Source: a virus (lineage: Duplodnaviria > Caudoviricetes). Taken from it: a DNA stretch of 46,300 nt. The notes below the pieces were generated by a model. That model was given only the letters and a program-made list of their open reading frames with translations, was not told the DNA's origin and did not search any database. Where the stretch lies: positions 1-46,300 of IMG/VR virus record IMGVR_UViG_3300019890_000007. The stretch is one strand, 5' to 3'. This document shows positions 1-46,300 of the stretch, piece by piece (within the stretch, counting starts at the first letter, position 1; every line of letters starts with the position of its first letter). The translations under genes and the position numbers were made by a program.

Positions 1-52
1 ACTAAAAAGTAGAGAGTAAGACGCTACGAACTATCAATAGGTTAGGAATCAT

Positions 53-364
53 ATGGCATTTGATCCGAATCAACAGCTTAAGAAGCAAGCCAGACAGAAG
101 ATCTGGTGTGAGCAATGCCAAGACATAGGATATGTCATCGGGACGAAGATAGTCTTAGGAGACACGGACAGTAAGATTGAATGGAAGGAAGTCTGCCCTT
201 ATTGTATGCCGACTAACAAGTACGGGAACTTGACAGCGAGGAAGCTTCTACCAGCACCCGCAGTCTTAGACAAGACGATCAGACAGAAGATAGACACGTG
301 CCTAAAGAACTATACAGACAAGAATGATGGGGAGTCCAATGTATTGGGTACAGAACATAGTTGA
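53..364 (+). CDS. hypothetical protein with CxxC...CxxC zinc-binding motif
   Basis: ORF track; CEQC and CPYC motifs; AGGA upstream of ATG. Confidence 0.6.
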   Translation: MAFDPNQQLKKQARQKIWCEQCQDIGYVIGTKIVLGDTDSKIEWKEVCPYCMPTNKYGNLTARKLLPAPAVLDKTIRQKIDTCLKNYTDKNDGESNVLGTEHS

Positions 365-498
365 TCTTGACAAAGATACGCCAATATTAATAATAGCTTA
401 CTTCCATATAGACAAGGATACGCGAGAATTAATAGTCAGGACTAGATCTTGCGAGGATGAAGACGAGTTCATCCCGTATTACCAAAGAATGAAAAGCT

Positions 499-532
499 TA
501 TGAGACAAGTCTATGAGACAAGTCTATGAGAC
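499..532. repeat. 13-bp tandem repeat TATGAGACAAGTC, about 2.6 copies
   Basis: tatgagacaagtc-tatgagacaagtc-tatgagac read directly in an intergenic region. Confidence 0.9.
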
Positions 533-626
533 TTAATACTACCTTAATAATACTCACAGTCATAGAAATACTAATACTAACATACTACGTGTACTGGATT
601 ATCCAGCTACCTTAAGAGGATTAGAG

Positions 627-1343
627 ATGAACGTCCACCCAGCGGTAATAGCAGCAGGCATAATGGCTACAGTCTTATTGTCAGGACATGGCCAGATGAA
701 CTTGATACATCATGAAGTAATCCCCCAGATCATAGCAGAACAGCAGATTGTGACTGTACGTCCACAGCAAGGCATCAAAGGCTTTCTAGGCGGTGAGCAA
801 ATAGACATACGTATGGGTAATGAGATAAAAGACCAAGACAGCGTCATAGCGATCATTAAGGCTTTACAAGAAGCTTCTAGTCTCGATACGATCACGTTCC
901 ATATTAACGGGTACGGTGGTCAGGTAGATACTACGTTCGAGTTAATAGACAATGTCAGGATGTCTAAGGCACACGTCATCATGAGTGTCGAAAGTCCTAG
1001 CTTCTCTGGACACGCTTACCTAGCTGTATCAGGGGATGAATTGATAGTAGCTCCCTTCGCAAGCCTTATGTTCCATACATCAAGTGCTTATGGGACTAGT
1101 TGTTCAGAAGCTCGATTACCAGGGACAGAAGGAGAAGGTGATCCTGGGTATGATCCTAATGGTACAGACAGGACAGTATCGAATCAAGAACACTGCGAGA
1201 GACAGATGGCTAGTCACTTCTTGATGATTACTAAGTTCTTTACCCAAGAGAAATACCTTACTGGGGCTGAGAAAGAACAGATCATGACAGGACATGATAT
1301 CTACCTGTCAGCAGACGATTTACACTCACGAGGCGCTAAATAA
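627..1343 (+). CDS. ClpP/crotonase-fold serine protease with hydrophobic N-terminus
   Basis: ITFHINGYGG, SFSGHAYL (candidate catalytic Ser), LMFH (His) and HDIYLSA (Asp) follow ClpP motif order; RBS GAGGA. Confidence 0.75.
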   Translation: MNVHPAVIAAGIMATVLLSGHGQMNLIHHEVIPQIIAEQQIVTVRPQQGIKGFLGGEQIDIRMGNEIKDQDSVIAIIKALQEASSLDTITFHINGYGGQVDTTFELIDNVRMSKAHVIMSVESPSFSGHAYLAVSGDELIVAPFASLMFHTSSAYGTSCSEARLPGTEGEGDPGYDPNGTDRTVSNQEHCERQMASHFLMITKFFTQEKYLTGAEKEQIMTGHDIYLSADDLHSRGAK

Positions 1344-1741
1344 TGTTACCCCTAATAGCGGAAGGAATATCTAGTCTCGTCATGGGGCTGATTCATAAGT
1401 TCCTCCCAGACACAGAACAAGAGAAAAAGGACGCCCTCGCGGCGGCTCTACAGTCTGAATTAATCCAATCGAATATAGACGTAGCTCAGATTCAGACAAA
1501 CTCAGAAGAAGCTAAGTCTGACAATATGTTCGTCAGTGGATGGAGACCTTTCATTGGTTGGGTATGTGGTCTAGCTTTTGCCTGGCAGTATCTAGGTCAG
1601 CCTATATTGACCTATGTAGCAGCCAGCACAGGGCATACAGTACCTGTATTACCTCATCTTGATACTGCAGAGATGATACCAGTATTGATGGGGATGTTAG
1701 GATTAGGTGGTCTAAGGACTTACGAGAAACTCAACAAATAG
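1343..1741 (+). CDS. holin (3TM, GTA-type family)
   Basis: SGWRPFIGWVCG and LMGMLGLGGLRTYEK signature; hydrophobic segments. Confidence 0.85.
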   Translation: MLPLIAEGISSLVMGLIHKFLPDTEQEKKDALAAALQSELIQSNIDVAQIQTNSEEAKSDNMFVSGWRPFIGWVCGLAFAWQYLGQPILTYVAASTGHTVPVLPHLDTAEMIPVLMGMLGLGGLRTYEKLNK

Positions 1742-1751
1742 GAGGGGCGAG

Positions 1752-1988
1752 ATGGACACACCCTACTTAATGTTGTTAATCTCATTAGTAATCGGGGTAG
1801 TCGGATTCTTAGTCAAGACACAAATGCAAAGAATAGACGTACTAGAAAAAGAAATGACGACAAAGCCATCTGATGAGGATGTCAGACGAGTATTAGACGA
1901 TAAGATTGAACCGATTAAAGACAGCATGACTGAAATACGCAATAAGGTAGACAAGGTCATTGATATGTTACTCAACAATAGAAATTAA
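1752..1988 (+). CDS. small membrane-anchored coiled-coil protein, possibly a lysis accessory
   Basis: RBS GGAGG; N-terminal TM segment; follows the holin. Confidence 0.65.
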   Translation: MDTPYLMLLISLVIGVVGFLVKTQMQRIDVLEKEMTTKPSDEDVRRVLDDKIEPIKDSMTEIRNKVDKVIDMLLNNRN

Positions 1989-1989
1989 T

Positions 1990-2133
1990 ATGTTGACATT
2001 CTTAGAACATTTAGAAAAGATTTATCAGACCTTAAACAAGAGTCTTGACGAGATATACAGACCTTTTTCTAAAAGATTCTCTAAGACTCCGACTAGATTG
2101 AGTAGATATTACCATAGACGAAATAGATATTAG
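1990..2133 (+). CDS. hypothetical 47-aa protein
   Basis: hand-translated ORF MLTFLEHLEK... filling the gap between neighbours. Confidence 0.35.
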   Translation: MLTFLEHLEKIYQTLNKSLDEIYRPFSKRFSKTPTRLSRYYHRRNRY

Positions 2134-2144
2134 ACGAGGTTAAG

Positions 2145-2396
2145 ATGTATTCTATATTCAAGTTCAAAGACGGTTATAGAGGTTATGGGTTTGAAGCAGA
2201 GCATAAAATATTCGTCCATGAAAAAGAAACAGCTCTTATCGAAAGTATAGAAAAATTCTTGAATTCAGAGAGTCTCAAAAGACTTAGAGACACAGGGAGT
2301 ACGGTTCATTGGGAGGATTTGTCAGTATGGGAAGAGACTATACGAAAGGCTGTCAAGACCTATGATATGGACAGATCATTTACGGCATTTTCATAG
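2145..2396 (+). CDS. hypothetical protein
   Basis: ORF track; RBS GAGG. Confidence 0.65.
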   Translation: MYSIFKFKDGYRGYGFEAEHKIFVHEKETALIESIEKFLNSESLKRLRDTGSTVHWEDLSVWEETIRKAVKTYDMDRSFTAFS

Positions 2397-2404
2397 GACG
2401 TAGT

Positions 2405-2896
2405 ATGAATACACTTGTATCTGAGACGGAACCGCTTAAGAGAGGTAGGCCTCCTACTTACGATCCTCTAGTACATCCAGACGAGTTAATCAGTCTGATG
2501 GAACAAGGATATATAGACGTACAGATATATGCCAAGTGGGGAATATCTAAAGACACTTTTTATACCTGGAGACGGACTCATCCAGAGTTCGCAGAAGCTC
2601 ATAACATAGGAATGCCTAAGTGTGAAGCAGTCTATGTAAGGAAAGCCCAAGAAAGACTAGAAGCGGGTGATGATGCAGGATTCAAGTACTTCATAGCCAT
2701 AGTCAATAATAAGTTCGGATGGGGTAAGGAAGAAGGTAGTAAAGGCAATACATACAATATTACTAATATGCAAGTCATCAACTCCAAAGAAGAGTATCTG
2801 AGACTTGTAGAGAGTGTCAGAGAACAAACACAAGAATTGAATCTAATTGAACTAAAGGTACAAGATGAATCAGTTAGAACAGATCAAGACTGCTAA
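2405..2896 (+). CDS. terS: terminase small subunit
   Basis: GRPPTYDP followed by HTH-like GISKDTFYTWRRTHPEFAEA; directly upstream of the large subunit. Confidence 0.8.
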   Translation: MNTLVSETEPLKRGRPPTYDPLVHPDELISLMEQGYIDVQIYAKWGISKDTFYTWRRTHPEFAEAHNIGMPKCEAVYVRKAQERLEAGDDAGFKYFIAIVNNKFGWGKEEGSKGNTYNITNMQVINSKEEYLRLVESVREQTQELNLIELKVQDESVRTDQDC

Positions 2897-4406
2897 ACTA
2901 AAGACACTAGAAGCTAGTCTACAGGCAATAGCATCATATCAGAAATGGAATAGACTCAAGTTCGTATTCTCTGATGATGGTATCTGCTCTAGGGACAGAT
3001 ATGCTAAATATATAAGGTTCTTCTCCGCAGGACTAGGACACAGATTCCGATTGCTGTACGGTGGTAACGGAGTCGGTAAATCTCATACAGGTGCTACAGA
3101 GATTGCCTATCATGTGACAGGAGAGTATCCCATATGGTGGGAGGGTCGTAGACCTCGTAAATTAGACACAGTCTGGTTATTCGCAGCCACAGGACCTTTA
3201 TTCCGTGACTCATTCCAGAAGATATTGTTCGGTAATCCAGGTGAAGAAGTCGGGACAGGCTTGATACCTCTAGCAGAAAAGAATAATGGTATAGGCATCA
3301 TTAGCTACAATGCTATGCCAGGTACACCAGGCGGTATAGGTAGTTGTCTAATCAGACACAAGAAAGGTCATGTAGTCTCGATCATTGCTAAGACATACGA
3401 CATGAGTACTGATGCTATTAAGGGCGCTAACGTAGGTTTGATAGCGTTCGATGAAGAACCTCCTGTTGATATATATGCTGAGAGTATCATGCGTACTAGA
3501 GGCAGTACTAGTCGAGAACCTGGGTTCACAATGATTCTTGCGACTCTACAAAAAGGTCTTAGTGAAGTTGCTTTAAAATATTTTCCTAATGGTCTTGAAC
3601 CTGAGAATGGGTTAATACCTGATGAACCAGAGAAGTATGTAATAGGTATTAGTATGGATGAATGTCCTCACTATACCCAAGAAGATATTGAAGCTTTATT
3701 AGCTGAAGTGCCAATGAATGAACGGGAGACACGCCGTTATGGTACACCTGGTATAGGGAGTGGCCGAGTCTATCCTTTACTTGAAAAAGATGTAGTAGTC
3801 TACAACCTTAAGATAGGGCAAGATTGGCCTAGAGCATATGGACTAGACTTCGGATGGAATTGTACAGCCGCTATCTGGGGTGCACAAGATCCTAATACAA
3901 AAGTTATTTATATATATGCTGAACATTATCAAGGTAAGCAAGTACCTCATAGCCATGCTTATGCGATCAAGCAGAAAGGATCTTGGATCATGGGTGCACC
4001 TGATCCTGCTGGTGGAGGGACTAACCAGAAAGACGGTACGAATTTAATTCAAGAATATCTTCTACAAGGCTTAAAGTTAGCAGTAGATTACGAAGGACGA
4101 AGTCTAGCAGACAATACGATTAATGCGGGTATAGCACGTATCCTGAGTCTCTTAGAATCAGGACAATTAAAGTTCTGTTATAACTGTGAGAATTTGTTAA
4201 AAGAGTTCCGAGTATATCGTTATGATCCTAAAGATCCTAATAGAATAGCCAGGAATCAAGCAGATCACTTATTAGATGCACTAAGATATTTAATATCTAT
4301 CTTTGATCGAATAGCACTGTCTTATTTGGACGCACACAACGATCAGAGACCTAATGAACAAACAGGCCAGCATGTTATAGGCCGTAATGAGACGACAGGG
4401 TACTAA
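2865..4406 (+). CDS. terL: terminase large subunit
   Basis: Walker A GGNGVGKS, Walker B IAFDEEPP, nuclease motifs GLDFG and DHLLDALRY. Confidence 0.95.
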   Translation: MNQLEQIKTAKLKTLEASLQAIASYQKWNRLKFVFSDDGICSRDRYAKYIRFFSAGLGHRFRLLYGGNGVGKSHTGATEIAYHVTGEYPIWWEGRRPRKLDTVWLFAATGPLFRDSFQKILFGNPGEEVGTGLIPLAEKNNGIGIISYNAMPGTPGGIGSCLIRHKKGHVVSIIAKTYDMSTDAIKGANVGLIAFDEEPPVDIYAESIMRTRGSTSREPGFTMILATLQKGLSEVALKYFPNGLEPENGLIPDEPEKYVIGISMDECPHYTQEDIEALLAEVPMNERETRRYGTPGIGSGRVYPLLEKDVVVYNLKIGQDWPRAYGLDFGWNCTAAIWGAQDPNTKVIYIYAEHYQGKQVPHSHAYAIKQKGSWIMGAPDPAGGGTNQKDGTNLIQEYLLQGLKLAVDYEGRSLADNTINAGIARILSLLESGQLKFCYNCENLLKEFRVYRYDPKDPNRIARNQADHLLDALRYLISIFDRIALSYLDAHNDQRPNEQTGQHVIGRNETTGY

Positions 4407-4582
4407 TGAATCTTATACGTTATATAGGTATTTCAGAAATCGGAGGGCAGTTCTATCAAGGAATGAACGCAGATTCTATACAAGAATTAAAAAATATGTA
4501 TAAAGAATATATGCCTGATAGGGAATATGAGATTCATAAAGTTGAAACAACATCTACTATGAGTAAAGTCGAATGTCATTAG
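4406..4582 (+). CDS. hypothetical 58-aa protein
   Basis: TAATG overlap with the terL stop; open to TAG at 4582; MNLIRYIG... Confidence 0.55.
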   Translation: MNLIRYIGISEIGGQFYQGMNADSIQELKNMYKEYMPDREYEIHKVETTSTMSKVECH

Positions 4583-6675
4583 ACCAATTAAAGAAGTTTG
4601 CGGACAGTGATAACATTGCTGTCGATATTGATGAGCAAGAACTCAGAGAAATAGGTATGAGATGTCTCCATTCATTTGAAGATGATCAATCTAGTCAATC
4701 TGAATGGCAGAGTAATGTCAAGAAAGTATTAGATTTAGCTGGATTAGTCGGCGGACCTAAGAACTATCCTCTGCCTAATAGTGCTAATGTCAAATTCCCT
4801 CTGATCATTAAGGCTTGCTATGAATTCTCTAGCCGTGTCTATCCAGAAATCGTAAAAGACAATAAGATAGTCAAAGCACGTGTCATAGGTAAAGATCCAT
4901 ACCTCATTACTGATCCTCAGAGCAAGGCTGCTCTAGCTCTACGCGTATGTGCTTACATGAACTATCAGTTATTAGAAAAGAATGAAGAATGGGAATTAAG
5001 TTTTGATCGTCTGTTGAACATGCTCGCATTAATCGGGTTCATGTGCACAAAGACTTACTATGATCCTATCAAAAGAGATGTCATATGTGAATTATGTGAT
5101 CATGAGGACTTAATCATCCATAGTGATGTCAAGAGTCTGTCTGATGCTATACGAGTAAATCATATCAGACATTTACGTATGAACGAATTAATAACAGGTG
5201 CTAGATCAGGTATTTTCCTAGAAGAGCCTGTGACTGAGTTATTAGAACGTACTACAGAGAATGACAAGGATAAGCTGTATGACGTCATAGAACAACATGG
5301 TTATTTAGACCTTGATGACGATGATTATCAAGAACCTTATGTCATTACATTCTTAAAAGATACAGGTAAGATATTACGCATCAAAGCTCGTTATGAGATG
5401 GACAAGGCAGATGATTCCTCAGACTATAAGAACATTGAAGTCAGGAAAGGCAAAATAGTCTGCATCAAGCCTGTACAACACTTCACAGATTTCCACTTCT
5501 TAGTCAACCCTAAGGGTAAATTCCATAGTGTAGGTTTCGGTACATTAATGTTTGGCTTGAATAATGCTGTCAATACTCTTCTGAACGAATTGATAGACAG
5601 CGGTAATCTAGCTAATCTTCAAGGTGGATTTATTGACGAAAGATTTAAACCTGTTCAGACAGGTAATGCATTAGTACGTCCAGGTGAGTTCATCAAACTC
5701 AAAGCCGAAGGTATAGGCATGAAGTTAAGTGATGGTGTCATGCCATTCACATACAAAGAACCTAGTGATGTACTGTTTAAATTAATGGGAACATTGATCG
5801 AAAGCGGTGAAAAACTTAGTGCTTCTTCTGACATTATGACAGGAGGATCAAGTCCAGAGAATAGCAAGACAGGTGCGACCCAAGCATTATTACAAGAAGG
5901 ACAGAAAGTACATACAGCGATCTTAAAACGTATATACAGAGGTCTGACAGATGTATTTAGTAAAGTATTTCATTTTGATGGTCAATATATTGATCCGCAT
6001 GTCTACCAAGAAATAAGTGATGGTGAATTAAACGTCAGTCAATCAGACTTTGACGATACTAAGATCCGAATTCTTCCTGTTGCAGATCCTAATCTTGGAT
6101 CAGAAGCTCAGAAAGCAGCTAAGTTACAGTTATTAGCTGGATTGATGCAATTAGACGGTGTCAACAAGCAAGCTATTGTCAAACGTATAGTCATGAGTCA
6201 AGACATCGAGAATCCAGAAGAACTATTAGCACCTGATCAGAAGCCTCAACCAGATCCAGCTATGTTGAAAGTACAAGCTGAGATGGAACATAACCTAGCT
6301 ACAAGTCATCTGAAGATGCAAGAACTCCAGAACGATAGCAAAAAGACTCAGATTGATGGACTAGTAGCACAGTCTACGATCATCTTGAATCGAGCTAAGG
6401 CATTACAAGCGGTAGCTATGGCAGATCAAGCTAAGTCACAAGCACAGACTGATCAATACGATATTCAATTAAAGGCTGTACAAGCTCAATTAGATCATGT
6501 CATGGGCATAGCTGAGTTAGATCAGACTGACAGACATCATCAAGATGAGATGTCTCAAGATCAAGGTCAACACAAAGATAACTTAGACATAGCACAACAA
6601 GGAGCAGATACCGATGCAGACGCACAAGATCAGCAAGATGAGTCTGGAGACGTGGGTGGAGAATCCAATCAGTAA
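4573..6675 (+). CDS. portal protein
   Basis: 700 aa, after terL and before head genes; long Q/A-rich coiled-coil C-terminus as in podovirus portals. Confidence 0.85.
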   Translation: MSLDQLKKFADSDNIAVDIDEQELREIGMRCLHSFEDDQSSQSEWQSNVKKVLDLAGLVGGPKNYPLPNSANVKFPLIIKACYEFSSRVYPEIVKDNKIVKARVIGKDPYLITDPQSKAALALRVCAYMNYQLLEKNEEWELSFDRLLNMLALIGFMCTKTYYDPIKRDVICELCDHEDLIIHSDVKSLSDAIRVNHIRHLRMNELITGARSGIFLEEPVTELLERTTENDKDKLYDVIEQHGYLDLDDDDYQEPYVITFLKDTGKILRIKARYEMDKADDSSDYKNIEVRKGKIVCIKPVQHFTDFHFLVNPKGKFHSVGFGTLMFGLNNAVNTLLNELIDSGNLANLQGGFIDERFKPVQTGNALVRPGEFIKLKAEGIGMKLSDGVMPFTYKEPSDVLFKLMGTLIESGEKLSASSDIMTGGSSPENSKTGATQALLQEGQKVHTAILKRIYRGLTDVFSKVFHFDGQYIDPHVYQEISDGELNVSQSDFDDTKIRILPVADPNLGSEAQKAAKLQLLAGLMQLDGVNKQAIVKRIVMSQDIENPEELLAPDQKPQPDPAMLKVQAEMEHNLATSHLKMQELQNDSKKTQIDGLVAQSTIILNRAKALQAVAMADQAKSQAQTDQYDIQLKAVQAQLDHVMGIAELDQTDRHHQDEMSQDQGQHKDNLDIAQQGADTDADAQDQQDESGDVGGESNQ

Positions 6676-6910
6676 AGTATTTTTTGAGCGTCTAGCTTAC
6701 TTACTCATGACTGACAAGAGATCCTTAGAGACATCCTTAAATAACACCGTAAATATATCTGATCCAGAGTTTTTACATGTCTTATCTCAATTAAAAGGTA
6801 AGATAAATACACTAGAGCAAGTACTAAATATAGAAGAGTTTCTATATTACGACACAATCCAAGAGGAGATAGACGATGTTCACAGTAGTAGGTCCGAGAA
6901 TCAGAGTTAA
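6614..6910 (+). CDS. hypothetical protein; start may be the downstream Met (MSLETW)
   Basis: ORF track; lies between portal and groES. Confidence 0.6.
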   Translation: MQTHKISKMSLETWVENPISKVFFERLAYLLMTDKRSLETSLNNTVNISDPEFLHVLSQLKGKINTLEQVLNIEEFLYYDTIQEEIDDVHSSRSENQS

Positions 6911-7184
6911 AATTGACGAGAGGAAAGAAGAGAAATCATCAGGTGGTATTATCATGGTAGATCCTAGTAAGCATGTGTGTGATGCGGACATAGGAGAAGT
7001 AGTAGGAATTGGTACTACAGCATATAAGAACATGGATGATGAACAACCTTGGTGCAAAATAGGAGATAAAGTCCTGTTCCAACGCCATGCAGGTAAGGAA
7101 GATCCTACAGATCCAACAGGGTTACACAGATACTTAAAAGATATAGACGTAATTGCAGTAGATGCAGGAGAAAGTGATGAGTAA
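6876..7184 (+). CDS. groES: co-chaperonin GroES-like protein
   Basis: EEKSSGGIIM mobile loop, GEVVGIG, KIGDKVLF and DIDVIAV match Cpn10. Confidence 0.9.
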   Translation: MFTVVGPRIRVKIDERKEEKSSGGIIMVDPSKHVCDADIGEVVGIGTTAYKNMDDEQPWCKIGDKVLFQRHAGKEDPTDPTGLHRYLKDIDVIAVDAGESDE

Positions 7185-8097
7185 TGAATTAGATCAAGAT
7201 ATGCCTGAATTTTTAGAAAAATTAAATGAGCAAATCAAGACTGCTAAGTCGGACTTGACGAAAATGAAAGAAACCCAGAGTAAGACTCTGGATTCTGAGG
7301 TAAAAGCTCAAGTAGAGTTGACAGAATCATCCGAAGAAGCTAAGGAAATTAGTAGTATTGAAGAGAAAGGTCAACCTGAGCGTGAATTCACAGAAACAGA
7401 AAAAGAAGCGATAGCTGAAGGATGGGATCCGACTAAAAGTAAGTCCGCAGAACGTTATCTCGAAGACGGTAGTTTCTTCAAGAAGATATCTGCTCAGAGC
7501 AAGAAAATTGATGACTTGAATAATGCCGTAAAGACGTTGCTTGAGCATAATACTAAGTTAGAAGAAGTAAAGTACAGAGAAGGGTATGAACGAGCTCTAC
7601 AAGAGCGTAATAAGGCTGTAGAAGAAGGGGACACTCTCGCTTTTAAAATAGCAGAAGAGAAATTAATCAATCATCAAGCAATAAAACCTCCTCAAGCACC
7701 TGTACATACTCAAGAACAGACAGAGTTATTTAAGGACTTTCAAACCCGTAACAAGACTTGGTTTGCTAAGAGTGATGCAGAAAGTCGAGATATGACAGAA
7801 TTAGCGGTTGCGTACGATCAATATAACCTGAGTAAGGGTAAGACATATGAAGAATCTATGAAAGAAGTTGAGCATATCATCAAACTCAAATTCCCACACA
7901 GATTCGAGAACGCTAATCAAGAAAAACCTGCTGCTGTCATCAAGTCTGAACCTAAGACAATCAAAGCAGACTATACATATAAATTGTCTGAGCAACAAAG
8001 AAATTTTGCCAGACAAGCGCAACGAATAGACAGTAATTTTAAATTAGATAGATATGTTAAACAACTTAAAGAGACAGGAGCACTAAGAGATGAGTAA
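7162..8097 (+). CDS. putative capsid scaffolding protein
   Basis: highly charged, helical; located upstream of the capsid gene. Confidence 0.6.
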   Translation: MQEKVMSNELDQDMPEFLEKLNEQIKTAKSDLTKMKETQSKTLDSEVKAQVELTESSEEAKEISSIEEKGQPEREFTETEKEAIAEGWDPTKSKSAERYLEDGSFFKKISAQSKKIDDLNNAVKTLLEHNTKLEEVKYREGYERALQERNKAVEEGDTLAFKIAEEKLINHQAIKPPQAPVHTQEQTELFKDFQTRNKTWFAKSDAESRDMTELAVAYDQYNLSKGKTYEESMKEVEHIIKLKFPHRFENANQEKPAAVIKSEPKTIKADYTYKLSEQQRNFARQAQRIDSNFKLDRYVKQLKETGALRDE

Positions 8098-8536
8098 ACT
8101 AGATAAAATAGAAAAGACAGAATCAAAAGAGATTCCAACTAGAGATGTAAGAGAAGAGATGATCACAGATGATTACACAGGCCCTTTGTATATTCCCAAT
8201 GAGTATAAACGAGAAGGATATCATCGCCATATTGCGGATGGTACAAGAGGTGGATGGATTAATCAATTAATTAAAATGGGTTATTCTATCGTACAAGATA
8301 ATACTAAGGTAGCTACGGGTCGTTCCGTATCTTCTATTGATTCAGCAGTCCGATTCTTCCTCAAAGATAGTGAGAAAGAACCCTCTGGCATTCTCATGGA
8401 ATGTCCAGAAGAAAAATATCAGCTCCGCAAAAAGGCAGAGCAGAAAATGGCAGATGATCAGTTACGAAGAGTCGGTCAGACAGGTATATCTACCCAAGTA
8501 GGCGAAGTAACCGTAGGACAGGATACTTTCAAATAA
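8090..8536 (+). CDS. hypothetical head-module protein
   Basis: ORF track; RBS GGAG; synteny. Confidence 0.65.
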   Translation: MSKLDKIEKTESKEIPTRDVREEMITDDYTGPLYIPNEYKREGYHRHIADGTRGGWINQLIKMGYSIVQDNTKVATGRSVSSIDSAVRFFLKDSEKEPSGILMECPEEKYQLRKKAEQKMADDQLRRVGQTGISTQVGEVTVGQDTFK

Positions 8537-8550
8537 TCGAGGTTTAATTT

Positions 8551-9129
8551 ATGGCAACTGGTTTTGGTATACTTCCAGTCAGAAAGATTAATGGTGGTCA
8601 GGTGCAAACAGGAATTTATTCCGTACCTGCTACCGATTCAACAGCACTCTACGTGGGTGACGTTGTAGAATTAGTCAATACGATGGACGCAGGGGGACAA
8701 GTTAAGACAGTGAAAGCGTTAGCTTCCGCTACTAACGTCCCAGTAGGTGTTGTGGTTGGTTTCTTAACTGACCCTGACGATTTATATACTCCTAATTACC
8801 GTAAGGCTTCAACTGCCCGTATGGTTATTGTAGCTGATGATCTTATCAATACAGTATTCCAAGCGCAAGAAGATGCTGTTGGTGGTGCTGTTGCTGCTGC
8901 AACGATTGGTGAAATGCAGAACATTTCAGTAATCACAGCTGCTGGTAGTGCTTACACAGGTATGTCAGGTACGATGTTAGATAGTTCAACAGTAGCTACT
9001 ACTGCTCTTAACTTTAAGTTAATTGGTGTAGCTAGGCTTCAAAATAATGCAGCGGCTCAGACTGGCGGTGCGATATTAGAAGTAATTGGATTGATATCTG
9101 CATTTAATCAAGCCGACAGTCGTTCGTAA
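8551..9129 (+). CDS. putative capsid decoration/cement protein
   Basis: A/V/G/T-rich beta-type protein directly before the major capsid gene; RBS GAGG. Confidence 0.6.
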   Translation: MATGFGILPVRKINGGQVQTGIYSVPATDSTALYVGDVVELVNTMDAGGQVKTVKALASATNVPVGVVVGFLTDPDDLYTPNYRKASTARMVIVADDLINTVFQAQEDAVGGAVAAATIGEMQNISVITAAGSAYTGMSGTMLDSSTVATTALNFKLIGVARLQNNAAAQTGGAILEVIGLISAFNQADSRS

Positions 9130-9143
9130 TTAGAGGATAAAAT

Positions 9144-10070
9144 ATGAGTCTTATTAATAGAAGTAGTTTTCGCTCAGACCTTATACCTTTAGTCAAGGAT
9201 TGGTTCGGCGATGCATACAAGAATTACAATTCTCTGTATGACAAGATTTTAAAGGTGAAACAAGCTGATGACAGAGCATATCAAGTTAATGCTATGGTCT
9301 CAACGATGTTACCTTTGCAACAAAAAGATGAAGGAACGGTCTTGACATTAGATTCCGCTCGTCAAGGTATTACCCCTCGCTATGTACATACTACATATGC
9401 GTTAGGTTTTATCATCACGATGGAAATGATGGAAGATGGCGATGCCTTTAAGAACGCTAAACGCTTTACTGAGATGCTGAAGAAATCTGCATTGCAGACG
9501 AAAGAAATTTTGGCTGCTAACGTATATAACAATGCGTTCTCATCTACAGCAACCATGTCTGGTGGTGATGGTGTGGCTCTCTGCTCAACCTCCCATCCAA
9601 CACGCTCTGGTACACAGTCTAATGTCCTGTCAACAGGATCAGTGGATATGTCTGAAGCTGCATTGGAACAGGCTACAATTGATATCAAGAACATGTTAGA
9701 TGATCGTGGTAACCGTATTATGTTATTACCTCAGAAACTAATCTGTAGTGTGACTGATGAACCTCTTGCTAATCGTATCTTAAAATCTACGATGCGCTCT
9801 GGGTCAGCAGATCATGATATCAACTACTTGAGGGACTCAGGTCTTATCAAGGAAATCGTTGCTAACCCTTACTTGACGGCAGCTCACAGATGGTTTGTGA
9901 CTACTGGCGTTCAAGAAGATGGTGACGGCGTTCAGATGTTGATCAGAAAAGAAGCGTCCATTGATGATGGTAATGACTTTGAGACCAAGAACAACAAGTT
10001 CAGTGCGGTAGCCCGTACATCTACTGGTTGGGATGATTTCAGATGCGTTATCGGGTCTGATGGTCCGTAA
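9144..10070 (+). CDS. major capsid protein
   Basis: 308 aa; YALGFIITMEMMED, GGDGVALCSTSHP and NPYLT...WFV motifs of HK97-fold capsids; followed by a hairpin. Confidence 0.88.
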   Translation: MSLINRSSFRSDLIPLVKDWFGDAYKNYNSLYDKILKVKQADDRAYQVNAMVSTMLPLQQKDEGTVLTLDSARQGITPRYVHTTYALGFIITMEMMEDGDAFKNAKRFTEMLKKSALQTKEILAANVYNNAFSSTATMSGGDGVALCSTSHPTRSGTQSNVLSTGSVDMSEAALEQATIDIKNMLDDRGNRIMLLPQKLICSVTDEPLANRILKSTMRSGSADHDINYLRDSGLIKEIVANPYLTAAHRWFVTTGVQEDGDGVQMLIRKEASIDDGNDFETKNNKFSAVARTSTGWDDFRCVIGSDGP

Positions 10071-10087
10071 TCTTAGTGATATAGTTC

Positions 10088-10114
10088 GGTGGGTCTATAA
10101 AACCCACCATTATT
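10088..10114 (+). terminator. stem-loop after the capsid gene, putative terminator
   Basis: GGTGGGT-ctataaa-ACCCACC followed by ATTATT (weak U tract). Confidence 0.55.
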
Positions 10115-10219
10115 GTATAAGTATGGAATAGTGGGTTATTAGACCTACTTCCACCTTACCTATACCTACTTATTAAGAAAATCTAAGGACAGGAGTCCTA
10201 AATAAAAAGGTGATTCAAA

Positions 10220-10882
10220 ATGGCAACATTTAAAGATAAAGTTCGTTCATTAGACTCTTTACGAGTCGCAGCAACAGGTAATAATGGTCAAGATGCAATA
10301 GATTCTATCATAATCTCTCCTGTAGCTAATACCGCAGCAGCAGACATTGTGACTATCACTAACGCTGCATTCGGTCAAGCTACTACGCTTACAATTCCTG
10401 ATCCAGCAACAGCATCCGCTTCGTTTGTCTTGTCCTCTGGTACTTATTCACCTAATCTGACTCAAGTAGCTGTCACACTGACTCCTGCTCAAGTCATAGC
10501 ATCTTATGCTACCCCAATTGTCTTAGTAGCTGCTCCAGGTGCTACGAAGATGTTGAGAGTATCAGCGGCTAATGTCTACACAGCTAGTACAGGTCATACA
10601 GCCTTTACGACTGGTGTAGGTCCAATCATTCAGTATAGTACGGGTGTTACTACTAATGGTGCTCACGGTGCAGGTACTATCGCTACAGGTGCAGGATTAG
10701 TAGAAGGTGATATTACAGCAGCTGCAAGTCAAGTAAGGACATTAGGTCCTGCTGCGAGTGCTGTCTATACAGCTACTTCTAACCTAGCCTTAACGTTCAG
10801 TTGTACTACGGCTTTTGCTGCAGGTACAGGTACTAATGTGACTATTACGTTAGTATATGAAACATTGACAGCTACGGTGTAA
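10220..10882 (+). CDS. virion structural protein
   Basis: T/A/G-rich; RBS AAGGTG; structural module. Confidence 0.65.
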   Translation: MATFKDKVRSLDSLRVAATGNNGQDAIDSIIISPVANTAAADIVTITNAAFGQATTLTIPDPATASASFVLSSGTYSPNLTQVAVTLTPAQVIASYATPIVLVAAPGATKMLRVSAANVYTASTGHTAFTTGVGPIIQYSTGVTTNGAHGAGTIATGAGLVEGDITAAASQVRTLGPAASAVYTATSNLALTFSCTTAFAAGTGTNVTITLVYETLTATV

Positions 10883-10894
10883 TCGAAAACATCT

Positions 10895-10919
10895 TGAGGG
10901 AGGATGTAAAAGTCCCTCA
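10895..10919 (+). terminator. intergenic stem-loop
   Basis: TGAGGGA-11 nt-TCCCTCA. Confidence 0.45.
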
Positions 10920-10953
10920 CTAATTTAATACATTCGCAATTCGCGAATCAAGA

Positions 10954-11364
10954 ATGGGGTTTAAAATGGCAGACGTAGTCGCAGTACAAACGATATTCGC
11001 AGGTACAGACAAGGTAACAATACATTTGACCAATATCAGTGATGGTACTGGGGAAAGTGCAGTAAAGAAGCTAGACATTTCTACATTGAAGTGTGCTAAT
11101 GGACGTGCTCCTACTAAACTGAGTCTATGGGAAGTAGAAGGATTGTGTGCAGTAATGACAGTCAAAATCTACTCTAACTTTGGTACGACTCCTCTGACAT
11201 GGTCTGTCTTAGGCGGGACACCTATTCATATCTGTTATGCAAACGTAGGCGGTCTAGTTGATACAGGCACAGGTACAGGTGATGGTAGCGTCTTGTTGAC
11301 GACTACAGGTCATACGTCCGCTGCTAGATATGATCTTAAACTGACCTTCAGAATGATTCCTTAA
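10954..11364 (+). CDS. hypothetical structural protein; likely start at MADVV
   Basis: ORF track; structural module. Confidence 0.65.
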
Positions 11365-11374
11365 TAGAGGTCTT

Positions 11375-12649
11375 ATGACAGCTCTTACAAATCAGAAAAT
11401 ACAGACCTCATACCAAGACCTGATCCAAGTCAGTAATTCAGGTCTAGGCATTGATGCGACTCTAAGAGCCGTATCAAGTGGTCTAGGAACAGCTTCACCA
11501 TTACAACTGAGTACTACTACTGCTAATATTCAAGGTACTTTTAAAGTAAACGGTGTTACTCTTGCTTTTGGTAGTAATGCTCTTACATGGGTTACTACAG
11601 GCATTACGACTCTTACTCTTCCTACTACTGGGACACTGGCTACATTAGCAGGTGCTGAGACACTTACTAATAAGACTATCACAGCTCCTATTATAGCAAC
11701 TATATCTAATACTGGTGTCTTGACTCTTCCTACGAGCACAGATACGTTAGTAGGTCGTGCTACTACTGACACTCTTACTAATAAAACTCTGACTAGCCCT
11801 ACAATAAATAGTCCTACAATAAATAGCCCTACATTGACAGCTCCTGTGCTAGGTACTCCAGCATCTGGTGTTGCTACAAATCTTACTGGATTACCTCTTA
11901 CAACTGGTGTGACTGGTATCTTAGCAGGTACTAATGGCGGTACAGGAGTCAATAACTCTACTAATACTCTGACTTATGGTGCTAATTGGACTTTACCTAG
12001 TGCGTCTACATTAGGTCAGCATCTTCGTACTGGTAGCAGTGCTAGTACATTAGTCAATAAAACAGCTATTCATTTTGAGAATATTGTAGTCTATACGACA
12101 GGTGCTAATACCTTTACTGTTCCTAATGACGTGACTCTAGTCAAAGTCAGGATGTGGGGTGCAGGTGGTGGAGCTGCTGGTGTGGCTACTAATGCGGGAG
12201 GCTCTGGTGCAGGGGGCGCATATCTTGAAAAATATCTTACTGTAGTCTACGGCAATGATCTGACTTGTACTGTTGGTGCAGGTGGTACGGGTGGTAATTC
12301 TGGTAGCGGGACAAATGGAGGTTCTTCTACTATTACTGGGACAGCTATTACTACATTGACAGCAGGTGGCGGAACTGGAGGAACTAACGGGTCTCCTAGT
12401 GCTCCAGCAGCTGGTGGTACTGCGACTAATGGTGATGTCAATATGAACGGAGGTACTGGTGGTTCGGGTGTGGGTACAAATGCTTGGATTGCTACAAGTG
12501 GTGGTAACTCTCCTATGGGGGGTACTGGTGGTGGGGGTTCTGCTAATACTACTACAGTCAATGGGTCTGTTCCAGGAGGTGGCGGTGGTGCAGGCATTAA
12601 CGCTATTGGCGCAGCTGGCGCAGCTGGCATGATAATAATCGAGTACTAA
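11375..12649 (+). CDS. tail fibre-like protein with glycine-rich C-terminal domain
   Basis: TLTNKT repeats; VRMWGAGGG...[10 protein letters not shown] glycine-rich domain. Confidence 0.75.
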
Positions 12650-12650
12650 T

Positions 12651-13016
12651 ATGACAGATGTCAATCACAATCAATTAGGTGATCACTGGTACACATGTGA
12701 CGTCTGTGGTCAGAAAACATGGTTCTCAGACAGTCGAATGACATGGGATGGTTTTCTAGCATGTGTGAGTAGAGGATGTTGGTATCCTAAACATGCAGCA
12801 GATATTCCAGGACCAGTCACAGCAGATCCTTATGCACTGACTTCTGAGACTATAAGACCTAATACAAATAATCTGTACAAAGCTCCTACGGGTATAAGCA
12901 GTTGGTCACATATACTACCTCCTTATGATCAACTGACATGGTCTCAGTTAGTCCTAGAATGGGCTAGTTTCGATGATGGTACAAGTTGGTATACGAACGA
13001 TCAATCAGGACTTTAA
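12651..13016 (+). CDS. hypothetical protein with CDVC motif
   Basis: ORF track; tightly coupled to its neighbours. Confidence 0.65.
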   Translation: MTDVNHNQLGDHWYTCDVCGQKTWFSDSRMTWDGFLACVSRGCWYPKHAADIPGPVTADPYALTSETIRPNTNNLYKAPTGISSWSHILPPYDQLTWSQLVLEWASFDDGTSWYTNDQSGL

Positions 13017-13018
13017 TA

Positions 13019-13768
13019 ATGACAGCACAAAATTTAAATATAAGTGGTGATGTATCCTTTAATCAAAATGAAGGTCAGATCATTGCTGATGCATTACAGA
13101 TGTTAGGTGTATTAGGTGGTGGGGTCAGTACTAGTACTAATGACATGAACTTCTGTAGTAATATGCTAAATAAAATGATAAAGAGTTGGCAGACACAAGG
13201 TATTCAGTTGTTTACTGAGACTGAGGCTGTTATTCCCTTGACTGCTGCTGTGTCGATTTATGCACTAAGTGCTACGGGTATAGAACAATCAACCTATCCT
13301 GAGCTGACAGTAGCAGGACGACCCCTCAACATAAATTCTTTACGTTATCAATACTATCAAGGTAGTGAAATAAGACTAAAGAAGTTCGGTCGTGCTCAGT
13401 TCATGGAAGTGCCTAATAAGACTACTGGGGGTCCTAGTACGTGTTACTATTTCAGCCCTCAAGACACATACGGATTACTCTATCTATGGCCAGTTCCAGA
13501 TAATGCTTTAGACACTATTAATATATCATATACACGAGTCGTCCAATCAATGGATTCTTCGACTAATACACCTGATCTACCAGTAGAAGCCTTACATTGT
13601 ATTACGCTCAATCTAGCTTGTCTTGTAGCTCCTGCATTCGGTATTAGTCTTCAAAAGACTATGCCTGAGTTACCAGAGATGGCTAAACTAGCACTAGCAG
13701 AATTGAAGTCATGGGATAGTGAGGAAGGTAGTGTATTCATAGTACCTGATTACAGATGGGATAGATAA
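13019..13768 (+). CDS. putative head-tail adaptor / tail tubular protein
   Basis: IIADALQMLGV N-terminus and LYLWPVPD motif; upstream of the tail hub; start placed at MTAQ after AGGA. Confidence 0.65.
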   Translation: MTAQNLNISGDVSFNQNEGQIIADALQMLGVLGGGVSTSTNDMNFCSNMLNKMIKSWQTQGIQLFTETEAVIPLTAAVSIYALSATGIEQSTYPELTVAGRPLNINSLRYQYYQGSEIRLKKFGRAQFMEVPNKTTGGPSTCYYFSPQDTYGLLYLWPVPDNALDTINISYTRVVQSMDSSTNTPDLPVEALHCITLNLACLVAPAFGISLQKTMPELPEMAKLALAELKSWDSEEGSVFIVPDYRWDR

Positions 13769-15219
13769 TGCAAATTAATTTATTAAATGAATACTTTGTC
13801 AACCGATCTCAGGATAATAATGCGACTAGGTTAGTCAATTGGTATTTAGAAATAGAAAATCCAGCAGTAATGAAATCCTATGATCTAGGTGGATTGAAAG
13901 GTCAACAAGGTAAATATAAAGTCATAGCTATTCCTACACCAGGTAAGACATTATGGAGTACGTCTGTAAGTGGTAATAAAGTCAGATGTGCTATTACTAA
14001 CCAAGGAATACCTTATAACGTCATAGACGGACATTTATACAGTTTTGCAAGTAATGGGGTCGCTACTCAGTTAGGCGCATTAAATACGTCTACTGGTTTT
14101 GCTAGAATTGCGAGTATAGGAACTCAGATTGGTATAGTAGACGGTCTAAAAGTCTATATATGGACTATAGCTACTAGTACGTGGACAGTAGTGAGTGATG
14201 TCAATGTCCCGACTACACCTACTTATATCACAGCACAAGACGGTGCTTTTCTAGTGACTAATGCTAATAGTATTCAAATAAATGAGTCTGTCATCGGTGA
14301 TGGGACTAACTGGACAAACATAACAAGTCTACCTTCATTTGCACAGAAACAAGGTGCAGGTGATAATATAGCAGCGTTAATATCTAACGAACGTTTCGTA
14401 TGGATATTAGGTACTCAGACAAGTGAAGTCTGGTATAACACAGGAGCAGCTAATTTTAACTTCGGTCCGTATCCTAATGCATTCATGGAATATGGATGTG
14501 CTGCGACTGACAGTCTAGCTAAGGGTGATAATAACATCCTATTCGTAGCTCAGAGTATTGCTGGTGGTCTATATGTAGTCATGAGTAGCGGTCTGAGCAT
14601 AACACCTATATCGAATCCTGCTATCAGTTATCAAATGTCGTTGATGTCCACAGTAAGTGACGCCATAGGTTATACATATCAGACTAGTGGTCATATGTTC
14701 TATGTCCTGACGTTTCCTACTGGAGGTAAGACGTTTGTGTATGACCTGACACAGAAACTGTGGCATGAAAGACAGTCTACAGTCAGTGGAGTACAACAAC
14801 AAGACATTGGTAATACGCATTGCTTTGCTTATGGTAAGAGTCTTATAGGTGATTCAACTACAGGCAATGTCTATTATTTGGATGAGACTAATTTTCAAGA
14901 AAATGGAACAGCTATACAAAGAACTATTGTCACACCTCCTGCTTATAATGAAGGTAAGAAAATATACGTAGACAAACTTCAAATTGATACAGAGACTGGT
15001 ATAGGATCTAATCTGACTATGAATGTCAATATTAGTTACGACTCAGGTTACACATTCACTAATCAATTGACTGGTACTATTCCACAGAACGGTGGACGTA
15101 TGTTCTGGAGACGTCTAGGTTATACCCAGAACGGAATATGTATACAACTCCAGACTACAATGAATGCTAATTGTATACTAATAGGCGCTACAGCAGAAGT
15201 CAGACAAGGGGATAATTAA
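13768..15219 (+). CDS. tail hub / packaged-DNA stabilization protein (P22 gp10-like)
   Basis: GTQTSEVWYNTG, YGCAATDS, GHMFYVLTFP, TFVYD...WHER and WRRLG motifs. Confidence 0.85.
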   Translation: MQINLLNEYFVNRSQDNNATRLVNWYLEIENPAVMKSYDLGGLKGQQGKYKVIAIPTPGKTLWSTSVSGNKVRCAITNQGIPYNVIDGHLYSFASNGVATQLGALNTSTGFARIASIGTQIGIVDGLKVYIWTIATSTWTVVSDVNVPTTPTYITAQDGAFLVTNANSIQINESVIGDGTNWTNITSLPSFAQKQGAGDNIAALISNERFVWILGTQTSEVWYNTGAANFNFGPYPNAFMEYGCAATDSLAKGDNNILFVAQSIAGGLYVVMSSGLSITPISNPAISYQMSLMSTVSDAIGYTYQTSGHMFYVLTFPTGGKTFVYDLTQKLWHERQSTVSGVQQQDIGNTHCFAYGKSLIGDSTTGNVYYLDETNFQENGTAIQRTIVTPPAYNEGKKIYVDKLQIDTETGIGSNLTMNVNISYDSGYTFTNQLTGTIPQNGGRMFWRRLGYTQNGICIQLQTTMNANCILIGATAEVRQGDN

Positions 15220-16802
15220 TGTCATTGCCTCCACAACCCCTAAATTCTCCGTCTAATACACCTGATGGGAAGACTACTGTCATATGGAGTGGTTATCAGA
15301 ATGCAATAGCTAAGGCCGCCTTGTCTTATGCTCCTGATAATGCTACTTACGTAGTAAATACACCAAACGCTTTATTAACTAATGCTCAAGCATTAAGTGG
15401 TCTGTCAAGTGGTTTTGTAAAAGTAACAGTCAATAGTGGTGTTCTGTCTAGTACAGGTAATACTAAAATTCAACCTGCTGATTTAGCTAATACAGCAGTC
15501 ACACTAGGAAACTATGGAAGTGCTACACAAGTTCCTACGTATACGGTAGACGCTCAAGGCAGACTTACAGCCGCAGCTAATGTGACAATCAGTGGTGTAG
15601 CTCCTGGTGGAAGTGCTGGTGGTGATCTTACAGGTACTTATCCTAATCCTAATGTAGTCAAGGTTAACGGAAGAGATTTAAGTGCGTTAAGTGCTGCTAA
15701 TGCGACTTCTTTACTTGCTCTAGCAGGTACTAATACAGGTGATCAGACTACGGTCAGCGGTAATGCAGGCAGTGCTACTCTTACTGCTACTACGGATGAT
15801 ACGACTACTAATGCAACAATGTATCCTGTATGGAAAACAACTACTACAGGTAATCTGGCTGAGAAGGTCAGTAGTACTAAACTAACATTTAATCCTAGTA
15901 CAGCTACTCTGACGACTACTACATTCAGTGGTGCTCTGAGTGGTAATGCTACTACGAGTACTAATACGACAGGTAATGCAGCGACTGTCACTACTAATGC
16001 TAATCTTACGGGTGTTATTACATCTAGTGGTAACGCGACCAGCATAGCTAGTCAGACTGGTACAGGTACGAAATTTGTAGTGGACACTAGTCCTACATTG
16101 GTTACTCCTTTATTAGGGACGCCAACTAGTGGTACATTGACTAACTGTACAGGTTATACAGATGCTAATTTATCGACTAGTGATATTACTACTAATAACG
16201 CTACAACATCTAAACATGGTTTTTTAAAGAAACTGAATAACGATGCTACAACTTTCATGGACGGTACTGGTAATTACTCAACACCTGCTGGAAGCGGTAC
16301 AGTTAATAGTGGTACAGCAGGGCAAGTTGCGTATTATGCTAGTAGTACCGCTGCTGTCAGTGGTGGGACATTAAGTAATATAGTAGGTGTGACTGATGCA
16401 AGTACTTCAGGTGCTGGTAAAGTTGGTGAAGTGATTTCTAGTTACATTGTAGAAGCTTCTGGCGTTAACCCAAGTTCTAATACTGCAACAAATATAACAT
16501 CTATTAGTCTTACCGCAGGTGATTGGGATGTAGTTGGTCAGGTTGAACTTTTACAAGATTCTGTAGGGTTTTCCTCATGTCTTGGTTGGACGAGCGTATC
16601 ATCAGCAACTCAACCAGATGATAGTCGATTATCAGGTCTAAACCAAGGTTCTGCATCTGGTATGTCTTTTTGGGCTGTACCGACACCTTATTTAAGAGTA
16701 AATGTATCTAGTACTACGTCTGTTTATTTAAGTTGTAAGGCTGTGTTTTCTATGGGTACTACAACTGCAGCAGGATTTATTTCAGCAAGGAGAGTACGAT
16801 GA
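15219..16802 (+). CDS. tail fibre protein
   Basis: TVDAQGRLTAA, AGGDLTGTYPNP, and C-terminal GKVGEVISS...SISLTAGDWDV. Confidence 0.8.
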   Translation: MSLPPQPLNSPSNTPDGKTTVIWSGYQNAIAKAALSYAPDNATYVVNTPNALLTNAQALSGLSSGFVKVTVNSGVLSSTGNTKIQPADLANTAVTLGNYGSATQVPTYTVDAQGRLTAAANVTISGVAPGGSAGGDLTGTYPNPNVVKVNGRDLSALSAANATSLLALAGTNTGDQTTVSGNAGSATLTATTDDTTTNATMYPVWKTTTTGNLAEKVSSTKLTFNPSTATLTTTTFSGALSGNATTSTNTTGNAATVTTNANLTGVITSSGNATSIASQTGTGTKFVVDTSPTLVTPLLGTPTSGTLTNCTGYTDANLSTSDITTNNATTSKHGFLKKLNNDATTFMDGTGNYSTPAGSGTVNSGTAGQVAYYASSTAAVSGGTLSNIVGVTDASTSGAGKVGEVISSYIVEASGVNPSSNTATNITSISLTAGDWDVVGQVELLQDSVGFSSCLGWTSVSSATQPDDSRLSGLNQGSASGMSFWAVPTPYLRVNVSSTTSVYLSCKAVFSMGTTTAAGFISARRVR

Positions 16803-16957
16803 TTTATTCTTATGAACCTAATCTGACTACTTATAATAATATAACCCATACTATCTTATATAATTGGATTATCTATCCAATGTTAAATGGTGCTCCACGA
16901 ACCTTTCAAGGCACTGAAACACAATTACAAAATTATTTAAATACATTACCTCAGTAG
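16799..16957 (+). CDS. hypothetical 52-aa protein
   Basis: ATGA overlap with the tail fibre stop; RBS AGGAG; MIYSYEPN... Confidence 0.55.
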   Translation: MIYSYEPNLTTYNNITHTILYNWIIYPMLNGAPRTFQGTETQLQNYLNTLPQ

Positions 16958-16962
16958 GTATT

Positions 16963-17412
16963 ATGGTATATCAGACATATAACAGACAATTAATAGAATA
17001 TATTCTGACTGATCCTAGATTATATAAGGCAGCAGGTGCTGCATGCCTCATACCTGATTTTAAAGCAGACATGTCATTCACCTATCTAGTCATAGAACGA
17101 GATCATAAAATTGTAGGATGCTTCCAGTATCGGCAAGTATCTGACCGATTAATAGAATGTCATATTAACATAATGTCTAGTCATTGGGGTATTAAAGACC
17201 TGAGTCAGGATGCCTTAATAGAATCATTTGACTGGATCAGACACAATACAAATTATTACGTAGCTATGACAGATGTTCCTACATGCTGCGAACAAGTAAA
17301 AAATTTATTAGAGAAATTACAGGCGAGAGTCTGTGGGTTAATACCAGAAGGATGTACATACAAAGGACAGGTTCAGGACTTATTATTATACACCTACAAA
17401 ATACGAGACTAA
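16963..17412 (+). CDS. GNAT-fold virion assembly protein (DUF2824 / T7 gp13-like)
   Basis: IECHINIMSSHWG motif; placed before ejection proteins as in podoviruses. Confidence 0.65.
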   Translation: MVYQTYNRQLIEYILTDPRLYKAAGAACLIPDFKADMSFTYLVIERDHKIVGCFQYRQVSDRLIECHINIMSSHWGIKDLSQDALIESFDWIRHNTNYYVAMTDVPTCCEQVKNLLEKLQARVCGLIPEGCTYKGQVQDLLLYTYKIRD

Positions 17413-17413
17413 T

Positions 17414-18640
17414 ATGCGACAATACGTCATTGATAGACATGAATCTACATCTTTCCGAGACACACATCTTCGATCTTATTTAGGTGGAGGAAGTAGTGGA
17501 GCTCAGACAGGTGGTACAGTAGTCAGTCAAGTCAGTCCAGGTGCTGCTATGCAGGCTGGACAGATGCAGGCTCAGGCTGCTCAACAAGCTAGTCAACAGT
17601 ATTCATATCAGATTAATCAGGCTATGAATCAGTTGAATAATCAATATCAAGCTGCTAGTGCTTCATTAAATCCTACTAGTCAAGCTGGTATGCAAGCATT
17701 GGATCAACTCAATCAGTATATAGGATTAAGTCCTCAGAGTATTGCTAATCCAGGTATGATGCCTGCAGCTCCTACCTTAGATTCAATTGCTTCGGGTCTG
17801 ACTCGTGATCAAGTCATGGGTTATATCCGAGACAATACTAATCAGACTACTTTTAATCCTTATGAAGGTAAATCAGATACAGCGTATAATTACTACGGTA
17901 ATGGTGCTAATACTACTCCTGATCAACCTAATCAACCTTATTCTAACCAAGCATTGTTCGGTGCAGGTAACATAGCATTTAATAGTAATGGCGGATTACA
18001 GAATTTATACAATAATGATCAAGTCCAACAAGGTGCTCGACAAGGTCTTGCTCAAGACATGTTGCCTGAACAACAGACTTTATACAATCAGAATTTAAAT
18101 ACTTATAACCAACAACTAGCTAATTATAATCAAGATCAAGGCTGGATGTCACAATACGGTACCCCTCTGACTTCACAACAAGTGACTGACAGGATTACTA
18201 ATCTCCCTGGTTATCAAGCACAAGAAAATGCAGGTGTAGATGCAATTGGTCGTTCATCTAGTGCTAACGGTCAATTGAACTCAAGTGGTATGCTAGCTAA
18301 TCTGATGAACTTCGGTCAGAACCAGATGAGTACTTATTATAACAATACTCTTAGTCAATTAGCTCAGATAGCAGGTATGGGTCAACAGTCTACTAACAAT
18401 CAAGCTAATCTTTCAACTTCACTTGGTAATAATACTGCATCACTCTTAGGCGATCTAGGCAATCAACAAGGTAATGCTACACTTGCTGCTGCTAATGCCA
18501 GAGCTAATGCCTTGACTACGGCTAATACTAATTACAATATTATAGGACAACAAGACTCAGGATCTAATAATGGCGGTCTAGGTAGTCTATTAGGTAGTGC
18601 TGCGTCTTTAGCAAGCGGACTTTCAGGTTTATTCGGTTAA
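17414..18640 (+). CDS. DNA ejection / internal virion protein (P22 gp7-like)
   Basis: Q/N/G/A-rich; PGYQ...SSANGQLNSSG motif; amphipathic Gly-rich C-terminus. Confidence 0.7.
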   Translation: MRQYVIDRHESTSFRDTHLRSYLGGGSSGAQTGGTVVSQVSPGAAMQAGQMQAQAAQQASQQYSYQINQAMNQLNNQYQAASASLNPTSQAGMQALDQLNQYIGLSPQSIANPGMMPAAPTLDSIASGLTRDQVMGYIRDNTNQTTFNPYEGKSDTAYNYYGNGANTTPDQPNQPYSNQALFGAGNIAFNSNGGLQNLYNNDQVQQGARQGLAQDMLPEQQTLYNQNLNTYNQQLANYNQDQGWMSQYGTPLTSQQVTDRITNLPGYQAQENAGVDAIGRSSSANGQLNSSGMLANLMNFGQNQMSTYYNNTLSQLAQIAGMGQQSTNNQANLSTSLGNNTASLLGDLGNQQGNATLAAANARANALTTANTNYNIIGQQDSGSNNGGLGSLLGSAASLASGLSGLFG

Positions 18641-18649
18641 GAGGATATT

Positions 18650-19882
18650 ATGCCAGATTACAGTTTATTAAATGCTCAAGATGCAGCTATTCCCCGTCCT
18701 CAAGTAATAGGACAACGTCCAATATATCTTCCTCCTAGTGGGTTAAATACATTAGCGAGTGGATTAGCTCAAGGACTACAACAAGGTCAGCAGATGAATG
18801 TTGACAGGCAACGTGCTGCTATCATGCAGCAACAAGCTAATGTACAACAACAGATGGCTCCTAGTCAGATAGCTTTATCTCAAGCACAGGCTCAAGAAGC
18901 TCAGACTAGAGCCGCTCAACAACAATATAATATGAGTATGATGCAGCAACTGGCTCAAGCTCCTCAGGGTCAGCCACAAGCTCAGCCTATGCCTCAGCAA
19001 GCACAAGGATTAGCTAATATGGCGCAGCCTCAAGGCAATCCTCAACAAATGCCTCAAGCTGCTCCTCAACAACCTCAGTTGACTGCTGGTCAACAGGGTA
19101 GCAGTGATGCATATGATAATCACGTAGTCCAAGTCTATAAACAGATGGGACAACCTGACATGGCTCAAAAGTACCTAGAGTCTAAGCAAAATCTACTAAA
19201 GACTACTATTGCTAATGTCCAATCAGCTAAAGACATGTCTGAAAAAGAATTAACTACTAAGTTTGCACATCTACAAAAGTCAGGAAGTATTGGTTTTGCT
19301 CTGACTAAATTACCTGATGATCAAGCAGTCGCTCAATATAATGGTAAACAAGGACAGATAATGCGTAGTATAGATCCTGATAATGCTCCTAAAGCAGGTA
19401 GTGATCCTAAGGAAATTTTAGCTTATATACACGCTGCTGGTGGTGCACTGATGGCTAGTGCAGAGATGGTCAAGTCTAGTCCAGCTGTATTTGCTTCTGT
19501 CATACCCGATAAATCAGCGCAGAAAGACTTTGTCAAAGATGCTACTACGAAGAATACAGATTCAGGGGTAGAGAATGCACAGAACCTGTTGACAGAACGT
19601 GCTAAAGAATATCAAGACGCTATAGACAAATTCGGTGGTAACTCTAAAGAAGCTCAAGCTGCTAAGGAAAATCTAGATTCAGCACATGATAATGTGACTA
19701 AGACGACTACTCCAGGTATTGTACAATCCGTCACAGGAGCTGTTACCAAGGGCATAAGTAATGTACTATCAGGTGCAGGTAACCCATCTGCTTCAAGAAA
19801 TGCTTTAAAGTCTACACAACAACCTGTGAATGCACAAGGTAAAGTCTGGACGTACAATCCTAAATCAGGTAAATTGGAGTAA
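18650..19882 (+). CDS. internal virion / ejection protein
   Basis: Q-rich helical protein; RBS GAGGA; synteny. Confidence 0.6.
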   Translation: MPDYSLLNAQDAAIPRPQVIGQRPIYLPPSGLNTLASGLAQGLQQGQQMNVDRQRAAIMQQQANVQQQMAPSQIALSQAQAQEAQTRAAQQQYNMSMMQQLAQAPQGQPQAQPMPQQAQGLANMAQPQGNPQQMPQAAPQQPQLTAGQQGSSDAYDNHVVQVYKQMGQPDMAQKYLESKQNLLKTTIANVQSAKDMSEKELTTKFAHLQKSGSIGFALTKLPDDQAVAQYNGKQGQIMRSIDPDNAPKAGSDPKEILAYIHAAGGALMASAEMVKSSPAVFASVIPDKSAQKDFVKDATTKNTDSGVENAQNLLTERAKEYQDAIDKFGGNSKEAQAAKENLDSAHDNVTKTTTPGIVQSVTGAVTKGISNVLSGAGNPSASRNALKSTQQPVNAQGKVWTYNPKSGKLE

Positions 19883-19883
19883 T

Positions 19884-21752
19884 ATGCAAACAGTCAATCT
19901 TCCTAATGGTGATAGTGCTCAGTTCCCTGATACAATGTCTCCTAAAGACATAGAAGGGGTATTAAGTCAACATCCTGCTGCACAATCCTCTCCTACTATA
20001 ATGGACAGGGCTGTACAGGGTGCTGCTAGTATACCTGGAGTACAAGCAGTTGCTAATTTACTAGCTCCAGTGACCAGTCGTATTAACGCAGCAGGTACAG
20101 GTCTAGCACAAGGTGTCTCAGATTCTATAGGTGATATAGGAGGTCTAGCACATAATATACTCAATAGTATACCTGGAATTAAAGGTAGTGCTTTAGACAA
20201 AGGTATGACGTCTGCTGGACGAGCGTATGATACCGCTAGTCAGTCTATTAGTCAGAATCCTCAGATGCAAAACGCTATCGACCAACACCCCGCTTTATAT
20301 GGTCTAGGGGGAGGTATAGGCTATACTGCTGGTAATATGGTTGGGTTATCTCCTGTGACTACTCCTGCTACTAGATTATTAGAAGGAGCTGCTGGTAAAG
20401 TATTACCAAGTGCTCTAGGTAAAAGTGCATTAGCTAAAGGTGCTATTAGTCAAGGTGTATTAGGTGCAGGAATGGGTGCAGCAGCTAGTCCCGATGCCCC
20501 TGTACAAGGAGCTATTAAAGGAGGACTTGCAGGTGCAGGATTAGGCGCAGTAGGTGGCGTAATAGGACAGAAACTAAGTCGTACTGGGGACATAATCGAC
20601 TTCCAAGCAGAACATAATGAATCTGCAGGTATCATACCTGGATCAGTAGAAGATGTCAGTAGCATTATCAAATCATTGAAAGATGGTGGTGTTGATATGA
20701 CTAAATATAACGTTGCTAAGACAGTCAATAATCAGATAGCAGACAGAATAATGCAGTCAGGACCTATTCAGGACTTGAAGCAAGCTCCTGGTATTACTAT
20801 TACCAATCTAGCACAAGCTAATTTTAAAAATGTATCAGACAGAATTAATGCTGCTAAAGCGCCTTTGATTGCGTCCACACAACAATTTCCTACTACTAAC
20901 TATCAACAAGCAATCCAAGAAGTAGCGCCTCAGATTAAATCACCTTTGATTACTAAGAATCTTCCTGTAGTAAGTCAGAACATGTCTTTCGATGATCTAT
21001 GGAATAAGAGACAACAATTAGATTCTGTGATTAATGCTACTAAGATACAAGCAGTCAGTAAACCTTTTATAAAATCTAATCTGACTCCTTTGATTCAGAT
21101 GAGACAGGCTATGAGTAATGACCTAGAAGCTAGTGCTAACTCATTAGGTCTAGGAAAGAATTGGCAAGATGCTAATCAAATCTATCAACAAGAAAAACTA
21201 CCTTTCCAAGCATTCAGGACTAAGAGTGGTCAATTAGTAGACCAAGTAGACGTACAACAAGCACTTAAAAAAGTCAATACTTTATTAAATCCTAGAATCA
21301 GCCCTAATTTTGAAGAGTTGAACAAGGTATCAGCATCTTTAGGACCTGATGGACAGAAACTTATAAGTCAAGCTATGCTGACTAATTTTTATAAGAAATC
21401 GGTAGACACTGAAGGTAATGTTAATCCTGTCACATTCTTTACACAAATAAGAAAAGCAGAGGCATCAGGACTGGACAGTAATCTATGGGGTTCAGATGCT
21501 AGACAAGCAGCTAATGGAATTAAGGAAATAATCAAAGGTAGTAAATTAGCTGGTAAAGTAGCTCCTGGAATAGATGAAGCTAAACAGATTAATATTAATC
21601 TAGTGCCTAATCTTATTGCTAGCCGTCCAGGTATTGCCTTATTAAGAATGCTAGGCAGTAGTAAGACACCACAATCTGTAATAAGAGACAGTGTACAAAA
21701 ACTTATTACTGGTGCAGTAGTTCAGAGCCAGGCTAATAATAAACAGCCGTAA
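19884..21752 (+). CDS. large internal virion / ejection protein
   Basis: start MQTVNLPNG after GGAG; G/A-rich membrane-like segments. Confidence 0.65.
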   Translation: MQTVNLPNGDSAQFPDTMSPKDIEGVLSQHPAAQSSPTIMDRAVQGAASIPGVQAVANLLAPVTSRINAAGTGLAQGVSDSIGDIGGLAHNILNSIPGIKGSALDKGMTSAGRAYDTASQSISQNPQMQNAIDQHPALYGLGGGIGYTAGNMVGLSPVTTPATRLLEGAAGKVLPSALGKSALAKGAISQGVLGAGMGAAASPDAPVQGAIKGGLAGAGLGAVGGVIGQKLSRTGDIIDFQAEHNESAGIIPGSVEDVSSIIKSLKDGGVDMTKYNVAKTVNNQIADRIMQSGPIQDLKQAPGITITNLAQANFKNVSDRINAAKAPLIASTQQFPTTNYQQAIQEVAPQIKSPLITKNLPVVSQNMSFDDLWNKRQQLDSVINATKIQAVSKPFIKSNLTPLIQMRQAMSNDLEASANSLGLGKNWQDANQIYQQEKLPFQAFRTKSGQLVDQVDVQQALKKVNTLLNPRISPNFEELNKVSASLGPDGQKLISQAMLTNFYKKSVDTEGNVNPVTFFTQIRKAEASGLDSNLWGSDARQAANGIKEIIKGSKLAGKVAPGIDEAKQININLVPNLIASRPGIALLRMLGSSKTPQSVIRDSVQKLITGAVVQSQANNKQP

Positions 21753-21815
21753 TCATGCTCCGAAGAACCAGGATAAAAGCCATAGAGATACTATAACTAC
21801 TATTAATGTTTCCAT
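21753..21815 (-). CDS. 20-aa hydrophobic peptide METLIVVIVSLWLLSWFFGA
   Basis: RBS AGGAG 5 nt before ATG; its stop abuts the stop of the convergent gene. Confidence 0.5.
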   Translation of the reverse strand: METLIVVIVSLWLLSWFFGA

Positions 21816-21826
21816 GAGATCTCCTA

Positions 21827-22042
21827 TTATTCCGATTGTGGATTACTATTAGTAAACTCAGGAGCAGGTGAACCGTCAGGATTGACAGTAGTCTGAGTTA
21901 CCGATGTACCGCCTGTCTGATATGTGTCCTGAGTATTAGACACTATAGTACCATTAGAATTATCATTTACTGGTGGAACAAGCTCATCTGCATAGACATT
22001 TATTGATGTCACTAACAACACGCTTAAAAGTAAAGTTTTCAT
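21827..22042 (-). CDS. small secreted protein
   Basis: signal peptide MKTLLLSVLLVTSINVYA; RBS AGGAGGA; own promoter. Confidence 0.75.
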   Translation of the reverse strand: MKTLLLSVLLVTSINVYADELVPPVNDNSNGTIVSNTQDTYQTGGTSVTQTTVNPDGSPAPEFTNSNPQSE

Positions 22043-22062
22043 AAGTCCTCCTATATATCCTT

Positions 22063-22090
22063 AGTATACACATAAAGTGAGATTTGTCAA
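22063..22090 (-). promoter_or_regulatory. sigma70-type promoter for the inverted cassette
   Basis: TTGACA-N16-TATACT. Confidence 0.7.
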
Positions 22091-23535
22091 TGCCTGATTT
22101 CAGTATTTTAAAAACATTAGCTGATCCTAATATGGACAAGATCGTAGGTAGATTACCTGATCAGCAGCCTCAGTCCCAAGACTCTAGTGGTCTAGGTGGC
22201 CTAGGACAGCTTTTAAGTGGTCTAGGAGGCCTAATAGGCAAAGGAGTATCTACCCCACAGTCTGGTGTCAATCCAGCCCAGCAGCCTCAATTAGGCCTAT
22301 TAGGAGCTAGTCAGAAAGGTATAGGCATGAATCCTCAGACTCCTGACTATCAATCGCCTCAGTCTAAGGCTGCACACGGGTCTTTTGATCCTTTCAAGAC
22401 ATCTCAACCTTATATGGGCATGACTACACTCAATAATAATGATGCTCTAAAAGGCTTCATGCAGAAGAGTGGACAGAATATAGACCCTGCTAATACTCCA
22501 TGGTGTGCAGCATACGCTAATAGTGTCTTACAGAGTAGTGGTATGAAAGGGACAGGCAGTCTAGCGGCTAGAAGTTTTCTTAATTATGGGACTCCTACTA
22601 AGACCCCACAAAGAGGGGATATAGTAGTATTCAGTGACTTGACAGGTAATAATGACCCTGCACACGGTCACGTAGGGTTCTATGCGGGGACTGACGGGAA
22701 TGGTAATATAATGACTCTAGGGGGTAATGAAGGTCATGGAGTAGCTATTAAATCATATCCTGCGTCTAAGGTCTTAGGCTATAGACAACCTCTTAACGGT
22801 AACCAGATAGCTCAAGGAATAGCTCCACCTAACGCAAGTCCTGAATTGCCTCATGTCATGCAAGGTATAGCTCATGTAGAGACATCGGACAGTAAAGATC
22901 CTTATTCAGAAGTGGGAAAAGCTACTAATAAGGGAGACAGAGCATATGGTAAGTATCAGATCATGGGGAGTAATATACCATCTTGGAGTGCAGAGGCGTT
23001 AGGACATCCTATGACACCTGGTCAATTCATGAAAGACCCCGCATCACAGGAAAAAGTAGCAGCTTATCAGATGAACAAATATCTACAGAATGGAGCTACT
23101 CCTCAAGACGCAGCTAGTATGTGGTTCACTGGCAAATCTCTCAATAAGGCTAATCCCAACTCTAAGGATGCTTACGGTACGACTAATACAATGTACCAGA
23201 AGAAATTTAATCAGGGTTATCTACAGTCTAAACAACAATCTATGCCTATGGCTTATAATATACCTAATGCTATGCCTGGATATCCTAATGTCAAAGCATT
23301 CGATCCTAATACACCAATGAATCAATTGAGTCCTAAAGACGTAGATGCTATTATGAGACATCTGGGAGGAGGGATGCCGAGCCCTATTGGACGACTAGCT
23401 AATGCAGCTAATCCTAGACTCAGTCAACCTATGAATCATTACCCAGAACCTGGGCAACCTATTCCTGGATTACCTCAGGAAAAATATGATGCTATCGCTA
23501 GGCATATGGATGACGGGCACGATATAGAAGCATGA
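22084..23535 (+). CDS. virion-associated peptidoglycan hydrolase: NlpC/P60-like (TIGR02594) plus lysozyme-like domain
   Basis: TPWCAAY, GHVGFY and LGGNE, then IAHVETS...AYGKYQIM. Confidence 0.8.
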   Translation: MSMPDFSILKTLADPNMDKIVGRLPDQQPQSQDSSGLGGLGQLLSGLGGLIGKGVSTPQSGVNPAQQPQLGLLGASQKGIGMNPQTPDYQSPQSKAAHGSFDPFKTSQPYMGMTTLNNNDALKGFMQKSGQNIDPANTPWCAAYANSVLQSSGMKGTGSLAARSFLNYGTPTKTPQRGDIVVFSDLTGNNDPAHGHVGFYAGTDGNGNIMTLGGNEGHGVAIKSYPASKVLGYRQPLNGNQIAQGIAPPNASPELPHVMQGIAHVETSDSKDPYSEVGKATNKGDRAYGKYQIMGSNIPSWSAEALGHPMTPGQFMKDPASQEKVAAYQMNKYLQNGATPQDAASMWFTGKSLNKANPNSKDAYGTTNTMYQKKFNQGYLQSKQQSMPMAYNIPNAMPGYPNVKAFDPNTPMNQLSPKDVDAIMRHLGGGMPSPIGRLANAANPRLSQPMNHYPEPGQPIPGLPQEKYDAIARHMDDGHDIEA

Positions 23536-23541
23536 CCGATC

Positions 23542-23577
23542 GGGTATTAAAACAGCTTGTAACGCTCTTTAATACCC
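23542..23577. terminator. inverted repeat where the two genome arms converge
   Basis: GGGTATTAAA...TTTAATACCC between convergent genes. Confidence 0.5.
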
Positions 23578-23638
23578 TTAAGGGACTTTCTAGGCTGTTT
23601 AAACTCGATGGTAACCCGCGTACCCTCATCACGTACCT

Positions 23639-24067
23639 CTATCTGAATCTACGAATGTGCGTAACGTAGTGCATACTGTACTCAGCAACATCTACTTTAT
23701 TGGACTGATTACCTCCGATACAACTGACTTTCTCTACTGAACGTAACCAACCATTAAAGTAAGTCACATGGCCTTGCCACGGTTTATCATCAGGGAAATG
23801 GAATACTATTACATCACCTTCCTTGACATCTGCATCATCTACAGGATGACCATAATCATTAAAACTCTGGGCGTTTAATGCCCCTGTACCAGGGTTACCT
23901 ACACTCCGCTCACAAAAATTAATCCATGCTGCACACCAACTAGTCTTAGCAGGGTCTATACTGATATCACCATGGATAGACTGAGATACTAATAAGTCCC
24001 TTATCTTTTTATTATCCCTGACTTCTTCTAATCCTATATAATTCCTTGCTATGTCTATACCAATCAT
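23639..24067 (-). CDS. TIGR02594-family NlpC/P60-like peptidase, putative endolysin
   Basis: SWCAAW, GDVIVF, GHVTYF and IGGNQ motifs. Confidence 0.85.
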   Translation of the reverse strand: MIGIDIARNYIGLEEVRDNKKIRDLLVSQSIHGDISIDPAKTSWCAAWINFCERSVGNPGTGALNAQSFNDYGHPVDDADVKEGDVIVFHFPDDKPWQGHVTYFNGWLRSVEKVSCIGGNQSNKVDVAEYSMHYVTHIRRFR

Positions 24068-24175
24068 TCCGATCCCTCCAATAATTTATTTACTCAGACT
24101 ACCCAATCTACAGCTTTACTTACGGGATAATATAGTAAAATGCTTACTATAATCCACAGTATGAATAACATCATA

Positions 24176-24394
24176 TCACACCTCTTTAATAATAGTCACT
24201 AAGGATTCTAATTTAATACGTCTTTCAAATGCTATATCGTCTTCTATAAAAGCATCTAGCAATTTTATACCTTCCCTCTCATTACGTACCATAGACCAGT
24301 AATACCATCCTGGGGAGTTACTTACTATCTCAGTCCTATACTTCTCAATCCAATACTTACCTAGACCATTCTTTACTAGTCGGTACTTACTCAT
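24176..24394 (-). CDS. hypothetical protein, paralog of 40167-40388
   Basis: MSKYRLVKNGLGKY; RBS GAGGAG. Confidence 0.7.
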   Translation of the reverse strand: MSKYRLVKNGLGKYWIEKYRTEIVSNSPGWYYWSMVRNEREGIKLLDAFIEDDIAFERRIKLESLVTIIKEV

Positions 24395-24548
24395 AATAAC
24401 TCCTCTTCTAAGAAGATATCTAAACGTCTAAAATCTTGTCACACCATTTTATCTAAGTACATCTGCCTTAATAGAGGAAGTACTTCACTCGGAAGACTTG
24501 TTCCGTCACGTAAAGAATCTATAATGTTCTTTACTAATCTATAGTTAT

Positions 24549-24935
24549 TCATCGTAGACTCTCCTCAATGTATTCCCGTGTATAAGGACAATAGCCATTC
24601 TCATGTAGTATAATACCTTCTGTAAATAATACTAATGTTTTTTCATCCATAGTCAATTCAGTATCAGAGTCTATGTGCATATGCTGACTGACTCTAGCTA
24701 TATAAGCCTCTGTATCATTCTCTGAGTCAGGTGCATAACTGTTCAAGATAGTAGATATCTTAGTCAAACCTCTATTAAACTTTTTCATCAATGATGTCTT
24801 AATAGCACGTATACCATCTGAAGGTGTCTCGAATACTTTAAAATCTCTGTCTTGACCTACTATCTCCCCCTGCCATAATTGAGGAGTCAGACGAAGATTA
24901 CCTGGATTATTATTACGTATACCTCTAGGCAGCAT
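24549..24935 (-). CDS. lysozyme-fold protein (RNNNPGN family)
   Basis: RGIRNNNPGNLR, YAP.SENDT.AY and I.HENG motifs. Confidence 0.85.
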   Translation of the reverse strand: MLPRGIRNNNPGNLRLTPQLWQGEIVGQDRDFKVFETPSDGIRAIKTSLMKKFNRGLTKISTILNSYAPDSENDTEAYIARVSQHMHIDSDTELTMDEKTLVLFTEGIILHENGYCPYTREYIEESLR

Positions 24936-25002
24936 TTTCTAACCTCTTTATGTACAGTTCGTAATCATCCTTAGGAATCTGAGTAAAACGGGTAAACACG
25001 TA

Positions 25003-25212
25003 CTATTTACCTCTGGCTAATAGCTTCTGTACATCACGGTCAATCTCTGTAATCTGATTACTAAGACTAGTCACTTGCCATGTCAGAGACTTCACACTGT
25101 CTTGTAAGTCAGTGACCATCTTAATAGTCATAGACTGCAGCATATCAGGAAGGACTAACTTAATGTCGGATGGAAAAGCAGCTTTAGCTTGTGCATCTAA
25201 ATATTCTTGCAT
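25003..25212 (-). CDS. hypothetical coiled-coil protein
   Basis: ORF track; RBS GAGGA. Confidence 0.6.
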   Translation of the reverse strand: MQEYLDAQAKAAFPSDIKLVLPDMLQSMTIKMVTDLQDSVKSLTWQVTSLSNQITEIDRDVQKLLARGK

Positions 25213-25616
25213 AAGAGTCCTCGTATTTGTCTATCACTCTTGATGTCTGTGAACATACTCGTAAAAGGATCTATATACCTTACTTCTTTTCCTTGAGCTA
25301 GAGCAAACTCTATTTCGGCACAGACTCCGACACTGTCTTTCCAGCCATCTAGCATTACTACCCATACCCCATCACTACGTCGGATAGCCTCTAGGTCAAT
25401 ATCCTTCCACTTAGCGAAACTACCACCTAACGAAGGTATGATACGTTCCATAGGAGCACTCTGAGTAATGGGTAGATAGAAACAGTATCCGTATTTTAAG
25501 ACTAGTTCTGCGGCTACTCTAGTCACCTCTTGCTCACGTTCCTTCATGACTTTCTTGTACTTATGAGTATATGGCGAGGCTATATAAATCATAGGCAAAT
25601 TCGTTTTAGGTAACAT
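25197..25616 (-). CDS. nucleoside 2-deoxyribosyltransferase-like protein (DUF1937-like)
   Basis: IYIASPY, D...I..SD and GW..S.GV.AEIEFA motifs. Confidence 0.8.
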   Translation of the reverse strand: MLPKTNLPMIYIASPYTHKYKKVMKEREQEVTRVAAELVLKYGYCFYLPITQSAPMERIIPSLGGSFAKWKDIDLEAIRRSDGVWVVMLDGWKDSVGVCAEIEFALAQGKEVRYIDPFTSMFTDIKSDRQIRGLLCKNI

Positions 25617-25617
25617 A

Positions 25618-26346
25618 TTAACTACCTCCCAAGTCTATACTGTCAGTAGATCCGAAATCTACGTTATGAACCTCGTTACCACTTCTTATGAGACTGCCTT
25701 TCCTACCTGTATTATTAAACCCTGTAGTAGAAGGAGTAGAGTCTAGATGAGTCACTTTACTAAACTTAGATACGTATGGAGGACTGTTTATACTGTTCTG
25801 ATGACTAGTATACGCAACACCATTAAAATCTCTGTGAATAGGCTGCCTGTACTCATCTCCCTGTACAGCATTCTTAATAGACATACCTATATTCCTACCT
25901 ACGCCTCCCATAGTATAATGACGCCTGTCATCACGTTGTCTTAATTTATTGACAATACCTTTGGAGAACTCTTCTTTTAATTGACCGTCTTTAAATACTC
26001 TATCATCTTTATCTGGATGCTCTAATAGCAAGACAGCCGCCATAAGGTAGTTATAAGCTACTTGTGCCATATGAAGAGGTGTATTAGTAGTCGGAAGCCC
26101 CTGAAGAGTCTTTTCTTCAGAGTTAATATCAAAACCTCTCTTGACTTTATTAGCATGACGTTCTGCAGCATTTAGACAATACATCAACGTCACAGGGCTA
26201 TCCTCTAATACCCAATTAAGAGGTCTATACCCTTTCTCAATAGACATCTCAGCAACTTCGGCTAATAACTCTAAGAACTTAGGATGTAACGCACTTGATG
26301 CTAGAGGTAACTTACCTTTCTTACTCTGCATTGGGTCTAATCTCAT
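25618..26346 (-). CDS. dATP/dGTP diphosphohydrolase-like domain protein (DUF5664-like), divergent
   Basis: K.PL, LAEV...KGY..LNW, AAERH and HMAQVAYNYLM pattern. Confidence 0.65.
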   Translation of the reverse strand: MRLDPMQSKKGKLPLASSALHPKFLELLAEVAEMSIEKGYRPLNWVLEDSPVTLMYCLNAAERHANKVKRGFDINSEEKTLQGLPTTNTPLHMAQVAYNYLMAAVLLLEHPDKDDRVFKDGQLKEEFSKGIVNKLRQRDDRRHYTMGGVGRNIGMSIKNAVQGDEYRQPIHRDFNGVAYTSHQNSINSPPYVSKFSKVTHLDSTPSTTGFNNTGRKGSLIRSGNEVHNVDFGSTDSIDLGGS

Positions 26347-26558
26347 AGAATCTCCTCACTCAATTCTGTCAAGTCTAATTGGATATGATCAGGAGTATTT
26401 GCAATAAGAACAAGAGAATCACCATCCTGTCCATCCGTCTCAAAAGAGAATAACGGGACTTGTAATGTACCATCTGAATGGTCTATAGCTATGTCTACCT
26501 GACGATCAGCATGGGCTAACTCAATCTGTAAATACTCAATCAACTCAGATATCTTCAT
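26343..26558 (-). CDS. hypothetical acidic protein
   Basis: ORF track; MKISELIEYLQ. Confidence 0.65.
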   Translation of the reverse strand: MKISELIEYLQIELAHADRQVDIAIDHSDGTLQVPLFSFETDGQDGDSLVLIANTPDHIQLDLTELSEEIL

Positions 26559-26784
26559 AATACCCCCAGTAAGTGTAATGCTATGACGAACTGTAATATA
26601 GCGCTGCTACAAGCTGCTGCTGTACGTATCTGTTCTAGTGTTAGAATAGTACGGCAGAATGATTTTTTCTTTCGCATCTCAGACTCCTTTATTGGCTATT
26701 TCAGTCTCTAGTATCTCTATTCTTTCTTCTAGTCCATTTAATCTACAATTCTCAGGACTTTGCTCATTAAATAAGTTTTCCATA

Positions 26785-26934
26785 TTATATCCCTTTATTA
26801 GCTAAAATTAACCCTATATTGCCTAGCCCGTAAGCCAAGAATACTATACTCATGCCTGCGTGACCTTCCATATAATTAGATAGTGCAGTAGCTGCGTAAA
26901 TAAGAGCCACTATTGCGATTAATAAGTTACTCAT
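26785..26934 (-). CDS. small membrane protein
   Basis: MSNLLIAIVALIY; two hydrophobic helices; RBS AGGAG. Confidence 0.6.
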   Translation of the reverse strand: MSNLLIAIVALIYAATALSNYMEGHAGMSIVFLAYGLGNIGLILANKGI

Positions 26935-27130
26935 CTTTAGCTCCTTTGATATTTTTACCAGGCCAATCATGACCCTTTAATTGGAAGTGAGTAGAGTAGG
27001 TCTCCTGTCTGTGCATCGGACAATGACAGAATGTACAACGTACAGACTCAGTCTCACTGCTTACTAGACACTCTTGTAGTAATCCGTTCTGACTGCATCC
27101 GTAATTAGTACATTCATAATCAAATAACAT
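26927..27130 (-). CDS. FmdB-like zinc-ribbon protein
   Basis: FDYEC...C, CTFC and F.LKG..W motifs. Confidence 0.75.
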   Translation of the reverse strand: MLFDYECTNYGCSQNGLLQECLVSSETESVRCTFCHCPMHRQETYSTHFQLKGHDWPGKNIKGAKDE

Positions 27131-27131
27131 A

Positions 27132-27974
27132 TTAACCCTTGAATATCTTAGTGCATGTATTACATTTAAATCTACCTTCTTTAAGTTTCTTTAGATCAGT
27201 AGCTGAACGCCGTTTTTTTCTACAGGACTTACAATAAGGCTTACCTTTTAAGACTGGCTTATAATAAGAAACTTCGCTAGAGTGTTCTTTCTTTATATTA
27301 AGAAAGCTCAATATTACTTTTTCTACAGACGTAGGCAAATCTTTATAATAAGGCAATTCCTTCCAGAATAATTTCCACGTATCTTCAACGTCTTTACATC
27401 CGTATTTAGCCATCTTCTTACTTACAGGTACGTTATTATACTCAATGTCTATCCAGTCTTGGTCTACCATCTGGATCTTACCGCCAAGTCCTTGCTGAGA
27501 ACTTCGGTAATCCAACTTATGGCTAGCCGCCCTGAAGGATTTTCTACTGAGTTTCAAGATATCTATACTAGGTTTTTGATCTAGTATACCTAATTGTAAA
27601 ACCTTAGCACGCTCATTCAATGTGATAAAATCGAACTTATCCCCATTCTGAGTGACTGTCAAATCTGCTTTAGGCAGAATGGTAGTCAAGAACTCTGTGA
27701 TCATACCAGAATCATCAAAAGCTTTACTACCAGTCCCGTCATTCACCTTATCCCATTCCAGATACTTAGCTTTCTTGTCCTGTCCCCACATATACTGAAT
27801 ACTTATGACTTTACTAGGACTGCGTATTTGATTATGGTAAACACTACATTTAGACCCTATATAGAAAGAAGTCAATTCCATATGACTAGTCTCAATATCA
27901 TAAGGCAAGACTCTCATACCATTCTTCATAGCTTCTTTGAAGAATTGCACTCTTAAGTTAGAAGGAATTCTCAT
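27132..27974 (-). CDS. RNase H-fold 3'-5' exonuclease (DEDDy type) with C-terminal zinc finger
   Basis: YDIETS, NGDKFD and YGCKDV; CKSC...CNTC. Confidence 0.85.
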   Translation of the reverse strand: MRIPSNLRVQFFKEAMKNGMRVLPYDIETSHMELTSFYIGSKCSVYHNQIRSPSKVISIQYMWGQDKKAKYLEWDKVNDGTGSKAFDDSGMITEFLTTILPKADLTVTQNGDKFDFITLNERAKVLQLGILDQKPSIDILKLSRKSFRAASHKLDYRSSQQGLGGKIQMVDQDWIDIEYNNVPVSKKMAKYGCKDVEDTWKLFWKELPYYKDLPTSVEKVILSFLNIKKEHSSEVSYYKPVLKGKPYCKSCRKKRRSATDLKKLKEGRFKCNTCTKIFKG

Positions 27975-28219
27975 TAGTAAGCATCTCCATTCTCTTTAAT
28001 TTTTAAGTCCTCGTAAGGACGGGCTATACGAGCATAGAACTCTAGTTTAGCTCCTTCTAAAGCACCTATTATATCATTAATGGTTTGATAAGATAATCCT
28101 TTGGTAATACTATATTGAATTAGTGAATGGGTAATAAAGTAATTTAACTCTCCTGCATTTATAGGAACACTAGTAATAGTCTTTAAATCAGAACGCAACT
28201 CTTGTTTAATATATGGCAT
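27974..28219 (-). CDS. conserved phage protein
   Basis: MPYIKQ...GELNY...PYEDLKIKENGD pattern common in phages. Confidence 0.75.
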   Translation of the reverse strand: MPYIKQELRSDLKTITSVPINAGELNYFITHSLIQYSITKGLSYQTINDIIGALEGAKLEFYARIARPYEDLKIKENGDAY

Positions 28220-29046
28220 TATATTACCCTCATTTCACGAAGTCTTTTACGGCAACTCAACCACTTATTAAAATCGTTAAATGACTGAATACCATAACTC
28301 AGACAATCTATGATAGTGTTGATACTCGCACTACATTGCATCAATACACCAAAACTAATCTTTAACCCAAAGTATAGAGGCGCTAATATCAGATAAGGTA
28401 CTATGACAGTAATCTGACTATAAAACGATTGAAAGTAAGACAGATACTTAGTAGTCTTGAACATATTATAATTATTTCTATAAACTTTTGAGTAATTCAA
28501 CTTACTCAAGACTTGTCTGAACCCAGCTTCTAAATTCTGATTGACATAATTAAGGTTGATCAAAGGTCTTGCAATATGAGCTGCTAATCCTGTACCGATT
28601 ATAGCATATAGAATAGGAATAGTCAAGTAAGTCCAGTGTAATTGATACACTAAAATGCTAGAGTACGTAATCAAGACTACTATGTTTCTTATACCGCCTG
28701 ATAACAAGCTTATCTTAAGCTGATTATAAAGGAAGCAATCCTCTTGTATTCGTTGTTGATAATTCTCTACCTTATGGACTTGCTTAAGAGCTTTCCTAGT
28801 CATCCTAGTCCTGAGTATAAGGCTGACATAGTTACCTAGATACTGACCGTACCCACTGACTAGACAAGCAGCTAATGCGGCTAGACTGAAGTAGACTAGA
28901 TATAGACTGAACATCTTGTAGTTATGAGTATTGACAGCCTGCCAGAAACTTTCACGCCATACGCCGATATAGCCTACTAGACCACATTCTATACAGATAG
29001 TCGCAACTAATAGTAATACACTTCGTCTGAGTCTAGGTAAAATCAT
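28219..29046 (-). CDS. SbmA/BacA-like (ABC transmembrane domain type) membrane protein
   Basis: multiple TM helices; W...FW.A, QRIQED, EAGFR (EAA-like) and VPYLILAPLYF...ISFGVLMQ motifs. Confidence 0.8.
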   Translation of the reverse strand: MILPRLRRSVLLLVATICIECGLVGYIGVWRESFWQAVNTHNYKMFSLYLVYFSLAALAACLVSGYGQYLGNYVSLILRTRMTRKALKQVHKVENYQQRIQEDCFLYNQLKISLLSGGIRNIVVLITYSSILVYQLHWTYLTIPILYAIIGTGLAAHIARPLINLNYVNQNLEAGFRQVLSKLNYSKVYRNNYNMFKTTKYLSYFQSFYSQITVIVPYLILAPLYFGLKISFGVLMQCSASINTIIDCLSYGIQSFNDFNKWLSCRKRLREMRVI

Positions 29047-29219
29047 GAAGAAAACCCAAATAGCACGTTAAATATAGGCGCATCTACGGTAATCCACTGT
29101 CCTGTAAAAACCCAATGAAACTGTGTGACCTGTTTATCTAATTCTATAATAGGGCTGAGTTGATCTAAATTTACTGATAGATATAAGCTAGGATACATGT
29201 CTATACTAGATACGTCCAT
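29043..29219 (-). CDS. hypothetical 58-aa protein
   Basis: TAATG and ATGA overlaps with both neighbours; MDVSSIDMYP... Confidence 0.55.
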   Translation of the reverse strand: MDVSSIDMYPSLYLSVNLDQLSPIIELDKQVTQFHWVFTGQWITVDAPIFNVLFGFSS

Positions 29220-29455
29220 TATTCACCCCTTTTTATATAATCTACTGGTTGCTCAGACTGACTTTGTTTCTTCTCTAGTACTTTTTCAGCAGCTATGAGA
29301 GTATTATAAGCTATGTTAATACTTAGAGTAAAGGCTTCTATATTATCCTTTAAGCCTAATACTTCCTTTATTGTCAACAATCTCCTGACTATCTCATCAG
29401 CTAAGCAGAACTTGAATGGACTAACAGGATACTCTACGCCCTTATGTTTCATCAT
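29219..29455 (-). CDS. hypothetical protein
   Basis: ORF track. Confidence 0.6.
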   Translation of the reverse strand: MMKHKGVEYPVSPFKFCLADEIVRRLLTIKEVLGLKDNIEAFTLSINIAYNTLIAAEKVLEKKQSQSEQPVDYIKRGE

Positions 29456-29456
29456 A

Positions 29457-30131
29457 CTACTGAATCTCCTGTAGAATTATGACCATTTCACTAAATTTGT
29501 AGTTAGGCACAGATCTCTTGCCTATGCTGGCTAATAAGTCTAAGACATGTTGACTTGAGTTACCGAAGGAAGGACTACCACACTCGTGTGCCTGTTGAGT
29601 CAGATCATCTGCCTCGCCTCTAGCCAGAATCATGCCTACGATCGCGCCATCGTCTCTGGTAATGTCCCCACCACTCATGCCTGCACAGACCTGACCAGTC
29701 ATCGTAATATCATAAGTCATACTATCAAAAAAATCAGATTTCTGTGTTATTCCTGGTAATGCGAGAAAACGTCCTTCTAAATAACCTGCATACCCTTCTT
29801 TATTAATTCTCTGATTACTCTCAGGCAGAGCTAGTCTAGCAACATGCAGAGGATGTGGTACATTGACCTTCAACAAAGACAAATCGTGATGTCTATCATC
29901 CGCTATAATTGTAGCGGGATACCCTTTGTCGTCTACAATGATAACAAGAACACCTATAGGAGACTTAGGATGAGCTACATGATAAGCAGTCGCTATTATA
30001 CCGTCTGATGTGACGGCGAAGCCTGTACCTTGGCTGACTCTGGTATCAGCACGTGCTATATTAGAAAAACCGATTAAGAAAGCTATTCCTATAAGCAACC
30101 CTACTACGAACCCAAAATTACTTTTATTCAT
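29457..30131 (-). CDS. trypsin-like serine protease with signal or anchor sequence
   Basis: TAYHV (His), HDLSLL (Asp), GMSGG (Ser); hydrophobic N-terminus from MNKSNFG. Confidence 0.85.
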   Translation of the reverse strand: MNKSNFGFVVGLLIGIAFLIGFSNIARADTRVSQGTGFAVTSDGIIATAYHVAHPKSPIGVLVIIVDDKGYPATIIADDRHHDLSLLKVNVPHPLHVARLALPESNQRINKEGYAGYLEGRFLALPGITQKSDFFDSMTYDITMTGQVCAGMSGGDITRDDGAIVGMILARGEADDLTQQAHECGSPSFGNSSQHVLDLLASIGKRSVPNYKFSEMVIILQEIQ

Positions 30132-30735
30132 GTCTCTTCCCCTTATGACCTTCGTTATTCTCAAATAACACTTTATAATATCTACCTAGATCGTGTAAAT
30201 AGAGCATAAGACCTTCTGGCTCCATAAAACCTTCGACTAGATGACTTCCGTATTCTATCAATCTATTACGGCAATTGTCAATAACCGCATTAACAAAATC
30301 TAGGGAATACGTACCTAATACAGGTACTATCCCACAACATTCAGGTAGATGAGACCCAGCCCATTTTTGAGTATTAAATAGAGCGAATCTTTTTTCCTTT
30401 AATCCGTAATTACGATTTATACCTTGACCGTACCATTCTCCATAATGACGACCTTCCCCTAATCCTTCTATTAATTCTACTGCATTAGCCATGACAAAGT
30501 CATAGAAATGAAAGTTATGATCTTTCTCAGTCAACCATCTATTACGTCCGCCTGCTCTGATGTGCAGACAGCCTCTCTTGTCTCTCCAGACACATATCTG
30601 ACCATTAGTACCGTCTATCTTCTCTGTTATTGTCACAGTCTCGCGAACAAGACGGCTAATTTTAAGAAACTTTCGGAACTCTACGTCTCCGTAATAATCT
30701 AGTTCTTTTTGTACGTCCAATTCTTCAAGTATCAT
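30124..30735 (-). CDS. RNA ligase (Rnl2-type nucleotidyltransferase)
   Basis: motif I TEKIDGTN; YGEWYG, FALFN, PEGLM and final YYK. Confidence 0.85.
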   Translation of the reverse strand: MILEELDVQKELDYYGDVEFRKFLKISRLVRETVTITEKIDGTNGQICVWRDKRGCLHIRAGGRNRWLTEKDHNFHFYDFVMANAVELIEGLGEGRHYGEWYGQGINRNYGLKEKRFALFNTQKWAGSHLPECCGIVPVLGTYSLDFVNAVIDNCRNRLIEYGSHLVEGFMEPEGLMLYLHDLGRYYKVLFENNEGHKGKRHE

Positions 30736-30895
30736 TCGCTGGCCTCATACTCTCGGATGACAAGGCTTAATATCACATGCTCTAATTCCGCCATTTTTCC
30801 TTGGAGTTTACTGCCTCTTTTCATAGTCACATTCTCATCTATGGGAGAATCAAGAAAAGTTGAATATTTCTTCACAGCTATTTTAAGTTGTCGGT

Positions 30896-31264
30896 TCACA
30901 GCTCACCTTTCAATTTAAATTGTTGAAAATATCTATAAGTACCGTCTAAAGAGCGCCTATTACGTCCTCCATCAGCAGTTTTCTCGAATCCTTTAAGACC
31001 CGTGTTGCACATATAACATAACAGACCTCTGACGTACTTACAACGCTGCTCAGGAGGCATCTTCTTATACCCTAATATATGAATATGATCTACACATAAT
31101 ATCTTAGACTTAGGCAGAGTCTGACATATATAACAAACACCTTTTTGATCCTCTAACATTCTATTAAACGTAGAAAGAGAGATGCCATAAGTCTTATACA
31201 GAGTCTTATTTTTTAAGTCTAGTTTTTTTAGTAGATTTTCTTCTGGAGTCTGTAGTTTTCGCAT
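30896..31264 (-). CDS. endonuclease VII-family nuclease
   Basis: YGIS, CYIC, VDHIH and VRGLLCYMCN motifs. Confidence 0.9.
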   Translation of the reverse strand: MRKLQTPEENLLKKLDLKNKTLYKTYGISLSTFNRMLEDQKGVCYICQTLPKSKILCVDHIHILGYKKMPPEQRCKYVRGLLCYMCNTGLKGFEKTADGGRNRRSLDGTYRYFQQFKLKGEL

Positions 31265-31553
31265 ACTCAGTCAAGTCCTCAAAATCATCCATATTACCAC
31301 CATACCTAGGGTTTTCTAAGCCACCATCAATAAAAATACCTCGTTGATAAGACAGTAACTCTATATATTGCTTTTTATACATACCAAACGGATCATCTCT
31401 TACCTGTCTATATCTAAAACTATCAGGCAAATCATTCAAGACACTGTGCCAAGCTCTCTTACAAGAACAAGACTTAAAGTCCCAATTAGACCAGGATAGC
31501 AACACGTCTTGACAGTTCCTACATCTAGCACTATTCAGGATCAATTTCTTCAT
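31206..31553 (-). CDS. hypothetical zinc-binding phage protein
   Basis: CRNC, DFKSCSC and FIDGG; start at MKKLIL. Confidence 0.7.
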   Translation of the reverse strand: MKKLILNSARCRNCQDVLLSWSNWDFKSCSCKRAWHSVLNDLPDSFRYRQVRDDPFGMYKKQYIELLSYQRGIFIDGGLENPRYGGNMDDFEDLTEYAKTTDSRRKSTKKTRLKK

Positions 31554-31731
31554 GCAAGTCACCTACTGATTCAAAGTTCAATCTGTCATTTTCCCTGTCA
31601 ATCTCTTCTTTTCTTAAGATATCTTTTAATATCTTTAACTGACCGTCAGAAAAATTATCTATATTTAATCTGACACCCGTTATCTGCATGTCCACGCGCT
31701 GCTCTTCTGATAATTGATTATTGGATCTCAT
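31531..31731 (-). CDS. hypothetical protein
   Basis: ORF track; overlapping operon arrangement. Confidence 0.6.
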   Translation of the reverse strand: MRSNNQLSEEQRVDMQITGVRLNIDNFSDGQLKILKDILRKEEIDRENDRLNFESVGDLHEEIDPE

Positions 31732-31900
31732 TAGGCGTCTCCGAATCGTATAGTGAATTAGTCTCCCAATAGAGAATGTTGTTAGCAGTCTCTACAGAGT
31801 CCGATAATGTAGTAAACTCTTTAAGAGTCAACTCTAACTCCTGTTGATTTAATAACAACATGATCTCATCGTCAAGCCCTACTCGTATACTCACGTCCAT
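31718..31900 (-). CDS. hypothetical acidic protein
   Basis: ORF track; RBS GGGGGAG. Confidence 0.6.
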   Translation of the reverse strand: MDVSIRVGLDDEIMLLLNQQELELTLKEFTTLSDSVETANNILYWETNSLYDSETPNEIQ

Positions 31901-32682
31901 AACTCCCCCTCTTTACGTCTTAGCCATACAAGTTGGCCTCTGTCTGTTAAGATTTCTCGAACTTTTTCTTCGATACTCGTGCTCGAATCTTCCTCGGGCT
32001 CAAGAGTAGATTTAATAACTGAGTGAACAATTCTACGGAACTCGTTTTCGGTAGCAGCTTCTTTGAGTTCTTTTTCAGTTTCTTTTTGCCGCCAACCTTT
32101 TTTAATTCTCGGAATGCCATCTGCTATATCTCCTGTTAGTATTTGTAAATAAAAGTTTCGGAGAGCTTCAATTTCGTCTACGTAATAAATCTCCTTAGTC
32201 ACATAATTCCCGTGCCATCCTGGTATGTTATTAAAATCCTTGTCTACGCTCCAGACTATAGAATTACGTATGTCTGGATGAAACTCATAATTATTCTCTC
32301 GACAATGAGCTATACTACACGCATCATCTGCCTCTTGTCCGTCTACTGTCGTTACTCTGTCATCCAGCATCAAGTAAGATCTTAACTCATCATACCAATA
32401 CGGACGTCTAGCATCTTTCCTATTTGCTTTATATTCCTTGAATATAGCATGTCTAAAATTACCCTTACCTGTTAAAAACCCTCTATACGCTTTCGTATCC
32501 GACACCTGTAGACAATAATCTATCATATGGTTCATATTGTATATAGCATGACTCATAGGCTCTACTTCTAAAATATCCATGTCCCTGTTAAGACTCTCGG
32601 TACTAAAACCACATCTATAAACAATAGGATCTAAGTCTATGATAGCAGTCTTAAAGCTGTATATTTCTCTGGTATTTAACAT
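31891..32682 (-). CDS. 5'-3' exonuclease (T7 gp6-like)
   Basis: IIDLD, YKANR, EADD, SVDKD and GDIADGIP motifs. Confidence 0.92.
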   Translation of the reverse strand: MLNTREIYSFKTAIIDLDPIVYRCGFSTESLNRDMDILEVEPMSHAIYNMNHMIDYCLQVSDTKAYRGFLTGKGNFRHAIFKEYKANRKDARRPYWYDELRSYLMLDDRVTTVDGQEADDACSIAHCRENNYEFHPDIRNSIVWSVDKDFNNIPGWHGNYVTKEIYYVDEIEALRNFYLQILTGDIADGIPRIKKGWRQKETEKELKEAATENEFRRIVHSVIKSTLEPEEDSSTSIEEKVREILTDRGQLVWLRRKEGELWT

Positions 32683-33844
32683 GAAGCTCCTCTGTCTCGC
32701 CCATTTTATCTCTGACTATCTGACTAGTAATGACTACACTGCTTTCCTTGCACTCAAATTGAAAATCAAACAGTACTTTATCAACAATGCTCTTCAATCC
32801 TCGTGCACCTGTTTTCAATTTAAAAGCCTGTCTAGCAATTTCTTCCAGACCAGTGCTACTAAAATGCAATCTAGTCCCGTCCATGAAAAATAAGTGCTCC
32901 ATCTGTTTGACTATACTATCTTCGCCATGTGTCAATATCTCTCTCAAGTCCACTTCTGTCAGATCATCCAAGACAGTCTTAGAAGGAATTCTTCCTATGA
33001 ACTCTGATATTAGACCGAAGGATTCTAAATCTTCAGTAGTAACGTCCTTTAGTCGGTCGTTACCTTCTAACTTGTCTACCTTTCCTCCGAACCCTATCGA
33101 AGTATTATTTAACCTCTTGTTTACTATATCCGACAAGCCATTAAAAGAACCTGCGCAAATAAACAATATGTTACGAGTATTGACAGTGATTCGATTACTC
33201 TCTGCATAAGGATTTCTTCCTAGAGATAGAGACACAGTGCTTCCTTCTAGTATCTTCAATAAACCTCTCTGGACACCACTAGATGAACTAGTATGACTAT
33301 CTGATCCCAGAGCCAATTTATCAATCTCATCAATAAATACTATACCACGTTCCATTTTCCTTACGTCTTTTCCTGATGCAGCATATAAATCTAACAACAC
33401 CGTCTCAGGATCTTCACCTGACCAACCCGTTTGGGTCAGCGTAGTAGCGTCCGCCATGCCTAGAGGCAGAGAAGTAATCTCTGCTAATTCTTTTACCAGG
33501 AGAGTTTTACCCGTCCCTGTACTCCCGATTAACAAGACATTACTCTTGTCTAACTTCTTAGAGCTAGTCAACCGCTTCATATGATTGACTAGAGCTATAG
33601 CTAACGTCTTTCTGGCCGTGTCCTGACCGCGTACGTTCAGTCCTAGTTTAGTATAAATATCTTTAGTAGTATAACCCACCGTCTCTGAGAAGGTCTTAGG
33701 CTTTACTAAAGCTTCTGGATGTCTTTGCAACATTAAGTCAGCACTACAGTCAAGGCAGATCATATAAAGCTTATGCTTATCCTCACCTTCAACGAGTCGT
33801 ACTGACTTTGATTCATGTCTACCACAAAGATCACAACTTGCCAT
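32651..33844 (-). CDS. clpX: ClpX AAA+ unfoldase
   Basis: N-terminal C4 zinc domain, Walker A GSTGTGKT, Walker B IVFIDEIDK, IGF loop, sensor 2 TGARGL. Confidence 0.93.
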   Translation of the reverse strand: MASCDLCGRHESKSVRLVEGEDKHKLYMICLDCSADLMLQRHPEALVKPKTFSETVGYTTKDIYTKLGLNVRGQDTARKTLAIALVNHMKRLTSSKKLDKSNVLLIGSTGTGKTLLVKELAEITSLPLGMADATTLTQTGWSGEDPETVLLDLYAASGKDVRKMERGIVFIDEIDKLALGSDSHTSSSSGVQRGLLKILEGSTVSLSLGRNPYAESNRITVNTRNILFICAGSFNGLSDIVNKRLNNTSIGFGGKVDKLEGNDRLKDVTTEDLESFGLISEFIGRIPSKTVLDDLTEVDLREILTHGEDSIVKQMEHLFFMDGTRLHFSSTGLEEIARQAFKLKTGARGLKSIVDKVLFDFQFECKESSVVITSQIVRDKMGETEELHVKYQRNIQL

Positions 33845-33892
33845 GACTCCCCCTATTTAACCTGTCGAATTCGCTACCTTTAAACTTACCTT

Positions 33893-33920
33893 ACTATAGC
33901 AGGTCTGGGAGATTTGTCAA
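33893..33920 (-). promoter_or_regulatory. sigma70-type promoter upstream of clpX
   Basis: TTGACA-N13-TGC-TATAGT. Confidence 0.75.
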
Positions 33921-33922
33921 GT

Positions 33923-34462
33923 CTATTCGAACGGACTGCTAGATTTATTTATAGATTGTGGACTCTCATCTGATTCTACTGTAAATCCTTCAATCTCCTT
34001 AAAGGAATCTACTGCCTTAGGACGACTAAACTCTACTAATGTTTTAATCTGTATAGCAGAGAAACCTAACTGAGTCCCAGCCTTTTTAGTCTCAAACGTA
34101 TGTGCAGCGATATTAATAAGACTTCCGTTACCTATCATGACATCAGATGGTACAGGATTCTTCTTTCCATCAACAATCTGAGGAGGTGCATAAATAGTCC
34201 CATCTTTGCCTTGATGCATTTTCTTCAGTGTGACGAAATCTCCTCGTAAATCATTCTCATTCTTCTTATCGACTCCAATACCCTTAGTAGCATTCTTGAC
34301 GGTAATACCGAGCCCTTCTAATGTCTCCTTAGTAGACGTGTCAATTGACAGGTCTAATTGATACTTACCTGATAACTCATTAGGTTTTCGGACACTAGCC
34401 CAGAAAGCCTTACCTGATAATAATAATGATGTGTCTTTCTTTTCACTAGATGTTTTAGTCAT
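33923..34462 (-). CDS. single-stranded DNA-binding protein (T7 gp2.5-like)
   Basis: GKAFWA, GKYQLDL and IGNGS motifs; acidic tail ending PFE; next to the polymerase. Confidence 0.8.
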   Translation of the reverse strand: MTKTSSEKKDTSLLLSGKAFWASVRKPNELSGKYQLDLSIDTSTKETLEGLGITVKNATKGIGVDKKNENDLRGDFVTLKKMHQGKDGTIYAPPQIVDGKKNPVPSDVMIGNGSLINIAAHTFETKKAGTQLGFSAIQIKTLVEFSRPKAVDSFKEIEGFTVESDESPQSINKSSSPFE

Positions 34463-34492
34463 TTACATACCCTCAAGTTAATTAATAGATTA

Positions 34493-34520
34493 TTAGTACC
34501 AGCCTATTCCTGATAGTCAA
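34493..34520 (-). promoter_or_regulatory. possible promoter upstream of the SSB gene
   Basis: TTGACT-N13-TGG-TACTAA; same spacing as the other promoters. Confidence 0.45.
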
Positions 34521-34550
34521 GATTTGGATCACCTCCGAAGAATTAGGTCG

Positions 34551-35390
34551 TCAAATAACTAATTTTTCCAGCTCTCCCCATGAAACTCCCTTTTTGAACT
34601 CAACTCCAAGTGGCACTCTGATTTCAATATCAAACTTCTCTTTCAAGAATTGTACGACAGAGTATAACTCTTTTTGAATAAAAATGCAAGCGTTTTCTAC
34701 AAATTTGCGTCTACAATCAAACAAAATACTATCATGTATGGTATTGACCATAAGAATCTTATCTCTGTGAGGAAGAAGTTTCCTCCACAATATACCCATT
34801 GCCATAGGATGTAAATCCGCTGTAGCAAATCCTTGAATCTTGTAATTCATTCCTTCTGAGTATTTAAACCCTCCTGGAGTATATATCCTATTCTCAGCGC
34901 AGAAGCTGCTAATCTTTTCGGGGTAATTCCTGAAGAACCACTTTCTGCCTGTCAAGCCTGTATAGAAGCTCTCTAGGCGATTATCTTCGACCTGGTACGC
35001 ATTAGCATCAAGTTCTAGCATAAGAGCGTCAGACCACTCCCTTGAGGCTTTAAACGTGTCCCAGAATACATCATAAGCCTTTTTAGCTATATCTTCAGGT
35101 ATCCCATACTGCTGAACAAGGTTCCAGTCTGTACCGCCGTATATAAGATTGAAGTTGCCCGATTTCAGCATCTGTCTTTCTTCGGTTGAAACCTCAGTCG
35201 CAGGTTTATTCAAGACTCGTCCACCTAGATGCTTGTGAATGTCTATACCTGAGTTAAGTAAATCCTCTAAGACAGGATCTCTAGTATGAGTGACCCACGC
35301 AATAATCTCAAGAGCCGTCCAGTCAGCCTCTATTATTAGACCGTCTGTACCAAATCGGGATGTGAAGTGGTTTTTGACTAATGACGACAT
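34551..35390 (-). CDS. polA: family A DNA polymerase, C-terminal fragment (motifs A, B, C)
   Basis: IEADWTALE, RQMLKSGNFNLIYG, NYKIQG and TIHDSILFD; RBS GGAGG. Confidence 0.93.
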   Translation of the reverse strand: MSSLVKNHFTSRFGTDGLIIEADWTALEIIAWVTHTRDPVLEDLLNSGIDIHKHLGGRVLNKPATEVSTEERQMLKSGNFNLIYGGTDWNLVQQYGIPEDIAKKAYDVFWDTFKASREWSDALMLELDANAYQVEDNRLESFYTGLTGRKWFFRNYPEKISSFCAENRIYTPGGFKYSEGMNYKIQGFATADLHPMAMGILWRKLLPHRDKILMVNTIHDSILFDCRRKFVENACIFIQKELYSVVQFLKEKFDIEIRVPLGVEFKKGVSWGELEKLVI

Positions 35391-35548
35391 TTATTCCTCC
35401 AAGAATAGACTAAACCAGATAATCCTAATAAATCCTTTTCTGTAATTTTAGCAGCTTGATTTAATTTTAACGCGGGACCGTATTCTATACCATCAAAAGT
35501 ATCTCTTATTGCTAAATTTTCCCCGCTATGTTCAAATTTAAATACCGT
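35378..35548 (-). CDS. 56-codon ORF with ACG start inside the second polymerase gap
   Basis: GAGG-TTTAT-ACG then open frame VFKFEHSGENL...CRH-stop. Confidence 0.4.
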   Translation of the reverse strand, partial: TVFKFEHSGENLAIRDTFDGIEYGPALKLNQAAKITEKDLLGLSGLVYSWRNKCRH

Positions 35549-35557
35549 ATAAACCTC

Positions 35558-36013
35558 TTAAGAAGATCTAATTAGATTTTGTAGGTTTGGCTTATTACTT
35601 GAAAGCCTACCTGTATCCGTACTGACATGATTCAGATTCCCGTGAATACAACTGTCGTGATCCATCATGAGCTCTTCAAATCCTATATAGTAAGTGGAAA
35701 TCTCTTTCTGTAAACCCCGCAATTCTAATAGCAACTTAGCCACTTGTCCTGCTGGATGTTTAATTTTCTTAGCTATTCGACTCAGATGCTTATCGTTAAG
35801 ACTTATATTACCCTTGTCTGTCAACATATCTTTAGTAGGCTTGAGTCCCAATCCTTTTATATGACAGCATATCTCTTTCCATTGATATTTAGGCTGTCCT
35901 TTATTCGTGCCTGTCTTATATTCGCCTATTTTAATTTTCGCTCGATCTTTTAGATGCCCGCCAAAGAATAAAACACGTATCTGAGGAATACTATGAGGAT
36001 TAAATTCTATCAT
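35558..36013 (-). CDS. polA: family A DNA polymerase, middle (thumb/palm) fragment
   Basis: FNPHSIPQ, LLLELRGLQK..STY and TDTGRLSSNKPNLQN; RBS AGGAG. Confidence 0.92.
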   Translation of the reverse strand: MIEFNPHSIPQIRVLFFGGHLKDRAKIKIGEYKTGTNKGQPKYQWKEICCHIKGLGLKPTKDMLTDKGNISLNDKHLSRIAKKIKHPAGQVAKLLLELRGLQKEISTYYIGFEELMMDHDSCIHGNLNHVSTDTGRLSSNKPNLQNLIRSS

Positions 36014-36024
36014 TGCCAATACTC

Positions 36025-36189
36025 CTATTCTGAGAACAAAATATCTCTGTATTTTCTAATCGTTTCATTAGACTCTTGTACTGCCCTTATTCCAAACTCT
36101 TTTTCTAAATTATCCCCAAAATCTTCAGTAGCATGCCCCAATAAAGCTTTTAAAATCTGACGTATTTGATCATCTGTTAATTTATTCAT
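36025..36189 (-). CDS. 54-aa hypothetical protein inside the first polymerase gap
   Basis: GGAG-ATAAT-ATG; MNKLTDDQIRQ...FSE. Confidence 0.6.
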   Translation of the reverse strand: MNKLTDDQIRQILKALLGHATEDFGDNLEKEFGIRAVQESNETIRKYRDILFSE

Positions 36190-36190
36190 A

Positions 36191-36907
36191 TTATCTCCAA
36201 TATTGGCTACATAATTTCTGAAATTGTTTAGCTTTATGCTCATATTCTATCTGTAAATCTAACTTATTCTTAGTCAATATCTCCTTATTGACGTACAATC
36301 CATTAGCCTCCATTTCAGTAGTAGAAAGTAACGCGTCCATTTCATGAGCTATAAGACCATACATCCCTGTTAATTTGGCTGACTTTACTTGCTGTAAGGC
36401 TATCTTTTCGGTGTCTAAGACATCGTTCTTTACGTCAAATAACAAATCTTCTATGTCCATATACTGAGTCATGAGTCCTGCTTTGAGTCCTCCCTCAATT
36501 TTTTTAGTTCTTTCAGTACAGCCGTAGATTCTTGTTGCGATGTCGCGTAAAGAGGAATACTTGTGTCTCTGACCAGAGAGGATATACTCTGCCAATTGGG
36601 TGTCCCATATGCGTAATCCGTTTTTAAACGCCTCTTGTAACTCATTATTTCTCCATGTATGAAGTAAATCAAACTTAATGTTATGTCCTATTAAGACGGT
36701 CACACCATGTAACCACCCTGTAGGCATATAGTCTTGTGCGTGTGCGAATAATGTGTAATCTTCACCAGGTATCTTCTCACTATCGGGCGTATATACACGT
36801 TCGTCTGAGTATTTTAACCCGACTGCCAGTATCTCATTAGCCCAAGGACTGCCCTTGCGTCCTTTGAATTCTGTTGATCCCGTTTCCAAATCGAAAACTA
36901 AATACAT
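36191..36907 (-). CDS. polA: family A DNA polymerase, N-terminal 3'-5' exonuclease fragment
   Basis: FDLETG, GHNIKFD, WDTQLAEY, KNDV and EMEANGLYVN motifs. Confidence 0.92.
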   Translation of the reverse strand: MYLVFDLETGSTEFKGRKGSPWANEILAVGLKYSDERVYTPDSEKIPGEDYTLFAHAQDYMPTGWLHGVTVLIGHNIKFDLLHTWRNNELQEAFKNGLRIWDTQLAEYILSGQRHKYSSLRDIATRIYGCTERTKKIEGGLKAGLMTQYMDIEDLLFDVKNDVLDTEKIALQQVKSAKLTGMYGLIAHEMDALLSTTEMEANGLYVNKEILTKNKLDLQIEYEHKAKQFQKLCSQYWR

Positions 36908-36908
36908 A

Positions 36909-37286
36909 CTAAACTCCTAGTTTGACAAACACTCTTTCCAGATGAGTAGCTACTATCTCTTCCATTAATCCCATATGTTCATCGAGAGCAGTAGCCTGTC
37001 TCTTACTTAGTTTTAGATTGACTTTTTCATTGTAATGAGTAAACGGGGCTAGTATAACATGAGCATACTCATGCAATAGGACTTGCAGTAATTCTTCATT
37101 AGTGTCTATATTTTTAGGAGTTATTTTTATTATGATGTCTTTGTAAGGAAAAGAAGTTATAGTCTCTGCTCTATCCTCACTATCCTTTAAATACTCATAG
37201 ACAATATTCTGGTCACCTAATCCAAGATCATCCAGTATCTTATGGGAGTATAATTTCAAGTAGCTCTTAATATCTGTTTTATTCAT
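36909..37286 (-). CDS. putative zinc metallopeptidase (HExxH)
   Basis: LLHEYAH with downstream EE; start MNKTD after GAGG. Confidence 0.6.
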   Translation of the reverse strand: MNKTDIKSYLKLYSHKILDDLGLGDQNIVYEYLKDSEDRAETITSFPYKDIIIKITPKNIDTNEELLQVLLHEYAHVILAPFTHYNEKVNLKLSKRQATALDEHMGLMEEIVATHLERVFVKLGV

Positions 37287-37379
37287 AATTAACCTCTTCG
37301 GTCGGCTTCTGCTAGTGTACAGGCCATAGCTACTACTAGTATCCATAATAGGACTAATATTAATAACTGCATACGACTC

Positions 37380-38600
37380 CTAATCAAATCTACAACGTAT
37401 AGGATCAAACCTTACTTGAACTTTCCAATTCTTATTACTATTTATCTTATTCTTAGGCATACTCAGATATCGGAAAGAATTATCAGTAGTAATACTACCT
37501 ATGACCAATTGGAACGTAGCAGCAGCTTGTTTGTCTACTCGACTACCTCTTAGTTTAGACATGTCAGGATACATATTATTCTCACCGTCCCCGTTTAACT
37601 GGCTGACTCCTAATACGGGACAGTAACGTGTAGCCATCTCTCGTGCCCATTGATATAACTTATTATACACTTCAAAACTACCTGATTCCTTAGAATTGAA
37701 CCCGTCAAAACCTTTTACATGATCTAACAAGTCTATTATTAATAATTTAGGAGGTCTTTTCTTAAGGCGCTTCTCAATATCTCGTGTAGACCATCCTTGA
37801 ATATCCTTGATGATTATCCGATTATCACAGCCCTTCATTTTCTGTGTGTATCGTATTATAGCATCTTTTTCATATTCCCGCAAGTCCTGATTTGTGCAGT
37901 TCAAAGTACTACAGTACAATCTAGGTAGTTGAGATTTCCAATCCCCTTCATTACTCATCCATAGTATATAATCATCCCCAGACAATTGCTCTGCCATATG
38001 ACTAATCTCACTCGCTATGAAACTACTCTTACCGCTGTCTACATAACCTGCTAAGATACCGAAATCTCCTTGAATTAGACCTCCATCGAAATGATCCCTG
38101 AGCGCTTTGCATCGCCACTGTAAGCCGTTTGATCTGTCAGTAAACACCAAGGCCTCTCGCAAATCCATCTTCGGATCAGCATCCTGCAAATTTTTAGACG
38201 TCTGGGTAATAAAACCTTCAATTTGATCCTTTAATTCCTCAATAGCTACTCCAGAATCTAATTGACGTCCTATATCCCTATAGAGTTCTTGTCGGGCAAA
38301 AGATATGAGAAGCTGATCTATAGGTGTTTTATCTTTTTCTTGTTCTTCAACTCTGCTAAATATCTCAGTATACTCTAAGACACTCTTATCATCTAGGTAA
38401 GGGTTACGCTCATTAAAGAAGAAGCTCTTGAATACACCTAAGTCTATCAAATCTATGGACGGGAATAATTTAAAATAACAATTAAAGTCCTTTAAGAGAA
38501 CTGTACTTTGTTTAGATAATGTCTTAGGATTGACCAGATGTCGAAAAGACTCGAAGTTTTTTCGGCACCTAAAAGCATTGAGTAAGGTTAACTCTATCAT
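37380..38600 (-). CDS. DnaB-like replicative helicase
   Basis: AGYVDSGKSS, SNEG, LIIDLLD, SQL and PKNK motifs. Confidence 0.9.
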   Translation of the reverse strand: MIELTLLNAFRCRKNFESFRHLVNPKTLSKQSTVLLKDFNCYFKLFPSIDLIDLGVFKSFFFNERNPYLDDKSVLEYTEIFSRVEEQEKDKTPIDQLLISFARQELYRDIGRQLDSGVAIEELKDQIEGFITQTSKNLQDADPKMDLREALVFTDRSNGLQWRCKALRDHFDGGLIQGDFGILAGYVDSGKSSFIASEISHMAEQLSGDDYILWMSNEGDWKSQLPRLYCSTLNCTNQDLREYEKDAIIRYTQKMKGCDNRIIIKDIQGWSTRDIEKRLKKRPPKLLIIDLLDHVKGFDGFNSKESGSFEVYNKLYQWAREMATRYCPVLGVSQLNGDGENNMYPDMSKLRGSRVDKQAAATFQLVIGSITTDNSFRYLSMPKNKINSNKNWKVQVRFDPIRCRFD

Positions 38601-39322
38601 TATAATCCCCTGTCTAAAATCTCTTTTATCTCCCTATCAAAAAACTCCTTAGGATCTTTTCTAGTTCGTATTTCTCTGACGTCTCTGAATATTCTATACT
38701 TCATAGCAAATTCGTGACTTGCTTTTCGTCCTGCATCATCTCCATCTGTCCACACTATTAACTTTTTATATTTTAATAGGATAGGAAGAAACTCTTTTTT
38801 ATTGACGTTAGTACCACCTAAGGATAGGACGTCTGCGTATGGATAGCATCTCCAAGCGCTCAGACAATCTTCTGTCACTACCAATTTGTTTCGGATTGGT
38901 ACGTTATTGATATTTCCAGTGCTTCTATAATGAGGAATTGTCTTATCCCCTACGAATAACCATTTAGGAGTCCTGCCGTCTATATCGCGCAGCCAGACAT
39001 GCATCAAGACAGGTAATCCTTCATAGTAACGATAATGAGTGACTGCTAGACGGTTATGACTATCTGACCACATGAACAAACCAGAGTCATTTTCAGGATT
39101 GATTGTGATATGATACTGTGCTAACCATCTTATAGCTTTATCTGGTAGTCTGTCTATTAAGGAGACATCTTCTAATTTAGTTTGAATAGTATTAGTATTA
39201 TCTAGTGAGACTAGACTCCTATCAGATTCTCTCTTCTGACAAGCAAAACAATACGTACCGTCTGGATAGACAGCTAGGCTACGATTAGCTAGACACTCAG
39301 GACATTTAGTTCTACTCATCAT
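38600..39322 (-). CDS. DNA primase (zinc finger plus TOPRIM)
   Basis: CPEC...YCFAC, VTED, WTDGDDAG and KDPK motifs. Confidence 0.9.
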   Translation of the reverse strand: MMSRTKCPECLANRSLAVYPDGTYCFACQKRESDRSLVSLDNTNTIQTKLEDVSLIDRLPDKAIRWLAQYHITINPENDSGLFMWSDSHNRLAVTHYRYYEGLPVLMHVWLRDIDGRTPKWLFVGDKTIPHYRSTGNINNVPIRNKLVVTEDCLSAWRCYPYADVLSLGGTNVNKKEFLPILLKYKKLIVWTDGDDAGRKASHEFAMKYRIFRDVREIRTRKDPKEFFDREIKEILDRGL

Positions 39323-39900
39323 AGACCTTCAAAATAAGAATCGAAAAAGTGACGTTCTTGATGTGTAGTGCTAGGTTGTAGGCCTCTTAAGAAGATGTTG
39401 TCATCTGAAGAAGTGCTGATAGTATTTAACCAACCAAAGCTGACAAACATCAGAGTGCATAATAGTAATATTAATAGACGGTGGTAAAAGCTCATAAAAA
39501 TAACCTCTCTTTAGCATCTGTATCTGAGCGAGTGGACTCGAACAGCTCTTTTGCAATAGAGTCCATAGCTATTTGTAAAACAAAAAACTTATTCTTATCT
39601 AAATCGGATAAAGAATGTCTATTACTTATAAGATCATGTCTTACTTTCTCTAAGTCATATTTCATAAATCATCCTCATAACACATAGTGATAACAAGAGC
39701 TATTAATAATAAAGTGGCTAAACACAAAGTTAAAATAGTCAGGATAATCATTACTCCTCCTCATCACGTAACGCATTAGTATCTTCAAGATTTGAGACTA
39801 TCTCTCCTATACACTCCATGCAGAGTTCTTGATGCTTATCAAAGTCAAGATCGGAGGAAGTTAATACAACATCGCAAGCAGCACATCTCATACGCGTCTC

Positions 39901-40164
39901 CTAAACAAAAGTAAATTTGTCAGTTATTTCAAATCTAGGTTCGTACTCTACATACGTAGTAGTCTTAGAATCCCTTGCTTCTATTAACCTGAAGAACTTA
40001 TTCTCTATTCGGTCTCTTAACTGATTCAATTTAGACTCGACTAGACATCTGCTCATGCTAGTATAAACATCTTTAGACTCTACGAACATATTATTGTCAT
40101 CTAGTTCTGTTAGTTTAAGACAAAAACCTTCGTGACTATCCTCTATAGAAGCTTTAAACTTCAT
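39901..40164 (-). CDS. hypothetical protein
   Basis: ORF track; RBS GAGGAG. Confidence 0.65.
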   Translation of the reverse strand: MKFKASIEDSHEGFCLKLTELDDNNMFVESKDVYTSMSRCLVESKLNQLRDRIENKFFRLIEARDSKTTTYVEYEPRFEITDKFTFV

Positions 40165-40166
40165 AA

Positions 40167-40388
40167 TTACTCCTCAATGACAGTCTTAGACAACACATTT
40201 TTAAGATACTCCTCGATACGAGCATCTTCCTTTCTCATTTTATGTAAAACAGCTAAAGCTTCCTTTTTTGTATTAGGATCTATAATATAAGAAGAGTCTT
40301 CCCAAGCATCAAAAAGTCCTAATAAACCTACACGCTTAGTCTCAAGTATATAATCCCCTAGACCATTTCGTATGAGTCGGTATTTCAT
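40167..40388 (-). CDS. hypothetical protein, paralog of 24176-24394
   Basis: MKYRLIRNGLGDY; RBS GGGGAG. Confidence 0.7.
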   Translation of the reverse strand: MKYRLIRNGLGDYILETKRVGLLGLFDAWEDSSYIIDPNTKKEALAVLHKMRKEDARIEEYLKNVLSKTVIEE

Positions 40389-40543
40389 ATCACTCCCCTT
40401 CTTTAATAGCAGCTAGTATATCATCTATATACCTATCCGATCTAGCCATGAATCCAGATTGTGGGACATTGATATAAGATTCTAGCTCTTTTATACGCTC
40501 TCTGAGCATCCATAACACTTCTTTCAAATCTAATTCATTCATA

Positions 40544-40732
40544 CTATCCCCAAAACTCATTAGTAGTCCAATATCCCAATCTCATTCTATATCCGCCTTG
40601 TTCTTGCTGTCTCAGCATATCATCAATGTTCTGTCTTGTCAAGTCTCTCTGCTGTTCTATTTTCGCAATGTCCTTAGTTCTAGTGACTATACCTTTTAAT
40701 TCTTGTACACGACCTGCAAAGGAATTACCCAT
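40544..40732 (-). CDS. hypothetical protein
   Basis: ORF track; RBS GAGGTG. Confidence 0.6.
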   Translation of the reverse strand: MGNSFAGRVQELKGIVTRTKDIAKIEQQRDLTRQNIDDMLRQQEQGGYRMRLGYWTTNEFWG

Positions 40733-40878
40733 TTATCACCTCTATCTTATTTGATTCATTGGTATTAATAGGAACGTTTCTACGTAATTCTCTAATGAAT
40801 TCAAGACCATCTTTCTTGATAGTTTCCTCAAGAATATGGTGTCTATAATGAGACTGACTATAATACCTAGATGCTTGA

Positions 40879-41076
40879 TTACTCATCCTGTGACTCCCAA
40901 ATAAGAGCTATAAAATAGATTATAGCAGTAAGCCACAATATGAAAAGCGTAGCCATCCCACTATAACATAATACTATCAATGAGGCAGGATTAAGGAAAA
41001 CATAAGCTGCCCAGCCTATACCTGCAAGTATAGTACAGATACACATTACTACAAGCGCTCTTAAATGTATATTCAT
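40879..41076 (-). CDS. small two-TM membrane protein
   Basis: hydrophobic; ATGA overlap with the upstream ORF. Confidence 0.65.
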   Translation of the reverse strand: MNIHLRALVVMCICTILAGIGWAAYVFLNPASLIVLCYSGMATLFILWLTAIIYFIALIWESQDE

Positions 41077-41243
41077 AATATCACCGTATATTTAACATTA
41101 GATAAATACTCTTTAAGAGCCTTTTTCAGTCTGCGTACAAAAGATCCCTTGCCTTTCTTAGGTATGTGTACTTTAGCTTTAGGTGCATTCTTATTGAGTC
41201 TACGTGACTTTAGTCGTTTAGGAATCACTTTATATTTACTCAT
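41073..41243 (-). CDS. ArfA-like (alternative ribosome rescue factor) basic peptide
   Basis: KVHIPKKGKGSFVRR resembles the ArfA KKGKGSY.RK motif; RBS AGGAGA before MSKYKV. Confidence 0.6.
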   Translation of the reverse strand: MSKYKVIPKRLKSRRLNKNAPKAKVHIPKKGKGSFVRRLKKALKEYLSNVKYTVIL

Positions 41244-41305
41244 AGCTTGTCTCCTAGTAAGAGGACGCTCTAACATTACAAATAAAGCTGGATTAAGTAA
41301 CATAA

Positions 41306-41887
41306 TCACCTCTTAGTCAATATCTCATCAATTAACCCATAATCCTTAGCTTCTTCTGCTGTCATGAAGTTATCTCTGTCTGTATCCCTTTCTATGACGT
41401 ATAAAGGCTGCCCTGTCAATTCCGATAGATGTCTGTTCAACCTGTCTTTCAACTTAGCCATATGAGCAGCTTGAATAGCTATGTCAGAAGCCTGTCCATG
41501 TGACCCACCAGATGGTTGATGTATCATGATCTCAGTATTAGGAAGTGCGAACCTCTTACCCTTGGCACCTGCTGCTAATAGGAATGACCCCATACTGCAC
41601 GCATGCCCAGATGCTATGGTGACTACATCAGGTCTGATGAACTGCATAGTATCATAGATAGCCATACCAGCAGTGATGTGTCCACCTGGCGAGTTAATGT
41701 ACAATGATATATCCTTGTCAGGATTCTCAGACTCAAGGAATAATAACTGAGCTGTGACCAGATGAGACGTGACTTCATCAATACCGCCATTAATGAATAT
41801 GATTCGATCTTTTAACAGACGAGAGAATATATCATATGATCTCTCACCCTTAGCTGATTGCTCAACTACTATCGGTACTAGACTCAT
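41306..41887 (-). CDS. clpP: ATP-dependent Clp protease proteolytic subunit
   Basis: [37 protein letters not shown] and [11 protein letters not shown]. Confidence 0.97.
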
Positions 41888-41893
41888 AAGACC

Positions 41894-42082
41894 TCACTTT
41901 ACTACGTTAATTGGAGGAACAAAACCTACATAAGGACTGCCTTGTTCCATAATAGGCAAGACTGGATAGGAATCAGCCTCTGATGTAGCACACCCAGTCA
42001 ACTGCATTATTAGAAGAGCTGTAGCGACTATCAGTATTAATGTGATAGCATAGGCATACTTATCAGGATCGTTTGTACTCAT
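41894..42082 (-). CDS. putative small lipoprotein
   Basis: hydrophobic stretch ending in lipobox LTGC. Confidence 0.6.
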   Translation of the reverse strand: MSTNDPDKYAYAITLILIVATALLIMQLTGCATSEADSYPVLPIMEQGSPYVGFVPPINVVK

Positions 42083-42264
42083 CGTATACCTTCCCATGAT
42101 TGATTAGTCATTATCTGATGTATCTCTTCTGATGTTAATGTCTGAACAGGGCGTCTGTGATCTACATAATACCCCTTTCTGACTAATTCTCTTGCGTGGA
42201 CTCCACTGTGATCCGTGAATTGTACCCAATGCCCTGTGACCTCATTCTGCACCCAGTACTTCAT
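42079..42264 (-). CDS. hypothetical early protein
   Basis: GGAGGATTT-ATG leader after a promoter; MKYWVQNE. Confidence 0.7.
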   Translation of the reverse strand: MKYWVQNEVTGHWVQFTDHSGVHARELVRKGYYVDHRRPVQTLTSEEIHQIMTNQSWEGIR

Positions 42265-42284
42265 AAATCCTCCATTACATCCTA

Positions 42285-42312
42285 GGTATAGCACATTATC
42301 AGAAAATGTCAA
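42285..42312 (-). promoter_or_regulatory. sigma70-type promoter
   Basis: TTGACA-N11-TGTGC-TATACC. Confidence 0.7.
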
Positions 42313-42455
42313 GTGTACCCATTACCGTCTAATACGTCTAATGCCTGTGCAGCCAGTAACTCAGGTTCCGCATCACCTTCCATAATAAGATTTAATAGTG
42401 ACTTGACATCCTTTATTTGCCTGTCTGTCAAGATCTGTATGCTGATGTCTGCCAT
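42309..42455 (-). CDS. hypothetical early protein
   Basis: GGGGATTT-ATG leader; MADISIQ. Confidence 0.65.
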   Translation of the reverse strand: MADISIQILTDRQIKDVKSLLNLIMEGDAEPELLAAQALDVLDGNGYT

Positions 42456-42462
42456 AAATCCC

Positions 42463-42639
42463 CTATGATTTCCAATATAAACGAAGTAATAAAATATATA
42501 CCAAAACACTCACTACACCTGCTAGACCATATGAAGTAGAGCCCTGTGTTACGAGCTCAAGAATAGCAGATCCTGCAAAGGCAGACATCCCTATTATAGA
42601 TAAGAATATTAATACTAAATATAATGTTTGTTTATGCAT
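42463..42639 (-). CDS. small two-TM early protein
   Basis: ACAGGAGGATTT-ATG leader; MHKQTLY. Confidence 0.7.
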   Translation of the reverse strand: MHKQTLYLVLIFLSIIGMSAFAGSAILELVTQGSTSYGLAGVVSVLVYILLLRLYWKS

Positions 42640-42659
42640 AAATCCTCCTGTGTCTGCTA

Positions 42660-42687
42660 ATCTTAACACATTCTAGCTATTTGTCAA
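42660..42687 (-). promoter_or_regulatory. sigma70-type promoter
   Basis: TTGACA-N11-TGTGT-TAAGAT. Confidence 0.7.
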
Positions 42688-42946
42688 TAGTCTTTACGAT
42701 ATATTTATCTACTACTACCTTAGCATTATAAGCTGTTGATGCATAAGAACTTATCTGAACTACAGCACATCCCTGGAGCAATAACATACTGATCATCACT
42801 GGTAAAAGAGCGTTCATTAGTCATCTCCTCTGTCGGTCATCATCGCTAATTCAGCGTGTCTAGCGTCATAGTTGACGTCTACAGACACGAGCTTGACATA
42901 CTTCATTACTCTCTCTCCCATAAGATTAGTAATAGACTCATCAAAT

Positions 42947-43129
42947 TTAAGATTGATTTGCATATGCTCCCTCATTCTTAGAAGTCTTACTAGGTTTATT
43001 GACGGAAGAAAGCCATTCCTCAATCCTGTCTGATTTCTTAAAGATACCTTTTAAATCGGACAGACTGATACCATTCCCTATTAGTAAAAGCTGTCTTAAT
43101 TTCTTGAATTCTAATCGAGTCAGTTTCAT
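42947..43129 (-). CDS. hypothetical early protein
   Basis: AGGAG before MKLTRLEF. Confidence 0.55.
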   Translation of the reverse strand: MKLTRLEFKKLRQLLLIGNGISLSDLKGIFKKSDRIEEWLSSVNKPSKTSKNEGAYANQS

Positions 43130-43136
43130 AAGTCTC

Positions 43137-43268
43137 CTATTCAAAGTCTACTTGCTGTTCGTTTAATAATTCCTTAATTATAAAAGACTTCTTAATCTCT
43201 TGATCGTACTCATCATCTTTCTGAGTCTTGGTTTGTTCGAGCCATTTATCAATCTCTTTAATGTTCAT
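43137..43268 (-). CDS. 43-aa first gene of the leftward arm
   Basis: ACAGGAGGATTT-ATG; MNIKEIDKWLEQ...DFE. Confidence 0.65.
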   Translation of the reverse strand: MNIKEIDKWLEQTKTQKDDEYDQEIKKSFIIKELLNEQQVDFE

Positions 43269-43288
43269 AAATCCTCCTGTATGTATCA

Positions 43289-43316
43289 AGAATAGCACAT
43301 CTCTGGAATATGTCAA
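43289..43316 (-). promoter_or_regulatory. leftward sigma70-type promoter
   Basis: TTGACA-N11-TGTGC-TATTCT. Confidence 0.75.
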
Positions 43317-43370
43317 GTCTTTGTCAAGTATTTTTAAAAATATATATTATTAATAATATTTAATATACAC

Positions 43371-43398
43371 TTGACAAATCAGGATTATGTGCTATAGT
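43371..43398 (+). promoter_or_regulatory. rightward sigma70-type promoter 1
   Basis: TTGACA-N11-TGTGC-TATAGT. Confidence 0.8.
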
Positions 43399-43400
43399 TA

Positions 43401-43642
43401 TTAGACCATTAAGAGAGGATGGCTTGGGATAGATAAACGTGTTTATGTGGCGTGCACTGGCTTTCATAGTAGATGACGAATGTGACGGTACTCCTATCGT
43501 CAGAGAAGGGTTCAGGAATCCCTAGGATTAAAACCTACACGATAAGATCAGCACAGGAGTGCTAGAGAGTGTGGTATATCCACAATGCTCTCAAGAGTAT
43601 CTATGTCTAAATTTATGAGTCGGTGACAGATTGTCTCCGACT
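43401..43642 (+). ncRNA. candidate structured ncRNA A (unknown family)
   Basis: follows a promoter; no long ORF; end-to-end pairing plus serial hairpins. Confidence 0.55.
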
Positions 43643-43661
43643 AAAAAGATTAGAATATGAC

Positions 43662-43689
43662 TTGACAATTGATATGTATGTGCTATAGT
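43662..43689 (+). promoter_or_regulatory. rightward sigma70-type promoter 2
   Basis: TTGACA-N11-TGTGC-TATAGT. Confidence 0.8.
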
Positions 43690-43737
43690 AAGGATGCTAG
43701 AGCTCGAAAAGACAGCTAGGCAGCACATATAAAGCTT

Positions 43738-43964
43738 CTACCTATTCTGATCGAAGAGCGTCTGATTGATAATACGTGGCAAGATAGGACTTGCATGAGC
43801 AACCTATCCCATATCAGCCATACGTAATGCAGCGATGCGAGGTGTGAAAGTTGCTCATTAGTCGTAAGATTAAAAGTAGCACATCATGCTAACCAGACAG
43901 GTGCGGGTGAGTGAGGATTGGAAATCAGACAAGTCCCGCTAGCACTAATTATTAAGATAGGTAG
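43738..43964 (+). ncRNA. candidate pseudoknotted ncRNA B (unknown family)
   Basis: closing stem CTACCTAT/ATAGGTAG and several 6-9-bp long-range complementarities. Confidence 0.65.
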
Positions 43965-43980
43965 TTGATAGGAGATTGAT

Positions 43981-44214
43981 ATGACTTTATTAATAGCGAG
44001 TCTAGGCCTAATAGGTGCAGTCTCAGGGTTCACGAGTGGTTATTTATTCTACGGATACAGACAGTCTCTATTATTGAAGAATATACTCAAAAGTTATAAA
44101 GCATTGGGTTATGAGGTATTAGACGAAATTAATCCTCATACTCAAGCTAGGACTATCAAGATAAGTGAGAAGCCTGAGCAAGAGCCTCTTCATCTTAATA
44201 AGGTATTACACTAA
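43981..44214 (+). CDS. small membrane-anchored protein
   Basis: RBS AGGAG; N-terminal TM segment. Confidence 0.7.
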   Translation: MTLLIASLGLIGAVSGFTSGYLFYGYRQSLLLKNILKSYKALGYEVLDEINPHTQARTIKISEKPEQEPLHLNKVLH

Positions 44215-44408
44215 TGCGCTTACACATGAGTTTCTATGATTGGTATAGGTGGACTGTGTGCCCACCTCTCTATCCTACTGATGAAGAGATTCAGAATACT
44301 CTAGAAAGCTCTGTAAATAGAGATTTTCATAAGAACTTAGTCAGAAGATATGACTTATATGTACAAGATATAGTTAAAGAATTGAATAAACCTGAGAGAG
44401 AACTTTGA
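44214..44408 (+). CDS. hypothetical protein
   Basis: TAATG coupling to the upstream gene. Confidence 0.6.
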   Translation: MRLHMSFYDWYRWTVCPPLYPTDEEIQNTLESSVNRDFHKNLVRRYDLYVQDIVKELNKPEREL

Positions 44409-44507
44409 GTTTGACTCTACATACCCTCGGGCTATCAAAGAATGGGTAGAAGAAACCCTTACTAAAGACGACTCGTTAAATAAATCTTAAATATTTATTA
44501 AAAAGAC

Positions 44508-44535
44508 TTGACAAATAGAGAATCTGTGCTATAAT
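44508..44535 (+). promoter_or_regulatory. rightward sigma70-type promoter 3, consensus hexamers
   Basis: TTGACA-N11-TGTGC-TATAAT. Confidence 0.85.
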
Positions 44536-44634
44536 ACATAGATCATACAGACGAATGTCACAACAGGAAGAAATTCTTTTCTAAATACCTGGATTGTATT
44601 GATAATGAAAGAAGCTGTCAGATAATGACAGGAT

Positions 44635-44856
44635 TATACAGATTTTAAATCCTACTTAATGTGAAACCTGACGTCATGCGTCAGTCAGCCACTGGCAAGC
44701 AGTAGCTTAAGCGGGATACTGATCCTAAGAGTCTGACAAGGAGTCTATCGAGAGATACAACATCTCTACGACTTACCAGACCTAGATCGCTGAGACTCGT
44801 TTGAAAGCTGTTGATCCTTCTCAGCATTAGCCCTTAAATGGGTATTTTATTGTATA
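44635..44856 (+). ncRNA. candidate structured ncRNA C in the tRNA leader (unknown family)
   Basis: closing TATACA/TGTATA stem enclosing about five hairpins; no long ORF. Confidence 0.55.
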
Positions 44857-44897
44857 GAGTCTCACGCATGCTATTGAACCGTGAGACAAATTGTTAT

Positions 44898-44971
44898 TGC
44901 GAGATGGTGAAATGGTATCATTCGAGGCTCATAACCTCAGGTCACGGGTTCAAATCCCGTTCTCGCTTCCA
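44898..44971 (+). tRNA. tRNA with CAT anticodon (Met-type)
   Basis: acceptor TGCGAGA/TCTCGCT, D arm GTGA/TCAT, anticodon loop CTCATAA, T arm ACGGG-TTCAAAT-CCCGT, encoded CCA. Confidence 0.93.
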
Positions 44972-45131
44972 AATCAATCAGATAGACCACCTACGCCATT
45001 GCATACCGTCTAATAAACGGCTGGTCTAAGCTAATATGGCGCACCATTGGTATCAAGCTCAGTTGATCAGGAAGATACTAGACTTGACGGGCAGCAGAAT
45101 CCTGGGGTATTGAGTACTGCATGGACATGAG

Positions 45132-45413
45132 ATGAGCAAGAGTCATAAAAAGGTCAGGTACTCTCATAATTGCTCAGTCATTCACGGAGCTCAGACTAAC
45201 TACAACTTGGCTGAGAGACGTAAACGAAGACGTGACATTAAGAGAATCTTAAGACACGCTAGCCCTGATAAAGATATAATATTCCCGCCAGACAGACAGT
45301 ACGCTAATCCATGGTACAGCCCTGGTGATGGTGGGCACATAGTCTCGGATGAGACAAGAGATTGGTTGATAAGACAAGGCATATATAGATACGACAGATA
45401 CATGGCTAAATAA
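45132..45413 (+). CDS. basic Arg/Lys-rich hypothetical protein
   Basis: ORF track; MSKSHKK...RRKRRR...NPW..PGDG. Confidence 0.65.
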   Translation: MSKSHKKVRYSHNCSVIHGAQTNYNLAERRKRRRDIKRILRHASPDKDIIFPPDRQYANPWYSPGDGGHIVSDETRDWLIRQGIYRYDRYMAK

Positions 45414-45446
45414 GACAGATAACTTAACTAAGACACAAGAGGTATT

Positions 45447-45602
45447 ATGGAATTATTATCATTAGCAACATTAGTAGGATTAATCGTAGGCGTATTACTG
45501 GGTGATCATCTGAAAGCTTTAGTATTAGCTCTAGTAGTCAAAGCACATAACATATTACACGCTCTGTTCACGTCTACTCCTCCAGCTCCTCCAGCAGCAT
45601 AA
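45447..45602 (+). CDS. 51-aa membrane peptide
   Basis: RBS GAGG; MELLSLATLVGLIVGVLLG...PPAPPAA. Confidence 0.6.
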   Translation: MELLSLATLVGLIVGVLLGDHLKALVLALVVKAHNILHALFTSTPPAPPAA

Positions 45603-45603
45603 T

Positions 45604-45732
45604 ATGATCAGATTAGGTCACATGTTCATCCGAGACACTGAAGGTAACCTGATCCGACGTAGACTATTGTTCATTAGTCTACTGTCTTGGTCTTGGATGA
45701 TAGAGTTATATAGACAGAGATACAAGTTATAG
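45604..45732 (+). CDS. hypothetical 42-aa protein
   Basis: ATG 1 nt after the previous stop; MIRLGHMF... Confidence 0.35.
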   Translation: MIRLGHMFIRDTEGNLIRRRLLFISLLSWSWMIELYRQRYKL

Positions 45733-46232
45733 GACACCATACAGTCTAGTGCGATTTACGTCAGTGCTTATAGAGACTGATCATAGGATCGACAATAGGA
45801 TATTAAACAGTTAATGTGGTATTGATTCTACTGCCTATATACGTATAGAGCCTTGGACGAAGGATCAATAGAGCTCTTAGGGAAAGAGCATACCAGTCTC
45901 ACCTACTGCTACCTCTCTGGCATAGCTTGTCGAGAGACAGAAACAGGTAACTGATAAATACTAGATGAGGAACTACTCAAGGCTGAGTAGAGTGCTAAGA
46001 CATAGGACACGGGTATCTCAAGAGATATACCACTTAGCTATGGATAAACATGGACTATTGATATACATTAAGATAACATTAAGTCTTATACTAATCAATC
46101 ATATGAGCGTGTTCATACTATATACTCATATAATGTGTCGTGAGTTAGTCATCAATCATCACTCTCTCTCGTGCTATAGAATACTGGCGTCAAGACACAT
46201 TACTATATAGGAGCATAAGCAGTCTCTCTATA

Positions 46233-46290
46233 TAGACACCCCAGGGGGGGGGGTTTTAATACTCTGGTGACGTTAATACCTAGACACCCC
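46233..46290. repeat. TAGACACCCC direct repeat flanking a G10 tract
   Basis: copies at 46233-46242 and 46281-46290; G run at 46244-46253. Confidence 0.8.
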
Positions 46291-46300
46291 TAGAATGTGT

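Follow-up and report, generated by a model that had tools for sequence, protein, structure and literature searches.

The right-hand end of the genome of an uncultured podovirus-like phage (Caudoviricetes) carries a genuine island of probable RNA genes. Strong promoters of the sigma70 type are present there with neither an immediately following ribosome-binding site (RBS) nor a terminator, a tRNA gene follows the last of them, the predicted folds of two blocks (A and E) are conserved in related phages and modules are exchanged between these relatives. The blocks are probably structured noncoding RNAs (ncRNAs), and the modules are probably uncatalogued and mobile within the lineage. Relatives carry other folded modules at this position, and the island is therefore likely to be a swappable ncRNA cassette.

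Genome context and extent of the island

The window analysed here is the whole contig of 46.3 kb. Packaging, head and tail genes occupy the + strand (627-23535), and replication and early genes run on the - strand from 43316 down to 23639. Its terL is 32-37% identical to the best phage records among the matches listed. Closer genomes are represented by their proteins only: P0067, with 83% terL identity, is on a 30-kb contig, and P0069, P0070 and P0003 are on contigs of 47-50 kb. ClpX, ClpP, an RNA ligase and an SbmA/BacA-like protein are also encoded.

Several of these genes deserve a brief description. ClpX carries a zinc finger (32651-33844) and ClpP is host-like (41306-41887); a second ClpP-like protease (627-1343) and a GroES-like protein (6876-7184) are present as well. 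Relatives L215 and L219 appear to have similar ATPases, and ClpP similarity gave no pointer to the host. The SbmA/BacA-like membrane transporter (28219-29046) and the RNA ligase (30124-30735) are both encoded on the - strand of this 46-kb podophage. The family A DNA polymerase (34551-36907, - strand) is divided over three ORFs. One of the two breaks contains a 72-aa ORF and the other a gap of 167 nt, and no intron model matches. A 13-nt unit in two and a half tandem copies (~499-535) lies in the gap before the protease gene, and a 149-nt gap with hairpins (10071-10219) lies 3' of the major capsid gene.

An earlier reading of the sequence without database searches (the sequence-only reading) had described about 1 kb within positions 43371-45041 as non-coding, in a genome where genes otherwise abut or overlap. 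The RBS-free blocks A, B and C are real (Table 1), but 428 of the 1671 nt belong to two ORFs between B and C, and intergenic gaps of 150-330 nt are also present elsewhere in the genome. Judging from codon scores and substitutions these two ORFs are probably coding; the 77-aa ORF has no homologue besides itself and the 64-aa ORF gave no usable Atlas match.

Table 1. Features of the island and of the corresponding loci in related phages (positions are those of the window unless a locus is named)
Feature	Position	Strand	Description
Promoter PA	43371-43398	+	sigma70 type, extended -10; back to back with leftward early promoter 43316
Block A	43404-43642	+	predicted multibranch RNA; fold, homologue at L372:2918-3050, compensatory pair
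Promoter PB	43662-43689	+	sigma70 type, extended -10
Block B	43696-43965	+	folded RNA (predicted), or else a long leader for the 77-aa ORF; fold z -2.2
77-aa orphan ORF	43981-44214	+	has RBS; codon score 0.30; 5/9 listed substitutions synonymous
64-aa orphan ORF	44214-44408	+	coupled to the 77-aa ORF; codon score 0.11; 4/10 listed substitutions synonymous
Promoter PC	44508-44535	+	sigma70 type, 12/12 consensus, extended -10
Block C	44541-44887	+	predicted structured RNA and pre-tRNA leader; fold z -2.9
tRNA-Met(CAT)	44898-44971	+	ARAGORN, Rfam; cloverleaf, encoded CCA, U1-U72 mismatch
Segment D	44972-45125	+	ORF-free spacer after the tRNA; z +1.1, without structure support
93-aa basic protein	45132-45413	+	unnamed family; 5 small homologues, 32-43% identity, among 9 hits
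Block E	45808-46045	+	predicted structured RNA, 7-bp closing helix; z -1.3; beyond the range of the sequence-only reading
G-rich tract	46240-46256	+	loosely defined counterpart upstream of terL in relatives
CUC/AGA stem RNA	L218:2612-2740, L219:7890-8049, L220:262-388, L222:601-845, L223:8333-8440, L224:8433-8546		
CUC/AGA stem RNA, further loci	L373, L374, L375, L376, L378, L379		
p1 RNA	L001:6478-6775 (-), L372:184-548, L297:905-1152		behind the first rightward promoter, at the position of A

Promoters and transcripts

The three rightward promoters proposed by the sequence-only reading are confirmed. All of them contain the extended -10 TG, they score 12/12 (44508) or 11/12 (43371 and 43662) against the consensus and they are the top three among 30 consensus matches in 40000-46300. 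The term near-identical, which had been applied to them, is appropriate for the hexamers that they have in common but not for the promoters as a whole, which are only 68-70% identical across 37 nt. Leftward promoters of the same type at 43316, 42687 and 42312 have an RBS that follows the -10 box at a distance of 10-11 nt. By contrast, 571, 280 and >700 nt separate the rightward promoters at 43371, 43662 and 44508, respectively, from the first RBS-led ORF. The contrast drawn between the two directions thus holds for these three leftward promoters, but not for a fourth one (33920), which lacks an immediate RBS.

On the + strand of the island no intrinsic terminator was found after any of the blocks, nor does a U-tract follow their 3' hairpins. 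The promoters therefore probably yield nested read-through transcripts, from which the blocks are probably cut rather than being separate transcription units.

The blocks had been portrayed as structured and rich in complementary segments. Their folding is modest (z = -1.8 for A, -2.2 for B and -2.9 for C), and 7.4% of 95 background windows of 120 nt also score below z -2. Both of the short words that were said to be common to A and C are there, at the positions claimed for them, but relatedness of A and C on this basis was rejected. The sharing is at chance level in 1000 shuffles (a shared 9-mer or longer in 30.7%, the bipartite word in 18.2% and both in 6.7%), and two of the seven letters of CACTGGC in A are altered in a close relative. 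The broader proposal of structured ncRNAs transcribed by the host polymerase finds comparative support for A, for parts of C and for the locus as a whole.

Conservation of block A

The predicted fold of A contains a long-range helix (43424-35/43597-609), a hairpin (43483-502), a GAGAA junction, a stem (43508-36) under an AAUCC/GGAUU hairpin cap and a 3' hairpin (43618-42). The 3' two-thirds of the block match a segment of relative L372 that is located in a syntenic position 1.3 kb upstream of terL. This match, which consists of two sequences only, has an E-value of 0.016 in 1.1 Mb and a score of 13.8 bits that is reached in none of 25 shuffles, and 97 of the 184 alignment columns are identical. 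The two sequences can adopt a common predicted fold comprising the hairpin, the GAGAA junction, an internal-loop stem with the AAUCC/GGAUU cap and the 3' hairpin. Two helices have diverged in sequence with their pairing kept, one hairpin and the GAGAA junction show no differences, and two G-U pairs are gained in the 3' hairpin. A 28-aa GTG ORF within A has a codon score of 0.16, like real early genes, which counts against the RNA reading; no RBS precedes the small ORFs in the blocks.

Variation between near-identical phages was examined as well. Parts of the stretch are present in ten sequencing runs, none of them an RNA data set among those listed; two possible sources of the window were set aside and six of the other eight were compared. 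In A-C, the 18 listed substitutions touch seven confident pairs, of which five are kept (one through a compensatory change, 43486/43499 in A in run X4, and four as G-U) and two are broken. The expected number of broken pairs is 5.0 (P = 0.05, borderline), in a test that mixes contigs of different runs and leaves out 19 unlisted rows and two indel-linked changes; the partners of both broken pairs are in contigs with further unlisted differences. The tolerance of G-U pairs points to folding of the + strand in single-stranded form.

Blocks B and C and the tRNA

The variants in B weakly support its predicted structure: three of four listed substitutions retain the pair as G-U, while one breaks it. 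Single-base deletions are present in B in several of the close-relative runs.

Block C is predicted to form a 5' three-way junction (44541-603), a hairpin (44615-31) and a 3' hairpin (44859-87). In run X8, 11 of 30 letters differ at the hairpin 44615-31, with none of the differences, as counted by eye, in the 10-nt stem (P = 0.003). A short contig in five of the six compared runs matches C at 44548-85 with six mismatches and then diverges, and the flanks of the diverged continuation are able to form the same closing helix; as structural evidence this distant match is a lead only. Pattern scans of sequence collections did not recover this distant element, and scans for the 5' domain of C were discarded after yielding nothing or chance matches (0 of 192 kept helices).

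The tRNA that was said to end the island is a tRNA-Met(CAT), found at 44898-44971 by both ARAGORN and Rfam. Initiator tRNA-fMet is distinguished by a 1:72 mismatch and three G-C pairs adjoining the anticodon loop; the U1-U72 mismatch is present here, but only two G-C pairs are found beside the anticodon loop. Contig L297 (47.8 kb) has the layout of the window and, upstream of terL, a similar tRNA-Met. It is binned in a Gallionella assembly, although binning alone is no proof of the host.

Within segment D, at 44983-45047, helices 44983-89/45022-28 and 44994-99/45036-41 would cross each other, and ACCA follows them. These could correspond to a pseudoknot or a tRNA-like end, a model that folding energy does not support.

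Block E and the right-hand end

No promoter of its own was found for block E. It matches L380:4046-4285 with a score of 13.2 bits (0/25 shuffles as high), and the two share an identical 7-bp closing helix with a shifted hairpin. The matching segment of L380 sits behind the first promoter, whereas E in the window does not. Likewise, the gene after the module of A in L372 is holin-like, whereas in the window A is followed by a new promoter and has no gene behind it. The different neighbours of the A and E modules in L372 and L380 compared with the window indicate that the modules move independently of the downstream genes.

In 16 of the 22 relatives examined, a counterpart of the G-rich tract beyond E lies at a distance of 1.8-4.1 kb upstream of terL, and three of their contigs end at most 160 nt from it; the definition of this tract is loose and post hoc, and seven such tracts are present on the + strand of the window. 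Judged from these positions, the tract near 46240 may mark the physical genome end, in which case the island would lie in terminal DNA.

The same locus across the lineage

The loci of relatives were gathered through alignments of helicase and terL homologues, among the matches listed; single-protein scans of viral contigs with terL or helicase gave no relatives. The search for synteny that had been suggested earlier is productive, with the homologue of A in L372 and other promoter-led modules at the same spot elsewhere. At the island position, relatives have ORF-free segments, many of which lie behind the same type of promoter, with different contents. Seven sequence families are distinguished including those of A and E, and two of them were tested for covariation; these two (CUC/AGA and p1) are modules of the relatives and not blocks of the window itself.

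One of these families, from a sister clade, is a long stem RNA with a CUC/AGA internal loop, for which 12 loci are listed. It is promoter-led, carries a variable payload and precedes the holin-like gene at a distance of ~1.3-2 kb from terL, on its upstream side. A model built from four loci recovered the other eight, and 15 of 23 pairs show a two-sided change in a model-fitted alignment of 13 rows, one of which is a reverse-strand duplicate. With filters off, neither of the models R1 and R2 matches 43371-46300, and segment D was accordingly rejected as a member of this family. Only a short look-alike of the core is present in the window, at 45053-45090. A similar stem was seen by eye in L377, which the models do not match.

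In the p1 RNA (250-360 nt) the closing helix covaries and a hairpin loop is conserved; among three sequences, two-sided changes affect 5 of 19 pairs. Next to the closing helix is a CAGG/CCUG helix reminiscent of the 5' junction in block C, but the p1 profile has no match in the window. Two further modules are common to L216 and L372 and one to L221 and L380. In the latter pair, a 220-nt structured segment is shared (L221:2293-2525 and L380:7479-7702; 168/224 columns identical) in which many helices are possible in both. L216 and L001 contain a shorter RNA that is related to that of L372 but lacks the module that L372 has in common with A.

Profiles of the relatives' modules p1, p2, p3, core and f6 gave no match in the window. 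Conversely, B, C and D have no homologue in the related loci (~3.1 Mb for B and most of C), and the best nhmmer scores for B and most of C are at the level of shuffles. The core motif of L216/L372 was dropped as a candidate after its one match proved to be inside coding-like sequence, as was a look-alike in L227.

Database searches and known systems

When blocks A-E are compared with Rfam 15, only the tRNA reaches threshold; five other matches (E-values of 0.13-9.6, 12.7-20.5 bits) are far below their gathering scores. In 11 related loci, what Rfam picks up is limited to a tRNA, two weak matches and, in L218, a manA-like match below threshold. The manA-like element (L218:13246-13438; 35 bits, E-value 1.9e-05, gathering score 55) is far from the island locus in that genome. 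The blocks match no Rfam family of CRISPR repeats, tracrRNAs or antitoxins, which counts against the decoy reading. ARAGORN and Rfam find no tmRNA, although the phage encodes ClpX and ClpP, and Rfam gives no match to a group I/II intron or a known small ribozyme.

A blastn search of the island, A+B, C, E, the L372 RNA and the L224 RNA against 50,697 phage records gave only the tRNA or chance matches, and none of A, B and C has a stretch longer than 12 nt that is complementary to another part of the phage genome. A catalogue of about 10,000 candidate viral structured RNAs (10,006 models) is available (PMC10690425). In the portion of its supplementary tables consulted, six motifs and six data-set identifiers gave no match, and its models may contain these families. 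Term searches, which cannot exclude such a report, retrieved no literature on the RNAs of this phage group.

The rnaC and rnaD genes of T4, which encode the species 1 and 2 RNAs, are located in a tRNA cluster. They resemble the blocks as adjacent small ncRNAs of a lytic phage with no assigned function (PMC12685909). The blocks of the window differ in being 240-350 nt in length, in having their own sigma70 promoters and in being swapped between relatives. RacrIF1 and rAcrIIA1 are also promoter-led phage ncRNAs, and these act as protein decoys (PMC10651486; 10.64898/2026.06.03.729762); they mimic CRISPR repeats or guide RNA, in contrast to the multibranched blocks without an Rfam repeat or tracrRNA match. 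Structured RNAs of the manA (RF01745), GOLLD and ROOL families occur in phages (PMC2864571), including the manA-like element of L218, but no block of the window matches their models even at E-values up to 10. Finally, the Pseudomonas phages LUZ24 and PAK_P3 are lytic, depend on the host polymerase and have 5'UTR-derived or processed ncRNA candidates (10.1101/2023.10.13.562163). For the RNAs of T4, as for those of LUZ24 and PAK_P3, the phage collection gave no sequence match to the island.

Possible function

We tentatively favour, at somewhat less than an even chance, an exchangeable cassette of folded modules and a tRNA behind strong host-type promoters, the stable ncRNAs of which would serve as protein-binding decoys in early takeover. 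Fast turnover at a fixed strong-promoter locus and the lack of long stretches complementary to phage genes would fit such a protein-binding role in counter-defence or takeover, as would the accompanying tRNA and RNA ligase. Phage decoy RNAs are described in PMC10651486, 10.64898/2026.06.03.729762 and PMC3475682, and PMC10264068 contains the proposal that phage tRNAs and ligases counter tRNA nucleases, together with the statement that tRNA-fMet is for the most part not encoded by phages in cases where its anticodon is targeted.

In the mechanism that we envisage, host RNA polymerase would make the nested read-through transcripts early in infection, and host nucleases would free A, B, C, E and the tRNA, with RNase P acting at the tRNA and others elsewhere. 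The 3' hairpins of A and C may shield the released RNAs. By analogy with known decoys, these RNAs could titrate host RNA-binding proteins of defence or regulation, and by a similar analogy the tRNA and the phage RNA ligase could make up for tRNA cleavage. Host-specific conflict would then be the reason why modules turn over between relatives. A more far-reaching version, which we regard as doubtful, is that the island corresponds, at the RNA level, to a hotspot of anti-defence genes. At this terminal locus, transcribed early, at least seven uncatalogued structured-RNA families would be shuffled between genomes as protein-binding effectors that act against host immunity.

Alternative readings

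The main rival holds that the modules are cis-acting leaders or processing scaffolds: B would gate translation of the 77-aa ORF, C would be a pre-tRNA leader and the modules would tune read-through into downstream or late genes. As a general account this seems rather unlikely to us, while cis-leader roles for B and C individually are plausible. The closing helix of B (43738-46/43956-64) ends just 5' of the RBS, pairing is possible between a CCTAT(C/T) segment and a copy of GATAGG that overlaps this RBS, and C adjoins the tRNA. In most members of the CUC/AGA family the RNA reaches the RBS of the next gene or stops close to it, terminators are missing, and 5'UTR-derived ncRNA candidates are reported to be common in lytic phages (10.1101/2023.10.13.562163). 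What argues against leaders as the general explanation is that the next element behind A is a promoter and not a gene, and that the A and E modules move independently of downstream genes.

It is improbable that the palindromes act as DNA, as terminus, packaging or origin signals, with the promoters near the genome end serving as polymerase sinks or to make primers. Such signals would suit the location of the island between the divergence point and the conserved G-tract near contig ends, as well as the turning point of the cumulative GC skew near 43000. The antisense strand of A folds as well as the sense strand (z -2.5 versus -2.0), which counts against the RNA reading. On the other hand, substitutions repeatedly make or remove G-U pairs, which is workable on the + strand only, conservation extends to multibranch folds and long-range closing helices, and the modules vary between relatives, unlike core replication signals.

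Slightly less probable still are self-assembling or catalytic RNAs, either a manA-like cage or new ribozymes that cut the precursor. The precursor needs processing, a manA-like match exists in L218 and manA is described as a 60-mer cage (10.64898/2026.07.01.735769); none of the blocks matches manA or a known ribozyme, however, and the L218 element is remote from the island locus.

We consider neutral spacer DNA or unrecognized small peptides very improbable. The modest z-scores, the absence of homologues for B and most of C, and the positive codon scores of the 28-aa ORF in A and of a 49-aa minus-strand ORF in B would be compatible with them, but the folds conserved with L372 and L380, the compensatory and loop-only changes, the single-base deletions in B and the small ORFs without an RBS argue otherwise.

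The CsrB/RsmXYZ sponges are characterized by many GGA motifs in loops. That the island is a CsrA/RsmA sponge presenting GGA loops is the least probable explanation: one hairpin of A has an unpaired AGGA loop (43555-58) and CAGGA, a motif picked after looking, occurs four times in A-C against 1.0 expected (P = 0.026), but GGA is at expectation (13 versus 13.0) with most sites predicted to be paired, ANGGA is depleted (1 versus 3.9) and there is no Rfam Csr/Rsm match.

Significance

We return to the reading of the island as a cassette of exchangeable ncRNAs. Structured ncRNAs are already known in lytic phages, and what differs here is probably the presence of swappable, uncatalogued modules at a fixed locus. 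To our knowledge, few phage ncRNAs have known mechanisms, and it was through resemblance to host RNAs that the known decoys were discovered. The CUC/AGA stem RNA, with its 12 loci and strong covariation, is ready for description as a family, whatever its function. The fixed slot for exchangeable folded RNAs in this lineage offers several compact, promoter-defined candidates that could be produced in vitro or in laboratory Escherichia coli for partner screens.

What the first reader, a model, noticed from the sequence alone, without database searches (positions are those of the whole stretch)
43738..43964. Candidate new multi-pseudoknot RNA with its own promoter (ncRNA B)
Seen: an ORF-free ~230-nt segment downstream of the promoter at 43662-43689. 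It is closed by CTACCTAT (43738-45) pairing ATAGGTAG (43957-64). Nested stems are TACGT-GGC/GCC-AT-ACGTA (43773-826) and GATAGG/CCTATC (43783-808). The 14-nt loop of the latter is complementary to two distant segments: ATGAGCAA(C) with GTTGCTCAT (43850-58), and (GG)ACTT with AAGT(CC) (43931-36). GTCTGATT (43760-67) pairs AATCAGAC (43923-30), which lies inside the GCGGG/CCCGC stem. There is also a GNRA-capped hairpin TAGTC-GTAA-GATTA and a TAGCA/TGCTA hairpin. Inference: two or three crossing helices in this space suggest a ribozyme-like or scaffold fold. I cannot match it to tmRNA, RNase P, group I introns or riboswitches that I know. Its 3' end lies just upstream of the RBS of 43981, so a cis-regulatory role is also possible.
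Basis: partly seen in the sequence, partly recalled or inferred. Interest (0 to 1): 0.85.

Follow-up and report, generated by a model that had tools for sequence, protein, structure and literature searches.

The report
Uncatalogued knotted RNA in orphan phage
An uncultured 46-kb phage carries, behind a strong promoter, a gene-free 230-280-base stretch predicted to fold into a compact knotted RNA that matches no catalogued RNA family; it likely works as a stable early RNA, but its knots, expression and job are untested.

Summary
The helices are in the sequence as described, behind an 11/12 sigma-70 promoter. Long perfect helices exceed shuffles modestly (p 0.002-0.05 depending on borders); total pseudoknot-allowing packing does not (6-7 of 100 shuffles as good). 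A refined model pairs 152 of 227 bases, with two GNRA hairpins, a zero-linker 3' three-way junction and three crossing helices. One crossing helix shrinks to 4 bp, and the computed optimum is a different, rod-like fold. No Rfam family matches. Near-identical copies occur in 5 of 7 laid freshwater runs, plus one diverged fragment, but no diverged full-length homolog could be fetched, so covariation is untested. A related phage has a promoter-driven, end-closed tract with the same 3' junction (post hoc, no model score). Best reading: an uncatalogued ornate phage RNA, likely a stable trans-acting scaffold or decoy. A leader switch for the next gene remains open.

The parts
43662..43689 (+). sigma-70-type promoter with extended -10; one of three look-alike promoters (43371, 43662, 44508)
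   Evidence: 11 of 12 consensus matches; three-copy repeat family D1
43696..43737 (+). predicted 5' leader (start inferred from the -10 box), weakly folded
   Evidence: fold -6.9 kcal/mol for 43696-43745
43738..43964 (+). candidate ornate RNA core, closed by P1 43738-46/43956-64 stacked on P2 43766-73/43948-55
   Evidence: 152 of 227 bases paired in the model
43774..43825 (+). P3a/P3b arm with asymmetric internal loop and 14-nt terminal loop 43789-43802
43795..43858 (+). predicted crossing helix PK1, 43795-802/43851-58 (8-9 bp, duplex -11.7 kcal/mol)
   Evidence: no covariation data
43760..43930 (+). predicted crossing helix PK3, 43760-65/43925-30 (6-8 bp)
   Evidence: no covariation data
43789..43934 (+). 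predicted crossing helix PK2, 43789-92/43931-34 (4 bp; 7 bp only if two stems open)
43828..43885 (+). GNRA hairpin P4 (43828-39) and P5 (43841-46/43880-85) enclosing the PK1 strand and GNRA hairpin P6 (43859-72)
43887..43944 (+). 3' three-way junction P7/P8/P9 with 27-nt loop; the indels seen in relatives fall in this loop
43967..43975 (+). second copy of the P1 3'-strand hexamer overlapping the ribosome-binding site of ORF 43981
43981..44214 (+). downstream 77-aa ORF with hydrophobic N terminus, no known family

Best explanation
A host-polymerase promoter likely drives an RNA starting near 43696 whose 227-base core is predicted to fold into a compact, end-closed, loop-kissed structure that would act in trans as a stable scaffold or decoy during infection. 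Shown: the promoter match, the ORF-free tract, the complementary segments, their mutual compatibility, and no match in Rfam. Inferred: transcription; that the knotted fold rather than the rod-like optimum forms; release from the longer read-through transcript, since there is no terminator; and the role. I commit to binding of a host translation or RNA-defence factor, because the same genome carries tRNA-Met, an ArfA-like ORF, ClpX, ClpP and an RNA ligase, and because ROOL and GOLLD, phage RNAs near tRNAs, are the nearest described kind.
For: Promoter 11/12. Long-helix excess p 0.002-0.05. Compatible model pairing 67% of bases with contiguous stacked helices. Two GNRA-capped stems on + and none on -. 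Pieces of the tract in 5 of 7 laid freshwater runs; of 8 listed variant sites, 4 lie in the unpaired 3' loop, 2 turn A-U into G-U, and none lies in a crossing helix (tables were cut and the sites are few). One diverged contig (8 differences in 41 nt over 43903-43943) continues through a different linker into the same 8-nt P1 3' strand. Related phage L201 has a promoter-driven ORF-free tract of about 290 nt closed by a 10-bp stem with the same 3' junction layout in different letters; 1 of 600 shuffles gives such a hit. Gene context. ROOL/GOLLD context: passages of 10.1101/2024.12.08.627333.
Against: No diverged full-length homolog, so no covariation. The nested part of the knotted model scores -42.7 against -64.9 kcal/mol for the rod-like optimum, and most of its helices have low probability in pseudoknot-free folding. 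Packing score not clearly above shuffles. Three other places in the genome reach the same long-helix count. One variant breaks the closing pair of the P6 GNRA hairpin and one removes the outer P1 base. Within run X4 the tract is about as diverged as the next ORF (4 substitutions plus 2 gaps in 228 versus 5 in 151). The L201 junction descriptor was written after seeing both sequences, it hits 41 places in 174 kb of strands (11 with a closing stem), and the covariance model gives that tract only 6.4 bits. No terminator. No direct evidence for any partner.
Confidence: 0.4

Rival explanations
1. The tract is a long structured 5' leader that controls ORF 43981 and 44214. The P1 5' strand would slip from its partner at 43956-61 to the repeat at 43967-72 and hide the ribosome-binding site.
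For: It is the nearest promoter for these ORFs and no terminator intervenes. The P1 hexamer recurs 11 nt downstream over the RBS. Forcing that pairing costs 2.8 kcal/mol and drops mean RBS accessibility from 0.63 to 0.08.
Against: The alternative helix has 6 bp against 9 and near-zero probability unforced. The repeat partly follows from the RBS itself. A strong promoter plus 285 nt for an orphan 77-aa gene is out of proportion (inference). Three contigs stop matching at 43945, so the 3' context may vary.
Confidence: 0.2
2. It is a self-cleaving or processing ribozyme that cuts the read-through early transcript. Its middle has a pistol-like layout: hairpin loop paired to a strand that lies between a stem and a hairpin.
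For: Nested pseudoknots and multi-way junctions are typical of ribozymes (passage of PMC5737381). Terminator-less transcripts from tandem promoters would need processing (inference).
Against: Pistol model gives no match at E<=10; no ribozyme family in the E-value scan. The conserved G-C-G after the pseudoknot strand (recalled, from no call) is missing: PK1 abuts P6 directly.
Confidence: 0.1
3. It folds as the computed rod and works like 6S RNA, a promoter mimic that binds host RNA polymerase.
For: The minimum-energy fold is an end-closed rod with z -2.89. The phage depends on sigma-70-type promoters, and no RNA polymerase appeared among the 50 ORFs scanned.
Against: No 6S match (that model passed its cut-off in only 4 of 14 control genomes, so this is weak). 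The rod has many small loops and a one-sided 19-nt bulge, not a large central bubble. It leaves the 9-bp and 8-bp perfect complements unexplained.
Confidence: 0.1
4. It is an ordinary untranslated spacer or decayed gene, and the helices are the chance tail picked out by eye.
For: p rises to 0.017-0.054 once the border-setting stem is removed, and other genome windows match the count. Packing z about -1.5. No clear extra conservation against the next ORF.
Against: Helices are compatible and abut without linkers; GNRA loops are strand-biased. A diverged fragment keeps both the P9 region and the P1 strand across a changed linker.
Confidence: 0.15
5. It is a degenerate tmRNA or tRNA mimic feeding the phage's ClpXP. 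P9 resembles a T-arm with a 21-nt insertion in its loop (resemblance recalled, from no call).
For: ClpX, ClpP and an ArfA-like ORF in the genome.
Against: ARAGORN and the tmRNA model find nothing here. No CCA end, a 5-bp acceptor-like stem only, and no reading frame ending in an ssrA-like tag.
Confidence: 0.05

Closest known systems
raiA motif RNA (Rfam RF03072; PMC12968392, passages read)
   Same: Similar size. Segmented closing stem, two-part P3 arm with asymmetric internal loop whose terminal loop pairs with a linker that follows a hairpin, and a 3' three-way junction.
   Different: No counterpart of raiA P4 or its PK2 in my model; two other crossing helices end in the 3' loop instead. No model match at E<=10. 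raiA is described from Firmicutes and Actinobacteria (PMC5737381 passage).
ROOL and GOLLD ornate phage RNAs (10.1101/2024.12.08.627333, passages read)
   Same: Phage-borne, near a tRNA, predicted multiple pseudoknots or kissing loops, no known function.
   Different: About a third to a quarter of their length (659 nt and over 800 nt in the passages); no Rfam match; oligomer formation untested.
Pistol ribozyme (RF02679)
   Same: Order of elements in 43783-43885 resembles the pistol layout (recalled).
   Different: No model match; recalled catalytic linker absent.
6S RNA (RF00013)
   Same: End-closed rod in the minimum-energy fold.
   Different: No match; no large central bubble.

Membership tests
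raiA motif | match to covariance model RF03072 | tested here: not met
   0 candidates at E<=10; no control genome passed the cut-off, so there was no positive control
raiA motif | P3b loop pairs with the linker after P5 (PK1) | tested here: inconclusive
   an analogous helix exists but homology is not shown
raiA motif | P4 joined directly to P3a, and PK2 to the P4-P1c linker | tested here: not met
   no such helix in the inventory or model against the description
tmRNA | tRNA-like domain with acceptor stem and CCA; model match | tested here: not met
   (9 of 14 controls over cut-off)
tmRNA | tag reading frame ending in alanine-rich signal | tested here: not met
   three-frame translation
RNase P RNA type A | model match RF00010 | tested here: not met
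   (8 of 14 controls over cut-off)
group I intron | catalytic core match RF00028 and an interrupted gene | tested here: not met
   only hit 8.1 bits at 39775-39805; tract interrupts no ORF
pistol ribozyme | model match RF02679 | tested here: not met
   6 candidates scored, 0 at E<=10; no control passed the cut-off
self-cleaving ribozymes | site-specific self-cleavage | not testable with these tools
   needs an in vitro assay
6S RNA | model match RF00013 | tested here: inconclusive
   no match, but only 4 of 14 controls passed the cut-off
ROOL / GOLLD | Rfam model match and length of 600 nt or more | tested here: not met
   all-family scans; core is 227 nt
ornate phage ncRNA (informal kind) | covariation-supported stems and pseudoknots | tested here: inconclusive
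   only near-identical or fragmentary relatives
ornate phage ncRNA (informal kind) | discrete, abundant transcript | not testable with these tools
   no RNA run was available to lay

The most novel reading that the evidence does not exclude
The founding member of a new class of triple-knotted phage RNA, shared in fold with the L201 tract, that belongs to a phage kit for taking over host ribosome rescue and proteolysis (tRNA-Met, ArfA-like protein, ClpXP, RNA ligase) and acts there as an RNA-only decoy or catalyst.
Probability: 0.12. Interest if true: 0.85.

Novelty: new variant of a known kind. Interest (0 to 1): 0.45.

Why it matters
Ornate phage RNAs such as ROOL and GOLLD have solved structures but no function. 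A 227-nt example is small enough to probe, mutate helix by helix and image. It sits in a phage lineage (about 49 helicase relatives at 43% identity or more) whose two fetchable members also carry long ORF-free tracts in the same region, and beside captured translation-rescue and protease genes that suggest testable partners. Until covariation or expression is shown it is a candidate, one of many such uncatalogued phage RNAs.

Tried and rejected
Rfam: whole window at gathering score gave 1 hit, the tRNA; 43300-45200 at E<=10 gave 5 hits, none on the tract. blastn: no match in 50,697 phage records or 72,556 plasmid records; 0 of 400 genomes of one gammaproteobacterial MAG's class (1 more not scored); 0 of 5 and 0 of 2 handles. 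IMG/VR patterns: the PK1 gap pattern returned 120 loci from 15 of 64 parts, none with an nhmmer hit below E 9.6; a 17-mer gave 0; two 3'-domain patterns gave 11 and 26 loci, all judged chance. L259/L283 looked best but lies in a tail-gene region and lacks the P1 partner; L272 is inside an 841-aa ORF. GTDB pattern gave 0. Neighbour-protein fetches: ClpP brought mostly unrelated loci; single-protein helicase and terminase scans gave 0; the helicase alignment gave two near-complete relatives, L201 and L202, and none from GTDB. A one-sequence covariance model found only the query. No antisense match above 12 nt to the phage genome, which is chance level. No RNA holder listed; this is no evidence either way. 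Paper search for four 13-14-nt motifs found 1 irrelevant plant paper. PMC10690425 supplements 3-6 hold none of the motifs; files 1, 2 and three large files were unreadable and may hold the alignments. The representative-protein search for ORF 43981 never left the queue. The packing test used stacking energies typed from recall and a greedy search, so it is crude.

Full report
Setting. The window is a whole virus record of 46,300 bases (96% complete). It has podophage-type head and tail genes on the + strand and T7-like replication genes on the - strand. The best terminase matches among cultured phages are under 38% identical. The finding lies just right of the point where the two arms diverge. 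Three look-alike sigma-70 promoters (43371, 43662, 44508) each precede a tract without long ORFs; the third runs into tRNA-Met at 44898. The genome also encodes ClpX, ClpP, an RNA ligase, an SbmA/BacA protein, GroES and an ORF with a weak ArfA match (Pfam E 0.0017; Atlas 0.86, a lead only).

Observation. Making the helices mutually compatible changes the picture. P1 (9 bp) stacks on an unnoticed P2 (43766-73/43948-55). P2 closes a junction carrying the P3 arm, a GNRA hairpin, a P5 arm that encloses the PK1 strand and a second GNRA hairpin, and a 3' three-way junction whose helices abut without linkers. Three crossing helices remain: PK1 8 bp, PK3 6 bp and PK2 only 4 bp. In this model 152 of 227 bases pair.

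Chance. Perfect helices of 8 bp or more number 3 against 0.25 in 5000 shuffles (p 0.002). The value is 0.017 without P1, which set the borders, and 0.011 with borders set by promoter and ORF. Three other places in the genome reach the same count. The nested fold has z -2.89 on + and -1.90 on -, and GNRA-capped stems of 4 bp or more occur twice on + and never on -. Against this, a crude packing score allowing pseudoknots was matched by 6 and 7 of 100 shuffles, and the pseudoknot-free optimum is a rod 22 kcal/mol below the nested part of my model. The three crossing duplexes sum to about 18 kcal/mol before loop costs. The sequence alone therefore supports structure moderately and does not choose between the folds.

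Known families. Rfam gives nothing on the tract at gathering score or at E<=10. Single-family searches for raiA, tmRNA, 6S, pistol, RNase P and group I introns are also empty there; the raiA and pistol runs had no control over cut-off. raiA is the closest layout by the passages read (PMC12968392), but its P4 and PK2 have no counterpart. ROOL and GOLLD share the setting, not the size (10.1101/2024.12.08.627333, passages). Four paper searches showed no description of this RNA.

Relatives. Eleven DNA runs hold part of 43300-45200; two may be the source. Of 7 others laid, 5 have contigs on the tract. The 8 listed variant sites in the core are 4 in the unpaired 3' loop, 2 A-U to G-U changes in P1 and P2, loss of the outer P1 base, and one break of the P6 closing pair; none falls in a crossing helix. 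The tables were cut and some sites are alternative placements of one event, so this is consistent with the model but not a test. One contig in X5 matches 43903-43943 with 8 differences, runs through a different linker and then shows the same 8-nt P1 3' strand; I read it as a diverged homolog fragment. Another X5 contig has a different, still hairpin-forming sequence 5' of 43877, which could mean that the PK1 strand varies. Three contigs stop matching at 43945. No diverged full-length copy came from any pattern, BLAST or model search.

Syntenic phages. Helicase relatives are numerous in protein space, but only L201 (58%) and L202 (50%) could be fetched with their flanks. Both have long ORF-free tracts in the same region. 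L201 6767-6478 (-) follows a promoter-like site, is closed by a 10-bp stem, and has the same 3' junction order in different letters. A descriptor for that junction plus closing stem hits 1 of 600 shuffles of the L201 tract and none of the four other tracts tried. The descriptor was written after seeing both sequences, it fires 41 times in 174 kb (11 with a closing stem), local alignment is at chance (z -0.4), and the model score is 6.4 bits. I count it as a possible structural relative, not a homolog.

Mechanism. Shown: promoter match, tract, complements, compatibility, no catalogue match. Inferred: early, strong transcription by host polymerase; folding into the knotted form; trimming from the read-through transcript; action in trans as a stable scaffold or decoy for a host translation or RNA-defence factor (0.40). 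The partner is a guess from gene content. Rivals: leader switch for ORF 43981, for which a slipped P1 pairing can hide the RBS at a cost of 2.8 kcal/mol (0.20); chance pairing (0.15); ribozyme (0.10); 6S-like rod (0.10); tmRNA or tRNA mimic (0.05). There is no antisense target in the phage, and ORF 43981 has no relative beyond its own cluster.

Verdict. Probably a real structured RNA (about 0.8), uncatalogued, of the known kind 'ornate phage RNA of unknown function'. Earlier scan notes list several other such families in other phages (unchecked by me), which lowers the surprise. Its pseudoknots are predictions from one sequence. Interest 0.45.

Noticed in passing
window 34551-36907 (-): The DNA polymerase is in three ORFs with short ORFs or read-on frames in the two gaps. 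L202 has it whole (683-residue frame) and L201 has it in two pieces, broken near the first break. Split enzyme, nested genes or ribosomal bypass are open.
   Followed up: partly
window 32651-33844 and 41306-41887, 41073-41309 (-): ClpX, ClpP and an ArfA-like ORF in a 46-kb phage, with GroES (6876-7184), SbmA/BacA (28219-29046), a trypsin-like protease and an RNA ligase. L201 and L202 also match the ClpP.
   Followed up: partly
window 43405-43655 (+): ORF-free tract A behind promoter 43371, with a possible loop-loop pairing (43487-95/43555-63); its 3' part resembles an L201 tract near 5970-5925 (-), z 6.1. No long-helix excess.
   Followed up: partly
window 44542-44897 (+): ORF-free tract C of about 350 nt between the 12/12 promoter and tRNA-Met; weak DUF3800-VIII hit, 28 bits against a cut-off of 40. 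Its first 40 nt match contigs in four freshwater runs that all continue with one different sequence.
   Followed up: no
window 25126-25150 (+), L201 4281 (-), L202 2037 (-): A small hairpin motif followed by a purine-rich hexamer recurs in all three phages; in the window it lies between annotated ORFs on the opposite strand.
   Followed up: partly
L202 700-190 (-) and 2520-1680 (-): ORF-poor tracts of about 500 and 800 nt with many stems and no Rfam match at gathering score; candidates for further large RNAs.
   Followed up: partly
L201 6767-6478 (-): Promoter-driven tract of about 290 nt closed by a 10-bp stem, no Rfam match at E<=5; possible structural relative of this finding.
   Followed up: partly
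window 43289-43398: Back-to-back divergent promoters within a 72-nt AT-rich inverted repeat at the strand switch.
   Followed up: no
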